64,000 nucleotides of DNA, taken from the NCBI GenBank assembly GCA_951406725.2, contig OX597814.1, forward strand, positions 119,350,001 to 119,414,000, written 5' to 3'. Shown here in pieces: positions 1-64,000 of the stretch (positions are counted from its first letter, which is position 1; every line of letters begins with the position of its first letter). The DNA comes from Octopus vulgaris. Its lineage: Eukaryota. A model generated the notes under the pieces. The model had not been told where the DNA came from. It saw only the letters and a program-made list of their open reading frames with translations, and ran no database searches. The position numbers were made by a program, and so were the translations under genes.

Positions 1-252
1 CTGAGTTGTATATTTCCTTTGATTGTTTTTATCGTTAACTGGGGCCATGATGGAGCACTGACTTGAAGGGTTTAATGGTACAAATCGATCCCAGTACTTA
101 TTGACTCACAAAAGTACGCTTTTTTCAAAAACTGGCACTTATCTTATCAGTTCCTTTTACCGAACAATTTGGTAACGTGGTGGTGGTGATGGTGCGGTGA
201 AGTATAAAATCAATGTATGATATATATGCAAAGTATAAAAACAATATATATA

Positions 253-504
253 TTGGGTTGGTGCATAATTATTGCGGCATTTTTTCAATAAAATTTATTC
301 AACAAAAACAATAACAATAGTTAACAAAAGCATCTTTAAATGACGGTCTGACCGTCTACCAAGCAAACGGGAAGCAATCATTGAAGGAAATGGTGAATAT
401 GCTCCGGAATCATCATTCAAATATGTTTTTGTTGCATGATGTTATTGTTTTTGTTGAATAAAATTTGTTGAAAAAAAAACTGCAATAGTTATGCATCAAC
501 CCAA
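253..504. mobile_element. Mariner-derived MITE / internally deleted mariner
   Basis: TIRs TTGGGTTGGTGCATAATTATTGC...GCAATAGTTATGCATCAACCCAA (imperfect IR ~65 bp) with TA on both sides. The interior (~346-402, +) reads G-L-DRLPSKREAIIEGNGEY, resembling a mariner transposase C-terminus. Confidence 0.85.
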
Positions 505-1049
505 TATATATATACACATTCTCTGTAATAATAATAATAAAGTAAAATAGTCCCTTACTTCATTTCCCTCCATTTATCAATGATGTATACGCCGCTTTAT
601 TCGCAGTGATACATTTAGTAAACTATACAAAATACCAAGAATATTTACCATAAGTCTATGGGAATATAAGCTTTAGTAACCAAACCCATTGAGAATAGAA
701 TGTAGAACATATAAAATCGATAATACATTGATATATGTTATCATTATCAAATCAACAGAACAGTCGATAAAATATGCGACTCATACAGGTGGTGATGTTT
801 GCATTCAGAGCATTTTCAAACCGTTTGTGTGTTGGTGGAGATATCAATGAAAGCATTAACAAAGCTGTTGGTCTTCCTTTCTTAATATGCAGTGTGTTAG
901 TAGTGTTTTGTGATAACCACTTGCAGAGTTGTCATGGCAATTGTTCTCTGAATAACATAGAAGCTGACACAGTTGCTAAAAATATGCTGTGTATTGTCAT
1001 CATGCATACATAAATACATACATATACAAACACTTTGATATATACATAC

Positions 1050-1116
<67 letters not shown>

Positions 1117-1860
1117 CATATATATGCACAAAAACTAAAATAAACAAGCATATATATGTATGCTGAGTCGAAATCGGGGCTATATTTATTCCTTTTCTTT
1201 ATGTTTTTTACATAACCCCTTATATGTCCTTCTCGTGTATTTGTAGCAGTAAATTTTCTCAGGAATTTGCATCGGAAAAGTAGAGCACGTTGCATTTTGA
1301 ATGCCGTATGTCAAAACGTACAGGAATTCTACATTCTGCATTCAGGAAAATATAAATCTGTGCAATGACAGAGTAAGAAAATAAGAAAAAGGAAAAAAGA
1401 AAAACACGAAAACGCACGCTAGAAATCAGGAAGTAATTGATGGAACTATAAATAGCAGAAGCAACTCAAGAAATGGCGATTTTGAAGAGGAAATGCTACA
1501 GCTAAAGATACATATTGATGCTGATGGAATGACGAAATTTACTCTTCCTAACAAACTGCAAGCAACTCATCCGAAATTATACTAAAATCAATAAAAAAAA
1601 AGAATATAAAACAGCAAAAATAAACTTTATCCATTTTATAGTCTATTCACGTGCCCACATTGAAACACACAGACACACGCATTATTAGAATGGATTCTCC
1701 AGTGACTTCGAAGTATGAGGATCATAGAGCTAAATATAGCTGCTAAACTACCCACACAGAAGTTTTGTTTTTAATCCTGAAGTCCTGGGTTGTATAAAAT
1801 TTTGGAAATGCTGATATCAGCAATTTAGTGCAAATATTTACCACAAATTCCATGAACACC

Positions 1861-2305
1861 TGTCCTCATCTTGTTTGTTGTTAACAAAACGTTTCGGCTG
1901 ATATACCCTCCAGCCTTCTTCAGGTGTCTTGGGGAAATTTCGAAACTTGGTTCTCATTCCTAAAGTATTTTCGATGTTATTATTATTATTATTGTTGTTG
2001 TTGTTGTTCAGGTCACTGCTTGGAAATGAACTCGGAATCTTGGGGCTAGTAGCCCGCGTTCTTAAATAGTGGCTAAGATACCAAGCAGTGACCTGAGCAA
2101 TAATAATATTAATAATAATAATAATAATAATAATAATTATTATTATTATTATTATAACATCGAAAAATACCTTAGGAATGAGGACCCACGTTCAAAATGT
2201 CCCCAAGACTCCTGAAGAATGCTGGAGGGTATATCAGCTGAAACGTTGTGTTAACAACAAACAACATGAGGACAAATATCCGTCGAATGTAAATACTGTA
2301 AATAA
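1861..2305. mobile_element. Head-to-head pair of a tRNA-headed SINE-like element carrying a minimal hammerhead ribozyme
   Basis: 1861-2065 (-) and ~2067-2305 (+) are inverted copies. Layout: tRNA-like head (TAGTGGYTAAG A-box, GAGTTCATTTCC B-box-like), (AAT)n/(AAC)n spacer, then CTGAAGA-A-GGCTG..CAGCC-GAAACGTT. Confidence 0.7.
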
Positions 2306-2334
2306 CTACAATATAGAGTATATATTTATATATA

Positions 2335-2765
2335 TGGTTGACTGGACACCTTATTAGAATGAAGGATAGCAGGATCCCTAAGCAGATGCTTTATGGGGAA
2401 CTTGTGAATGGAAAGAGACCTCAGCAGAAACCAAGGCTGGGATTTATGAACTGTGTCAAGTCCTCATTAAAGGCCTGTGATGTTCACAGATGAAGGAAAC
2501 AGGTTAAGGACGGATTCGACACCTTTGAGGGATCACGTATTCTGCAAGAAGAACTTAAGCATGCTGTTCGAAAGCGTACTGCTGATGTAATGAACGGGGA
2601 AATCTTGGTGTGTAATGTTTGCAGTCGTATAAGCGTTTCAAGAGCAAGGGCCATTAGCCACCATCGGAGCCGCAAATATAAAATATAAGTTAGTCCTAGA
2701 GAGCACAATGTTCCTGAAGGCCAGCAGTGGTCTTCCTCGGTGACCAGTGGATGGCCGTCATATGT
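2335..2765 (+). mobile_element. RTE-clade LINE 3' fragment (decayed)
   Basis: Translates TGHLIRMKDSRIPKQMLYGELVNGKRPQQKPRLGFMNCVKSSLKAC and later VCNVCSRISVSRARAISHHRS, typical of an RTE/BovB ORF C-terminus. Confidence 0.85.
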
Positions 2766-2916
2766 GAAAGAGCTATAAGGTGTTACTGAAGCACTCAACT
2801 ATGAATCCACTTTGCCATCTCATTTTGTAACTACCGTTCTGTACACTGCTAGCGCTTCGCTCTAAAATCTATCGAGTTCTACACCAGGTTTTTAGTATTG
2901 CAGTGCCCACGCGACA

Positions 2917-3144
2917 GGCGGCGAGCAGGCAGAATCGTTAGCATGGAGGGCGAAATGCTTAGCGGTATTTCGTCTGCCGTTACGTTCTGAGTTCAAATTC
3001 CGCCGAGGTCGACTTTGTCTTTTATCCTTTCGGGGTCGATAAATTAAGTACCAATTACGCACTGGGGTCGATGTAATCGACTTAATCCCTTTGTCTATCC
3101 TTGTTTGTCCCCTCTATGTTTAGCCCCTTGTGGGAAATAAAGAA
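2917..3144 (+). mobile_element. tRNA-derived SINE family A (Nin/Deu-like central domain), full length
   Basis: GGCGGCGAGC..GCAGAATCGTTAG head, GAGTTCAAATTCC B-box, TTTATCCTTTCGGGGTCGATAAATTAAGTACC core; at least five other copies in the window. Confidence 0.85.
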
Positions 3145-4321
3145 TTAAATACCCAAGAGAAATATATATCTATATGATTTACTGGACTAATTCTTTCCAT
3201 GAAAATACTAGCCGGTTCTGTGCTATACACAATTCAAGTGAAATTATAAATGGCAACGTAAAACTATGCTCATTGGCTCACATATGCCTTGTGTATGTTG
3301 CACATAAAATGAAGATGTGAGAATCGGCTCAAAATGAACTAAAGGAAGATAATTCGCGCATCCAAATAAAATAGTTACTTCAAAGAATATAATTGGGGGT
3401 TGAACATTGAAGTTAAAAGAGTGTAATAATTAAAAGAGTGATAACATTAAAGTTAGCGTAATTTTAAGGAGAAGTGGATAACTTAGATATTTCTAGATGA
3501 AAGAGTAGTAAATGTAATTGAATAAAAATTGTTAAATGGGAGTAATTAAAAATAGGGATGCCATAAACGATAGCTAATGTCGAACAAGAAAATTCCCGTT
3601 AGTGATAATCAAAGGGACGTAATTCATTACAAGGGGAGTAATTAAATTCACAAATTACAGACTTGAAGCTTGAAGTCAAGATAAAGTATCTTAGCAATAT
3701 AACCGCATATATTCTTAGTATAATCACGCGATTACTTTGGATAAATTTATATAAAGTGACTTGAGCGGAATCAATCCTGCAACGTGTACGTATAATTTCT
3801 CATTCTACTAGCGCAATATTTCTTTGTAATTGTGAATTACTTCATTCATGTAACACAGTATTAGAGATATTATTGCGAATTATCTTAATTATCTTCATTT
3901 TCTACAGCGTCATAACATGATTTTATGAGCATATCTCACGCGATCTGAGTCAGCTAATGAAGTGATGGTCGGGCTTTATCTCGAATATCAATTAAATTGC
4001 GCTTTTTATAAAACCTTACAGTCTTCTAACGCATACAAGACACTGAACGTACAAATATCAGCTTATATGGTATCGAGAATATATATATATATGTTAGAAT
4101 GTTTGGAGATGATGTACAGGTATTTTATATTAGAAGAAATGAGGTACTCAGAAATTCGGATTGTTTTATATTTACAGATATTTATTTGTATATTACATGT
4201 ATTTATACATCATATATCATATATTAGCGCTTTCGTCCATTCTATTGGAGTTGTCAAATTGAAGTAAGTATTTGGAGAAAATTTGACTATTTTTATAGTG
4301 TTATTGAGTGTGTAGTTATAT

Positions 4322-4358
<37 letters not shown>

Positions 4359-5482
4359 CACTCTCCATATATATATGTTCGTATGTTTCTATAAAAATGC
4401 ATATATTTAATCCACTACATGCCTTATTTTCTCTTGTATCGGTGCCATCTCATCAGTTTTCTTCACTTCAATGGCCGCTCATCAAAACCATTTCTGGTGA
4501 TTTTTACTCTGTTTCTTGTTTTCTTTCTCGTATAGCGTTTCTCTTCTGCATATAGTTGAAGATAATTTATGCAATGCTAACCGAAACTTCTTTGTTTTCT
4601 CTCTGAAGAAAAGCAACGCCCGAAAAGTCAAAGTAACCGTCAATCTCATATGCATTAATTTTTTTTAATTAACATGTATTATTAAATGGCTTTCGTAGAC
4701 GAAAACTACACCAATTTCATGGACGATGTACTCTAACTTCTTAAACATTAAAATTTTGTCGCTACCATTGTTTAGTGCAAGTCAGCTAGAGGAAGCAGAC
4801 GTATTCTTTTAATTTGTTGCGATTTTTGCCAGGGCGAAGTTCTTCAAAAGACACGAACAGCAACCTGGAATGACCTTCAAGGGAAGTGCAATCGACACGG
4901 TTATGTTCTGAAACGGTGAATATTATGTTCTGAAACGGTGAATATTACAAGACTCAATTGGTGCATGATTCTGAAGACCCTGTTTATAGAATAATTGCAG
5001 GTTTGGTGTGAAGCATGCGGATTATGTTTGGTAATAAGTATCAGGCTTAAAAAATATGCACAGGGGTCGATTTAACTGCAGTCCAATGATTGAAACAAAC
5101 AAGTAAGAGATAACAGTACTATATAACAGACTAAAGTTTAGACCATTGAGACAGTATCATCAGTTACACACTACATTTAATTGAGAGTTAGTAATCCAAG
5201 TAGTGGGAGAGAGCTGACGGCCATAAGCAGGCAATGTTGATGATGAAATCGCATACAAGGAATGGCTTGTTTTACTTGTACTGAATGTGACAACAGTATT
5301 CCTACCTAATTTCTCGAGGTGTTTGACAAAGTGTAGATACTTAATTGATAAGATTTTACGAAAGCCCCGGGCGTTCAAATATAATCAACTCCTTCAACAT
5401 AGTAGCATTTAATTAACCGAGAAAAATGAATTACGAATTATAAAACGAAAAATATTTCTTGTCAGTTGCACGAAATAGCTGA

Positions 5483-5538
<56 letters not shown>

Positions 5539-5700
5539 ATGCATACATACATGTGTGGGTGTATTTTTTTAAATACAAGATTATGAGAGATGCCATATCA
5601 GGTGATTTCACAGATTCATACGGCGTATTTGTGTACATTTAATTTAGTATGATACGCGGAGAGCGACACTCACGCATACACACGCACTTATGTGTACGTC

Positions 5701-6190
<490 letters not shown>

Positions 6191-7003
6191 TGTATATGTT
6201 TCCATCGTGTTGGAGGTTAGAAAATAGTTGTTTTGAAAGAAAATGCCCTGTGGTCTGAAGTTTCGCATTAGTTACATCGCACGTACCCCTCACGTTTTTC
6301 CTTCAAAATCAATAAAACAACTATCAAAGTTCTACAGATCACGATAATCGAATAAAGCCCCTAAAGGCCGAGCCCTCACAATGACCGCAGTCCGTTGGCA
6401 GACATTAGCGAAATAATATAATAATGAAATGATACAAATCACTAGAAATGCTACGAACTCCGTTTTTGTAAGTATTACCAAATATAGTAGTATAGTTAAA
6501 TTAACAGACAACACTGCGTCTTTGAGTCAACCTGGTATTCTGTTAAACTGTATACATCAATAACAGTTCCAATTACTCTTCAATCACTGTAGCTGAAGGC
6601 ACATAATTGTCAGTGGCTGTTGTTTCCCCGTTTCATTTGTTGTTTTTTTTTATGTTTTTCTTTTTCAGTTATCTGCCATTATAGTATTTCTCGTTTCTTT
6701 TATACGTTTGTGTTCAACAATTTTGTCCTTCTGGTAATTAAGTGCAGACAAATATTTATATACAAACGTTTAAACACAGACGCATAAATCATACATACAT
6801 GCGCATTTCTATATGTGCCTGTGCACATACGTGTGTGTGCGTGTGTGTTTTTGGGTGTGTGTACATGCATGTGTGTGTGTATTATTTTCTTCTTCCCTTG
6901 TTTCAGTGATTAAACTGTGGCCATGCTTGGACACTGCCGTGAAAAATTTTCCTACGCATATATACATACTTGTATAAATACATGCATACATACATACATA
7001 CAG

Positions 7004-7091
<88 letters not shown>

Positions 7092-7113
7092 CTGTGTCTG
7101 TGTGTGCTTGTAT

Positions 7114-7511
7114 GGAGGAGATGTTTTCTTGGGGCTATAAACATCAGTAGCATTCTCCTGTATAGGACGCCACAATTAACTGCAAATTATGTTACGGCTC
7201 CTTACTGCTACTGTTTATAACATATCTCACTCTTTTACAAGACTAGCGACAGTGAATCGCGAGAAAAATATATAGTAATTTGCGAGTGGATTGAGCTTTC
7301 ATCACTAGCTATTCATTAATACACGCTGACGATGGGTAACCACCCAGAAACACGAGTCCGTGTGTATCATTAGAGATGGAGGTGATGAAATTCCTCAGCA
7401 AATACTAATCGGACACAGACTGTATATCGATAACCAGCCGGAGAAAATGTCTTCTTGGGGGCTATAAACAACAGTAGCACTGTCCTGTGTAGGATGCCAC
7501 ACTTAATTGTC
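7114..7511 (+). mobile_element. Non-autonomous PLE / retrozyme-like element (~326 nt monomer plus ~70 nt terminal direct repeat)
   Basis: Direct repeat 7114-7182 / 7440-7509, internal HHR, flanked by (TG)n and (TA)n. Confidence 0.8.
7321..7363 (+). ncRNA. Type I hammerhead ribozyme, canonical core
   Basis: ACACG-CTGACGA-TGGGT(AACC)ACCCA-GAAAC(ACGA)GTC^CGTGT: all core residues and all three stems are intact. Confidence 0.9.
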
Positions 7512-9067
7512 ATATATATATATATATATATATAAGTTCAGTAAAATTTTAGATTCAGTTGAATATGGTACTTAAGTTAAAGGCACCAGAATTTGGTATG
7601 GTATTGTCTATAAATTTAAAATGGGGTGATTATAATCAAAATATTAATTACTACCATGTTTCTGTTGCTGAAACTTATTTCTCTGTCTACATACTTACCC
7701 TCTTTGTGATATTGGTAAATGGAATAAGTATAAAAATGAATCTTTTCAATTTAACTAAATTTATATGCAGCTGAAGATTGCTCTACATTTTAAAACTGAT
7801 GTAGTACTTACATTGTTTAATTAAATGGAGTCGCATGAAACGCTCGTACTGCATCACCTTTGGATAACCTTGTTGCTTATGCGCATATATTTATGTGCAC
7901 ATGTATTGTGTGCATATATACATATTATATATATCTGAGTAGTTAATACATATTTTGTGTGCTGTATTAAAAGAAATTTCTTTCAGTCTTCCACACCACA
8001 ATATATACGATGCACAAATCATGGTGATAATCGTCCTGTTTGTATTCGTATTTAACAACCCCGATAATATCGTAAGAATATCGAAAAGAAAAACGATCAT
8101 CCAACAAGTTTCTCAACTCACATTCTTAAATTGAAATGATTCACTAGATCTTCCTGCAGACATTAACATGTTATCTATGTAATTAAATGTATTTATAAAT
8201 TAATATATCTCGATGAATATCGTGAAATGTATGCTTATTTATAAATCAATTTCGAGACCTTTTGTTACAAGAAAATTTTCTGTGGCGATATCGAGACAGA
8301 ATGGTGAACTATAGAATTCTCTAGCTGAAAATATTGAATCAAATTCCTCAGGTATTTTCATATCTTTTGCAAAATAATTATTTAAACATAGACATATTGA
8401 CATCCGAAACTACAATCTATTTTATGAATCTTTGAGAATATGTCTCCAATTCGTCGATTTTTGAAAAACCAAATAAAAGAGATATATTAATATTCGGTTC
8501 TAAAGATCGGTTTGTTTTTGTAGAATAGCAGCGCTCTAGGCAAACATGGAGATTTCTTTTGATATGTGTGTTGGCAATTTATTTCCAACAAATAATAAAC
8601 ATAAAGTTATTTTATTATTTACGAATGACCTACAGGTATCGTATACTTTAAAAAAATACCAAGCTATATATCGTTTCCAAATAAGAGATTAAGGCGAGAA
8701 AAAAAACATTAATAGCTATCATTGATAGCCATCGATACAAATATGAACAGAAAGAAAACGTATTTATACTTACAATGATATTCATGTCTAGATGTATTTT
8801 TGTTTTTATGATGCTTTAAATGGATCGGTATATTTTTAAATGTGCATGCATCAGTCTGCATAAACAATCGTAAAATATTGGGTAGCTATGAGATCAGACA
8901 AATATACGAAGGTACGTACACATATACAGAAATAAACACAATTAAGAATATTACTGCCTATATCGGTATCTACGCTACGTGCCACTATATCAGGTAACAA
9001 ATATATCTTTGTCTACGTATTTGTACATATACAAATTTACACTGCGGCACATACTCCCTGTCTCTCT

Positions 9068-9105
<38 letters not shown>

Positions 9106-9109
<4 letters not shown>

Positions 9110-9407
9110 GCGTGGAAGGTGTTTATAAGCCATTTAAGAAACACACAAAAGCCGTTCGATTCACTTCAACATTTAAGTTTAATTTGTCAAAATATTTTCG
9201 TCGCTAAAATCCGGACTTTGTCAGTGAACAGGTCGCGGATTTTAGCGACGAAAATATTTTGACAAATTAAACTTAAATGTTGAAGTGAATCGAACGGCTT
9301 TTGTGTGTTTCTTAAATGGCTTATAAACACCTTCCACGCTGCAATTGTTTTCGTTTCAGCACACGATCTCAGATCAAATTACTTGCTATGCGAGTACATC
9401 TCCGTAA
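9106..9407 (+). mobile_element. PLE-type 3' end with inverted 5' duplication (108-bp perfect hairpin) in (TA)n
   Basis: Arms 9106-9213 / 9236-9343, unique tail to 9407; second family member at 24588-24790 (-). Confidence 0.8.
9217..9266 (+). ncRNA. Minimal type I hammerhead ribozyme, G3-C8 core variant
   Basis: TTTGTCA-GTGAACA-G-GTCGC(GGATTTTA)GCGAC-GAA-AATATT-T^TGACAAA; palindromic stem III. Confidence 0.7.
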
Positions 9408-9801
9408 TATATATATATATGTATGTATGTATAAGGTTTAGAAAAATGTCTTCTCCCCAGTCTCATCTGCGACTCTAGATACCATTAAATTCGTAAGACT
9501 TACTTCTTTGGAATGTATAAAACAAATGATACAATCATTTAGCAACTTCCGGTCGAATTATATGACAGCCAGTTATGACGTCAAGGCTGCTAATTAACGG
9601 AGTGCTTAAATAGAAAAAGCATTTAGTTCAACAGCGGTTATTGCGATGACTAGTAATACCGTTGTACCGCAGAACAGCATGTGCTTTATATTACATATGA
9701 CTGGAATATATTAGGTTTATTTTCTCTTAGTTTCTTAATTCACGAAAACATATTCAGAGCACTGTGCACATCACGATTGATGTTTTGCATTCTTATATTA
9801 T

Positions 9802-9863
<62 letters not shown>

Positions 9864-9994
9864 ACATATACATATACATATATATACATATACATATATA
9901 TACATATACACATATACATATACATATATACATATACATATATACATATACATATATACATATATATTATATACATATACATATATACATATAT

Positions 9995-10048
<54 letters not shown>

Positions 10049-10185
10049 GTATGGGCGCAGGACGTCGTGAAACGTGTACAACAGAAAAATATGAGGTACG
10101 AGTACATGGAATATGCACTACTTTTTCGAACGAATGACACAAATGGGAAACAAGACAAAGAACATAAAGAACTACTCTTCATCAG

Positions 10186-10250
<65 letters not shown>

Positions 10251-10254
<4 letters not shown>

Positions 10255-12660
10255 GAAATAGTGAAATACAAGTGGCATATTAGACATATTATAAATTTAT
10301 TATAATATAATCATACTATAGAAAGATATAACAAATAAATAAGACAAAAAACGTCCCACATTTTGCTTTGATTCATAGCCACTAGTGAGTTTATAAAAAA
10401 ATTCACATTTATGTATATGGATTTCGACAGGGTAATATTTGTCTAAAAGATCGACATGCAATGACTTCTAATTCATAAAAAAAAAAACTGATTTAAAATA
10501 TAGCTATGTCAACAAGCGTGATCGTTAATAATTTTGCAATGTAAATAAATATAAAACAAAACCATAATTCAAATAGATAAATTAAATTAAATAAACAAAG
10601 CAATTAAAACGGTCATAAAATGTTCATATGTATCTTTAACAATATTAATCTGAAGATATTTTAATCTAAAATAATCACTGCCCATTTTTATTATATAAAA
10701 TAGGTATAATAGAATTTATATGTTACGGGTTTCAGGTGTAGTAGAAAATATATTTTTAATTTCTGTATACTATTATGAAAAAAATAAACAATGATATATT
10801 TTATTCGCATACGAAATTCCTTAAGAGACTTTAATGAACGATTAAAAGTTTGCACATGCGACTGCTATTTGCTTATATATATATATATATTTGTATATGT
10901 GCATGTGTGTAGTATGGATATGTGTATATATACCTATATATATATATATATCTGTATGCATATATGTGTATGTGTGTTTGTGTGTGTGTGTGTGTCTATA
11001 TGTGCACATATGTATATATGTGTGTATATATCTATATGTATATATATGTATATTTGGATTTGTATATATGTTGAATAAATAAATGGATAAATGAATAAAT
11101 TAATGAATCAATGAATAAAAAAGTGATAATATTTATTATTAAAATTTTTTTAATTAATAGGTGCATAAGGTTGTGGTAAAATATAGTCGATGATCTGAAC
11201 ATTTTTTCTTGTAACATTTACCCAAACTTCATAAAGTGATATCATTCTGTAACTTAATTTCATCTGAGGGCAAATTTTGTTGTTAATACTACATGATTTG
11301 TAAGTTTTTATTGAAACTGAATGGTGTGTAGTTTTAAATTACGATATTAATGTGGATATTTATAATATATCAATGGATTAATAAATAAATTTATTATTAA
11401 GCACCATAATGTATTTGTCTTAAATGCAAACTATATCACTATATTCGTTGTTATATTTAAGATATAAGTTTTAATTATGATCTCATCTTTATATGAAATG
11501 ATTGTAAGTATATAAATAAAATTTAATAATAATAGTATAGAAACAATTTTTATAAAAGGCATGTGGTGATTAAAAGCATTCCTATTGTAAGTATATATTT
11601 CCGGTTATTTTTTCCCGTTAGCAATGAATGTATAGATAAATAAACATTGGTTTGCAGTGGTTATTTTCCTTTGTTAAACTAAGTAAATTTGTGTTTTTCG
11701 CTTGTTAATTACTAAGAATAATGTTTATATTAGTACAGTATAACATTAGAATAATTCTTAAATATAATTATATATCATTTTGAATAATTATGCATATGAA
11801 TATCTCTTGTAGACCCTATAATATTTACTATATAACATGGTGTTACGTTCTTGCGAAATTATGGAAATATAAAACTATTGGCTTACTTTAATTTAATTTG
11901 TTTTTTAAAACTAAGTAAAAATTTCATTATTTATTTCTGTATTATCATTTTTATGTAAGAAATAGTATAGTTTATAATAATCGTAACTTTATACATATAT
12001 TTAACATCGGCCAATGTAAAAAATACTTGAACTGACGAATCTTTGATTAAAACATGTTTTAATGAATTTTATTTGTGAATAAATTATATCCTTATTTATT
12101 TTTTCATAATACTATATATAAATTAAAAATACATTTTCCTACTCCACCTTAAATTCTTAACGTATTATATGGATTCTATTTTTTCGATTTTATATAATAA
12201 AAATGGGCAGTGATTATTTTAGATTAGAATATCATTAGATTAATATTGTTAAAGATTCATAAGAACATTTTATAACCGTTGTAATTGCTTTGTTTATTCA
12301 ATTTATATTATCTATTTGAGTTTTGATTTTGTTTTATGTTTATTATATTTTAAATTTATTAACCCTCACGCTTGTAAACATGGGTATATTCTATAACCGT
12401 CTGTTTTATGATATAGCTGTCCTTGCATGAAATATTTGTGTATTTTGTAGACACATATTTCCCTGATGAAATATATATACATAAATGTGAAATTTATATG
12501 AATTCACTAGTGGATATGAATCGAAACATTTTGTAACATATATTTATATATATTTATGCTTTATTATTTGTTATATTATATTATATTTTTATAATCTAAT
12601 TATATTATGTTATAATGTTAATAAATGTATATGTTAATTGTATTTCTCGATTTCCTTTAA
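10251..12660 (+). mobile_element. Old decayed PLE-like insertion with ~600-bp diverged inverted arms
   Basis: 10251-10845 is a diverged reverse complement of ~12040-12660; degenerate CTGATGA...GAAAC at ~12463-12528. Confidence 0.6.
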
Positions 12661-12819
12661 TATCTATTTATTGAAATTATACTATTTTAAGTTTTGATTT
12701 TTTCTCTATGATTTTGTGGTATTTAACTGGAGAGCCATTGAAAATTGGATGTTTTTCATCGTTTTGAAGGAAATTATTTTTTCCTTCGATTGAATAATTA
12801 TATATATAAATATATTGTT

Positions 12820-13030
12820 AACCCAAACATGAACAAAGTGAAAACACAACAACGCGAGGTCGTGGAACAAGTATAGTGTTATTCGACGCTCAGGAAAAGA
12901 AAGATAAAAGAACGATTTAACGTCCCGAGCGGAGCTCTTCCTCAGAAATATAGAAAAAAGGAAGAGTCCAAGGAAGGGAAGGTGGAGAATGAAAATCGCC
13001 AACGATTCACACGCGGTCACATATTGAAAT
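12820..13030 (-). mobile_element. PLE-type 3' fragment with degenerate minimal HHR (family shared with 54420-54596)
   Basis: Clear similarity to 54420-54596; the minus strand reads CTGAGGA-A-GAGC(TCC)GCTC-GGGA-CGTT, with GAAA mutated. Confidence 0.65.
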
Positions 13031-14446
13031 ATATATATATATATTTACAGTTTTCATGTTGAGTGAAATCAAAGCATTTGATTAATCTGAAAAGTTACTC
13101 CATATTTTTGTAGATTACAAATTTATTATTCTTTAACGAGAATAGCGACTTTCATGTCATGTGTCTGTGGTTCAAAATATTTTGATCTCGGTACTGGTAT
13201 TTGTAATAAGCAAATCTAGACGTAAAAGACATACTAAGTTAATGGTTCACTTCTGCTTCTTGTCTTTTGATGTCAAAGCAGATCGTTTGTTCTTTACACT
13301 GTTGATGCCACCGGTTTGAATTGTACTTTCAAGGTGTTGAAACAACAATGAAATCTGTTTGGCAGCTGATGATGGTAACATATGTTTGATATGCATTTTG
13401 GTATGTGCAATCTTTTTATGTCTTGGATTATTGTTCTACTGAATTGTCCTTCATTCTCGTAAGTTTGAACATGTTACAGGGTTATATTGTTTACATATGT
13501 TGATACTGCATGCTTGTCTTCATTGGTAATCTCATTATACTTGAATAATAATTAGTACTTTCTAGTTTCAAGTGGTTCTATTACACACACACAAACAAGT
13601 GTATATATATATGTTTGTGTGTGAGGAAGTGCACACACATATACAAACAAAAGCATATATATGTTTGTGTTTGAAGAAGCACACACACACATACACACTT
13701 ATGGATTCAGTCAAATACATATGCACCCATCGACATATATGAGTGTCTATGCGTTTGTCTATATTTCTGCATATGGCTCAGGTAATGGAATATTGAACAA
13801 GGCACTTAACTAAATACTTTGCTACCTAATAAGAGTGTGTATGGGATCATGGACAACGTTATTATCGTTAACGCTTAGGTTAAGCATGTAAATAATGCTG
13901 AACATACACGGATTTCTTGTACTGCCTCTATTCAGGTGAATGTGCAAATGTTTCATGGGAAATGGAATGTGTTCTTGTAATACGAGAAAACAATATCAAC
14001 TGAGTACAAAAGAAGCTGCAGGCTCATTTGGATGAAATAGCTCCAAACTCATATCCAAAGACATACTCTGTGTTTCCTTGGATTTTGCTATACCGTCTAC
14101 GTTATTTCACCTTCACAGCTATCATCTCGCCTCCCGAATTATTACTCACATCTTTCTTCCCTCATCATATATCGAGCACAAGAACTACTTCTTACACAGA
14201 ATTCTTTACTCATATTCCTCTACACTAATCTCTCATTTACTACCTCCGTTCGCATATATTTCATAACTGTTTCTGTTTTCTATGCAGTTATCAACCTGAA
14301 ATTATTTGAGGAAAATGTAATAATCTTGTCGATATCACAGTCCTAGGGTGTCAGATCAACTCACAATCAGAGCATGTCAAACAAATTATCAAACTGTTCT
14401 AGCTAGTAGTATGAACTGATTTGACATGTGGTTAGTATATGTAGCA

Positions 14447-14746
14447 TTGTTTGTTCCTTCTCGAGACATACTTGGCTCATAAGGGCCAGTTTCCAGGTTT
14501 ACTTGGCGAATAGGTTCCCCACCTGGACGGACGCCGGTCCGTCGTAGGTGAGCTGCAAAAAGGAGGAGGAAAGAGAGAGAGAAAGTTGTGGCGAAAGAGT
14601 CAGCAGAAGTTCACCATTACCTTCTGCCTGAGCCGCGTGGAGCTTAGGTGTTTCGCTCATAAACACACATCGCCCGGTCTGAGATTCGAACCCACGACCC
14701 CTCGACCGCGAGTCCGCTGCTCTAACCACTAGGCCATGTGTCTCCA
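14447..14746 (-). mobile_element. tRNA-derived SINE family C (Meta-domain-like 3' part)
   Basis: Minus strand has TGGCCTAGTGG A-box and GGTTCGAATCTC B-box; highly similar copy at 43561-43861. Confidence 0.85.
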
Positions 14747-15600
14747 TATATAGTATTAGCTACTAGCTATATATCTTCCGGCTGATCACCTGCCAAATTG
14801 ATTGTTAAGGTGACAAGTGTTATGCTCAAAATTTCCAGTGCCATAGAAACAACTTACAAGTTTTCAGCTTCCAAAAGAAAATACTTGAACACTATACAAT
14901 ATATGGATTACATCGACTCCCGTGCTCAAATGGTACTCGTTTTATCGACTCTGAGATGATTGGCTAAGTCGACCTCGGTGGACCGTTAAGCATGCTGTTT
15001 GGCGTGCTAACTATTTAGTCAGCTTCCCGGCCTACTTTATGCTCTATAATTTACTGAAAATCGTTTTATTACAGTTATATATGTACATCCACTGTATAAA
15101 TATCTTTATTTTTACATTTTACTTGTTTCAGTCATAGCACTGTAGTTATGGTGGTTGATAAACTTGGAGACATTTATCCAAGATATCACGCAGCAGTAAT
15201 GTACTCGAAAACACATGGTTGCCGGGTTCTTGGTCACACAGTCATACCTGTACAATCTAGGTATCTATCTGTGTGTATGTGGTGGGGCGTGTATGTATGT
15301 ATGTATCTGTACGTGGATGTACACTAAGTAAGAGAAAGAGAGTGATTTAACCGACAAAATAATATTTATTACTGGTTATTTTCATTGAGATCATTGTCCA
15401 TACTATAAAAGTGGAAGCGTGATATACAGGAATGAAATATTTATATTTATACACCTCTCATTATCTATTTTGAGTTCAGCCCATGAGATTCAAAAAATAG
15501 CACATACTGTAAGTATGATGACATGTTGTAATAAAATACTGCTTAGAGAATTTCTGGTGCACCAATGCCTGATATTCAGAGGTTTGGTAGCCATACATGG

Positions 15601-15654
15601 ACACACACACACATACATATATATATATACATACATACACACATATATATATAC

Positions 15655-15717
<63 letters not shown>

Positions 15718-15818
15718 CATACATATATATATACATACATATATATAAATACATATATATATAAATACATATATATAAATATATATATATATATAAATAC
15801 ATATATATATATAAATAC

Positions 15819-15849
<31 letters not shown>

Positions 15850-16264
15850 CATATACATATATATATACATATACATATATATATACATATACATATATAT
15901 ATATACATACATATATATACATGCATACATATATATATATACATATATACATACATATATATATATACATATATATATACATATACATATATATATATAC
16001 ATACATATATATACATGCATACATATATATATATACATATATACATACATATATATATATACATATACATATATATATACATATATATATACATATATAT
16101 ATATACATATATATATATACATATACATATATATATATATATATATAACATATACATATATATATATATATGTATATATGTATATGTATATACATATATA
16201 CATATATATATATACATATACACATATACATATATATATATATACATATACATATATATATATA

Positions 16265-16297
<33 letters not shown>

Positions 16298-16523
16298 ACA
16301 TATATACATATATATATAAACATATATATACATATATATATACATATATATATAAACATATATATATACATATATATATACATATATATATACATATATA
16401 TATAAACATATATACATATATATATATATATATATACATATATATATACATATACATATATATATATATACATATATACATATATATACATATATACATA
16501 TACATATATACGTATATATATAC

Positions 16524-16554
<31 letters not shown>

Positions 16555-16612
16555 CATATATACATATATATATATACATATATACATATATATATATACA
16601 CATATATATATA
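15601..16612. repeat. ~1 kb compound (TA)n/(TACA)n/(CATA)n microsatellite
   Basis: Directly visible; source of the longest spurious ORFs. Confidence 0.95.
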
Positions 16613-17291
16613 AAATCTGTAAAAATATCCAAAACAAATCTACCAATATAAAAACCATATTTTGGTGGTCTATTTAAAACACTGAGCTAGCAAAATATTA
16701 AAGAAACTGTCGCAAAGAAGAGAAATTTATCGACATTGGAATTATAAGACATATTTCCCTCAATAGGATTAAGAACAGAACATTTAGAAACTGAGACAAA
16801 CATAATACAATTTAAAGACGAACAATGTATTAGAACACATGCGCGCGCGCGATCGAGCGAGCAGAAAGGAAATAACATGTCTCTCTCCATACAAGACGGA
16901 TTTGAAAGAACTGAGGAAATTCGTTGTCAAGAAAATTTTATATTCAATATATAGCGTCGTTCCTTAAATTTATGACGGAGGAGGTACGGGTAGTAAATAA
17001 CGCAGAAATAACATCTGTGACTACACTACTACTACTACTACTCCTATAGTTCTACTAAGAACAGGCTGTGTACTGTCGAAAGCAAAATAACATGTCTTGT
17101 ACTGATCGATATATTAATTCAATTGAAATATTTTTGAAACTGTAAAATTGCATATTATATTGAATTAAACTTCTTTCCTCAGACGAGATTAAGACAAAGA
17201 AAATCATTTCGCTCAGTTAAGGAGAAATAAAGTGACTCACTATAATACAATCGAAATTAATCCTATGATAGCCATATGTACACACACAAAC

Positions 17292-17357
<66 letters not shown>

Positions 17358-17562
17358 TTATAAATGTGTATACATGGACGCATACGTATGTGTTTATGGC
17401 GATGGAAACAGGAAGATAGAAAAAATTATTATCGATAATAAACACAGAAGTTACAGAGTGATTCAAAGGACAAAAGTTTCGTGAAATGGCACTCATCAAA
17501 CTGGTTTCAAATCATTGGAGAATATTTATATATCAGCCATAAATATACTTCTCGCGATAGCT

Positions 17563-17830
17563 CTATATACTAATATAAGTGAAGTTCAATATTAAGTGCT
17601 TGCTTGCAATGTTACGGCCAAACTGAAGTATAATGGGAAAATATTATGAATAAAGTTTCCCCTGAAATGTTAATACCAACTGAATAAAAACAAGTTTCGC
17701 GTAAATCGGACCAGTAGTTGCTGAGGTATTCGGTGTTTGGAGGTATAAATACGCAAGTCGGTGCATAATGGGAAAATATTTCGAATATAACTTCATCCTC
17801 AAAGGGAAGAAACTCTAACCTTTCGATTAG
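17563..17830 (+). mobile_element. Possible non-autonomous Helitron/Helentron fragment
   Basis: TC-TATATACTAATATAAG start and a CAAGTTTCGCGTAAATCGGACCAGTAGTTGCTGAG motif of the kind common in such elements; no clear 3' end. Confidence 0.35.
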
Positions 17831-18329
17831 ATACAATGATTTGACAACGAAATATTGCGATTTGTTTTTTTTACAGTTAATGTTTCTATTTTCGCTTTTG
17901 TTAAACAGAATATTTTAATCATTTAGATATATTTTTAAGTGAATGTGATTTTAAAAATGTAAGTTGTTTGTACAGTAAGTATTTCGCTATCTTTAATCAG
18001 ACAATATTTCAATGTTTTCTTTTCTATAAATTATTTTCAAGTGAATACCATTACAATTTTTTTTTTGGCATATTTTAAAAAATATTTAAAAATAAAAATG
18101 ACTTTAAAATACGGTAAATATTTCGTAAAAGACACGTTCGTAACCTTGGTGTGAAATAAGTTTTTGCATAGGTGCAAGAGTGGCTGTGTAAGTGCCTGTG
18201 CGTAGATAAATTGATACATATATAACCATACATGCATACGTAAATATATATATAAACGCATACATACATACATATACATACATAAGCTAAAATACATGCC
18301 CAAAAAGTCGCACGACTCTACAACGTATC

Positions 18330-19330
18330 ATCAGATGAAAGGAAGAGCCTGTATAAGCAGAAGATTATGCATGGATACATTAGTAGAAAGCTCTGAGATG
18401 ATAGTAACATTGATCATCAAAGAAATCTATCATGGACCAATAGCCGGATTACAATCTCCCACTTTGAAGAGTTTGCGTTTGCAACTCAGAAACAGGAAAT
18501 ATCAGCCAAATATCTGAAGCACATAAGAGATAGAGATGCAGGCAATCAAAGCAGTAAAATGTGACAAACGATGCAGTCTTTGTGGAGTTAATACCGAAGA
18601 TATCACCCACATCGGAAGCAGTTGTTCGAAAATGTCATCACGGTACTATCTACCGACGAGGCATGATGTTGTAGCTAGGAGACATTAAAATGAAATCTGA
18701 CGGAAGGATAACCCCGCCGACAGAGCAATAAGAACCCAAAGTATGGCAGAAGCCATAGCCACTCATAATAAAAAGGAATACTGGTGGAAAGTTCCAGTGA
18801 AGATCTCAATTACATGTAAGCGCAATAGACTTGATATAATGATTTGAGATAGAGAAGAGAACTGCGTACTGTTGTGGAAATTAGCTGCCCAGCTAATAAA
18901 GCTGAAGATGAATGAAAGAAAAAATACCTACTATTGAGAAAGCTGCAGTTACTCTAAATTACAAGTTCATGTTAATACCTTTAATTATTGGGTCGATGGG
19001 ATATATAACACACTGCCTAAATACCAATCTTGAGAAATTAGGCTTCTCAAAACCAGAAAGCAAATTCGAAGACTACAGATCCAATACATCACTGGAACTG
19101 TGAAAATCTGTAAAAGTTTCCAGACGTTAGTCATTTAAATATACATGAGCATGTCTAGATATGCAACTATATGCATGAGAATACATACATAAAATAAAAC
19201 ATACAATCTGCACATATACATACACTGAAAAAAAATACCCTGTTGTTGATGTTGAAAATTCCAATGAAGGACTGCTGAATCTAGAGTAGAAACTGGTTCT
19301 TTCTCTATTGGCAAGAAATCTTGAAATAAA
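18330..19330 (+). mobile_element. R4/Dong-like non-LTR retrotransposon 3' remnant (zinc knuckle plus restriction-like endonuclease), frameshifted
   Basis: Translates SHFEEFAFATQKQEISAKYL..CSLCGVNTEDITHIGSSCSKMSSRYYLPTRHDVVA..NRLDIMI..TVVEISCPA..IPLIIGSMG..GTVKICKSF. Confidence 0.85.
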
Positions 19331-19897
19331 ACCGAATAATGTCATACACACTCATATACATACACATGCAGGTACGTACGTACGTACATACATACATACA
19401 TACATACATACATGCATGCATGCACAAATGCTATCTGCATGTAGTGGTCTAGGACAAGCAACAACATGTATGTATGATCAGAGAAGTTAGCTAGCTTTAT
19501 CATGTGACTATTTCTTCGAAAATCAAAGATGAGATTGATAATTAGAAACAAGTGTTTCAATACCTTCGGTTTCTATATCCAGGATTTAAATTGAAACTTA
19601 ATTGGTGCACTTCGTTTTCTTAAAAATACTTAGTGAGAAAAAGTGGAAAAGCTACTGTTTCTCAGGACAAGAACTCAACCCCCGAACCATCGAAATTTGC
19701 AAGATTTTCTAAAACTGAACCCGTGATGTTGGTTCTCTTATCTACAGTCCCACGATGGAGCTCTGTACGTCTGTTAGAAACCAGTTCTTTTCTTACCAGA
19801 AGACTTCAAATGAGTACAAAATGGAGGCACATAAATGCATACATTACACATACACATATATATGCCGCGCGACAACACAAACTATATATATACATAA

Positions 19898-19945
<48 letters not shown>

Positions 19946-21127
19946 CACATATTTAAATATACATATATGGTCACACACTCATGTATACATATATATGCAC
20001 CACACATACATACAAATGTACATACATACATATATGCGCTAACACGGGGAAAGTACGCGTGAGGCCCATCGTCCATCGTTATAGATAAGGTCACGGGCTG
20101 TGATGAAAGAACGTTCACAAACAAATTAATCAATTATTTAATTACTTTCTTGATTAATTAATTAATTATGTAATTAAATGATAATAAGCTTAAATTAAAT
20201 TCAATGGGCTGCAGCAGAAACTTTCCCTTTCTAAATTTGTTTGTGTGTTTGTGTGTGTGTGAATGTATGTGAGTGTATATCTATCTATATATATATATAT
20301 CTATATATATATATATAACATTTATATGTATACATATACACATATATGTATATATACTCATACATATATATGCACACAGAGCAGATGGGTAAATATGAAC
20401 ACGCACACCCTTACTCACACACAAATACACACGCACAAACACATATACATACACATATATTTATAGATACAAAAAGGTGGATGTGTAGAAAGTGAGATGG
20501 AATGCCGTGTGTATGAGCAAAAATTGTGTTATGTTGGAGAATGGCTTGAAATGAATCTATCGATCGTTTTCCCTCTGGGATGTCTGTGCTTGTAAATCCT
20601 GTCTCGAGTATTCTACTTTGTGTCTCACCCTAAATTTGAAGGCATTAGAACCTGTAGAGCATTGAAAACTATAGGGACATTCGTTCCTCAATATATTCAG
20701 GAAGGGCTTTCTTCAGAATTGATTCACATTGGCATAGCATTTGTAGCATATTTTGGCTTACTTAATGTATGTTCTTAGCGTTTAGGACGAATGCATGTTA
20801 TGTGTGTGCGTATATGGGGCGTAGAATATATTTTCTTAATATGTGTAGTAATTGCGATTTCTGTTCAAAGTGACAAGGTGTACATTATCTCATTGAATAA
20901 TGTTTTCGAGACCTCTGTTCTTTGAAAAAGTACAGGTTTATTGTGAAGTATCTCAATTGTATGTGAATGAAACTCAGAAAAGGAGAAGATATTGAGGGAG
21001 AAAGAAAAGGAGATATGACCAGCGTAAGTGACAGCAAGTGGGTCGTTGTTGTATGACAGTTTAAGTATAGGTGACAGAACAAAAATTAGCTGCACAGAAG
21101 AATTTCGGCACCAATATTGTGAATTCA

Positions 21128-21307
21128 TAGTAATCCCGTGCCATATCGTGGTTCACCTATCGCGCACTCACTGCATCGCGGATTTTTCTGGCTAATATAT
21201 GTAGATCGCGGGTTTCTGCAGCAGATATGTTATTATATTTTTTAGATTTTAACTATTTTTGCGAGAGGTTTTAGAACGTAACACTTGCAATAGTCGAGGA
21301 ATTACTG
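21128..21307. mobile_element. pogo/Tigger-like MITE
   Basis: Degenerate TIRs (T/C)AGTAATCCC.. and ..CGAGGAATTACTG followed by TA. Confidence 0.55.
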
Positions 21308-21499
21308 TAATGCCATTACTAACACAAGCCTTTAAATATACTAGTACATTATGGTTGCATAGCGAAATACGGTGTCCCTGCCAGCAACTAATATTGTTAT
21401 TGTTTACTGCAAATTTTACGAAAGCGACCGCCGATAGCTATTAAGGGAGTTGCTTATAAAAAAACTGCCTCCATCACTTTGTAATGGTTGAAGTGAGTG

Positions 21500-22140
21500 T
21501 AATAGGAATCTGTGTGGTGTGCGGATTTGAGTTTCTTGAATTATTACTATTAAGAATTTCATAGGTGTGATGCAAGTAGTGCCATGACAACGTGCTTGCG
21601 ACACACACTCACACCCAGAACAAGACATTCTACCTGCACTAGAAACCAATATCAATCAAGTTTGTAATGCAAGAAGAAAAGCCATTGATTACAACGGAAG
21701 ACAAAAAGTTTACGACAAAATATCCTTCATGAAATATGAGAGAAGATCAGAGTGAATAGCTGCAGTTTCTCCAGATAGTTCAGACAACTTAAAGACTACA
21801 GGTACGTTTTTGACCTCAACAGGCAATGAAGATAATATTGATCTAGCTTCCAACAACGTGGGAAGAATGGTGCTTCAAAATTTCAGGTGAAGCACGTAAA
21901 GTTTTAGAACCTTTTGCGGGTAGAAGGGATGGCAGGCATATCTATATCTTGGTGGTGTGCAGACGATTCCCTGCTCTGTCAGTATGGTGGAAGCATACAG
22001 CCATTGGAAATAAGAAGAAGCGAAAGAAAGGCAGTTGCCTGCAAGGTATAAGAGGCAGCAGATACAACCTGTCGTTAGTAATGCAGCTAAGCCGGGAGTC
22101 GTGTGCATCTGGAAATCAGAAGCAGTGATTTCGCCGACAA
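21500..22140 (+). pseudogene. Possible highly decayed DNA transposase remnant (MULE-like)
   Basis: Higher-GC, coding-like stretch with THSHP and EGWQ-like fragments and many disruptions; weak. Confidence 0.25.
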
Positions 22141-23727
22141 TGGTGACCAATCATGGAGAAAATTTTAAGATTCAGAATCGAAACACCAAATGATGGTAGG
22201 ATTTTGTCTGATATCTTCATTTCCGTCTGGTCAAATGAGGCTTCAAATGATGATTACATCTAAATGAAACTGCTACTTCCTTCAGAAACCATAGATGAAT
22301 CAAGTGTAAACATATTCACTTAAATGTAATCGAGTTCTTAATTCTATTTACATTTGTAATTACATTTACAAGTGCAATTGTAGTGTAAAACATCAGGAAC
22401 TATTCACGTTGAAATATATATTATTAAAAAGGATTTAGTTAGACATATCAGTCAAGTGAATGAAATATTATGAAACCGCTAAGAATTCTTTATATGAAAG
22501 ATAGTCATGATATTTTAAAGAAATCTGTTTAATGCCACAGTTAGGATTTTACATATGCTTCAATTCTTAATATCTGTAGAACTAAATATAATGATTAAAT
22601 AATTGCGACGCATTGAAAATATTTATGACCGATATGCAGATTTTTTTCTTCTTTTTTTTTTTGTTTTTCAGTTCTGTACAACATGGGGAGATTTATTTAC
22701 AGATTACAGACAGGATTAAACTAATCGACAATGCAAATCTTCTTAATTAGGAATTGAAAATCACTGAATCACCACATATGCAAGTATTATGTGATAGCAG
22801 TCATGTTACTTGTTGCAGAAGTATTATGGTATGTTAATTGGAATGTAAACCAACTGTATACTATGATAAAATCCGGAATACTGTCGCATTAAAGAGCAGT
22901 ATACAACAGCATGTGTGAGAAGATGAGGCTTCGTCATTAGAATCTGTCTTGTCAGTAACACATTGACATTGATGGCTTTATTAGGGGATCATAACATTAC
23001 CAGAAAGCTAATTAACACACATAAGTTTAAGTGCTTATGTACTCGCAATAAAGGATCTGAAGGAGATTCTAAACGGACAAGAATTTGGTGTATATTTGCG
23101 TCGGAAAGTTAAGATATATTTTTAAAATATAGACCCTTGTAAAAAAGGCAAAATTGGCTTAGTCAGTATTGATTGGAAAGAAACAAAAACCAATCCAATA
23201 CGAGCTTTGTCAAAATACTAAGATGTGAATGTTAGCTACACTAATGAATCGAGTGTATATGTGAGTGAGTGAGTGTATGTGTTTATGTACGTGTGTGCGG
23301 ACGTGTGCGTGTGTATGAAGCAAATGATAGAGACGGGAAAATGGAATACACTGGTAAATTTATTCCTCACAACAATCGTTTCTACACCTCTGGCATCGAT
23401 CCTACGAGGGGCGAAAGTATCAAACTAGTTGTGGTGTGTCCTTCGGCGCAGAAATGTTTCATCAGGTTGTGTAATAAGAGCAGTCTTATTAAATGAACTT
23501 TGTTTCGCTTGGATTTAATACATATTGTGACCGTGGGTTTAAGCCGTTGGGCAGGATTATATAGTACCTACTTGACCGCTGTCATGCATACATCTTTGCC
23601 TGCCCTTAGACACTGCTCTGTAAGTGATGAACACACTATCACATACGCTCAACAACACACCGTACCGCCACCCTAGCCAAGAGGCTTTGTACAGACAGTA
23701 TGTTACATGATAAAGTGTTTATTCTTA

Positions 23728-23956
23728 TTTCTTTATTTCCCACAAGGGGCTAAACACAGAGAGGACAAACAAGGACAGACAAAGGGATTAAGTCGATTAT
23801 ATCGACCCCAGTGCGTAACTGGTACTTAATTTATCGATTCCGAAAGGATAAAAGGCTAAGATGACCTCGGCGGAATTTCAACTCAGAACGTAACGGCAGA
23901 CGAAATACTGCTTAGCATTTCGTCCGGTGTGCTAACGTTTCTGCCAGCTCACCGCC
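23728..23956 (-). mobile_element. SINE family A copy
   Basis: Reverse complement of 2917-3144. Confidence 0.85.
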
Positions 23957-24312
23957 TTATTCTATGAACACTTATAGACTCGCAGTAACAGTAATAGAAC
24001 GAATGATGATCTACACACGGACCTGTAAGTGCGGATTGATCTTGCAGCCAATACGAATAAACGGGACAGTTGATCAGCGTGTTCGCTAAATGCATGACAT
24101 TATTACTGTATTAATATTACTTTATGTGCTGTTTCACTGTTTCTTTGTTTCATTAAATTGTCTAGTTTTACTAGATGCGCCCCATGGAATAACCCCATCG
24201 GAAAGGGTAGCTATGTTCGACTAAACTTGGTTATAGGCATGGATGAGTTCGTACACATAAACTCGCTCGTGTATATGAAGCTATACACACACACATATAT
24301 GTAGGTGGGTGT

Positions 24313-24376
<64 letters not shown>

Positions 24377-24538
24377 ACACGTATATATGGGCATGTGTGC
24401 ATACATCTGTGAATATATGTATTTAGGTGATTATACACAGCGACATAAGCACAATGGTGAGAGCATACATACATGGTGTGAATAGGGGGGTATGCGCATA
24501 TCTGTGCATGTATATATGTATATATAAGCGTATGTTTG

Positions 24539-24587
<49 letters not shown>

Positions 24588-24590
<3 letters not shown>

Positions 24591-24790
24591 GGAGATTTAC
24601 TCGCATAGCAAGTGATTTGATCTGAGATCGTGTGCTGGAACGAAAACAATTGCAGCGTGGAAGGTGTTTGTAAACCATTTAAGAAACACACAAAAGCCGT
24701 TCGATTCACTTCAACATTTAAGTTTAAGTTGTCAAAATATTTTCGTCGCTAAAATCCGCGACCTGTTCACTGACAAAAATCCGTGCTGCA
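24588..24790 (-). mobile_element. Second copy of the G3-C8 hammerhead PLE-end family
   Basis: Near-identical to 9217-9407 in reverse; HHR at 24729-24776 keeps the GTGAACA core; abuts (TA)n. Confidence 0.8.
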
Positions 24791-24803
24791 TCTCATATAT
24801 CTC

Positions 24804-24846
<43 letters not shown>

Positions 24847-25805
24847 CACATATAGATATATATGTGCGAGCGGTTGAACGTATATGTGTATATATATGCG
24901 TGTATATATGTATGTGTTTCTAGATGTACATGTGCTTGTATATGTGTATCCATGTACATATGTGCACACACAGACATGTGTGTTTGTGTGTGGGTGTGTG
25001 TGTGGGTGTGTGCGTGAATGTGAGTGTACGCGTATGCGTGTATATATGTATATAGGCGTATGTAGTAATGTGTGTAGTAAATAGCCAATAAGAGATTTAC
25101 GATCAACTGATCCCCCTGATCCAGTCAGCCAGAATCTACGGTGCCTTGCCTCACAACAGGATACAAAAATGGCTGGACAGTTTAATGACATCTACTAAAC
25201 TGCACACATCAGCGAGTGTGTGTGTAAAAAACCGCAAGTGTAGGTATGGAAGTAATTACGCCTGGTACTGACACATCTACTCTTTCACTTTATTTTGTTT
25301 TATCCTCCTTATTTTTCTTATTCTATATTTCTTAATTACTCTGTTTATATCTACAACATTACAACGAAGCCCGTCCCTCGCCAGTTCTGCCCAACGGCTT
25401 AAACTTATGTTCACTTACAACATGCTGCATTAAAACCGAACGAATCAGATTCATTTAACGAGATACCTCTTATTATAACATCTGACGATACACTTCTGCA
25501 TCGGGGGATACACTACAGCTTGTTGTATAGTTTGCCACCCGCGAAGGATCGATGCATGATATGTCGAAACGATTGTTGTGAGCAATAGAGTTTACCTTGT
25601 ATTTCATTTTTCGTCTCTATCATCTGTTTTATACTCAACGTATATTGAGGAATCCCTGAGGTACATCCAGCGACAAATGGGCAGTTATTACTGTGGGTGA
25701 CGTCAGGTAGCTATAGACATATAAATAATAATTAAACGGGAAGTCAGTACTCTAATTTTTTTTTAAAGAATTCTCTCTACATATAAATTAATGTGTTTAT
25801 ATATC

Positions 25806-26205
25806 TCTTTTACTCGTTTCTGTCATTTGACTGCGGCCATGCTGGAGCACCGCCTTTAGTCGAGGAAATCGACCCCAAGACTTATTCTTTGTAAGCCTAG
25901 TACTTATTCTATCGGTCTCTTTTGCCGAACCGCTAAGTTACGGGGGACGTAAACACACCAGCATCTGTTGTCAAGCGATGCTGGGGAGACAAACACAGAC
26001 ACACAAACATATGTAGACACACATATATATATATATACATATATACGACGGGCTTCTTTCAGTTCCGTCCAGCAAATCCACTCACATGTCTTTGGTCGGC
26101 CTGAGGCTATAGTAGAAGACACTTGCCCAAGCTGCCACGCAGTGGGACTGAACCCGGAACCATGTGGTTGGTAAGCAAGCAATTTACAGCACCGCCACTC
26201 CTGCG
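25806..26205 (-). mobile_element. tRNA-derived CORE-type SINE family B (octopus OR-like)
   Basis: Minus strand has GGGTTCAGTCCC B-box, CTTGGGCAAGTGTCTT core-like motif, an internal microsatellite and a CAGCATGGCCGCAGTCAAATGAC tail; many copies. Confidence 0.85.
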
Positions 26206-28082
26206 ACTATATGTTTAAAACCAATTTAATGAAGTTGTGAAAAATTTCTGTTCTATGAAATTCAAACATTCATTTTATACTTCGTCGAGTATGAATGAAC
26301 GCAAAATTATATGTGAGCACAAACAAAAACAAACAATTATACATGTATGTTTCTGTGTATTTTAATATAAGAAGTTTGACCTTATAAGAATAAAACTTTT
26401 GCAATATATATCGTATTTTATCATAGGTCATAAAGAAGTAGATACAGCAATTTAAACGTGTTTATGGAAAGGTCAAAACTAGGGAGAAAAAAAATCAACA
26501 AGATAATATGGCGCCCCCACCAAAAGAAAAAATATATTAAGATAATAAAAAATATTGCTTCAAGGAAATAACTGTGTGGGATGGAACTCATCAAAAAGAA
26601 ATTTCATGTGTATAAGTATCAAACTATCAGTTCGAATTTCGAAGATATATGTAATATAAAAATTACAATCAGGAATGAGAATTCTCTGGTTGACAAGTGA
26701 GTATGGAACATCTCAAAAGCTAACAGAACGCAAGGAACGTAACGTTTGCTAGATTTATCAAACAACATCATTTTATTATTAACTGTGTTCAAAGTAAAGA
26801 AAACTACAGATGGCTTAGGACAAAATAATGTTTGATTTAAACTTAATATATTAAATCTACATGAACAAATCCACTCTTTTCCGAGAAATATATTATATTT
26901 ACTATATGTAGATATAAACAGCATTGAGAATTACCGTATACAAAGGTATAAAGATATATATTATTGTTACAGTTGTTGTTCCTGGTGTTTGGAGAAAAAA
27001 TAAAGGATCTGAAGGGAAAGATTCTAAACAAACAAGAATTTGGTGTAATATTTGCATCGGAAAGTTAAAATAGATTAAAAAATATAAAACCATGTAAAGT
27101 GAGGCAAAGTTGGCTAAGTCTATATTGATAGAAAATTAAAAACAAAAACAAAAACAAACAAAATACCAATCAAAACAATCCAATAAGAGTTTTGTCAAAA
27201 TATCATGTGGCAAATATTGCATAAAGATGACAAAGAAAATTCTAAATAACATATGGGTCCTTATCTAAATTAAATCGTAACTCTCCACTTACATCAGTTT
27301 ATCCACCTACCTATCAGTGTATCTCTCATATCTACACACAGACATACGTATATGCGAATAAGCGTACAAGCATACATACGGATTCACTGCACTACATAGG
27401 AAAGCGGGTATTACATTTATAAAACGCGGCTAAAACAATATAATATATGAATACAACAAATTAGCTTAAAACAATAGATGTACCAATCATGATTACAAAT
27501 AAAAATAACGTAGATGCTAATGTTATATGTATGAATATCTACTGATATTTCTTGTATTTATTTTATATGATTATATCTGACTACATCACTTTTAACCTGT
27601 CGTTTCCATTTATATAATATGTAGCCTTAACTATAGTATAGTATAGCCTTACTCTTAGTATAATGCGATCGCTTGATGAAATTTGAATCAATGTATGTAT
27701 GAGAATATCCACTGTACATGTATATATAATGGTATTTGTACGCAAAACTTTATCGATATGTAAATGTATTTTTCGCTTACTGTATATATAGTCGGTATTT
27801 CTCTACTAAGTGTATAGTAATCGTTATTACAGAGCACGAAATCATTAGATTAGAAATCATTATCTCGCATTCAACCTTGGGTTATAAATAGAGAACAAAT
27901 TTAGAGTGGATTGTAGGAATTTGACATCGGCTTCTAGCGCATAGACGCTGGAGTACTAGCGCCCTTAATTATAATTATATTTTTATAATTATATAGTTTA
28001 AAATTGATTTTACCGATATGGTCAGTTTTTATATGCTAGCCACTGAAATAATTATTTTAATGATTATATCCTCAATTTATAA

Positions 28083-28142
<60 letters not shown>

Positions 28143-28144
<2 letters not shown>

Positions 28145-28393
28145 CAATTAAGGACAACTTCTTAATAAGGAATCTTAAGAAAATATCAGGTAGATAGCGT
28201 GAAAAACCTCATAAGAGAAAAATTTCGAAAATAATTCTTTCTTATTGAACATATTAATTTATTTATAGAGGGCATTATTATACATAGATGCCACACGCTA
28301 AGAGGGACAAAAAGTCATTTCTACCAAAACTTTTTGGTAGAAATGACTTTTTGTCCCTCTTAGCGTGTGGCATCTATGTATAATAATGCCCTC

Positions 28394-28397
<4 letters not shown>
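28143..28397 (-). mobile_element. PLE-type terminal fragment with 66-bp perfect hairpin in (TA)n
   Basis: Arms 28264-28329 / 28332-28397; related diverged copy at 46237-46452. Confidence 0.65.
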
Positions 28398-28426
<29 letters not shown>

Positions 28427-28464
28427 TTATATGCGTGTATGTGTATATATACGCAAATAAGATT

Positions 28465-28626
28465 CTTTTCTACTCTAGGCACAAGGCCCGACATTTTTGG
28501 AGAGTGGGGCCAGTCGATTAGATCGAACCCCAGTACCCAACTGGTACTTAATTTAGCGACCCCGAAAGGATGAAAGGCAAAAGTCGACCTCGGCGGAATT
28601 TGAATTCAGAACGTAAAGAGAGACGC
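28465..28626 (-). mobile_element. SINE family A variant, partial
   Basis: CCCCGAAAGGATGAAAGGC..GTCGACCTCGGCGGAATTTGAA core. Confidence 0.8.
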
Positions 28627-28687
28627 AAATAATAATATAGATTGATTTGATCATTTAAACACAACGATGAACTATTTTTCCCCGTAA

Positions 28688-28878
28688 TTTCTGTCATTTG
28701 ACTGCAGTTGTGCTGGAGCACTGCCTTGAAGGCTTTTAATCGAACAAATCGACCCCAGGACATATTTGTTTTAATGCGTAACACTTACTCTATAGATCTC
28801 CTTTGCCGAAAGCGCTAAGTTACGGGGATATAAGCACACCAGCATCGGTTGTTAAGCGGTAATGGGGAGACACACAGG

Positions 28879-28935
<57 letters not shown>

Positions 28936-29098
28936 GAGGGGTTTCTTTCAGTTTCTGTCAACCAAATCCACTCACATATCTTCGGTCGGCGCGAGGCTAT
29001 AGTAGAAGACATTTGCCTACGGTATCAGGCAGTAAGCCTGAACCTGGAACCATGTGGTAGGGAAACAAGCTTCTTACTACATAGCTACGCCTGCGCCT
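28688..29098 (-). mobile_element. SINE family B copy
   Basis: Similar to 25806-26205. Confidence 0.8.
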
Positions 29099-29227
29099 AT
29101 TTATGAAATTCATATAAATACTTTCTGTTAGAACTTGTGTGTGTGAGTATGTCTACGTGAAAACGTGTAAGCACTTTTCTGAAAATATTCATATGATATG
29201 TATGTGTGTGTATTTGGGAGACATTAA

Positions 29228-29439
29228 TTTATTTACTGCTCACAAGGGGCTATACACAGAGTGGAGAAACAAGGACAGACAAACGGATTAAGTCGATTAC
29301 ATCAACCTCAGTGAGTAACTGGTATTTATTTAATCGACCCCGAAAGGATGAAAGGCAAAGTCTGCCTCGGTGGAATTTGAACTCAGAAATCCGCTAAGCA
29401 TTTCGCCCGGCGTGCTAACGTTTCTGCCAGCTCGCCGCC
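29228..29439 (-). mobile_element. SINE family A copy with short internal deletion
   Basis: Similar to 23728-23956. Confidence 0.8.
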
Positions 29440-30066
29440 TTCACATTATCAATGCTTTTAGAATTATATTTCTCACCTGAATCAGCCGTGCGTCAAATTC
29501 CAACAGTTTGGGGCGCTTCGGTATGCACCTAAGTAACTCTACTAAATCTTAAACAAGTACGTTGTCTTTAACAAAACTGGCTTCTCATCTCGATATTTAA
29601 AGATATCCTTTTATTATCTTATATTTTCTCCGTACTTTGCATTCTATTTATTGGTTGGCTTATTTATTCCTTTATCTATCATATTATCGATGTTTTTTTT
29701 CCTTTATTATGTTTATTATTACAATTGTTATTATATGGTTTCTGGAGAGTTAGCCAAATCTTTAGAAATCAAAACTTTATGATAAACTTATTTTTTGGTT
29801 CATCTTTATTTTTAGATTCTATTGTGTTTTCTGAATTCGTATTTACTTATTGTCATCGCTTCATTACTCCGCTCCATATATGGTAATTCTAGTATTTGTT
29901 CAGAGTGAAATCTGCCGATACATTCATTTTCTGAGACTATATAATATCATTTGCTGCTTATAGAGTTGTCTGATGTTTTATTCGGCCATGAAATGTTCTT
30001 AAGTGTGGTCTGTTCGTTACATTACAGCACAAAAACATTTATAGGTGAGTGTATGTATATATATAC

Positions 30067-30152
<86 letters not shown>

Positions 30153-30988
30153 GCGTGCGTGTGTGAGTGTATGTGCATATATCATGTGTGTGTGTGTATA
30201 TATATACGCACACACATAGAAACACACACAGAGAAATATAACAGATAAAGTAGCGTTGCTTATGTACTTAACTCTGATTACGGAACAGTTGTCAACTAAT
30301 GGAATAATCATCTATTCTCTCACTTCAGTTCTTTTATCTGGTCAAGTTTTGTACACACACACGTGTGTGCAAATTATATAATCAATATATCTAAGAATTT
30401 TATAATAAAAATATAAGTTAAAATCATATAATACAATTTATGAATTACCGTTATGAAATTATTTATTAATAAACCGTTATCACACACATATATATCAAGG
30501 TTAAATCAATGATACCTTTAAAAGCACCCATTAAGATTCATTGGAAATTTAAATAATTAGAATTCTAATAATAAATACTGTATGATATATCTTCCTTATA
30601 TATTCATATTAGATTGTCAAAATATCTACCTAAATATTTTATTGTGAAATCAATAAGTATAATTTGAAAACAAAAACCGTTATCAACCTTGATAAGATTC
30701 CAATCTCAGCTAATGAAAAAATATTGAAATTGGTTGGTGCCTTTAAGAAAACAAAGGAGAAGTAGAGTGAAGAAAACCAGCACTAATGCAGTAGTTGCAG
30801 AATTACACTACAAACTTTATACACACACAAACACACACACACATATATATATATATACATATAGATATATAGACATACATATAGATATATAGACATATAT
30901 ATCTGTATATAGACATATATATATATATATGTATATATACATATGTATATACATATAGATATATATGTATATATAGACATACACACGC

Positions 30989-31032
<44 letters not shown>

Positions 31033-31049
31033 CTATAAATATGTGTGTG

Positions 31050-31100
<51 letters not shown>

Positions 31101-31130
31101 CTATATAAATATGTGTGTGTGTATGTATGT

Positions 31131-31600
31131 ACGGCTTAGTGGTTAGGGCATTCGGCTCACGATTGTAAGGTCGTTTCTCGGGACCGCGTTTTGCGCTTGA
31201 GCAAGACACTTTCTTTCACGCTGCTCCAGTCCACTCAGCTGAGAAACATGCGAAGTACGTGTATTTCAAAGCACCAGTCTTGTCACACTCGGTGTCACGC
31301 TGGCTTGAGAGTGGAACTACTAGGCAAAAATTTAACAAAAAGCTCTTGGTATAAATATGTATGTCTTTTTGTCTTTGTGTATTTATTTGTGCTAAACCAC
31401 CGCTTGACAACAGGCGTTGGTATGTTTATTTTTCCGCAACCTAGCAGTTCGACAAAATGGAATGAACAGCAGGCTATAAAACGGTATGTATATATATATA
31501 TATATATATATACATATATGGGGTTGATTCATTCTACTGAAAATTATTCAAGCAGTGCCGTAGCATATCTGCAGTCTGATCTGAAACAAGTAAAAGAAAC
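31131..31600 (+). mobile_element. tRNA-headed SINE related to family B (different 5' part, same tail)
   Basis: GGCTTAGTGGTTAGGG A-box, CTTGAGCAAGACACTT core-like motif and a family B-like 3' half. Confidence 0.7.
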
Positions 31601-31987
31601 GTAATGTAATGCAAATGCAGACAATAAAAATAAATAAATGCGCCCTTTTAAAGCCTACCCATAAAGCCCGGATCTAGCGCCCTTCAGCTTCTACATTTAA
31701 CATTTTTCTAATGAAGAACAATCTTCGTAGACAAAGATATGATTATGGGTAAAACATGCGTATGGGGTATATTTCAAAGAGGATTCGAGACAGGAGTTCA
31801 CCAATAACGCAAATGCATGAAGGCTGTGTTGTTCCACGACTGTATAGAAGAGAAGCTGATCAACCAACTTGCGATTTGAACGACTTATATGAGTTACGAC
31901 GAAAGTCTTGGTCTTTTTGTACAATTTGCGGTGTAAGCTGTATGTATGTGTGAATGCACACACATATATACATAATTATTTGCTTAA

Positions 31988-32862
<875 letters not shown>

Positions 32863-33273
32863 AAAATCATCGTCATCATGTGATTCTATTTTTTTCCTTC
32901 TAAATACAGTTTGATATTTATCTGGAAAGAATTTTCTTTTGATTAGTTTCCTTCCACATTGTTGTTTCCTTGAAGCAATATTTTAAAAAGAAAATTTTTG
33001 TTTTATTATTTTTATTAAACATAGTTCTATTTTCTTCTTTTCTTGATATATCCTGCTGTTCACGTTTCTTATAGTGTTGACCTTTATATAAATGTGGTTA
33101 ATTTTTAATATCTACTGGTTTCTGACTTATGAGGAGATATGATATATAGTTCAATATTTATATTTTTATAAGGTGATGCTGTTCAAATACTACATAAAAA
33201 TGTATATGTTTAATGCCATACACATAGGTGTTTGTTTGTTTGTTTGTTTGTTCATGTACATATATATCTATAT

Positions 33274-33312
<39 letters not shown>

Positions 33313-36094
33313 AAAATATAAAATACAGAGATGTATATACGGAAGCATATATGTATATATACGTATGAATTTCTGGAAATTAACGGATACCTATCCTTAT
33401 ATCCAGTTTTCTTTTGGAAACCAAGTTGAATAAAAGGAAGAGCTGTTCTGATAGCTGCTTCCTGAATTTATTGCACTGCAGTCGTGGTACAACCGCCGCT
33501 ATCGAAGACCATCTGTACAGAAGGGCTAAATATACAGTAGGCCTGGTCCACTCACATCCTTATCTATAGACAAGTATCCAAGATTTTGTTCACCGACTCC
33601 AGATACATATGCGCGCTGGTAAACTGTCCAGTAGCAGTAGACGCGCGTAAAGTCTTTCATTGTACATCAGAGATTTGTATACCAAGCACAATAGATGATA
33701 CATTAGCAGCACGATTGGGACAATATACATCTGAGTCAAAGAATGTACCTCATACATATATCTTTCAAAAACAAAAATGAGTTTTGAAAGTGTAGGAATA
33801 TGAACAGGGAGATCGAAGTTATCATTAAAGGTACAGTTCTTAATGTTAATCTGTGGATAAAAGAATTCATTTTGATAATAAAATAGGAGGTCTATATATT
33901 TAGAATTGAACGAATGTTTCAGGCTTTTATTAATAATCAATCCTTATAGTCACCATACATTGAAGCCCTCGATCCAATTCCCTCGCATATATAACATCCA
34001 TCTCTGACACTTACAGCCCTTGTAATTACATTTATTATCGCAAAATTTGGGAATTCGTACTAATTCTAATCACGTCAAGTAATCACGCATTTTCTCTCGC
34101 CTTTTCTAGTTATCGCGCTCTCTTCCTCATACTCTCAAATGCTCTTTAAAGACTTTGTAAAGAGTTTCTCATCAGCAATATCAAAACTAATTAAATATTT
34201 CTGGGAAAAATTTCGATAATGTTGTTCTGAGTGAGATGAAAGGACCCTAAAACATTTTGATGTCTATGAGGTAATTTGTGGTAAAAATTCCATATTTTTA
34301 TGTGGTATATTTGAGATCTATTCTTCCAGTTTGTTTAATTTACATGAATGTGCCTAGACACTACATTGTCAACAATCTTGTTCCAATAACACTCAGCTAA
34401 CATTCGGCCGGGCATCGAAAATTTATCGATCGTTTTTGCAATATAATGTACTCAAACACATAGAGGATGTTTAAAATAGTATTTTCACACTTTAGTGCAA
34501 CAACATTAAAAATTAAACAACATTCCTATCACTCTCGCACATAGTGTCATCCTGACTCATTTTCTTCCTTCAATATTTCTTTTTGGAGCTAAAGAAACAG
34601 TGATTCTGTCATCATTTTGTCTGCTAACCATTGTTGTCAAAGCTTATTGGCTTCAATGATATCATTGATAAAACGCGAAAGATAATGTAATACGATTTAC
34701 ACGCAGATGAGGACAATTGGAGCAAATTTCATTATAGGTCTGCTGGATCAGAGCTAATAGCCAGATATGTGCTGAGAAAATACTTTTCTGTCAAATACGG
34801 CTTTGAAGCATAAATTCTATTTCTTCGTAGGATTTGTTGATATTCTGAAAGCTTTTTATTCCAAATATATCTTATGTCGGAAATCGTTCGATTCCTACAC
34901 GGATACTTAATTGATAAGTGTACACTCAGAGAAAGCAGTTGAACTCATGGTTAGGATGTTCGAGTCGCTCACATAATATCGTGGTATCAGTTCCTAAACT
35001 GAGTGGCACATTGTGTCGTGAGAAAGACACTTCATTTCACATTGTTCCAATCTATAATGCAGTAATATATACCAGCCCAATGCAGGTGCAACACTCTCTC
35101 TCTTTCTTTGTCTGTCTATCTGTGCATCTCACTCTTTTTCACTCTCTCTCTCTCTCCAGCTGTCAAATCTTGGATGTTCCATTGGGTCATGAATGTGGAA
35201 AGGAGATAAAGTACATCTGTGATTCGCGACCACCTCTGCACTTGAAACATTTAGCGGATATATGGAATATGTTATCAAGCCATACTTCTTCACAAGTGAC
35301 GGCAGGCTGTACAGTACTAAGTGTCGAATTATGAAAAAGATTCAAATATTCGTTAATTCATTACACGGTTAAATTTCCAAGGAATACTAGTATATGCGCA
35401 AACCGATGATCATAAATCATTGAATATACATAAAAGACATTAAGAGAACTCACACAGCTAAACATACATCAAGATTCATGTATTTAATTAGCAAACGCCA
35501 CTCGAAATGTTTATAACGACTGCAAATTTTGGTATCAAATTAAGCGTACATAATTCAATTCTAATCATATATAAGTTATGCTACAGCGCAATTAACAAGA
35601 CGAATCTTCAAAGACAGCAATTGAAAATCACACGATATAATGGAGAACCAATATACAAAATGTAATAATTGAAAAATTACCAGATTATAGTTTAGACATT
35701 TATCAAGCATTTTATTGATTATAATATTTTATTCATGGCATGTGTTGGATTTCATCCGTAAGATATATAGTTAGGATATGTCTATGAAATTATATAAGTT
35801 TAAAATTATTGAAGTTATTCGGTTGCTTTTGGGACACATACAAACAGACGTTTATTTCGTAGCATTTGTTTGTTTACCATTGTATTTATAGACAGATGTA
35901 TGTCTCCTGCAGCCAGATCTCATGTAGTGTAGACATATTTGCATTTTGTCATGTAGATGTAAATGTTATTGTTAAAGTTTGTGTGTATATTATATATATA
36001 TATATAAATATAAATGGGAAATAGCAGAACAACAAGGCACCAATTTTCGCTGGAAAACAATACTATTGTGTGTGTGTGTGTGTATATATATAAA

Positions 36095-36137
<43 letters not shown>

Positions 36138-36198
36138 CACCAGATGGAGTACACTTATTGTTAATTTTACTATCACTGATCAATACATAATATATATT

Positions 36199-36548
36199 TT
36201 ACTCTTTTGCAGTCATTTGACAGCAACCATGCTGGAACACCGCCTTTAGTTGAAAAAGTCGACTCAAAGACTTATTCTTTGTAAGCTTAGTATTTATTTT
36301 ATCGATCTCTTTTGCCGAACCGCCTAGTTTTGGGGACATCAACACACCAACGTCATTTGACACCCCTGTCGTTTGACAACCGATGTTGGTGTGTTTGCAT
36401 CCCCGTTGCTTAGTCGTTCGGCTAAAGAAACCGCTTCAATAAGTACTAGGCTTAAAAAGAATAAATTCTGGAGTTGATTTCTTCGACTAAAAGCCTTTAA
36501 GGCAGTGCTCCAGCATGGCTGCAATCAAAACATGTAAAAGAATAAAAG
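36199..36548. mobile_element. Two head-less family B SINE tails in inverted orientation
   Basis: 36199-36352 (-) and 36370-36548 (+). Confidence 0.7.
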
Positions 36549-37414
36549 GATACACTTTAATTGTTCGACTTCACTTCTTTCTAATCTTCATACCCACTTA
36601 TATTTCCATCTGATTTTCTCTCCTTCATTCTCATCTTTCTTTTCTCTTTGTCATTCTCGTTCCTTTGATGTTACCACTTGTACATAAATTCCGCTCACTT
36701 AAGACTTCTAGTGGATATCATTGTCTTTATTGCTTCCCACTTTTGAATACATTCATCCCCGCTAAAATTACCTAAAACGCTCGTCAACATATCGCCTAAG
36801 CAGTTGGCATTGGTGTCACAATCAATTTAACCTAAAAGTACATATGCCTGCCTATCTTTTCAACCACTTTACTCTCTACATTTTTCTAGGTATATCAGTT
36901 TTATTACTTTCTCGTTATGACACTATAAACCTCTCCCACTGATCGTATTTAGAACGCTAAAAATTCATGGAGAACTTTTTTCTATTTTATTTTCATTTCT
37001 TTTGGAGAGCGTAGGCTCGAAACGTAATAGAATTTCTAAGTTTCATTTTCCCGAGAGTGAAATTAATATACTTGCTTGTTGTTCATACACCTGTCTTCAT
37101 CTTTTGTTTTTGAAAAGATTTCACCTATATAATATAAAGGTGACTTATTCACAAGTAACAACCGAAAGGCAGAACTGTAGATGTCGCTAAATTGACTCTG
37201 TATATTAGTTAGCACCAGCATTGCAATAAATATGAGTCAAACCAACTCATAGCTACGAAAAGTACTTAGCATATGACAGACAAGAGAGGCAATCTCCCTA
37301 CAGCATCCGGGGCATAGCTTCCCTCCCTTGTGAGTCATAAGATAAGTGCTTTCTCGTGGCTTAGTTGTTTTGACTTTTATTTCTAGCAATGCTCGTGCTA
37401 ACTAGTCTACACAC

Positions 37415-37452
<38 letters not shown>

Positions 37453-37496
37453 ACACATATATATGTATACGGGTGTGTGTGATTGTGTATAGAAGA

Positions 37497-37879
37497 ATAT
37501 ATAAATAAAAAGAATTCCAACCTTGTCTGATTTTCACGTTTTATTTACAATCTTATATAAGATAATATAATATAATAAAATAAAATAAAATAATAGAATG
37601 TTAAATGTTCATTCTGATTGAACTAGTACTTTCATGCATTAAATTCTGCAATCTTCAGGTTCGTGACAGTCAAAAATTGTGAAGCATGACTGTCACCACT
37701 ACTACACGAACCTGAAGATTGCAGAATTTAATGCATGAAAGTACTAGTTCAATCAGAATGAACATTTAACATTCTATTATTTTATTTTATTTTATTATAT
37801 TATATTATCATATATCATTATAAGATTGTAAATAAAACGTGAAAATCAGACAAGGTTGGAATTCCTTTTATTTATATAT
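37497..37879. mobile_element. ~170-bp-arm hairpin insertion carrying a minimal HHR in each arm
   Basis: Arms 37497-37665 / 37705-37879; nested hairpin GTGACAGTCA/TGACTGTCAC in the spacer. Confidence 0.8.
37708..37750 (+). ncRNA. Minimal type I hammerhead ribozyme
   Basis: GAAC-CTGAAGA-T.TGCA(GAATTTAA)TGCA.T-GAA-AGTACT-A^GTTC; mirror copy at 37620-37662 (-). Confidence 0.75.
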
Positions 37880-38457
37880 ATATATATATATATGTTCATA
37901 TACACACATGTATGTGTGCGTGTGTTAGATACTGTTTTTTTTTAAACTGAAATAATTACTTTGCCGAAAGGCCTTCCAGTCGTTGAAACTATTTTCAAAT
38001 GAGTAAAATGCACTTGTTATTCGGAGAGGTGTCAAAAGTTTCGTCGCACATCTGCGATCATATCACTGTCATAATTCCATTCCAACACGTTAAAATGTAT
38101 CTAATGTTGTGTCGCCATAGGCATCAGAGATTTTCTGAGTTATATTTTATTTATTTTTTCTTATTATTTTTGTAACATGTATTGAAGTTGATTGTCTTTG
38201 TCTGATACTCTTATCCACTTGTCATCATTAATTACTTCCAAGTTCTTTTCTTTCGTCTATTTATATCAGTATTTCAGCTTCATTTTCCCTCTTTTCTATT
38301 GCATCTTCTTTCACTGGAAGTAAGCTTTCAAACACAAAACAAATTTGCATTAATTTCACCAAAAGAGTAGTGCATTTCTTTTATTTAACACTTCGCAGTT
38401 ATAGAGTAATTTATTATATACCAAATGAGACAGTTATTATTTCAGCTGACACACTGA

Positions 38458-38777
38458 TTGCTTCTCAGTAGCTAGCGGTGCTTCATACGGTGTTTCATTA
38501 GTTTTCAGTAGTTTATATAGCACGACATTGGCTACCAGTAGCTTATAAGTTTTATCCTTGGTTACCGGTTTATTATATCGCTTCGTCTGAGTCAATAATT
38601 ATTGTCAATGGCTACCAGTGGCTCATATGGTGGGTCATCAGCTGCTACTAGTTTATACAGTGTGATATTGTCTACCATTAAATTAAATGATTTGTCTTTG
38701 GCTAGCAGCCTATTATATGCTTTATCACTGGCTTTCAATAGGTTATAAGGCCACTCATCGTCTACTAGTAAAGTGTA
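38458..38777 (-). repeat. Diverged 30-bp minisatellite (~10 units) with a stop-free 10-aa reading on the minus strand
   Basis: Units read YTLLVDDEWP YNLLKASDKA YNRLLAKDKS FNLMVDNITL YKLVAADDPP YEPLVAIDNN, then a frame break, then YNKPVTKDKT YKLLVANVVL YKLLKTNETP YEAPLATEKQ. Confidence 0.75.
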
Positions 38778-39696
38778 TGTGAATGATTATTACTTAGTAT
38801 ATATAAACTTGGCTTTCTTCAACTAAATATCTGATCAATTTTCAAATCATATATTTGGCTTTGATTGTGCTAAACCCGAATATCTATTTACTTTCATTGT
38901 CTGGTTAAAAGAAATTTATTAACCTCTGAAACACATAATTTCTTACTTAGGTCTATTTTGTATTCGTTGACAATTCCAATTTTCTCTGCAATACAGTAAG
39001 TAATTAATTTCTTTAATAATGTAAAATTACATAGAAATATGAACACAAAACAATCTTCGCTGGTGGAAATCCAGCACTTAGTAGAATAATACTTTCGGCA
39101 ATGAGGAATATATTAGATAATTATTAGGTCTAATTGTAGAATTAACAAAAGTCGAATCAATCAGCGTTTTTTTAATTGAAATTTTCAGGTTGACTAGACT
39201 TATAAGATGGACGCACTTAATATTGCCCTTTATGTGTGTCTATAGGCAGCGATGTGGCGATAAAGTATCACTTGATAGCTTTGTGTTATATTCAGTGTGT
39301 AAACTGTTGTGTAGTATAATTAGAACATAATTCGAAACCATTAAGCATTATATGCTTCAAGTATATTCTAACACGATTGACTTAGCATAGTTTAATGCGC
39401 TGATTACTTTGTTATTAACGTTGTAAAAAATATTTTTTAACGCGACTTTTACAAGGAGTTAAATTTAGCCCCTCAGCAAGGGAAAAGGGAGCAAAATTTG
39501 TTTGTATTTCTTATTTGTAGAGAATGCAGATATGAACGGCCAACGTAATGAGACCATGAAGAAAAAAAACTGTACAACATACGTAAGTTATCATCCTATA
39601 TCATCTTGTGTTATGCCTGTAAGCTAACATTTAAGCCAATTAGTTTTGCTTTAGAAAAATATGGTATTTTTGATGCTGGTTGTGACTGAAAAGCAT

Positions 39697-39907
39697 ATTG
39701 GTTTCAAAGTTTGGCACAAGTCCAGCAATTTCGGGGGATTCAGGGAAGGGGATTACATGGACCCCAGTGCCTAGCTGGTCCGAAAGGATGAGAAGCAAAG
39801 TCGACCTCGACGGAATTTGAACACACGACGTAAAGACAGAGGGAATACCGCTAAATATTTTGCTGCCCAGTGTAGTAACACCTAGCGATTCTGCCATCTC
39901 CACACCT
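39697..39907 (-). mobile_element. SINE family A variant, diverged
   Basis: CCGAAAGGATGAGAAGCAAAGTCGACCTCGACGGAATTTGAAC core. Confidence 0.75.
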
Positions 39908-39941
39908 TCAGAACAATAAGAAAATAAAATTTATATGGTGT

Positions 39942-40329
39942 GTATACACCTAGATCAGCTCTCAGCATTTGTCAACAAGCAAGCTATATTCTCCGTGAGA
40001 AAACGCAGTTTGTAGCTTGTTTCTCTGTTCGAATGTGCATCAAGCGTATTCAGATTGATAATAACATACCACTTTTACTTATCGCTGCTTAGCGCTCTCC
40101 CTCCTTAATTTATTTACGGTGAGCCGCAATATAGAGCTACCAGCATAAGGGAGGTAATCTCTGAATTCAGGTCACAGTGCCGTCTGCTTAGTGTCTGTGA
40201 CCGATGACGATATAACTATTCCGAAATGTTAACATCTCACATTTTATGGAGGTGGCATTGAGAGCTGATCTGGGTGTATACTTACCATTTGTCAACAAGC
40301 GAGATATACACTCCGTGACAAAACGCAGT
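39942..40329 (+). mobile_element. Retrozyme-like element (320-nt monomer) with U4C hammerhead-like motif
   Basis: Direct repeat 39966-40009 / 40286-40329; inverted 5' piece 39942-39963 vs 40259-40281; TGTGA-CCGATGA..GAA-ATGTTAACAT-C^TCACA at 40196-40241. Confidence 0.7.
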
Positions 40330-40662
40330 ATTTGTCATTAGACTGCGGCCATTTTTGGTCATCACCTCGGAAGAGTTTTTAGTTAAATAAGTCAACTCCA
40401 GTCCGCTAGGTTATGGGGGCGTAAAGAAACTATACCAGTTGTCAAGCTGTAAGGAGGGACAAACACTGAAATAAAGACACGACATACATAGGTACACATG
40501 CGACAAGTTTCGACAGTTTTCGTCTACAAAATTCACCCCATACCACTGGTTGGCTGGGGGCTATAGAATATGACACTTGTCCAAGGTACCACATAATAGG
40601 ACCGAATCCGAAAGCATGTGGTTGTAAAGTGAGTTTATTAACCACAAATCTGTGCCAACGCC
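40330..40662 (-). mobile_element. SINE family B copy, diverged
   Basis: Similar to 25806-26205. Confidence 0.7.
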
Positions 40663-40919
40663 TCTATGTTGATCACATATGTATTATTAACTAAGCTGAT
40701 TATTCTTCACTGATGAGCTCTAATGAAGTCCGTTGCTCTTACTGGTTTCAATTGGAGATGTGAACCGCTTGGATTTTCATCAACTATATTATCCCAAAAT
40801 TTGTCACGGCTGCACTTAATAAATTACCTTCCTTTCTTTTTACATTTTAAAAATGTCCGTATGAGATTACTCGTCAACTTTCATGGATAACCTGAATTCA
40901 TGAGAATTGTTCAACTCAG

Positions 40920-40961
<42 letters not shown>

Positions 40962-41707
40962 CTCTACTGCATTTCTCTCTGATATACAAAATGCTGCCTC
41001 AAGGTCTTTACATGCAACAATATTAATAATATTATAGTATGGCTAGCTTTGTAGCTTTCTCTGAAGAAACTGTTGAGGCTGTTCTTGTATATAATTTTAG
41101 ATGCTAAATCTTTTTCTACAGAATATTGCAGTGTTGTAATTAGAAACCGGTTGTTGATACTTTGATTATCCCCACGTTTTAACGTAGAAGTTATGTTACA
41201 GAAGAGCATGACGCTAGGTAAATTTTAAGACTGCGACTAAAATGCATAATTAACGGGAATCTACACGTGCTTAATGAGCAATGTTCATTACGTATTGTAG
41301 ATACAGCATTAGATGTGATGTTAGCTGAAATATAATCTAAATTTACTATTATCAGGAATCAGTACATTACGCAATACTTCTTATAATGTGGCGACAAATT
41401 GTCGAAGGCTGAGTTGTATTTTCACAGTCTTTTTACTTCTGTTTAATGAGGTGATGTTTATCAGTTTCTGGAAAAGCAATGAGTGCAATTTTTGTGAGAT
41501 TTCATTATGTTAAAAGTCAAAAGCAGAGTTTCATTATTTACTCATTCCATTTTCAGTCATTCCAGAATAAAGCCTACGGTCTATGAACTTTAACAAGAGG
41601 TCAGAGTAAACGCTTTCTTGTGTGTGGAATAAAATAGGTGGATACTGCACTGAAGTCAGTCATGTTTGAGTATGTGAGCACGCTAAGATATATTATATAT
41701 ATATATA

Positions 41708-41746
<39 letters not shown>

Positions 41747-41751
<5 letters not shown>

Positions 41752-41989
41752 GAAATGAAGAAAATGCTGACAAATAATTGAAGTAATTTAAGTAATTTAA
41801 TTAGGTGAAAGTTCTTTTTACCGGTTGCGCATTTGTTATGCTTATCAAAATAGTTTGATAAGCATAACAAATGCGCAACCGGTAAAAAGAACTTTCACCT
41901 AATTAAATTACTTAAATTACTTCAATTATTTGTCAGCATTTTCTTCATTTCCTTTTTTATATATCACCACTCGTGTTCGACATCTCCTT

Positions 41990-41992
<3 letters not shown>
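41747..41992 (+). mobile_element. PLE-type end with 103-bp perfect hairpin in (TA)n
   Basis: Arms 41747-41849 / 41854-41956 plus a short tail; HHR-like motif at the apex. Confidence 0.75.
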
Positions 41993-42043
<51 letters not shown>

Positions 42044-42110
42044 TTTGATACTTTGATAGGTTTCGGCCATTATTGGCCCAGGCCATGTCTAACTTAATAG
42101 CACCAATATA

Positions 42111-42636
42111 TCTCTCTCTATATAAACGGCAGTTTGTCTGTGCGTGTTTCTGTGTGTCTGTTTGCTTGTACCCTCACCCTGACCACGGCTTTCAACCGAT
42201 TCTGATGAAACTTGACACACACATAGCCCAATTTCATAATTTAAAACTAACGCAGCGAAAATTTTGAAAAGTTCCCCCAGTTCTGAAAAAAATCGATAAA
42301 TTCGACATGGGGTCGAGAATCAGAAACACAAACCGCAAACTGTCTAGGGGACGCAACTCCACCTTTTTTAACTAAAAAAAAAATTTACCATCATTGTTTT
42401 CCATTTTTTTGCTATTTTTTGGCTATAACTCTCTAAAAATGCTTTATAGTTATTTCCCTTACAAACCTGAGCAACGCCGGGCGATACTGCTAGTATATAT
42501 ATATATATATATATATAAAAAAAAAATTTACCATCATTGTTTTCCATTTTTTTGCTATTTTTTGGCTATAACTCTCTAAAAATGCTTTATAGTTATTTCC
42601 CTTACAAACCTGAGCAACGCCGGGCGATACTGCTAG
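42111..42636 (+). mobile_element. Non-autonomous Helitron with tandemly duplicated 3' end
   Basis: 5' TC, subterminal GC-rich hairpin CCTGAGCAACGCCGGG, 3' CTAG at 42490-42493, A|T target. The last ~120 bp are repeated at 42517-42636. Near-identical copy at 59897-60280. Confidence 0.85.
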
Positions 42637-42894
42637 TATATATATATATATATATAGTTAATACACACAATAGGAAGATACGACTTAGTAATAGTTTCTG
42701 GCAGTGGAGACGCTAGTCTAGGCAGTTTTTTTATAACAGCTTGTATCTCTAAGTAGTCCTAAACTCTGAGCATGAAACCATATGTAGCTTTGATTTTTAT
42801 ACTATGTATATAAAATATTTATCTCTCTCATATGTTGGCGAACTTTCTTGTTAAAATTACCTTAACGAAACAGTAAACTATGCGTGTGTGTGCA

Positions 42895-42930
<36 letters not shown>

Positions 42931-43560
42931 CGAGCGAGGGAAAGAGAGAGCGACGGAGGAGGGGCATATTTCTACAAGCATATCAATGTTTATATTTATA
43001 TTGGTTTACTGGTTTCAATCTCGATCTTTCACCGATGTACAGAATTCGATGAAATGAATATCGAAGTATATTCACAAGTTCCAACGTCGAAGAACGAAAG
43101 CTATGAAACAACAATGCTTATATAGTTATTCATATCATTTTAATTATTTCGCATTACAAATGTTAAAAGAGTATGACACTATTGAAATGGATTCTTTCCA
43201 AGAAACACGAGTGCTTAAATTTTATTAAACAATTTCTATATATTTTCTCAATATTGAAAGATGAAATATATATATACATAATGCACATATTTAATAATCT
43301 GTCAAGCTAAAATATTTCTCAGGCAATTTTTGTTGATTTTTTAAATATATTTAATAATATTCATATGCCCGAAGGGATTTTTGTTGCAACCCCGAAACTA
43401 AACTGACTGAACCGATGAATCATAAAATACGAAGTAAAAATAAATAAAACACATGCTCAAAGTTCTTTGAGATACAACCTCACACATTTCGCATGTAAAA
43501 TACATACATGCATATACACACACTATCCGCACACACACACATACATACATATATATATAT

Positions 43561-43861
43561 TGTTCCTACTTGATCCTCGCCTTGCTCATAAGGGCCGGTT
43601 TCCCGGTTTCCTTGGCGTATAGGTTCCCCACCTGGACAGGACGCCCGTCCGTCGCAGGTGAGCTGCAAGACGCAGGAGGAAAGAGTGAGAGAAAGTTGTG
43701 GCGAAAGAGTCAGCAGAATTTCGCCATTACCTTCTGCCGGAGTCTCCATGGAGCTTAGGCGTTTCGCTCATAAACACACACATCGCCCGGTCTGAGATTC
43801 GAACCCGCGATCCCTCGACCGCGAGTCCGCTGCTCTAAGCGCTACACTATGTGCCTCCACA
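43561..43861 (-). mobile_element. SINE family C copy
   Basis: Similar to 14447-14746. Confidence 0.85.
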
Positions 43862-46159
43862 CACACACACACACACAACATCCATTGAAATTTAGGCGGA
43901 CCACACATGCGCATTCACACATGGATGCAAACATCCTCGGGCATGTACAATGTAAGAACCATAAATACAAGTGCAAATCACAATGAATCTAAGACCTGGA
44001 GTACACGAAGACACATTTTTATGGGGTAGGAAATGAAGAAAGAGCTCTAGCTTGCGGATTGATTGATCTAACGACAGGTCAAGCTATCGATCAGTTAGTT
44101 GATCAACTATTGACCAATTACCGAATGGTCATAATAAAACCAAATAAAATATTTAAAAATATGTTTGTTGTTTACATGAATGATTCATAGAATACATACT
44201 TCAACATCCATACTCTAAATTTTGGTATTTAGAACGAAATTTCAGTGAACGTTTGGTTATCTCAAATATACATAGAAATACGTCCAAGAATCTGTCATGT
44301 GCTTTTATGCAATGACTTGTTTTTACCTCTATGGAATACTGCGAGTGACATCAGGTTTAAGAATCTAGTTTTACTAAAAACTTTTTAAACTTTTATTTTG
44401 TGTGTTAGATATCTTTGTTTCATCCATAGAGAATGGCAAAGTCGTTTGACATTTCTGACAACGTAGGATGTGTTATAAAAGAGAACTGCTTTCGGCGTTC
44501 CTTGTTAGTTTCGGTTTAAACGACCGAAACATGATAAATTATACCCGCCATGATTAATCACATTTGTATTTAAGTCACATATTTGAATCCCTTCCTCCGG
44601 ATTTTATTAATGGCTTCATTTCTTATTAGATCCTATTGAGGCTATCTTGAAAAATGGCCTATTCAACATTTGGAGAATTTGAAAACTGCTACTGTAAAAA
44701 TTATGTGTCACCAGGTAATATTAATTTTCATCTCGGAAATCAGTGTTCCTTAACTGCGATAGTTAAAAGATATAGTTTTAATTTTTATACTTCGAGCAAT
44801 GTAAAAGAGATTATTGGTTTCAATTCCGAAATACAACGCCATCTGTAGCGGTATTATTAGACAGCTTTGCAAACAGCCACCTAGTGTTAAGAAATTATAT
44901 GGATTTAGCACGCTATTTAGCCGCTAAATGTTTCATTTAGTAATATCCTTCACACTGTACTTACCTCTCACTGAAAAATCCTGACAAACTATGGTATGTC
45001 ATCAACAAGATATATTAGAAAGAATAAATTAGGCTCTACATCAACTGGCGTATACATCTATCTCTGGCCCAAGGTTCTCAACAGGAGCCATACACTATTT
45101 CGATGCAATTTATGTGCAATAAATTGGTTATACTTTTACAGTGCATAAATAATTTTAACAATTTCTTAAATACAATTCCTGATTAATATATAATTTAAAA
45201 AATATAATGGGATTTTTTCAAACATCGAACGGTTAAGTGGCTCCAGCCGTGTATAGTAGAAATGAAGGGGAGGCATTGACGCAAAAAGCGGCTAAGAAAT
45301 GCTACTTTCGTCTATCACAACCCGTCTCCATATGTTTCATCAGAGCCAATTTTGAATGGTTTCAACAAATTTCAATCTTGCCAAAAAATACAAAAAAAAA
45401 AAAATCTCCTAATTACATTCCTTTTATACTCTATTAAAATATTGTTATTTCGGACTTGTGTATAATTTTCTATCATGTCCAGATCTGCCATTTTTTTTAT
45501 TGTTACCTATTAATCAGTTTGGAAAGCCAGTGCCTATAATCGTTTTCAGGACCTCCGTGACTGCAAGAGAAACGACGAAATTATCTTTAAACTAGAGACT
45601 TTGCTTTGAAACAATTTTACAAGAAATTCAGTGAATTCCTAAAGGTAGCTAAGGTGCTATATGGCTGTGGTATTAAACCGGGAGACAGAGTTATCTTCAA
45701 ATGAATTGTGAAAAGGAAGAATTCGAACCATGACAAGTACTTCAAAGCATGGCAGCCAACTCACCAGAGTTTGCCTTTGTCCATCGCTCTAGCTATCATT
45801 TTAAGATATAGGCTTTGGTAGGTTAAATACAGGTAAGCTGAATACAGGTAAGTTAAATACAGCATCACAGTTTGAGCTCCGACCGGAAGTAATCGGAATA
45901 AATACCGCAAAGCGTTTCATCCGACTCACTAATCACTGTCACTGAGTATTCTATTCTTAGCTTATACAATTATAATATATTAACAGATCCTTTGCTGTTA
46001 AACAAAATATTTTCATTAGTAAAACAGAATGTAGACCTTAAAATTATATTCACACTACTAGTTAATATTATTTTCTTTACATGCGAAATAATGGTGGCTT
46101 ACACCAAATTATGTGACGTCACGATATATATATGTGTATGTGTGTCTATGTATGTGTGT

Positions 46160-46191
<32 letters not shown>

Positions 46192-46198
46192 GTATATA

Positions 46199-46236
<38 letters not shown>

Positions 46237-46242
<6 letters not shown>

Positions 46243-46452
46243 AAAAATCGGATAAAATCTTCATAAGAATTTATTAAGTAGTTAGCATGAAAAACCTCAT
46301 AAAAGAAAAAAAAACATCAATTTTTTTCTTTAAATTTATTTATTTATATTATATAGAGGGCACTATTACACATAGGTGCCACACGCTAGGAGAGACTTTT
46401 AAAGTCAAAACTACTAAAATAAATAAACGCATCTATGTGTAATAGTGCCCTA
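46237..46452 (-). mobile_element. PLE-type terminal fragment related to 28143-28397, with short inverted piece
   Basis: Shared GAAAAACCTCATAA and GAGGGCAYTATTAYACATAGRTGCCACACGCTA blocks; (TA)n flanks. Confidence 0.6.
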
Positions 46453-47134
46453 TGTATGTATATATATATATATATATATACATACAGAGAGAGAGAGAGA
46501 GAGAGAGAGATCGACAGATAAAAAGTGAGGTAGAATGATATATACACGCAAACACACACAAACATGAAGGGACAGTATGCCTTGGTACCTACATATGTCT
46601 GTTATGAAAGAGACTCCTTCGTTTCATCGATTTCAGATTGATTCCTACAATTATTATATTTGATGACATTCACACGAAACTCGTAACCGTTCGCTTACTA
46701 ATGTATTTCTTTTCTTGAAAGTATATTGAATCAAGACAGTATGACTTGCTGTATTAAACATTAACGCAACAAAAAAAATGGCAAAAAAACCTCATATATA
46801 CCGAGTGAAAATTGCTGCAATACTGCAGATGAGAGACGCTTTGACGGTATTCACATCATTTGCTTTCATCTTATATGGACATTTTTACCTAATTTGACGA
46901 GGAAGGTGGGCTGATATTTATGGACATTGTCCATAAACACCACGTTCATCGGAAAACAATAATTGAATAGTTAGATTCAATTTACAGAAATCGTTTTAAC
47001 ACACACACACACACACACATGTATACATACATTCCCACGCACACACAAACACATAGAGGCATATATGTATATATATATATAGTCAAGTTAACAGAATTAT
47101 ATTTCTATTTCCAACTATTTGCAACAAGCAAGAA

Positions 47135-47179
<45 letters not shown>

Positions 47180-47180
<1 letters not shown>

Positions 47181-47335
47181 GGCAAGGATTATCAGGATGG
47201 TTCTGAGCACTTGAAAGACTACTGGAATCTTGTGGATACCCAAGGTCACGTGTAGTAACCCGCTACCCACATAAATTCTACCAGGAATAAGACCAAAACC
47301 TGAATCAAACCATTGATATTAGTAACAATAATAAT
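47180..47335 (+). mobile_element. R4/Dong-like LINE extreme 3' end in a (TAA)n tract
   Basis: Reads ARIIRMVLST* (resembles the terminal 'ARILRKVL' motif), then a short UTR; AAT repeats on both sides. Confidence 0.5.
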
Positions 47336-47496
47336 AAAGATGATGATGATGATTTCATTTATTTGTCACAAGGGTGAAGGATGAGGGGAACAATAGAATG
47401 ACAGACATAAATTGTGGGTGTTTACATGAAATGAAAAAAGAAAAGATAGTAATTATACACTGACTAAGAAGGAACATATGCATAGCATACAAAAAA

Positions 47497-47708
47497 ATTC
47501 TATTTAAAGTACAAGGCCTGAAATTCGGGTTAAGGGAACTAGTTGATTACATTGACCCCAGTGTTTCATTGGTACTTAATTTAACAAACCCGAAAATATG
47601 AAAGGCAAAGATGGTTTCAGCAGAATTTGATCTCAGTACGTAAACGACAGACGACATACCGCTAAGCATTTCGCCCAACGTGCTAACGATTATGCCAGCT
47701 CTCCGCCT
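47497..47708 (-). mobile_element. SINE family A variant, diverged
   Basis: ACCGCTAAGCATTTCGCCC..GTGCTAACGATT..GCCAGCTCTCCGCC head. Confidence 0.75.
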
Positions 47709-48631
47709 CAATAATACTAATAATAATAATAATAATAATAATAATGATAACAATAAATGATGCAAAATGCATGCTGGCAGAAGTTACGGGCATGGTTTCC
47801 AGTGGTGTGATATGTAGTTCGGAATTTCCATCTTGAAATAGAATTAAAAATGTCATCCCGAATATGTAATTAGAATGTTGGTTTGTATGACAGTGAAATA
47901 CTCTTCAGTGTGCCGAATACCAGTATTGAAAACGGTAACATCAACAGAAGTAAACACATACAACATAACATACAAATTTATGTATATTTATTTGGGATTG
48001 ATTTAAATCCTTTTATTCTTGTACAGAATTCAACCTGGCTCATATGTTTAATCTTTGACGCTTGTTGATAAATGAATTAGTGTGCGCACATATGTTGTGT
48101 GTGAATAAACTTGCGCTCATTAAGTGTGTAGGCATGTCACTTTAGTATTTATGTACTTTTCTTCTGCTCTGGCCTGTCAGTCTTTATTTTCACTTCAGTT
48201 TTCCTATCGAACGCACCATTTTTTTACCATTCTTTACAGTTGTTCAAGAACTGCTGTTCGAACGACTAAAATCTGTCTTCCTTTCTTCTTACATCATTGC
48301 ACATGCACACTACGTTTTTTTTCTTCTCTTGTATTTGTCGCTTAGGTTTAACCGTACATATTTTCGTATTCTTAGTATTTTTCTATGACAGTTGCTAACA
48401 CTCAACCATATAATTCGTTTCGATTTAGTTCTTGTCTTGACTGCATCAATCTGTAACAATTATTTCTTGCAGTTGTTGAAACCGATGGGGAAGTCGGTAC
48501 AGTTTTAAGGAATGAGAATGGAAAAATCTCTTGATACATATCTGATGATGACTCTCCAGTCATGTTTGCATCGGGTGCGTCCAGTTTCTTTCATTTTTCA
48601 TGCAGAAAAAAATCCCTGATCACATTCCGAA

Positions 48632-48669
<38 letters not shown>

Positions 48670-49568
48670 AAAAGCAATAAAGATTCAAGTTAATTTAAAT
48701 GAATTTACTTGAATATGGTACCTAACTTAGATGCACCAAAAAAAACTATACTGTTTTAACAATACAATAATGTGGGGTGATTATAAGCGAGAAAGAAGCA
48801 ACAAGAATGGATAGGTTTTTAGTACAATCGTTTCATACAAGGACAGGCTTTATTAAAAGTTGCAAAAATTACAGCATATAAACGTTTCATACAAGGACAG
48901 GCTTTATTAAAAGTTGCAAAAATTACAGCATATAAACGTGTCCTGTACTCATCAGCTAAAATACATGTGAGTTCTCTAGACATCCTATTGGTTGAGGCTA
49001 TACTCATGAAGTAGATAATTAAGTAACATAAACAGATTTCCAAAGTTCATTAAAGTTCTTTAAAGATGATGTACAGTCTTATCACAGAATTTTTAAAAAG
49101 TTTTAACAGCATCACAGAGAAGGTGACCTAATCCATAGTGCACATATGAATTTCCAGAGATATGATGAGGGATTACATACTCACAGACGACAAATTTATC
49201 CATTGTTAATCACAACGAGGTGGGTCTCAATTCCTGCTTATTAGCATTACAGAGAGGGTGAATTAATCCTTTGTATAGATGCACAATTTCCAATGGTGTA
49301 GATGTAAATTTCAGAGAAATGAAGAGGAATTTCATATTCACAGGCGATAAATTTATCAATGGTTGAACACAATGAGGTAGGTATGAATTCTTGTTATATG
49401 ATTAGGTATTTGCCACATTAATCACATTACTGCTATTTACAAGAGGCAGTAGCTATTTAACTTTTAAAGGCTGAAGGGCTTTCTAGAGAGGCAAAGAATA
49501 GAAAAGGGAGGGAATAGAAGAAAAGAGAGAAAATAAAGGAGGAGGGAGCAAAAAAAGATATATTATGA

Positions 49569-50690
49569 TATAAAAAAGATATATTATGGCTGAATATTCC
49601 TTTCAACTGTGCGATACAATCGGATATACAGAACAAATTCAAAGTAATTCTGGAAAAAAATTTCCCTATATCTCATAGATATCATAGAATTATTTCTAGG
49701 AAAACAGTTAGGATTTCTTATTCTACCCTCCAAAATATGTCCACTTTAATAGCTAAGATTAATAATAACAACATTAAACTAGCCAGGAAAGATAGAAATA
49801 AAAATAATAATTTCAGCATGAATACCAATAGCAATTATAATAATACTACCAACAATAAAAACAGCAATAGTAATTATCAAAACATAGGTGAAATTAGTAA
49901 CCACAGAATGACTAATAACATTAACATTAATAGTAATAATAACAATGCCGATATTAATAGAAGTAATAATGTTAATAATAGAAATAATAAAAATAAGGCT
50001 AATGGAGAAAATAAGGAGAATGAAAATATCAGTGATATCTATAACAACAATATGCAGTCGGATAAAAAGACTAACAATAATAGCAACATTACCAATAATA
50101 TAAGAAATCATGGTAGGACTTTAGACCTAAATGATGAAACAGAAGGATCAATAAATAATAGCAATACTTTAGATATCAGCACTAACTATAGAAATGATAA
50201 TCAAAGTAATAGGAACCTAAGACATCTACCCAAGAATAATCCAAAGCCTGAAGTTGTTCCTCCTGTGTGTAAGTGTAGAATAAAATCAAAATGCCCGGCA
50301 CCTGGTCTATGTGGGGAAAATAATGTAATCTATAAATGTACCATATCCACGGAGAATAACAAATATTTTTACATTGGATGTACAATTAATTTTCTTTCTA
50401 GAGTTAGAAATCACATCTCGTCTTTTAAATTACGTCATAAAGCTGGTACCACCACACTTTCAAACAAAATCTGGGAACTCAAAAATAATAATAATAATTA
50501 TAACCTTAATTGGGAAATAGTTAGGAGAGCAATTCCGTACAAAAATAGTAGGGTTGGTTGCCAACTATGCTCCATGGAGACGTATGAAATTCTAAAGCAT
50601 AGAAAACATAGAAACTTATTGAATAACCATATCGAACTAGGTCAAGTTTGTGTCCACGCTAAATTGAAGACTTTAAAATATTATAAATGA
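49569..50690 (+). CDS. PLE ORF C-terminal part: post-RT linker, Asn-rich insert, Cys motif and GIY-YIG endonuclease (5'-truncated, RT absent)
   Basis: The frame is open upstream of Met 49737 (ILWLNIPFN..NFPISHRYHRII..TVRISYST). It then reads CKCRIKSKCPAPGLC, NVIYKC..YFYIGCT..RVRNH..CQLCSMETYEI..LLN. Confidence 0.9.
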   Translation, partial: YKKDILWLNIPFNCAIQSDIQNKFKVILEKNFPISHRYHRIISRKTVRISYSTLQNMSTLIAKINNNNIKLARKDRNKNNNFSMNTNSNYNNTTNNKNSNSNYQNIGEISNHRMTNNININSNNNNADINRSNNVNNRNNKNKANGENKENENISDIYNNNMQSDKKTNNNSNITNNIRNHGRTLDLNDETEGSINNSNTLDISTNYRNDNQSNRNLRHLPKNNPKPEVVPPVCKCRIKSKCPAPGLCGENNVIYKCTISTENNKYFYIGCTINFLSRVRNHISSFKLRHKAGTTTLSNKIWELKNNNNNYNLNWEIVRRAIPYKNSRVGCQLCSMETYEILKHRKHRNLLNNHIELGQVCVHAKLKTLKYYK

Positions 50691-52145
50691 TTAGAATATT
50701 CGTAACTAGATAGATAGATATAACTTGATTTCTACTAGTATAACACTGCTTTAAGTAGATAACTAAGAGTTCTCACACTACAGTTATCTTTTTCCTTATA
50801 TCTGCATCGGTTTTTTTTGAGAACAGGGAAATGAATAGTACTTATACGCTGCTTAATTGAGGCTTTATTTAATTTCAAACTCATAATTTTAAATTCTTAC
50901 TTTTAAATCTTAATTGTAATTTGTAATTTTAATTCCTAACTTAATCTAATTTAAGTAGCATAACTCTAATAAAATAAAATGAGTTACTATAGCCCCATAA
51001 TTCTATTTCAAAATTAAATAAATAAGGCTACTCCCTCGGTGATAATATGATTATCTTCATTATGATAGACAATCCCCTAACACCTTGTAAATGATCTTCT
51101 AAGATTTGACCTGTAGTCCGTCAATGTATGAATAATAAAGGCAACTCCTTAAGACAATAAAATGAATAAATTAAATAAGTAAACTTTAATGACTTTTTGA
51201 TAAGATTATACTTAGATTTTCCTAATGTATTTTCTTCTGATTTTAGCATCTGACCCCTAAACCCCTGACTGTGTTATCTCTTTAGATTCTCTTTAAATTC
51301 ATAGCTGATTTCAACAGCAATAAATTAGCTGTTTTACTGGTCAAAGAATAATATTCTCCTCTAGTTCCTAGATGCCTGTAAATTAAAACCAGACTTGCCG
51401 TCTGCTAATTCTTCTGTATAACTAGAACCCTCTTTTTTTCTTTTTCTTTTTTCCCTTCTTTCCCTATTTCTTTCTCTTTTCTCTTTTTTCTTTTTCTTCT
51501 TCCTATTCTCTTTTTCCTTTTCTCTTCTCTTTTAGTCCCTCTCCCCCCCTTTTTTGCTCCCTCCTCCTTTATTTTCTCTCTTTTCTTCTATTCCCTCCCC
51601 TTTTCTATTCTTTGCCTCTCTAGAAAGCCCTTCAGCCTTTAAAAGTTAAATAGCTACTGCCTCTTGTAAATAGCAGTAATGTGATTAATGTGGCAAATAC
51701 CTAATCATATAACAAGAATTCATACCTACCTCATTGTGTTCAACCATTGATAAATTTATCGCCTGTGAATATGAAATTCCTCTTCATTTCTCTGGAAATT
51801 TACATCTACACCATTGGAAATTGTGCATCTATACAAAGGATTAATTCACCCTCTCTGTAATGCTAATAAGCAGGAATTGAGACCCACCTCGTTGTGATTA
51901 ACAATGGATAAATTTGTCGTCTGTGAGTATGTAATCCCTCATCATATCTCTGGAAATTCATATGTGCACTATGGATTAGGTCACCTTCTCTGTGATGCTG
52001 TTAAAACTTTTTTAAAATTCTGTGATAAGACTGTACATCATCTTTAAAGAACTTTAATGAACTTTGGAAATCTGTTTATGTTACTTAATTATCTACTTCA
52101 TGAGTATAGCCTCAACCAATAGGATGTCTAGAGAACTCACATGTA

Positions 52146-52236
52146 TTTTAGCTGATGAGTACAGGACACGTTTATATGCTGTAATTTTTGCAACTTTTAA
52201 TAAAGCCTGTCTTTGTATGAAACGATTGTACTAAAA
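52146..52236 (+). ncRNA. Type I hammerhead ribozyme with extended stem II (PLE 3' repeat)
   Basis: TTTTAG-CTGATGA-GTACA.GGACA..TGTC.TGTAT-GAAAC(GATT)GTA^CTAAAA; inverted copy at ~48817-48961. Confidence 0.85.
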
Positions 52237-52282
52237 ACCTATCCATTCTTGTTGCTTCTTTCTCGCGTATATATATATATAT

Positions 52283-52758
52283 ATATTAATAGTCATCGCC
52301 ATACTAATATGTCAGTCTATAAATATAAGACTAAAGCTGTCGCTGATTAGCTCCAAGATGTCTGACTAGCAAGGTGAAGCGGCTGACCTCCCCTGTTCGA
52401 AGGTTATAATGGACGCAGGTTCGTGTGTCATATAGCTAGCTAGAGGCGATGGCCTCTTGGAGCTAATCAGCGACAGCTTTAGGCTTATATTTATAGACTG
52501 CCATATTAGTATGGCGATAACTATTAATATCCAGTAACGCTGCCGTAATCTCCTTTAGAGAGACTTAGTAAATTTAATATTTGTATTATTGAAAACAAGT
52601 GGATGTATTCCACTGTAACTAGGTAAATGAAATCTTCGAACAGACAGTCAGTAGCGACACCTGCTGGTTCTGACTACGCTGCATTGATAAAGGGCAACAA
52701 CCCTGAAACATGTCTGCAGATGTCTGACTAGCAAGGTGAAGCGGCTGACCTCCCCTGT
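52283..52758 (+). mobile_element. Retrozyme-like non-autonomous PLE (362-nt monomer) in (TA)n
   Basis: Identical 41-bp direct repeat 52356-52396 / 52718-52758; inverted 5' segment 52283-52358 vs 52455-52530; HHR at 52679-52719. Confidence 0.85.
52679..52719 (+). ncRNA. Minimal type I hammerhead ribozyme, U3-A8 core variant
   Basis: CTGCA-TTGATAA-AGGG(CAACAA)CCCT-GAA-ACATGT-C^TGCAG. Confidence 0.85.
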
Positions 52759-54419
52759 ATATATATATATATATATATATATATGTAATTATACATACGC
52801 TCTCTCACACACACATACTACACAAAACACACTCTCATATATTTATACAACGAGCTGACACAAAGTTTTCGTCGACTAAATTCAATTACAAGAAGCTGAT
52901 TTGCCTGGGGCTTTTGCAGATACTGTGTAAGGAGCGCATAGCACGACTGGGACCACTTAGTTGCAGTAAGCTCATAATCACATAGACATACCCGCTCATG
53001 CATGCATACATACATACATACATACGTACATACACAGACACATACATACATACACACACATACATACATACATACATACATACATACATACATACATACA
53101 TACATGCACACACACATACATACACACACATAAATACATACACATGCATACATACATATTCGGAACCGAATCAAACTGAAGTAATTAATGTAACTCCTAC
53201 TAAATGTGTTGTTTGTCCACAGGTATGTATGTATGTATGTATGTACGGACGGACGTACCTACGGATGTATGTACGTACGTACGTACATATGTATGCATGT
53301 ATGTATGTATGTAAGCATGCCTCTATGAAGACTGACCAGGACTGACTGGGAATGTATGTATGAAGACTGACCGGCAGAAATATATAAAAGAAACTGTATT
53401 TGTGAAGTATAGAAGTTTCTTATTCGTACCGAGGAGACAACGCCAGTTGGCAAAACAGAAATTTGTATTCAGTTATTGAATGTATTCTAGTTTACGACTG
53501 ATTCTTTCAGTAACGTCTTCAGAAAAGAAGAAAGCAATGCAAATCGTAGACATCTCCATCCATATATTGAACAAAAAAGAAAGTTTTTGGCATTTCTCGT
53601 GTCTCTCAGTCGATTTAACCGTAATTTATATGCAACATTTGTATTGTAGTGTAATACTAAGAGCAAAAAGAGACAGTACATTATGAGTTGCTGTTATTTC
53701 AGTCGATTTCAAAACAAGCCAATTAGGTTGGTTGAATCTAAGCCAAATTCCAAAAGAATAGTGGTTTACGATTATGCCAGAATTAACAACTAAAATGCTT
53801 ATTACCTGAGTATAGAATAACAGAATATTACGTATTTTCTGAAGCATTGCATGCAACAAAAGACTGGTATATTACTCCGTATATCAGCTTAACCAGATCT
53901 TAAGTTACATTAATAGTCTTTCTAAAAATCCAATGAGTATAGAAATTATGACAGACAGACAAATTCAACAAAAACCAATAGTAATAAATCCACACGAATA
54001 ATCCTTTAGCAAATCCAGACCTAATAAATCATTTACGTGCAATGTCATCTCGTTATAGACACCATTCGTTTTATTATAGCATGTAATTGAATCCCCATTT
54101 TATCAGTTTTGTGTGCCTTAAAAGAAAGTACATTCTTTTAAATTTAGGCAAGATTAGGTATGATACAATTAGAATTAAATCGAATACATTCAAATTTTTA
54201 GTCTAATGTATCAACCCCAGTACTACTTATTCTACGGGTCGCTTTTGCCGAACCGCTAAATTATGGGGATGTAAACACACCAGCATCGGTTGTCAAATTG
54301 TAAGAAGATGGGCAAATATATACACAAAGACACAGACTATTAATTGAATATTATTCACCGCAGTTTAACAGCATCAGTATGTGGTGTTACACTTGCAATA
54401 GTATCAATATATATATATA

Positions 54420-54596
54420 AAGTTAATCCAAACATGAAAACACAAAGAGAAAACACAACAACGCGAGGACGTGGAACAAGAATAGTATTATTGGACGCTC
54501 AGAAAGGAAGGGAAGAAGGAGGGTTTTACGTTTCGAGCGGAGCTCTTCGTCAGAAACATAGGAAAAGGAAAGATCCAGAGAAGGGAAGACGGAGGA
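54420..54596 (-). mobile_element. PLE-type 3' fragment with intact minimal HHR
   Basis: Short TA tracts on both sides; family shared with 12820-13030. Confidence 0.7.
54523..54557 (-). ncRNA. 35-nt minimal type I hammerhead ribozyme
   Basis: Minus strand GTTT-CTGACGA-A-GAGC(TCC)GCTC-GAA-ACGT-A^AAAC. Confidence 0.8.
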
Positions 54597-55551
54597 TATA
54601 TATATATATGTGCATACACACACACGAGTGTGAGTGTGTGTGCGTGCGTATTTCTCTATATAGATTTTGTCAGTAAAATATATCGAGCCGAGCTCCACAT
54701 GTCATCAGTAGACCACTTGGACTGTTTCGGCGCGATTTCTCTTCCCCAGCCGTAGATATATGTAGTAAGACAAGTTTCAACCTAGCTTTATGTAATTGAG
54801 GCAGCATCAATAATCGTCGGGATTAAATAACACCATGGCAATGGGTTTACATGTCTGCTGCTGTCGGTATTTGGATTTCGGTGCCACGTAATTTTACGCA
54901 AAATTTATTGAAAATTCTTTTTCTCTAGCAACGAATGCCGTTCAGAGTCTTGTGTGCAGGACATCTGTCTCGCATGTAGAGACGGAATATGCAACGCATC
55001 AAATCTGCTTCTCAGACATTAGGACTCATTTTACAAAGTACTTCAGTTCGCAGTACTTTTTAATTCATCCAGGTTGTGATTAAATCCAACTGCACCACAT
55101 GATTAGCGACCCTACTGTGTTTAGGAACAGGCGTCTGAAGAATCTTAAAAGAAAGAGTAACTATAGATTTTCCAATCCAATATACTTGCCTGATGCTAAT
55201 CTTAACACCACCAACTTGCCCCTGGAATTTACTTCGTCACGAACAATTCTGGCCTGAGAACGGCAACAATCCCAACACTCTCAAAGATTATTAGGAAATA
55301 ATTTATCAACAACACATTACGTTGATTGACACAAAGATGTTTTTCATTATATTTTTCTGCAAAATACTTCTGTCTCTGTTTAAATGTTCCTTGATTAGCT
55401 GAAAGAATATTTTACTTGACTCGTCACATTTACGTGGGAGAAATTAATAATTAAAATTGTCGCAACAAGTAAAGGTGCACCGCGTAATGACAGAATATTG
55501 AACAAAAACAATTAGAATTATTGGAATTGAAACTGAATTAACTTTGCAGAC

Positions 55552-55803
55552 TCTTTTATCATTTACGTGTTTCAATCATAAGACTGCGGCCATACTTGGG
55601 CACTGTCTTGAAGAATTTTTAGTCGAATGTATCGACCCAGGCACTTATTTTTTAAGCCTAATTATCTATTTTTGCCGAAACGCTAAATTACGGGGATGTA
55701 AACACACCATCACCAGTTGTCAAGCAGTGGTGGTGGGTCAAATATAGACACAAAGAAACACACACACACACTCACATACTTACACACACATATCAAGCTC
55801 GTC

Positions 55804-55834
<31 letters not shown>

Positions 55835-55969
55835 CGGTGGGCTACTTTCAGTTTCCTTCTACCAAATCTACTCACAAGGCTTTGGTCAGCCTGCGACCAA
55901 GGTACCATGCATTGAGTTTGAACCGAACCCTGTAGTGAGGAAGGAAGCTGCTTACCACTAGCCACGCCT
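55552..55969 (-). mobile_element. SINE family B copy
   Basis: Similar to 25806-26205. Confidence 0.75.
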
Positions 55970-56759
55970 ACACCCTAATTCTTGACATCCTGAATAACTT
56001 AATTTTCCCCGAAGAATACACACAAACACATGCACTCGCACACATCCACACACATATTTTTCTTTCTCTAAATACATATCGTATTTCCTCTGAGCCTGCC
56101 GCTTTTGTTGTAAAACTCCTGATATATTGCACCAATTTGATATCTTTCGAGGATATCATTCAGCTGATTCCGCCTTCCATTAAGCCTATTCTATCTGCCA
56201 TACTACAAACCTCACGTCAGATAACCACTCTCCTCCAAAACAAATTACCTTTCTTTCTTCCGTCCATTTCATCCAGCCAGCCATCATATCGTACATACAT
56301 ACATGCATACATAAAAGGCTTCGAACGACCCGTCCGTGTTTTTTTTTGTATCGTCTATCTGGATGTTTTGTTGTCTCTTTTTGTATCACCTTGTTGTCCG
56401 GATGTTTTGCGATCTTCTCCCATTTTGTATTTTATTTTATATATACATACATACATACATACATACATACATACATACATACATACATACATACATACAT
56501 ACATACATACATACATACATACATGCATACATAGCCTTTGCTACTCAATCACTTTAATTGATACTTTTTCACAGCTTTTGTTTTCTTTTATCTGAGCCTC
56601 CCCTGCAATCCTGTCCTTTCCCAATCTCTACTCTCAGCACCATCTTTCAAATACCTGTTTTATTGTCTTTTATTAGTTATCACGCCTTCAGTTTCAACCA
56701 ACTCTGCGTTTTGTGTGTATTCGACCTCGATGCCTTATTTGTCCCTCCTGCTCGTACAT

Positions 56760-57035
56760 TACCGCACTGATAGCTTTAATGCGACCAACTCATTTAAATC
56801 TACCTCGCATGTTCTCACATACTGCATAGCATGCAAACAGCATGGTGAAATGCAGCGAGGGAAATCGAGTTATCGTTTGAGATTGAAGAATTGCGAGTAC
56901 TTCCAAAATATTTGTAAAAATATTAAGGCATTTCTGAAAGAGCCTGCAAGGGTCTTTGATTCGAAGTAAAGACACAAAGTCAGAAAGCATTATATTTAAT
57001 TTTGGTACCTCTACCCTACATAGCTTTGATGCACA
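56760..57035 (+). pseudogene. Decayed PLE GIY-YIG remnant
   Basis: SFKSTSHVLTYCIACKQHGEMQRGKSSYRLRLKNCEYFQNI..IIFNFGTSTLHSF aligns by eye to the PLE pattern F.CTS..VIYCI.C....YIG.T.R.L..RF.EH...LIF.LGT..P.GLN. Confidence 0.55.
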
Positions 57036-57685
57036 CATTAACTGCCTCTAGTTCTGTCCTCACACAATTTCCTTGTCACTGCTTATCCTTTACACACAAA
57101 CACACATTGTGTCTTCAGTAGTATCACGTTCGTGTATGTGTATATGTGTGAAGGTCCCTTCTATTCTAGCTGTGAATTCTACTTAACATTTTCAGATGGC
57201 TAATGACATAGTTGAGATACAAGTAGAATTAATATTTCTAGCTTTTTCTCACGTGCGGTCACTTGTCTAACTCTGTATTTTATTTGTTTGTCTCCTTTTC
57301 GCCTCAGAATCTTGTGTTATTTGAGCGATTTTCTCTCTCTCCCTCTCACACACATGCAAAGAATTTATTCCTATAAGAGTGATTAAGACTTCGACGGTAA
57401 GGCCTGCTAGCCTTCATCGTACAATCCGGTGAACACTAGCTGGGCAAAACATTAAAGTTACTATTACCAGTTTTCATGTCAATGCTTAATGAATATATGC
57501 TTCACTAAAAGGTATTGGGAAATTTTTCCGTTTAATGTTAAATTGTTTACATATATAACTCGAATTAAAAACAAACATACACACACATATATATAGATAT
57601 ATATTTATATAAGGACATAATTAAAATTATGTATGTGTGTGTATATATATATATATATGTACACACACACACACAAAAGAATAGG

Positions 57686-58073
57686 GGCAGGCATGGCTAA
57701 GTGATAAGGTGATTGCTTCTTAACTACATGGTTCCGAGTTCAGTTCCATTGCATGGCACCTTGTGTGTCCTCTCCTATATACTAGGGCCGACCAAAGGCT
57801 TATAAGTGGATTCGATAATCGAAAACTGAGAGAAGCCCGTCGTGTATACATATATATATATATATTTAGGTGTTTGTATCTTTTCGTTTCTTTTTGTCCT
57901 ATTACCACCGCTTGAATACCGATGTTGGTGGGTTTGCGTCCCCGTAACGTAGTGGTTCGGCAAAGAACCGATTGAATAAGTACCAGGCTTAAAATATATG
58001 TTCTGGGGCCGATTCTTTCGACTAAAAATTCAAAACCGCAATCTAATGACTGAAACAAGTAAAAAAATAAAAG
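57686..58073 (+). mobile_element. SINE family B copy
   Basis: GGCAGGCATGGCT head and GAGTTCAGTTCC B-box. Confidence 0.8.
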
Positions 58074-58079
58074 ACAGAA

Positions 58080-58158
<79 letters not shown>

Positions 58159-58556
58159 ATGTTTGTATATATGTATATTTGCATATGCAGATTGATGCGT
58201 AGAATCATGTTAAAGATGGTGTCCACAAGATGTCTGCAAGATGCCTATATCAAAATTATAATCTATATAGCAAACCGCGTGTGTTGTTCAGCCTTTTTTT
58301 ATTCTCCTTTCGTCATACATCTTTCACACCTAACATGTGTGAAGCAGCTCATAAACAATCAAAGCTGACACCTATGAGAATCTATCTTAACAACACCTCT
58401 TTGCTTTAAATTTTCGGAAACTTACGGCAGCCAAGACAGTCATTTGCTATATTCCATTAACCATAACATGTACAAACATACACAGAAACACACCTACACA
58501 TACACACACACACACTAAATTTCGTACGTAGGTATGTAAATACATAAACATACAAG

Positions 58557-58605
<49 letters not shown>

Positions 58606-59896
58606 GTATGTACATACATACGTACATGCTTGCATAAGTACCTAGATACATACAGATTTGTGTGTGTGCGGTAGTGTTTGTACCGTCACGTATCTGTAAT
58701 TTTGCTACGGCATATGAATGAGAGGACTAAGTTTTGTTCGTGAAAATAAGATGGGAAGTTACAGCTACATATGCAGTAGTGAATAAAACGGCATAGAAGA
58801 GAGTTTTATGGACAATGCAAGTGGCAATATCTCGGCAATTACAAACAGCTTCAAACAGACAAGATGTATTGAATAGAAAAACAGAAGTTCTCACCAAACA
58901 CAATCTTTTATTTGAACATCCCATGAGAATGACTCCTAAATCTCAAATGACAGCACTTGAAATCCTTTATATCGCTTCTGCCTACTACAATAAAATGCCT
59001 GTGTGTGTATTTAATTGCCTGTCCGTGTGCTTGTGTGCAGATACATACAGAGTTAAATGTGTGGAGATAAATACAGAACTGTATGTGTGTGTATATATTT
59101 AGTGGCTGAACGCAAGCAAATATTTGTCAGACGGAATGTGCGATTACAACAAATAATAAAGTTGGGAGAATTATTATTTAGCTAAACGAGTGAGTGTCTC
59201 TTATCCAACATAAATTATTATCAAGTGTTTCATTTAGTCTTCCTAGCGTACTGTCATGTTATTTTACTTGTAGGTATATGTGTTTTATCATACCATACAC
59301 GCATATACATTTTTTCACATCCACTTCATCTCAATATTTGAGATACAGACTCACACAAAATCATTCCCGTGGACAGTACGCACATATAGGTAGCTAGCAC
59401 AAATATTTAAATGTACAGATACACACGCTGAAATTCATAAAACCTATTATCTCTCAAATCTTATACATTGTATTCTTTATTGGTGGTGTCTCAGCGGATG
59501 GTTGGTGATGGATTACTCTATAGATGTATGGTTTTGATTATGCAAAGTGATGTTATCTAGGCAAATATAACTTATATTAGGATTTTAGCCATTAAAAATT
59601 TTACAGTATTTTAACCGGAAAAGATTGCGCTATAAATTATAGATATTTCCTAGAAATGTTTGGAACGACGTCTACATTATGACATGGACATATCAGATTA
59701 TATACCTACATCAGATTTTCAGGAATAGTGGGGGCTGCTTTTCATATTGTTTCTCCCATAAAGTCATTCCAGTCTAGAGGCTCATTATATGGAAATATGC
59801 ACTGTCGAAATTTTATCTATCAAGAATAAAAAGGACAGTCATACTCTTGCTTATGTCTGCTGTAAGATCCTTACTTATATTTGAGAATGACTAGTA

Positions 59897-60280
59897 TCTC
59901 TCTATATATAAACGGCAGTTTGTCTGTGCGTGTTTCTGTGTGTCTGTTTGCTTGTACCCTCACCCTGACCACGGCTTTCAACCGATTCTGATGAAACTTG
60001 ACACACACATAGCCCAATGTCATAATTCAAAACTAACGCAGCGAAAATTTTGAAAAGTTCCCCCAGTTTTGAAAAAATCGATAAATTCGACATGGGGTCG
60101 ACAATCAGAAACACGAATCACAAACTGTCTAGAGGACGCAACTCCACCTTTTTTAAATCTCAAAAAAAAATTTACCATCATTTTTTCCCATTTTTTTCCT
60201 ATTTTTTGGCTATAACTCTCTAAAAATGCTTTATAGTTATTTCCCTTACAAACCTGAGCAACGCCGGGCGATACTGCTAG
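59897..60280 (+). mobile_element. Non-autonomous Helitron
   Basis: A|TC...hairpin...CTAG|T; near-identical to 42111-42493. Confidence 0.88.
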
Positions 60281-60331
60281 TTTTAAATAAAATATAGTAG
60301 TCTTTCCCTTGCTTCAGTAGAGGAATAGTGA

Positions 60332-60378
<47 letters not shown>

Positions 60379-60962
60379 CATACATATGGGGGGGGGGGGG
60401 GCATGTATACATACACACACATGTGCACCAGTGACGGTGAGGAGATTTAATAATGGGCACTTTTAACATAAAATAACAACATTGCTACATAGATAGCGTT
60501 GTACTTAGTTTTTTTTTTTTGGCATAGATAGTTGAGAAAAAACTAAGTCTTTTCGTTCATATAAGCAAGACAATGAAATTCTTATTCTACATATTAATAC
60601 TGTGCGTGGAACTGCGTAAAAAACTTGAAAGAGGAAAGAAATGAACGTTTTAAAATTTGAGTTTGGGTAAAATAGTGCTAGATGTGAGTCCGGATAGAGG
60701 TCCATTGTTTATGATTTTAAGCAAACGTTTTTAGAGACAGATCTGATTTAACAACATGGAAGTCGAATTTACCAAGCGAAATATTTGAATATTTGCGGAA
60801 TGCCATCGTATGAACAAGCATACTCGCGTACATTGATACACGCGCATAAACATATCTATATATAGGTTAATGATCCCCATGGGATCACTATGTGTGCCAT
60901 CCTGCAGCCTTATTTCTGCCTGTATTCAGATTGGCTGATAAAAAGTGTAATTCCTAGCAACG

Positions 60963-60992
<30 letters not shown>

Positions 60993-60997
<5 letters not shown>

Positions 60998-61266
60998 ATA
61001 CAATATGTTACATTACTCGGTAGTCAAGATAAAACTCTGAGTTTCAGATGCCGAAGTGGAAATCCACAACACCATCTCTTCGGTTATCTGGCTATTTTCT
61101 AGCCAGATAACCGAAGAGATGGTGTTGTGGATTTCCACTTCGGCATCTGAAACTCAGAGTTTTATCTTGACTACCGAGTAATGTAACATATTGTATAGAT
61201 AAATTTCCTCTATTTACATAATATTGAGGTCTCTTTCTTTCTTTTGTTATCTTACCGTTTTATCAA
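60993..61266 (+). mobile_element. PLE-type end with 102-bp perfect hairpin and U4C hammerhead-like motif
   Basis: Arms 60993-61094 / 61100-61201; AGATAA-CCGAAGA-GATG..CATCT-GAAACT(CAG)AGTT^TTATCT at 61105-61167. Confidence 0.75.
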
Positions 61267-61297
61267 TATATATATATATATATATATTCCCTAATAT

Positions 61298-61336
<39 letters not shown>

Positions 61337-61342
<6 letters not shown>

Positions 61343-61971
61343 ATAGGGTTCAGCAAAGATTTGCCTTACCGCATACCGAAGTTTAGAAATAGCAGCCAGA
61401 GAACCTTAGCTATTTCCTCTACTTTAAAAAGAGATTCCTGGACAAAAGCAAAGTACTCGAAAACAATCCACGCAGGCAGAGAGGAAAAATGACGAAAATC
61501 AATCGATATTTGATTACCTATGTACGCGTTTCGGAATTAGATCGGTATAAAGAATGTAGAATTTATACTTTACCCGGAACACTTTCCTCATCAGCATGGG
61601 ACTTCACAATATTAAATCCGGAGGCACTGGATGAATTGAATATACCTCTCTAAATAACAGTATCAGACAGATCATATTCAATGTCCAGTACCGCCGAATT
61701 TAAAATATACGAATGAGGTTCATTACCCTCCCCTGCCTATCCACGTGTGTCGTCAAGTATAAAAATACTACAGAAAAATCTGTAGTTTATTATCCGGGAG
61801 AAAATTATATTATCAATAATAACAAAGGGTAAAATTAATTAATTAACTAGTAATCAATAATTTCACCAAGTATAATCCGGCATGAAAAGGGACCTTTTCT
61901 CGGTAAACTTAAGTAATATTTTATAATTAGGGTTCAGTAAAGATTTTTTTTACCACATACCGAAGTTTTAG

Positions 61972-61976
<5 letters not shown>
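61337..61976 (-). mobile_element. Retrozyme-like element (~584-nt monomer) in (TA)n
   Basis: Direct repeat 61337-61391 / 61921-61976; HHR on the minus strand. Confidence 0.8.
61517..61600 (-). ncRNA. Type I hammerhead ribozyme, canonical core, long stem II
   Basis: Minus strand CCCATG-CTGATGA-GGAA...TTCC-GAA-ACGCGT-A^CATAGG. Confidence 0.82.
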
Positions 61977-62014
<38 letters not shown>

Positions 62015-62273
62015 GTGTGTGTGTGTGTGTGTGTGTAAAGAGGTATAAATACAAAACTGGATCGACAGCTATCAAATAATCACACCTAGAAGTTCGCATC
62101 GCACATCTTAACTCAACTAAAATTAGAGCATTCCACGAGAATAGTTTTCATAAGTAATTCAAAATATAAGAAATCATTGGCTGCTACAACGTATAATTAA
62201 AAAAAAAAAGAGTGGAATTAAAGAAACATGCGAAGATATAACAAGTAGATACGCATACATATTAGTTCAACTT

Positions 62274-62348
<75 letters not shown>

Positions 62349-62616
62349 GTTATGTTTCTAGCAATTACACATTTTATCACACAATCTGAATACAGACAGA
62401 AATATGGCTGCAGGATGGCACACATAGCGATCTCATGGGGCTCAACGCAAAAACGAACAGAGGGGCAAGTCGAGAACGAACTAGATGCAATCTGCCGACA
62501 CCATAGTGTGTCTTCCTGAGGATATGAACATCTCACTGAGGTGGCGAAGCGAGAAATAAATTAAAATATAAATCCAGTAGCTTCTGGACAATAATAGATA
62601 CACACATATATAAGTA

Positions 62617-62691
<75 letters not shown>

Positions 62692-63343
62692 CGCTTCGCC
62701 ACCTTAGAGAGATGTTCATATATATATACGTATTTAGAATGAAAAATAAACAGATAACAGGGTAAGGATATTAGTAGGAGGGGTAAGGAAAGTAAAGGCG
62801 GAGGATTAAATATTGTAACTGTTGCCCGAGATACGCCAGCACATTATATACACATATTTACACTTATGTGAGTACGAACGCACATAAATATGCTTGTATA
62901 AATATTCATATATATAAATATGTAGTAACTCTCTTAGTGCATAGATACGTATGGGTGTGTGTGTGTGTAAACAGTATGAGTGACTAATTCGCAATTTTGC
63001 AACATAAAGTCAGAAGAATATGCGTCACTAAAGGGAACAAGAGCATTAACCAGCACCAGTATTGCTAGAAATAAGAACCAAAACAACTCAATAACAACAA
63101 AAGTACTATCTTAATGAGCTGGCAAGCTATTGAGTTGTTTTGGCTCTTATTTCAGGTAATACTAGTGCTGGTTAATACTCTTGTTATAATTTTGCATTAT
63201 AATAATTTTATATAGAATATATTGTGTTAAAAGAATCGCTAGTTTATCTGTCAACTACTAACTTGGGTGGTGATCAGTATTTTTTTATCTGAAGCTTCTC
63301 GTTGTTTATGTATTTGTGTACTAGGTGCTGCGTTTATCTTTTG

Positions 63344-63665
63344 TCTTTTACTCGCTTCCGTCATTAGGCTGCGGCCATGCTGGTGCACCACCTTGAAGAA
63401 TATTTAGTCGACAGTAGTAATTTTCTATCGATCACTTTTGCTACACAGACAAGAGGAACGTAAAGATACCAAAACTGGTTGGGACACAAACACACACACA
63501 TATGCCACGGGCTTTTTTCAGTTTCCGTGTACCAAATCCACTCACACGGTCTTTGACGACCCTGGTTTATAGTAGAAGACACTTGCCCAAGGTGACACGC
63601 AGTGGAACTGAACCCGAAACCATGTTGTTAAGAAGCATGCTTCTCACCACACAGTTATACTTGCA
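63344..63665 (-). mobile_element. SINE family B copy, diverged
   Basis: AGTAGAAGACACTTGCCCAAGGTG..GCAGTGGAACTGAACCC block. Confidence 0.75.
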
Positions 63666-64000
63666 CACATTGTTATAATCCACCAAAGATTTACGTAGAC
63701 GTGAGAGGAAATATTTATTTTCTAGCAACCTATTTTTGACACATGTTTCTTCATTGGATTATTTTGCAAATTCGACTTTCGTCATTGCCTGCGACCAAAA
63801 TATAAGCCAGCTCCAGTTTGTTTTGCCTACAGTTAAAATGATAGTATACAGCACCAGTTAAATATATCGAAATTTGAAATCTATCTTGTGATGTATTTTT
63901 ATGAAAGAACTAAATATGTTTTAGGAAGTACTTAAAAGAAGTAATGCATATCGTCTTGAAACATGAAGCAATAGGCTCAATTACAAATTTTGTTTGACAA

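What the first reader, a model, noticed from the sequence alone, without database searches (positions are those of the whole stretch)
52283..52758. Intact 362-nt retrozyme with a U3-A8 hammerhead; its 5' boundary maps to the predicted cleavage site
Seen: a perfect minimal HHR with a UUGAUAA core and GUC^ at 52714. The identical terminal repeats begin at 52356 and 52718, so the forward segment starts only ~3 nt downstream of the position equivalent to the cut. This is what reverse transcription of a ribozyme-cut RNA to its 5' end would give. It is then capped by a 76-bp inversion, and the element sits 16 bp from the PLE end in the same TA tract. This is the best internal evidence here that a variant core is active in vivo.
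Basis: partly seen in the sequence, partly recalled or inferred. Interest (0 to 1): 0.78.

Follow-up and report, generated by a model that had tools for sequence, protein, structure and literature searches.

The report
Dispersed retrozyme copy, U3-A8 hammerhead
This is one slightly decayed copy of a common 362-base repeat that carries a predicted self-cutting RNA motif with an already known base swap; it was likely pasted into a TA microsatellite by a Penelope-type retrotransposon, and its start near the predicted cut site may be chance.

Summary
The anatomy is real: type I hammerhead with U3-A8 core (C17 = 52714), identical 41-bp repeats 362 bp apart, a 76-bp inverted cap (73/76), (TA)n on both sides, 16 nt from a Penelope-like element (PLE). 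Public contigs show a high-copy family with head-to-tail 362-bp joints and no core change among the 40 of 79 variant rows shown. It is a new member of the known animal non-LTR retrozymes; natural U3-A8 is published and active in vitro. The headline inference is weak. The forward piece starts 4-7 nt after the cut-equivalent (about 2% by chance, one copy). But 0 of 18 inversion breakpoints shown for other copies lie there, and a second retrozyme in the window starts about 82 nt after its cut. The copy also reads through an uncut ribozyme, as a circular or uncleaved template would give. Better supported: the family has a recurring end at 52530 abutting (TA)n, exactly where the cap starts, so the cap is a PLE-style inverted 5'-truncated copy. 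With one ribozyme and 4-5 private changes the locus cannot release a monomer. Cleavage and RNA were not testable. Interest 0.35.

The parts
52267..52282 (.). Left (TA)n remnant of the target microsatellite, between the PLE end and the cap
   Evidence: sequence
52283..52358 (-). Inverted, 5'-truncated 76-bp copy of unit positions 52455-52530; starts at the family's recurring TA-abutting end; 3 mismatches; 3-nt microhomology (52356-58) at the head-to-head joint
   Evidence: loose ends at 52530 in 26 (X1) and 30 (X4) contigs
52356..52758 (+). Forward copy, 403 nt = one 362-nt unit plus a 41-nt overlap
   Evidence: 362-back joints
52356..52396 (+). First copy of the 41-bp identical overlap; starts at +4..+7 after the cut-equivalent (52352|52353)
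52522..52530 (+). AT-only motif at the family's recurring 3' end (inferred reverse-transcription priming site), 178 nt after the cut-equivalent
   Evidence: table 7
52672..52724 (+). Type I hammerhead: stem I 52679-83/52715-19 continuing through an internal loop into a long rod; core with U3 (52684) and A8 (52689); stem II 52691-52704 with a 6-nt loop; GAAA 52705-08; palindrome 52708-13; predicted cut after 52714
52718..52758 (+). Second copy of the 41-bp overlap; 3' end of the forward copy, abutting (TA)n
52759..52784 (.). Right (TA)n remnant of the target microsatellite
   Evidence: sequence
48787..52266 (+). Neighbouring 5'-truncated PLE: inverted arm about 48787-49555, GIY-YIG-like C-terminal frame 49569-50690, own C3-G8 hammerhead (core 52152, cut after 52230); unrelated in sequence to the retrozyme

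Best explanation
The locus is a solo, slightly decayed copy (1.11 units plus an inverted 76-bp piece, inside a TA tract) of a high-copy 362-bp tandem repeat family whose predicted hammerhead ribozyme has a U3-A8 core, and it was likely written into the genome by a Penelope-type reverse transcriptase from a circular or uncleaved template. Shown: anatomy, family abundance, head-to-tail joints, a recurring family end at 52530 against (TA)n, no core variant among the rows shown. Inferred: tandem source loci are transcribed; the ribozymes cut as dimers through the palindromic stem III; monomers are ligated into circles; a PLE endonuclease nicks both strands of (TA)n. One nick primed at the usual site (52530) and stopped after 76 nt, giving the cap. 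The other primed at 52758, went once round through the ribozyme junction and stopped 38-41 nt into the second lap, where the two cDNAs were joined at a 3-nt microhomology. On this reading the stop near the cut-equivalent is coincidence: priming lay 44 nt past the cut and the second lap was short.
For: Period and identical overlap. 362-back joints in X1, X4, X18. 4182 and 3342 contigs laid in X1 and X4; 20 of 24 listed runs, 4 coded organisms, 10 studies hold the stretch or part of it. Predicted circle -120.8 kcal/mol, z -6.8, 0 of 60 shuffles as good, GC 42%. Stems I and II predicted at 0.78-1.0, cleavage-ready fold costs 1.4 kcal/mol. Double-hammerhead model -25.4 vs -23.8 for two monomers. 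Only 1 of 39 variable positions shown lies in the 35 core/stem positions (52691 A>G, keeps a G-U pair; p 0.09) and 0 in 52701-52758 (p 0.0007), while loop II varies at 42-69%. TA-tailed loose ends at 52530 in 26 and 30 contigs. Inverted 5'-truncated copies and microsatellite bias are typical of PLEs (PMC8557442). A PLE protein nicks and extends both strands, initiates internally and mainly uses uncleaved RNA (PMC11167929). Rolling-circle RT by PLEs was proposed for animal retrozymes (PMC7229834). 0 of 18 breakpoints at +1..+7. The second retrozyme is also one unit plus a short overlap, starting about +82.
Against: A start within +1..+7 of the cut has about 2% chance. A rough Bayes figure with assumed inputs gives 0.49-0.76 for a cut template at priors of 5-15%. 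0 of 13 non-edge breakpoints is also expected 78% of the time under uniform placement, so it only excludes the cut as a dominant boundary. Three of 13 lie within 15 nt of the cut (p 0.09). Five of 18 sit at 52397-52401, the edge of my reference, and cannot be placed. The contig tables are truncated (40 of 79, 15 of 24, 24 of 421 rows), joint orientation is not given, and some joints may be one locus seen in two organisms. Whether 52758 is a usual priming site could not be seen (reference edge). The mobilising PLE is not identified.
Confidence: 0.55

Rival explanations
1. One reading: the template was a linear multimeric RNA cut at the upstream ribozyme and uncut at the next one. RT ran to the 5'-OH end and lost 3-6 nt on joining to the inverted piece, so this boundary records in vivo cleavage by the U3-A8 core. 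The family identity and PLE-type integration stay the same.
For: Boundary at +4..+7, about 2% by chance. Partly cleaved multimers exist for axolotl retrozymes (PMC7229834). In R2 the ribozyme cut site correlates with the type of 5' junction (PMC3774820 abstract). Core conserved in the rows shown.
Against: One copy, noticed after the fact, not exact. 0 of 18 breakpoints of other copies at +1..+7. No loose-end row at 52715-21 among 24 of 421 shown, while 52530 does show (weak: ranking seems depth-based). Second retrozyme starts about +82. For the PAc PLE, cleavage is dispensable in vitro and no RNA reads began or ended at the cut (PMC11167929).
Confidence: 0.33
2. One compound event or a dedicated partner: the adjacent PLE mobilised this retrozyme in the same insertion.
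For: 16 nt apart in one TA tract; both have the inverted-plus-forward layout.
Against: No similarity between the unit and the PLE terminal region (score 20; best shuffle 28). PLE arms differ at 2 mismatches and 2 gap columns in about 668, the cap differs at 3 of 76 (p 0.009), and the retrozyme has about 6 private changes in 438 (p 0.02), so it looks older. The window has 69 (TA)8+ tracts, and the second retrozyme also ends in one.
Confidence: 0.07
3. DNA-level origin: a satellite fragment moved by recombination or circular-DNA reinsertion, with a vestigial ribozyme and no RNA step.
For: Head-to-tail units exist in DNA. Eight of nine predicted Xenopus retrozyme dimers did not cleave in vitro (bioRxiv 10.64898/2026.07.22.740005). 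No RNA evidence was obtained here.
Against: A recurring end at 52530 against (TA)n, a head-to-head inversion, and conservation around the core with a variable loop fit target-primed RT and selection on the RNA fold.
Confidence: 0.05

Closest known systems
Animal non-LTR retrozymes (Cervera and de la Pena 2020, PMC7229834; mussel 350-390 bp, axolotl 330/350 bp, coral 220-245 bp)
   Same: Unit size, type I hammerhead with weak stem III, GC under 50%, tandem joints, highly self-paired predicted circle with the ribozyme free to fold, a PLE in the same genome.
   Different: U3-A8 core and A10.1-U11.1; a recurring end and a PLE-style inverted piece are seen here; expression and cleavage are not shown here.
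Solo 'monomer' retrozyme derivatives (Li, Clavereau, Pollet 2026, bioRxiv 10.64898/2026.07.22.740005)
   Same: Dispersed single-ribozyme copy of a tandem family, linked to PLEs.
   Different: There 24 of 57 Xenopus families match known TEs, nearly all PLE termini; this unit does not match the neighbouring PLE. The parts read do not describe insertion footprints.
U3-A8 hammerheads (Perreault 2011, PMC3088659; S. mansoni Cercyon PLE motifs, Cervera 2014, PMC4209133)
   Same: Same compensatory swap of the 3-8 pair.
   Different: In S. mansoni they are heterogeneous minimal motifs of PLEs, mostly single; here the swap appears to be the majority core of a retrozyme family.
Penelope-like element insertions (PMC8557442; PAc biochemistry, PMC11167929)
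   Same: Partial tandem plus adjacent inverted 5'-truncated copy, AT-rich or microsatellite target, internal RT initiation.
   Different: Non-coding 362-nt unit; the footprint is inferred from contigs only.
R2 elements with a 5' HDV-like ribozyme (PMC3774820)
   Different: In R2 it is family-wide and assayed; here it is one copy and is not seen in other breakpoints.

Membership tests
Animal non-LTR retrozyme | Type I hammerhead in the unit | tested here: met
   Own descriptor scan and folding. Rfam gave no hit.
Animal non-LTR retrozyme | Unit of 150-450 bp, GC under 50% | tested here: met
   362 bp, 42% GC
Animal non-LTR retrozyme | Multi-copy with head-to-tail arrangement | tested here: met
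   362-back joints in X1 (9 contigs), X4 (11), X18 (1); thousands of contigs laid. Array length is not shown by contigs.
Animal non-LTR retrozyme | Non-coding, no LTRs | tested here: met
   No frame of 150 aa or more overlaps it (shorter frames not listed); the 41-bp repeat is unit overlap; no tRNA gene. PBS and PPT were not searched.
Animal non-LTR retrozyme | Highly self-paired circle with the ribozyme free to fold | tested here: met
   Prediction only: z -6.8, 65% paired, stems I/II 0.78-1.0
Animal non-LTR retrozyme | Self-cleavage in vitro or in vivo | not testable with these tools
   No assay; contigs cannot show RNA ends
Animal non-LTR retrozyme | Expressed as unit-length linear and circular RNA | not testable with these tools
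   Only contigs were available
'Active' retrozyme locus (Li et al. 2026 criterion) | [quoted passage not shown] | tested here: not met
   One ribozyme at this locus; it is a solo derivative
PLE-derived retrozyme | Sequence similarity to a PLE terminal repeat | tested here: inconclusive
   None to the neighbouring PLE; other PLE families could not be searched, no genome held
Canonical metazoan type I hammerhead (Cervera 2014) | Helix II 4 bp; helix III 1-2 bp with a small palindromic loop | tested here: met
   4 bp; 2 bp plus 2-nt loop, palindromic
Canonical metazoan type I hammerhead (Cervera 2014) | Helix I 6 bp with loop 1-loop 2 contacts | tested here: inconclusive
   5 bp plus G.A (a U-A pair in 5-29% of family depth at 52678), then an internal loop; tertiary contacts not testable
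Canonical metazoan type I hammerhead (Cervera 2014) | C3-G8 and G10.1-C11.1 | tested here: not met
   U3-A8 and A10.1-U11.1; U3-A8 is a published functional covariation
Elements whose 5' junction is set by ribozyme cleavage (R2-like) | Family-wide 5' ends at the cut | tested here: inconclusive
   This copy +4..+7; 0 of 18 other breakpoints; tables truncated and orientation unknown

The most novel reading that the evidence does not exclude
A retrozyme family running on a U3-A8 hammerhead has amplified to high copy number in several related animals, and its dispersed copies record both ends of the mechanism: a fixed PLE-type priming site 178 nt past the cut, aimed at (TA)n, and, in a subset such as this copy, a 5' end at the ribozyme cut. 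That would be genomic proof that cleaved linear RNA serves as template, and would let the circle-versus-linear question for animal retrozymes be answered by counting junctions.
Probability: 0.25. Interest if true: 0.6.

Novelty: new member of a known kind. Interest (0 to 1): 0.35.

Why it matters
How animal retrozymes get back into the genome (which enzyme, circular or linear template) is still inferred from co-occurrence and phylogeny. This family shows a PLE-type footprint: a recurring end against (TA)n and an inverted truncated partner. It has enough copies for a junction count to test the template question. It also suggests that U3-A8 can be the main core of a successful element. The single locus proves little, and both the element class and the core variant are published.

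Tried and rejected
No genome held, so the 5'-boundary census could not be run. Rfam missed the motif at three scales; the C3-G8 motif at 7319-7367 scored only 13.4 bits against a gathering score of 34, so a blank says little. Expression: no RNA holder listed. X11 and X18 are 'RNA?' by guess; their depth profiles follow the DNA runs (Spearman 0.82-0.92), no silent control was laid, and I draw nothing from them about expression. Depth differences along the unit were not interpreted. A 21-nt pattern found 0 matches in metagenome, viral and prokaryote contigs. No earlier findings. The PLE frame had no Pfam, PDB or homologue hit; only the atlas gave GIY-YIG look-alikes at 0.94-0.96. The bacterial promoter/terminator scan is not meaningful here. 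Not-in-print searches; none of the listings or texts read describes a retrozyme family with a U3-A8 core. Unseen sources that may: Lunse et al. (PMC5785218, not held), the supplement of PMC7229834, file 1 of PMC4209133 and the bioRxiv supplements. I suspected a cephalopod host from the microsatellite load (impression, untested); passages of an Octopus repeat paper had 0 occurrences of ribozyme or retrozyme.

Full report
Observation. The + strand holds a type I hammerhead: stem I 52679-83 with 52715-19, core UUGAUAA at 52684-90 (U3 and A8 replace C3 and G8), 4-bp stem II with a 6-nt loop, GAAA, a palindromic hexamer 52708-13 and C17 at 52714. My descriptor found 5 candidates in the window and none in 20 locally shuffled windows. 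Rfam missed it. An exact 41-bp repeat at 52356 and 52718 sets the period at 362. The cap 52283-52358 is the reverse complement of 52455-52530 with 3 mismatches and shares 3 nt with the forward piece, so the forward start is +4 to +7 after the cut-equivalent. TA tracts flank both sides; the PLE ends at 52266.

The ribozyme. The geometry matches the canonical metazoan type I of PMC4209133 (passages) in helix II and helix III. Helix I is 5 bp and continues through an internal loop into a long rod, and pair 10.1-11.1 is A-U. The unit folds as a circle at -120.8 kcal/mol (z -6.8, 0 of 60 shuffles), with the ribozyme at a tip and a cleavage-ready fold 1.4 kcal/mol above the ensemble. A double hammerhead through the palindrome evaluates at -25.4 against -23.8 for two monomers. 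These are predictions. The locus has one ribozyme, so its transcript could be cut once but could not release a unit-length RNA; by the criterion of bioRxiv 10.64898/2026.07.22.740005 (parts 1-3 of 5 read) it is a solo derivative.

The family. No genome is held. Twenty of 24 listed runs, in 4 coded organisms and 10 studies, hold the stretch or part of it. I laid 4 of them on one exact unit, 52397-52758 (contigs only, 85% likeness): 4182, 3342, 264 and 40 contigs. Joints going back 362 occur in X1 (9 contigs), X4 (11) and X18 (1), so head-to-tail units exist in DNA. Among the 40 of 79 variant rows shown (39 positions) none touches U3, A8 or another core base. One lies in a stem (52691 A>G, keeping a G-U pair), none in 52701-52758 (p 0.0007), and loop II varies at 42-69%. 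For the 35 core and stem positions alone the depletion is not significant (p 0.09). Hidden rows could include a minority C3 or G8. The loop II variant reads CAAAUA, which I recall as the Schistosoma Sm-alpha loop; no call confirms this. The window copy differs from at least 99% of family depth at four positions, so it has decayed by about 1%. One of the three cap mismatches (52330/52483) is a change in the forward copy; the cap has the family base.

The ends. Loose ends at 52530 run into TA sequence in 26 (X1) and 30 (X4) contigs. This recurring end is exactly where the cap starts. The cap is therefore best read as a cDNA primed at the family's usual site on the opposite strand and truncated after 76 nt. 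An inverted 5'-truncated copy next to the 5' end and a microsatellite bias are typical of PLEs (PMC8557442, passages). The PAc protein nicks and extends both strands at AT-rich DNA, initiates inside the RNA, does not need ribozyme cleavage in vitro, and no reads began or ended at its cut (PMC11167929, parts 1-2 of 4).

Does the 5' boundary record the cut? For: about 2% chance for one boundary; partly cleaved multimers exist (PMC7229834, parts 2-4 of 6); R2 gives a precedent (PMC3774820, abstract). Against: 9 opposite-strand joints are shown (of 15 joints shown, 24 listed). Their 13 non-edge breakpoints fall at +13, 81, 144, 145, 149, 160, 197, 200, 271, 310, 322, 348 and 353, none at +1..+7. 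Five more sit at the reference edge (52397-52401) and cannot be placed. This excludes the cut as the dominant boundary (upper bound 15-21%) but not as a minor one; orientation is not given and joints may not be independent. No loose-end row at 52715-21 appears among 24 of 421 shown (weak). A second, unrelated retrozyme-like copy at 7114-7516 (period about 326, C3-G8 core, C17 at 7358, TA tail) starts about 82 nt after its cut. Both copies are one unit plus a short overlap (41 and about 75 nt) and both read through an intact cut site, as one lap round a circle with a short second lap would give (inference, n = 2). A rough Bayes figure with assumed inputs is 0.49-0.76 before allowing for after-the-fact selection; I put the cut-template reading at about one in three.

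The neighbour. The PLE (48787-52266) has an inverted arm of about 680 bp, a C-terminal frame with GIY-YIG look-alikes (atlas 0.94-0.96; no Pfam, PDB or homologue hit) and its own C3-G8 hammerhead. It shares no sequence with the unit, and its arms are more alike than cap and forward copy (p 0.009; p 0.02 on private changes). Two independent insertions at one TA tract, the retrozyme first, is the likely history, though a cap from a different template would also explain part of the gap.

Comparison and verdict. The element meets every testable feature of animal non-LTR retrozymes (PMC7229834); cleavage and expression were not testable. U3-A8 covariation is natural and was already shown active in vitro (PMC3088659, section 8 and passages), and about 1,300 such motifs occur in S. 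mansoni PLEs (PMC4209133). Also seen as passages only: PMC6155905, PMC6765202, PMC7151607, PMC13282606. I found no report of a retrozyme family with this core, but Lunse et al. and several supplements could not be read. Verdict: new member of a known kind. Interest 0.35.

Noticed in passing
window 7114-7516 (+): Second retrozyme-like solo copy: period about 326, diverged overlap of about 75 nt, C3-G8 hammerhead (core 7326, C17 7358; Rfam Hammerhead_1 13.4 bits, below gathering), ends in (TA)n; unrelated in sequence to the first.
   Followed up: partly
window 54553-54510 (-): Minimal C3-G8 hammerhead candidate with 4-bp stems and a palindromic stem III, between microsatellites.
   Followed up: no
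window 30681-30740 (+): Weak U3-A8 candidate: 8-bp stem I, 3-bp stem II, no stem III; may be chance.
   Followed up: no
window 48787-52266: Young PLE with an inverted arm, an internal 54-bp duplication in the left arm (48823-48942), 157-bp-period internal repeats (51709-51972), a hammerhead with a very long stem II (52152-52236) and an Asn-rich stretch before the GIY-YIG-like domain.
   Followed up: partly
positions 52397-52401: Five of 18 inversion breakpoints sit here, next to the equivalent of this copy's 3' end (52758): either a second hot spot or an edge effect of the reference (p about 0.025 if uniform).
   Followed up: partly
positions 52469-52496: A subfamily with a different sequence in this stretch (loose ends in 33-39 contigs in X4 and X1).
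   Followed up: no
window 61031-61163: Near-perfect hairpin of about 60 bp, probably a small inverted-repeat element; the Rfam microRNA hits on it are below gathering.
   Followed up: no
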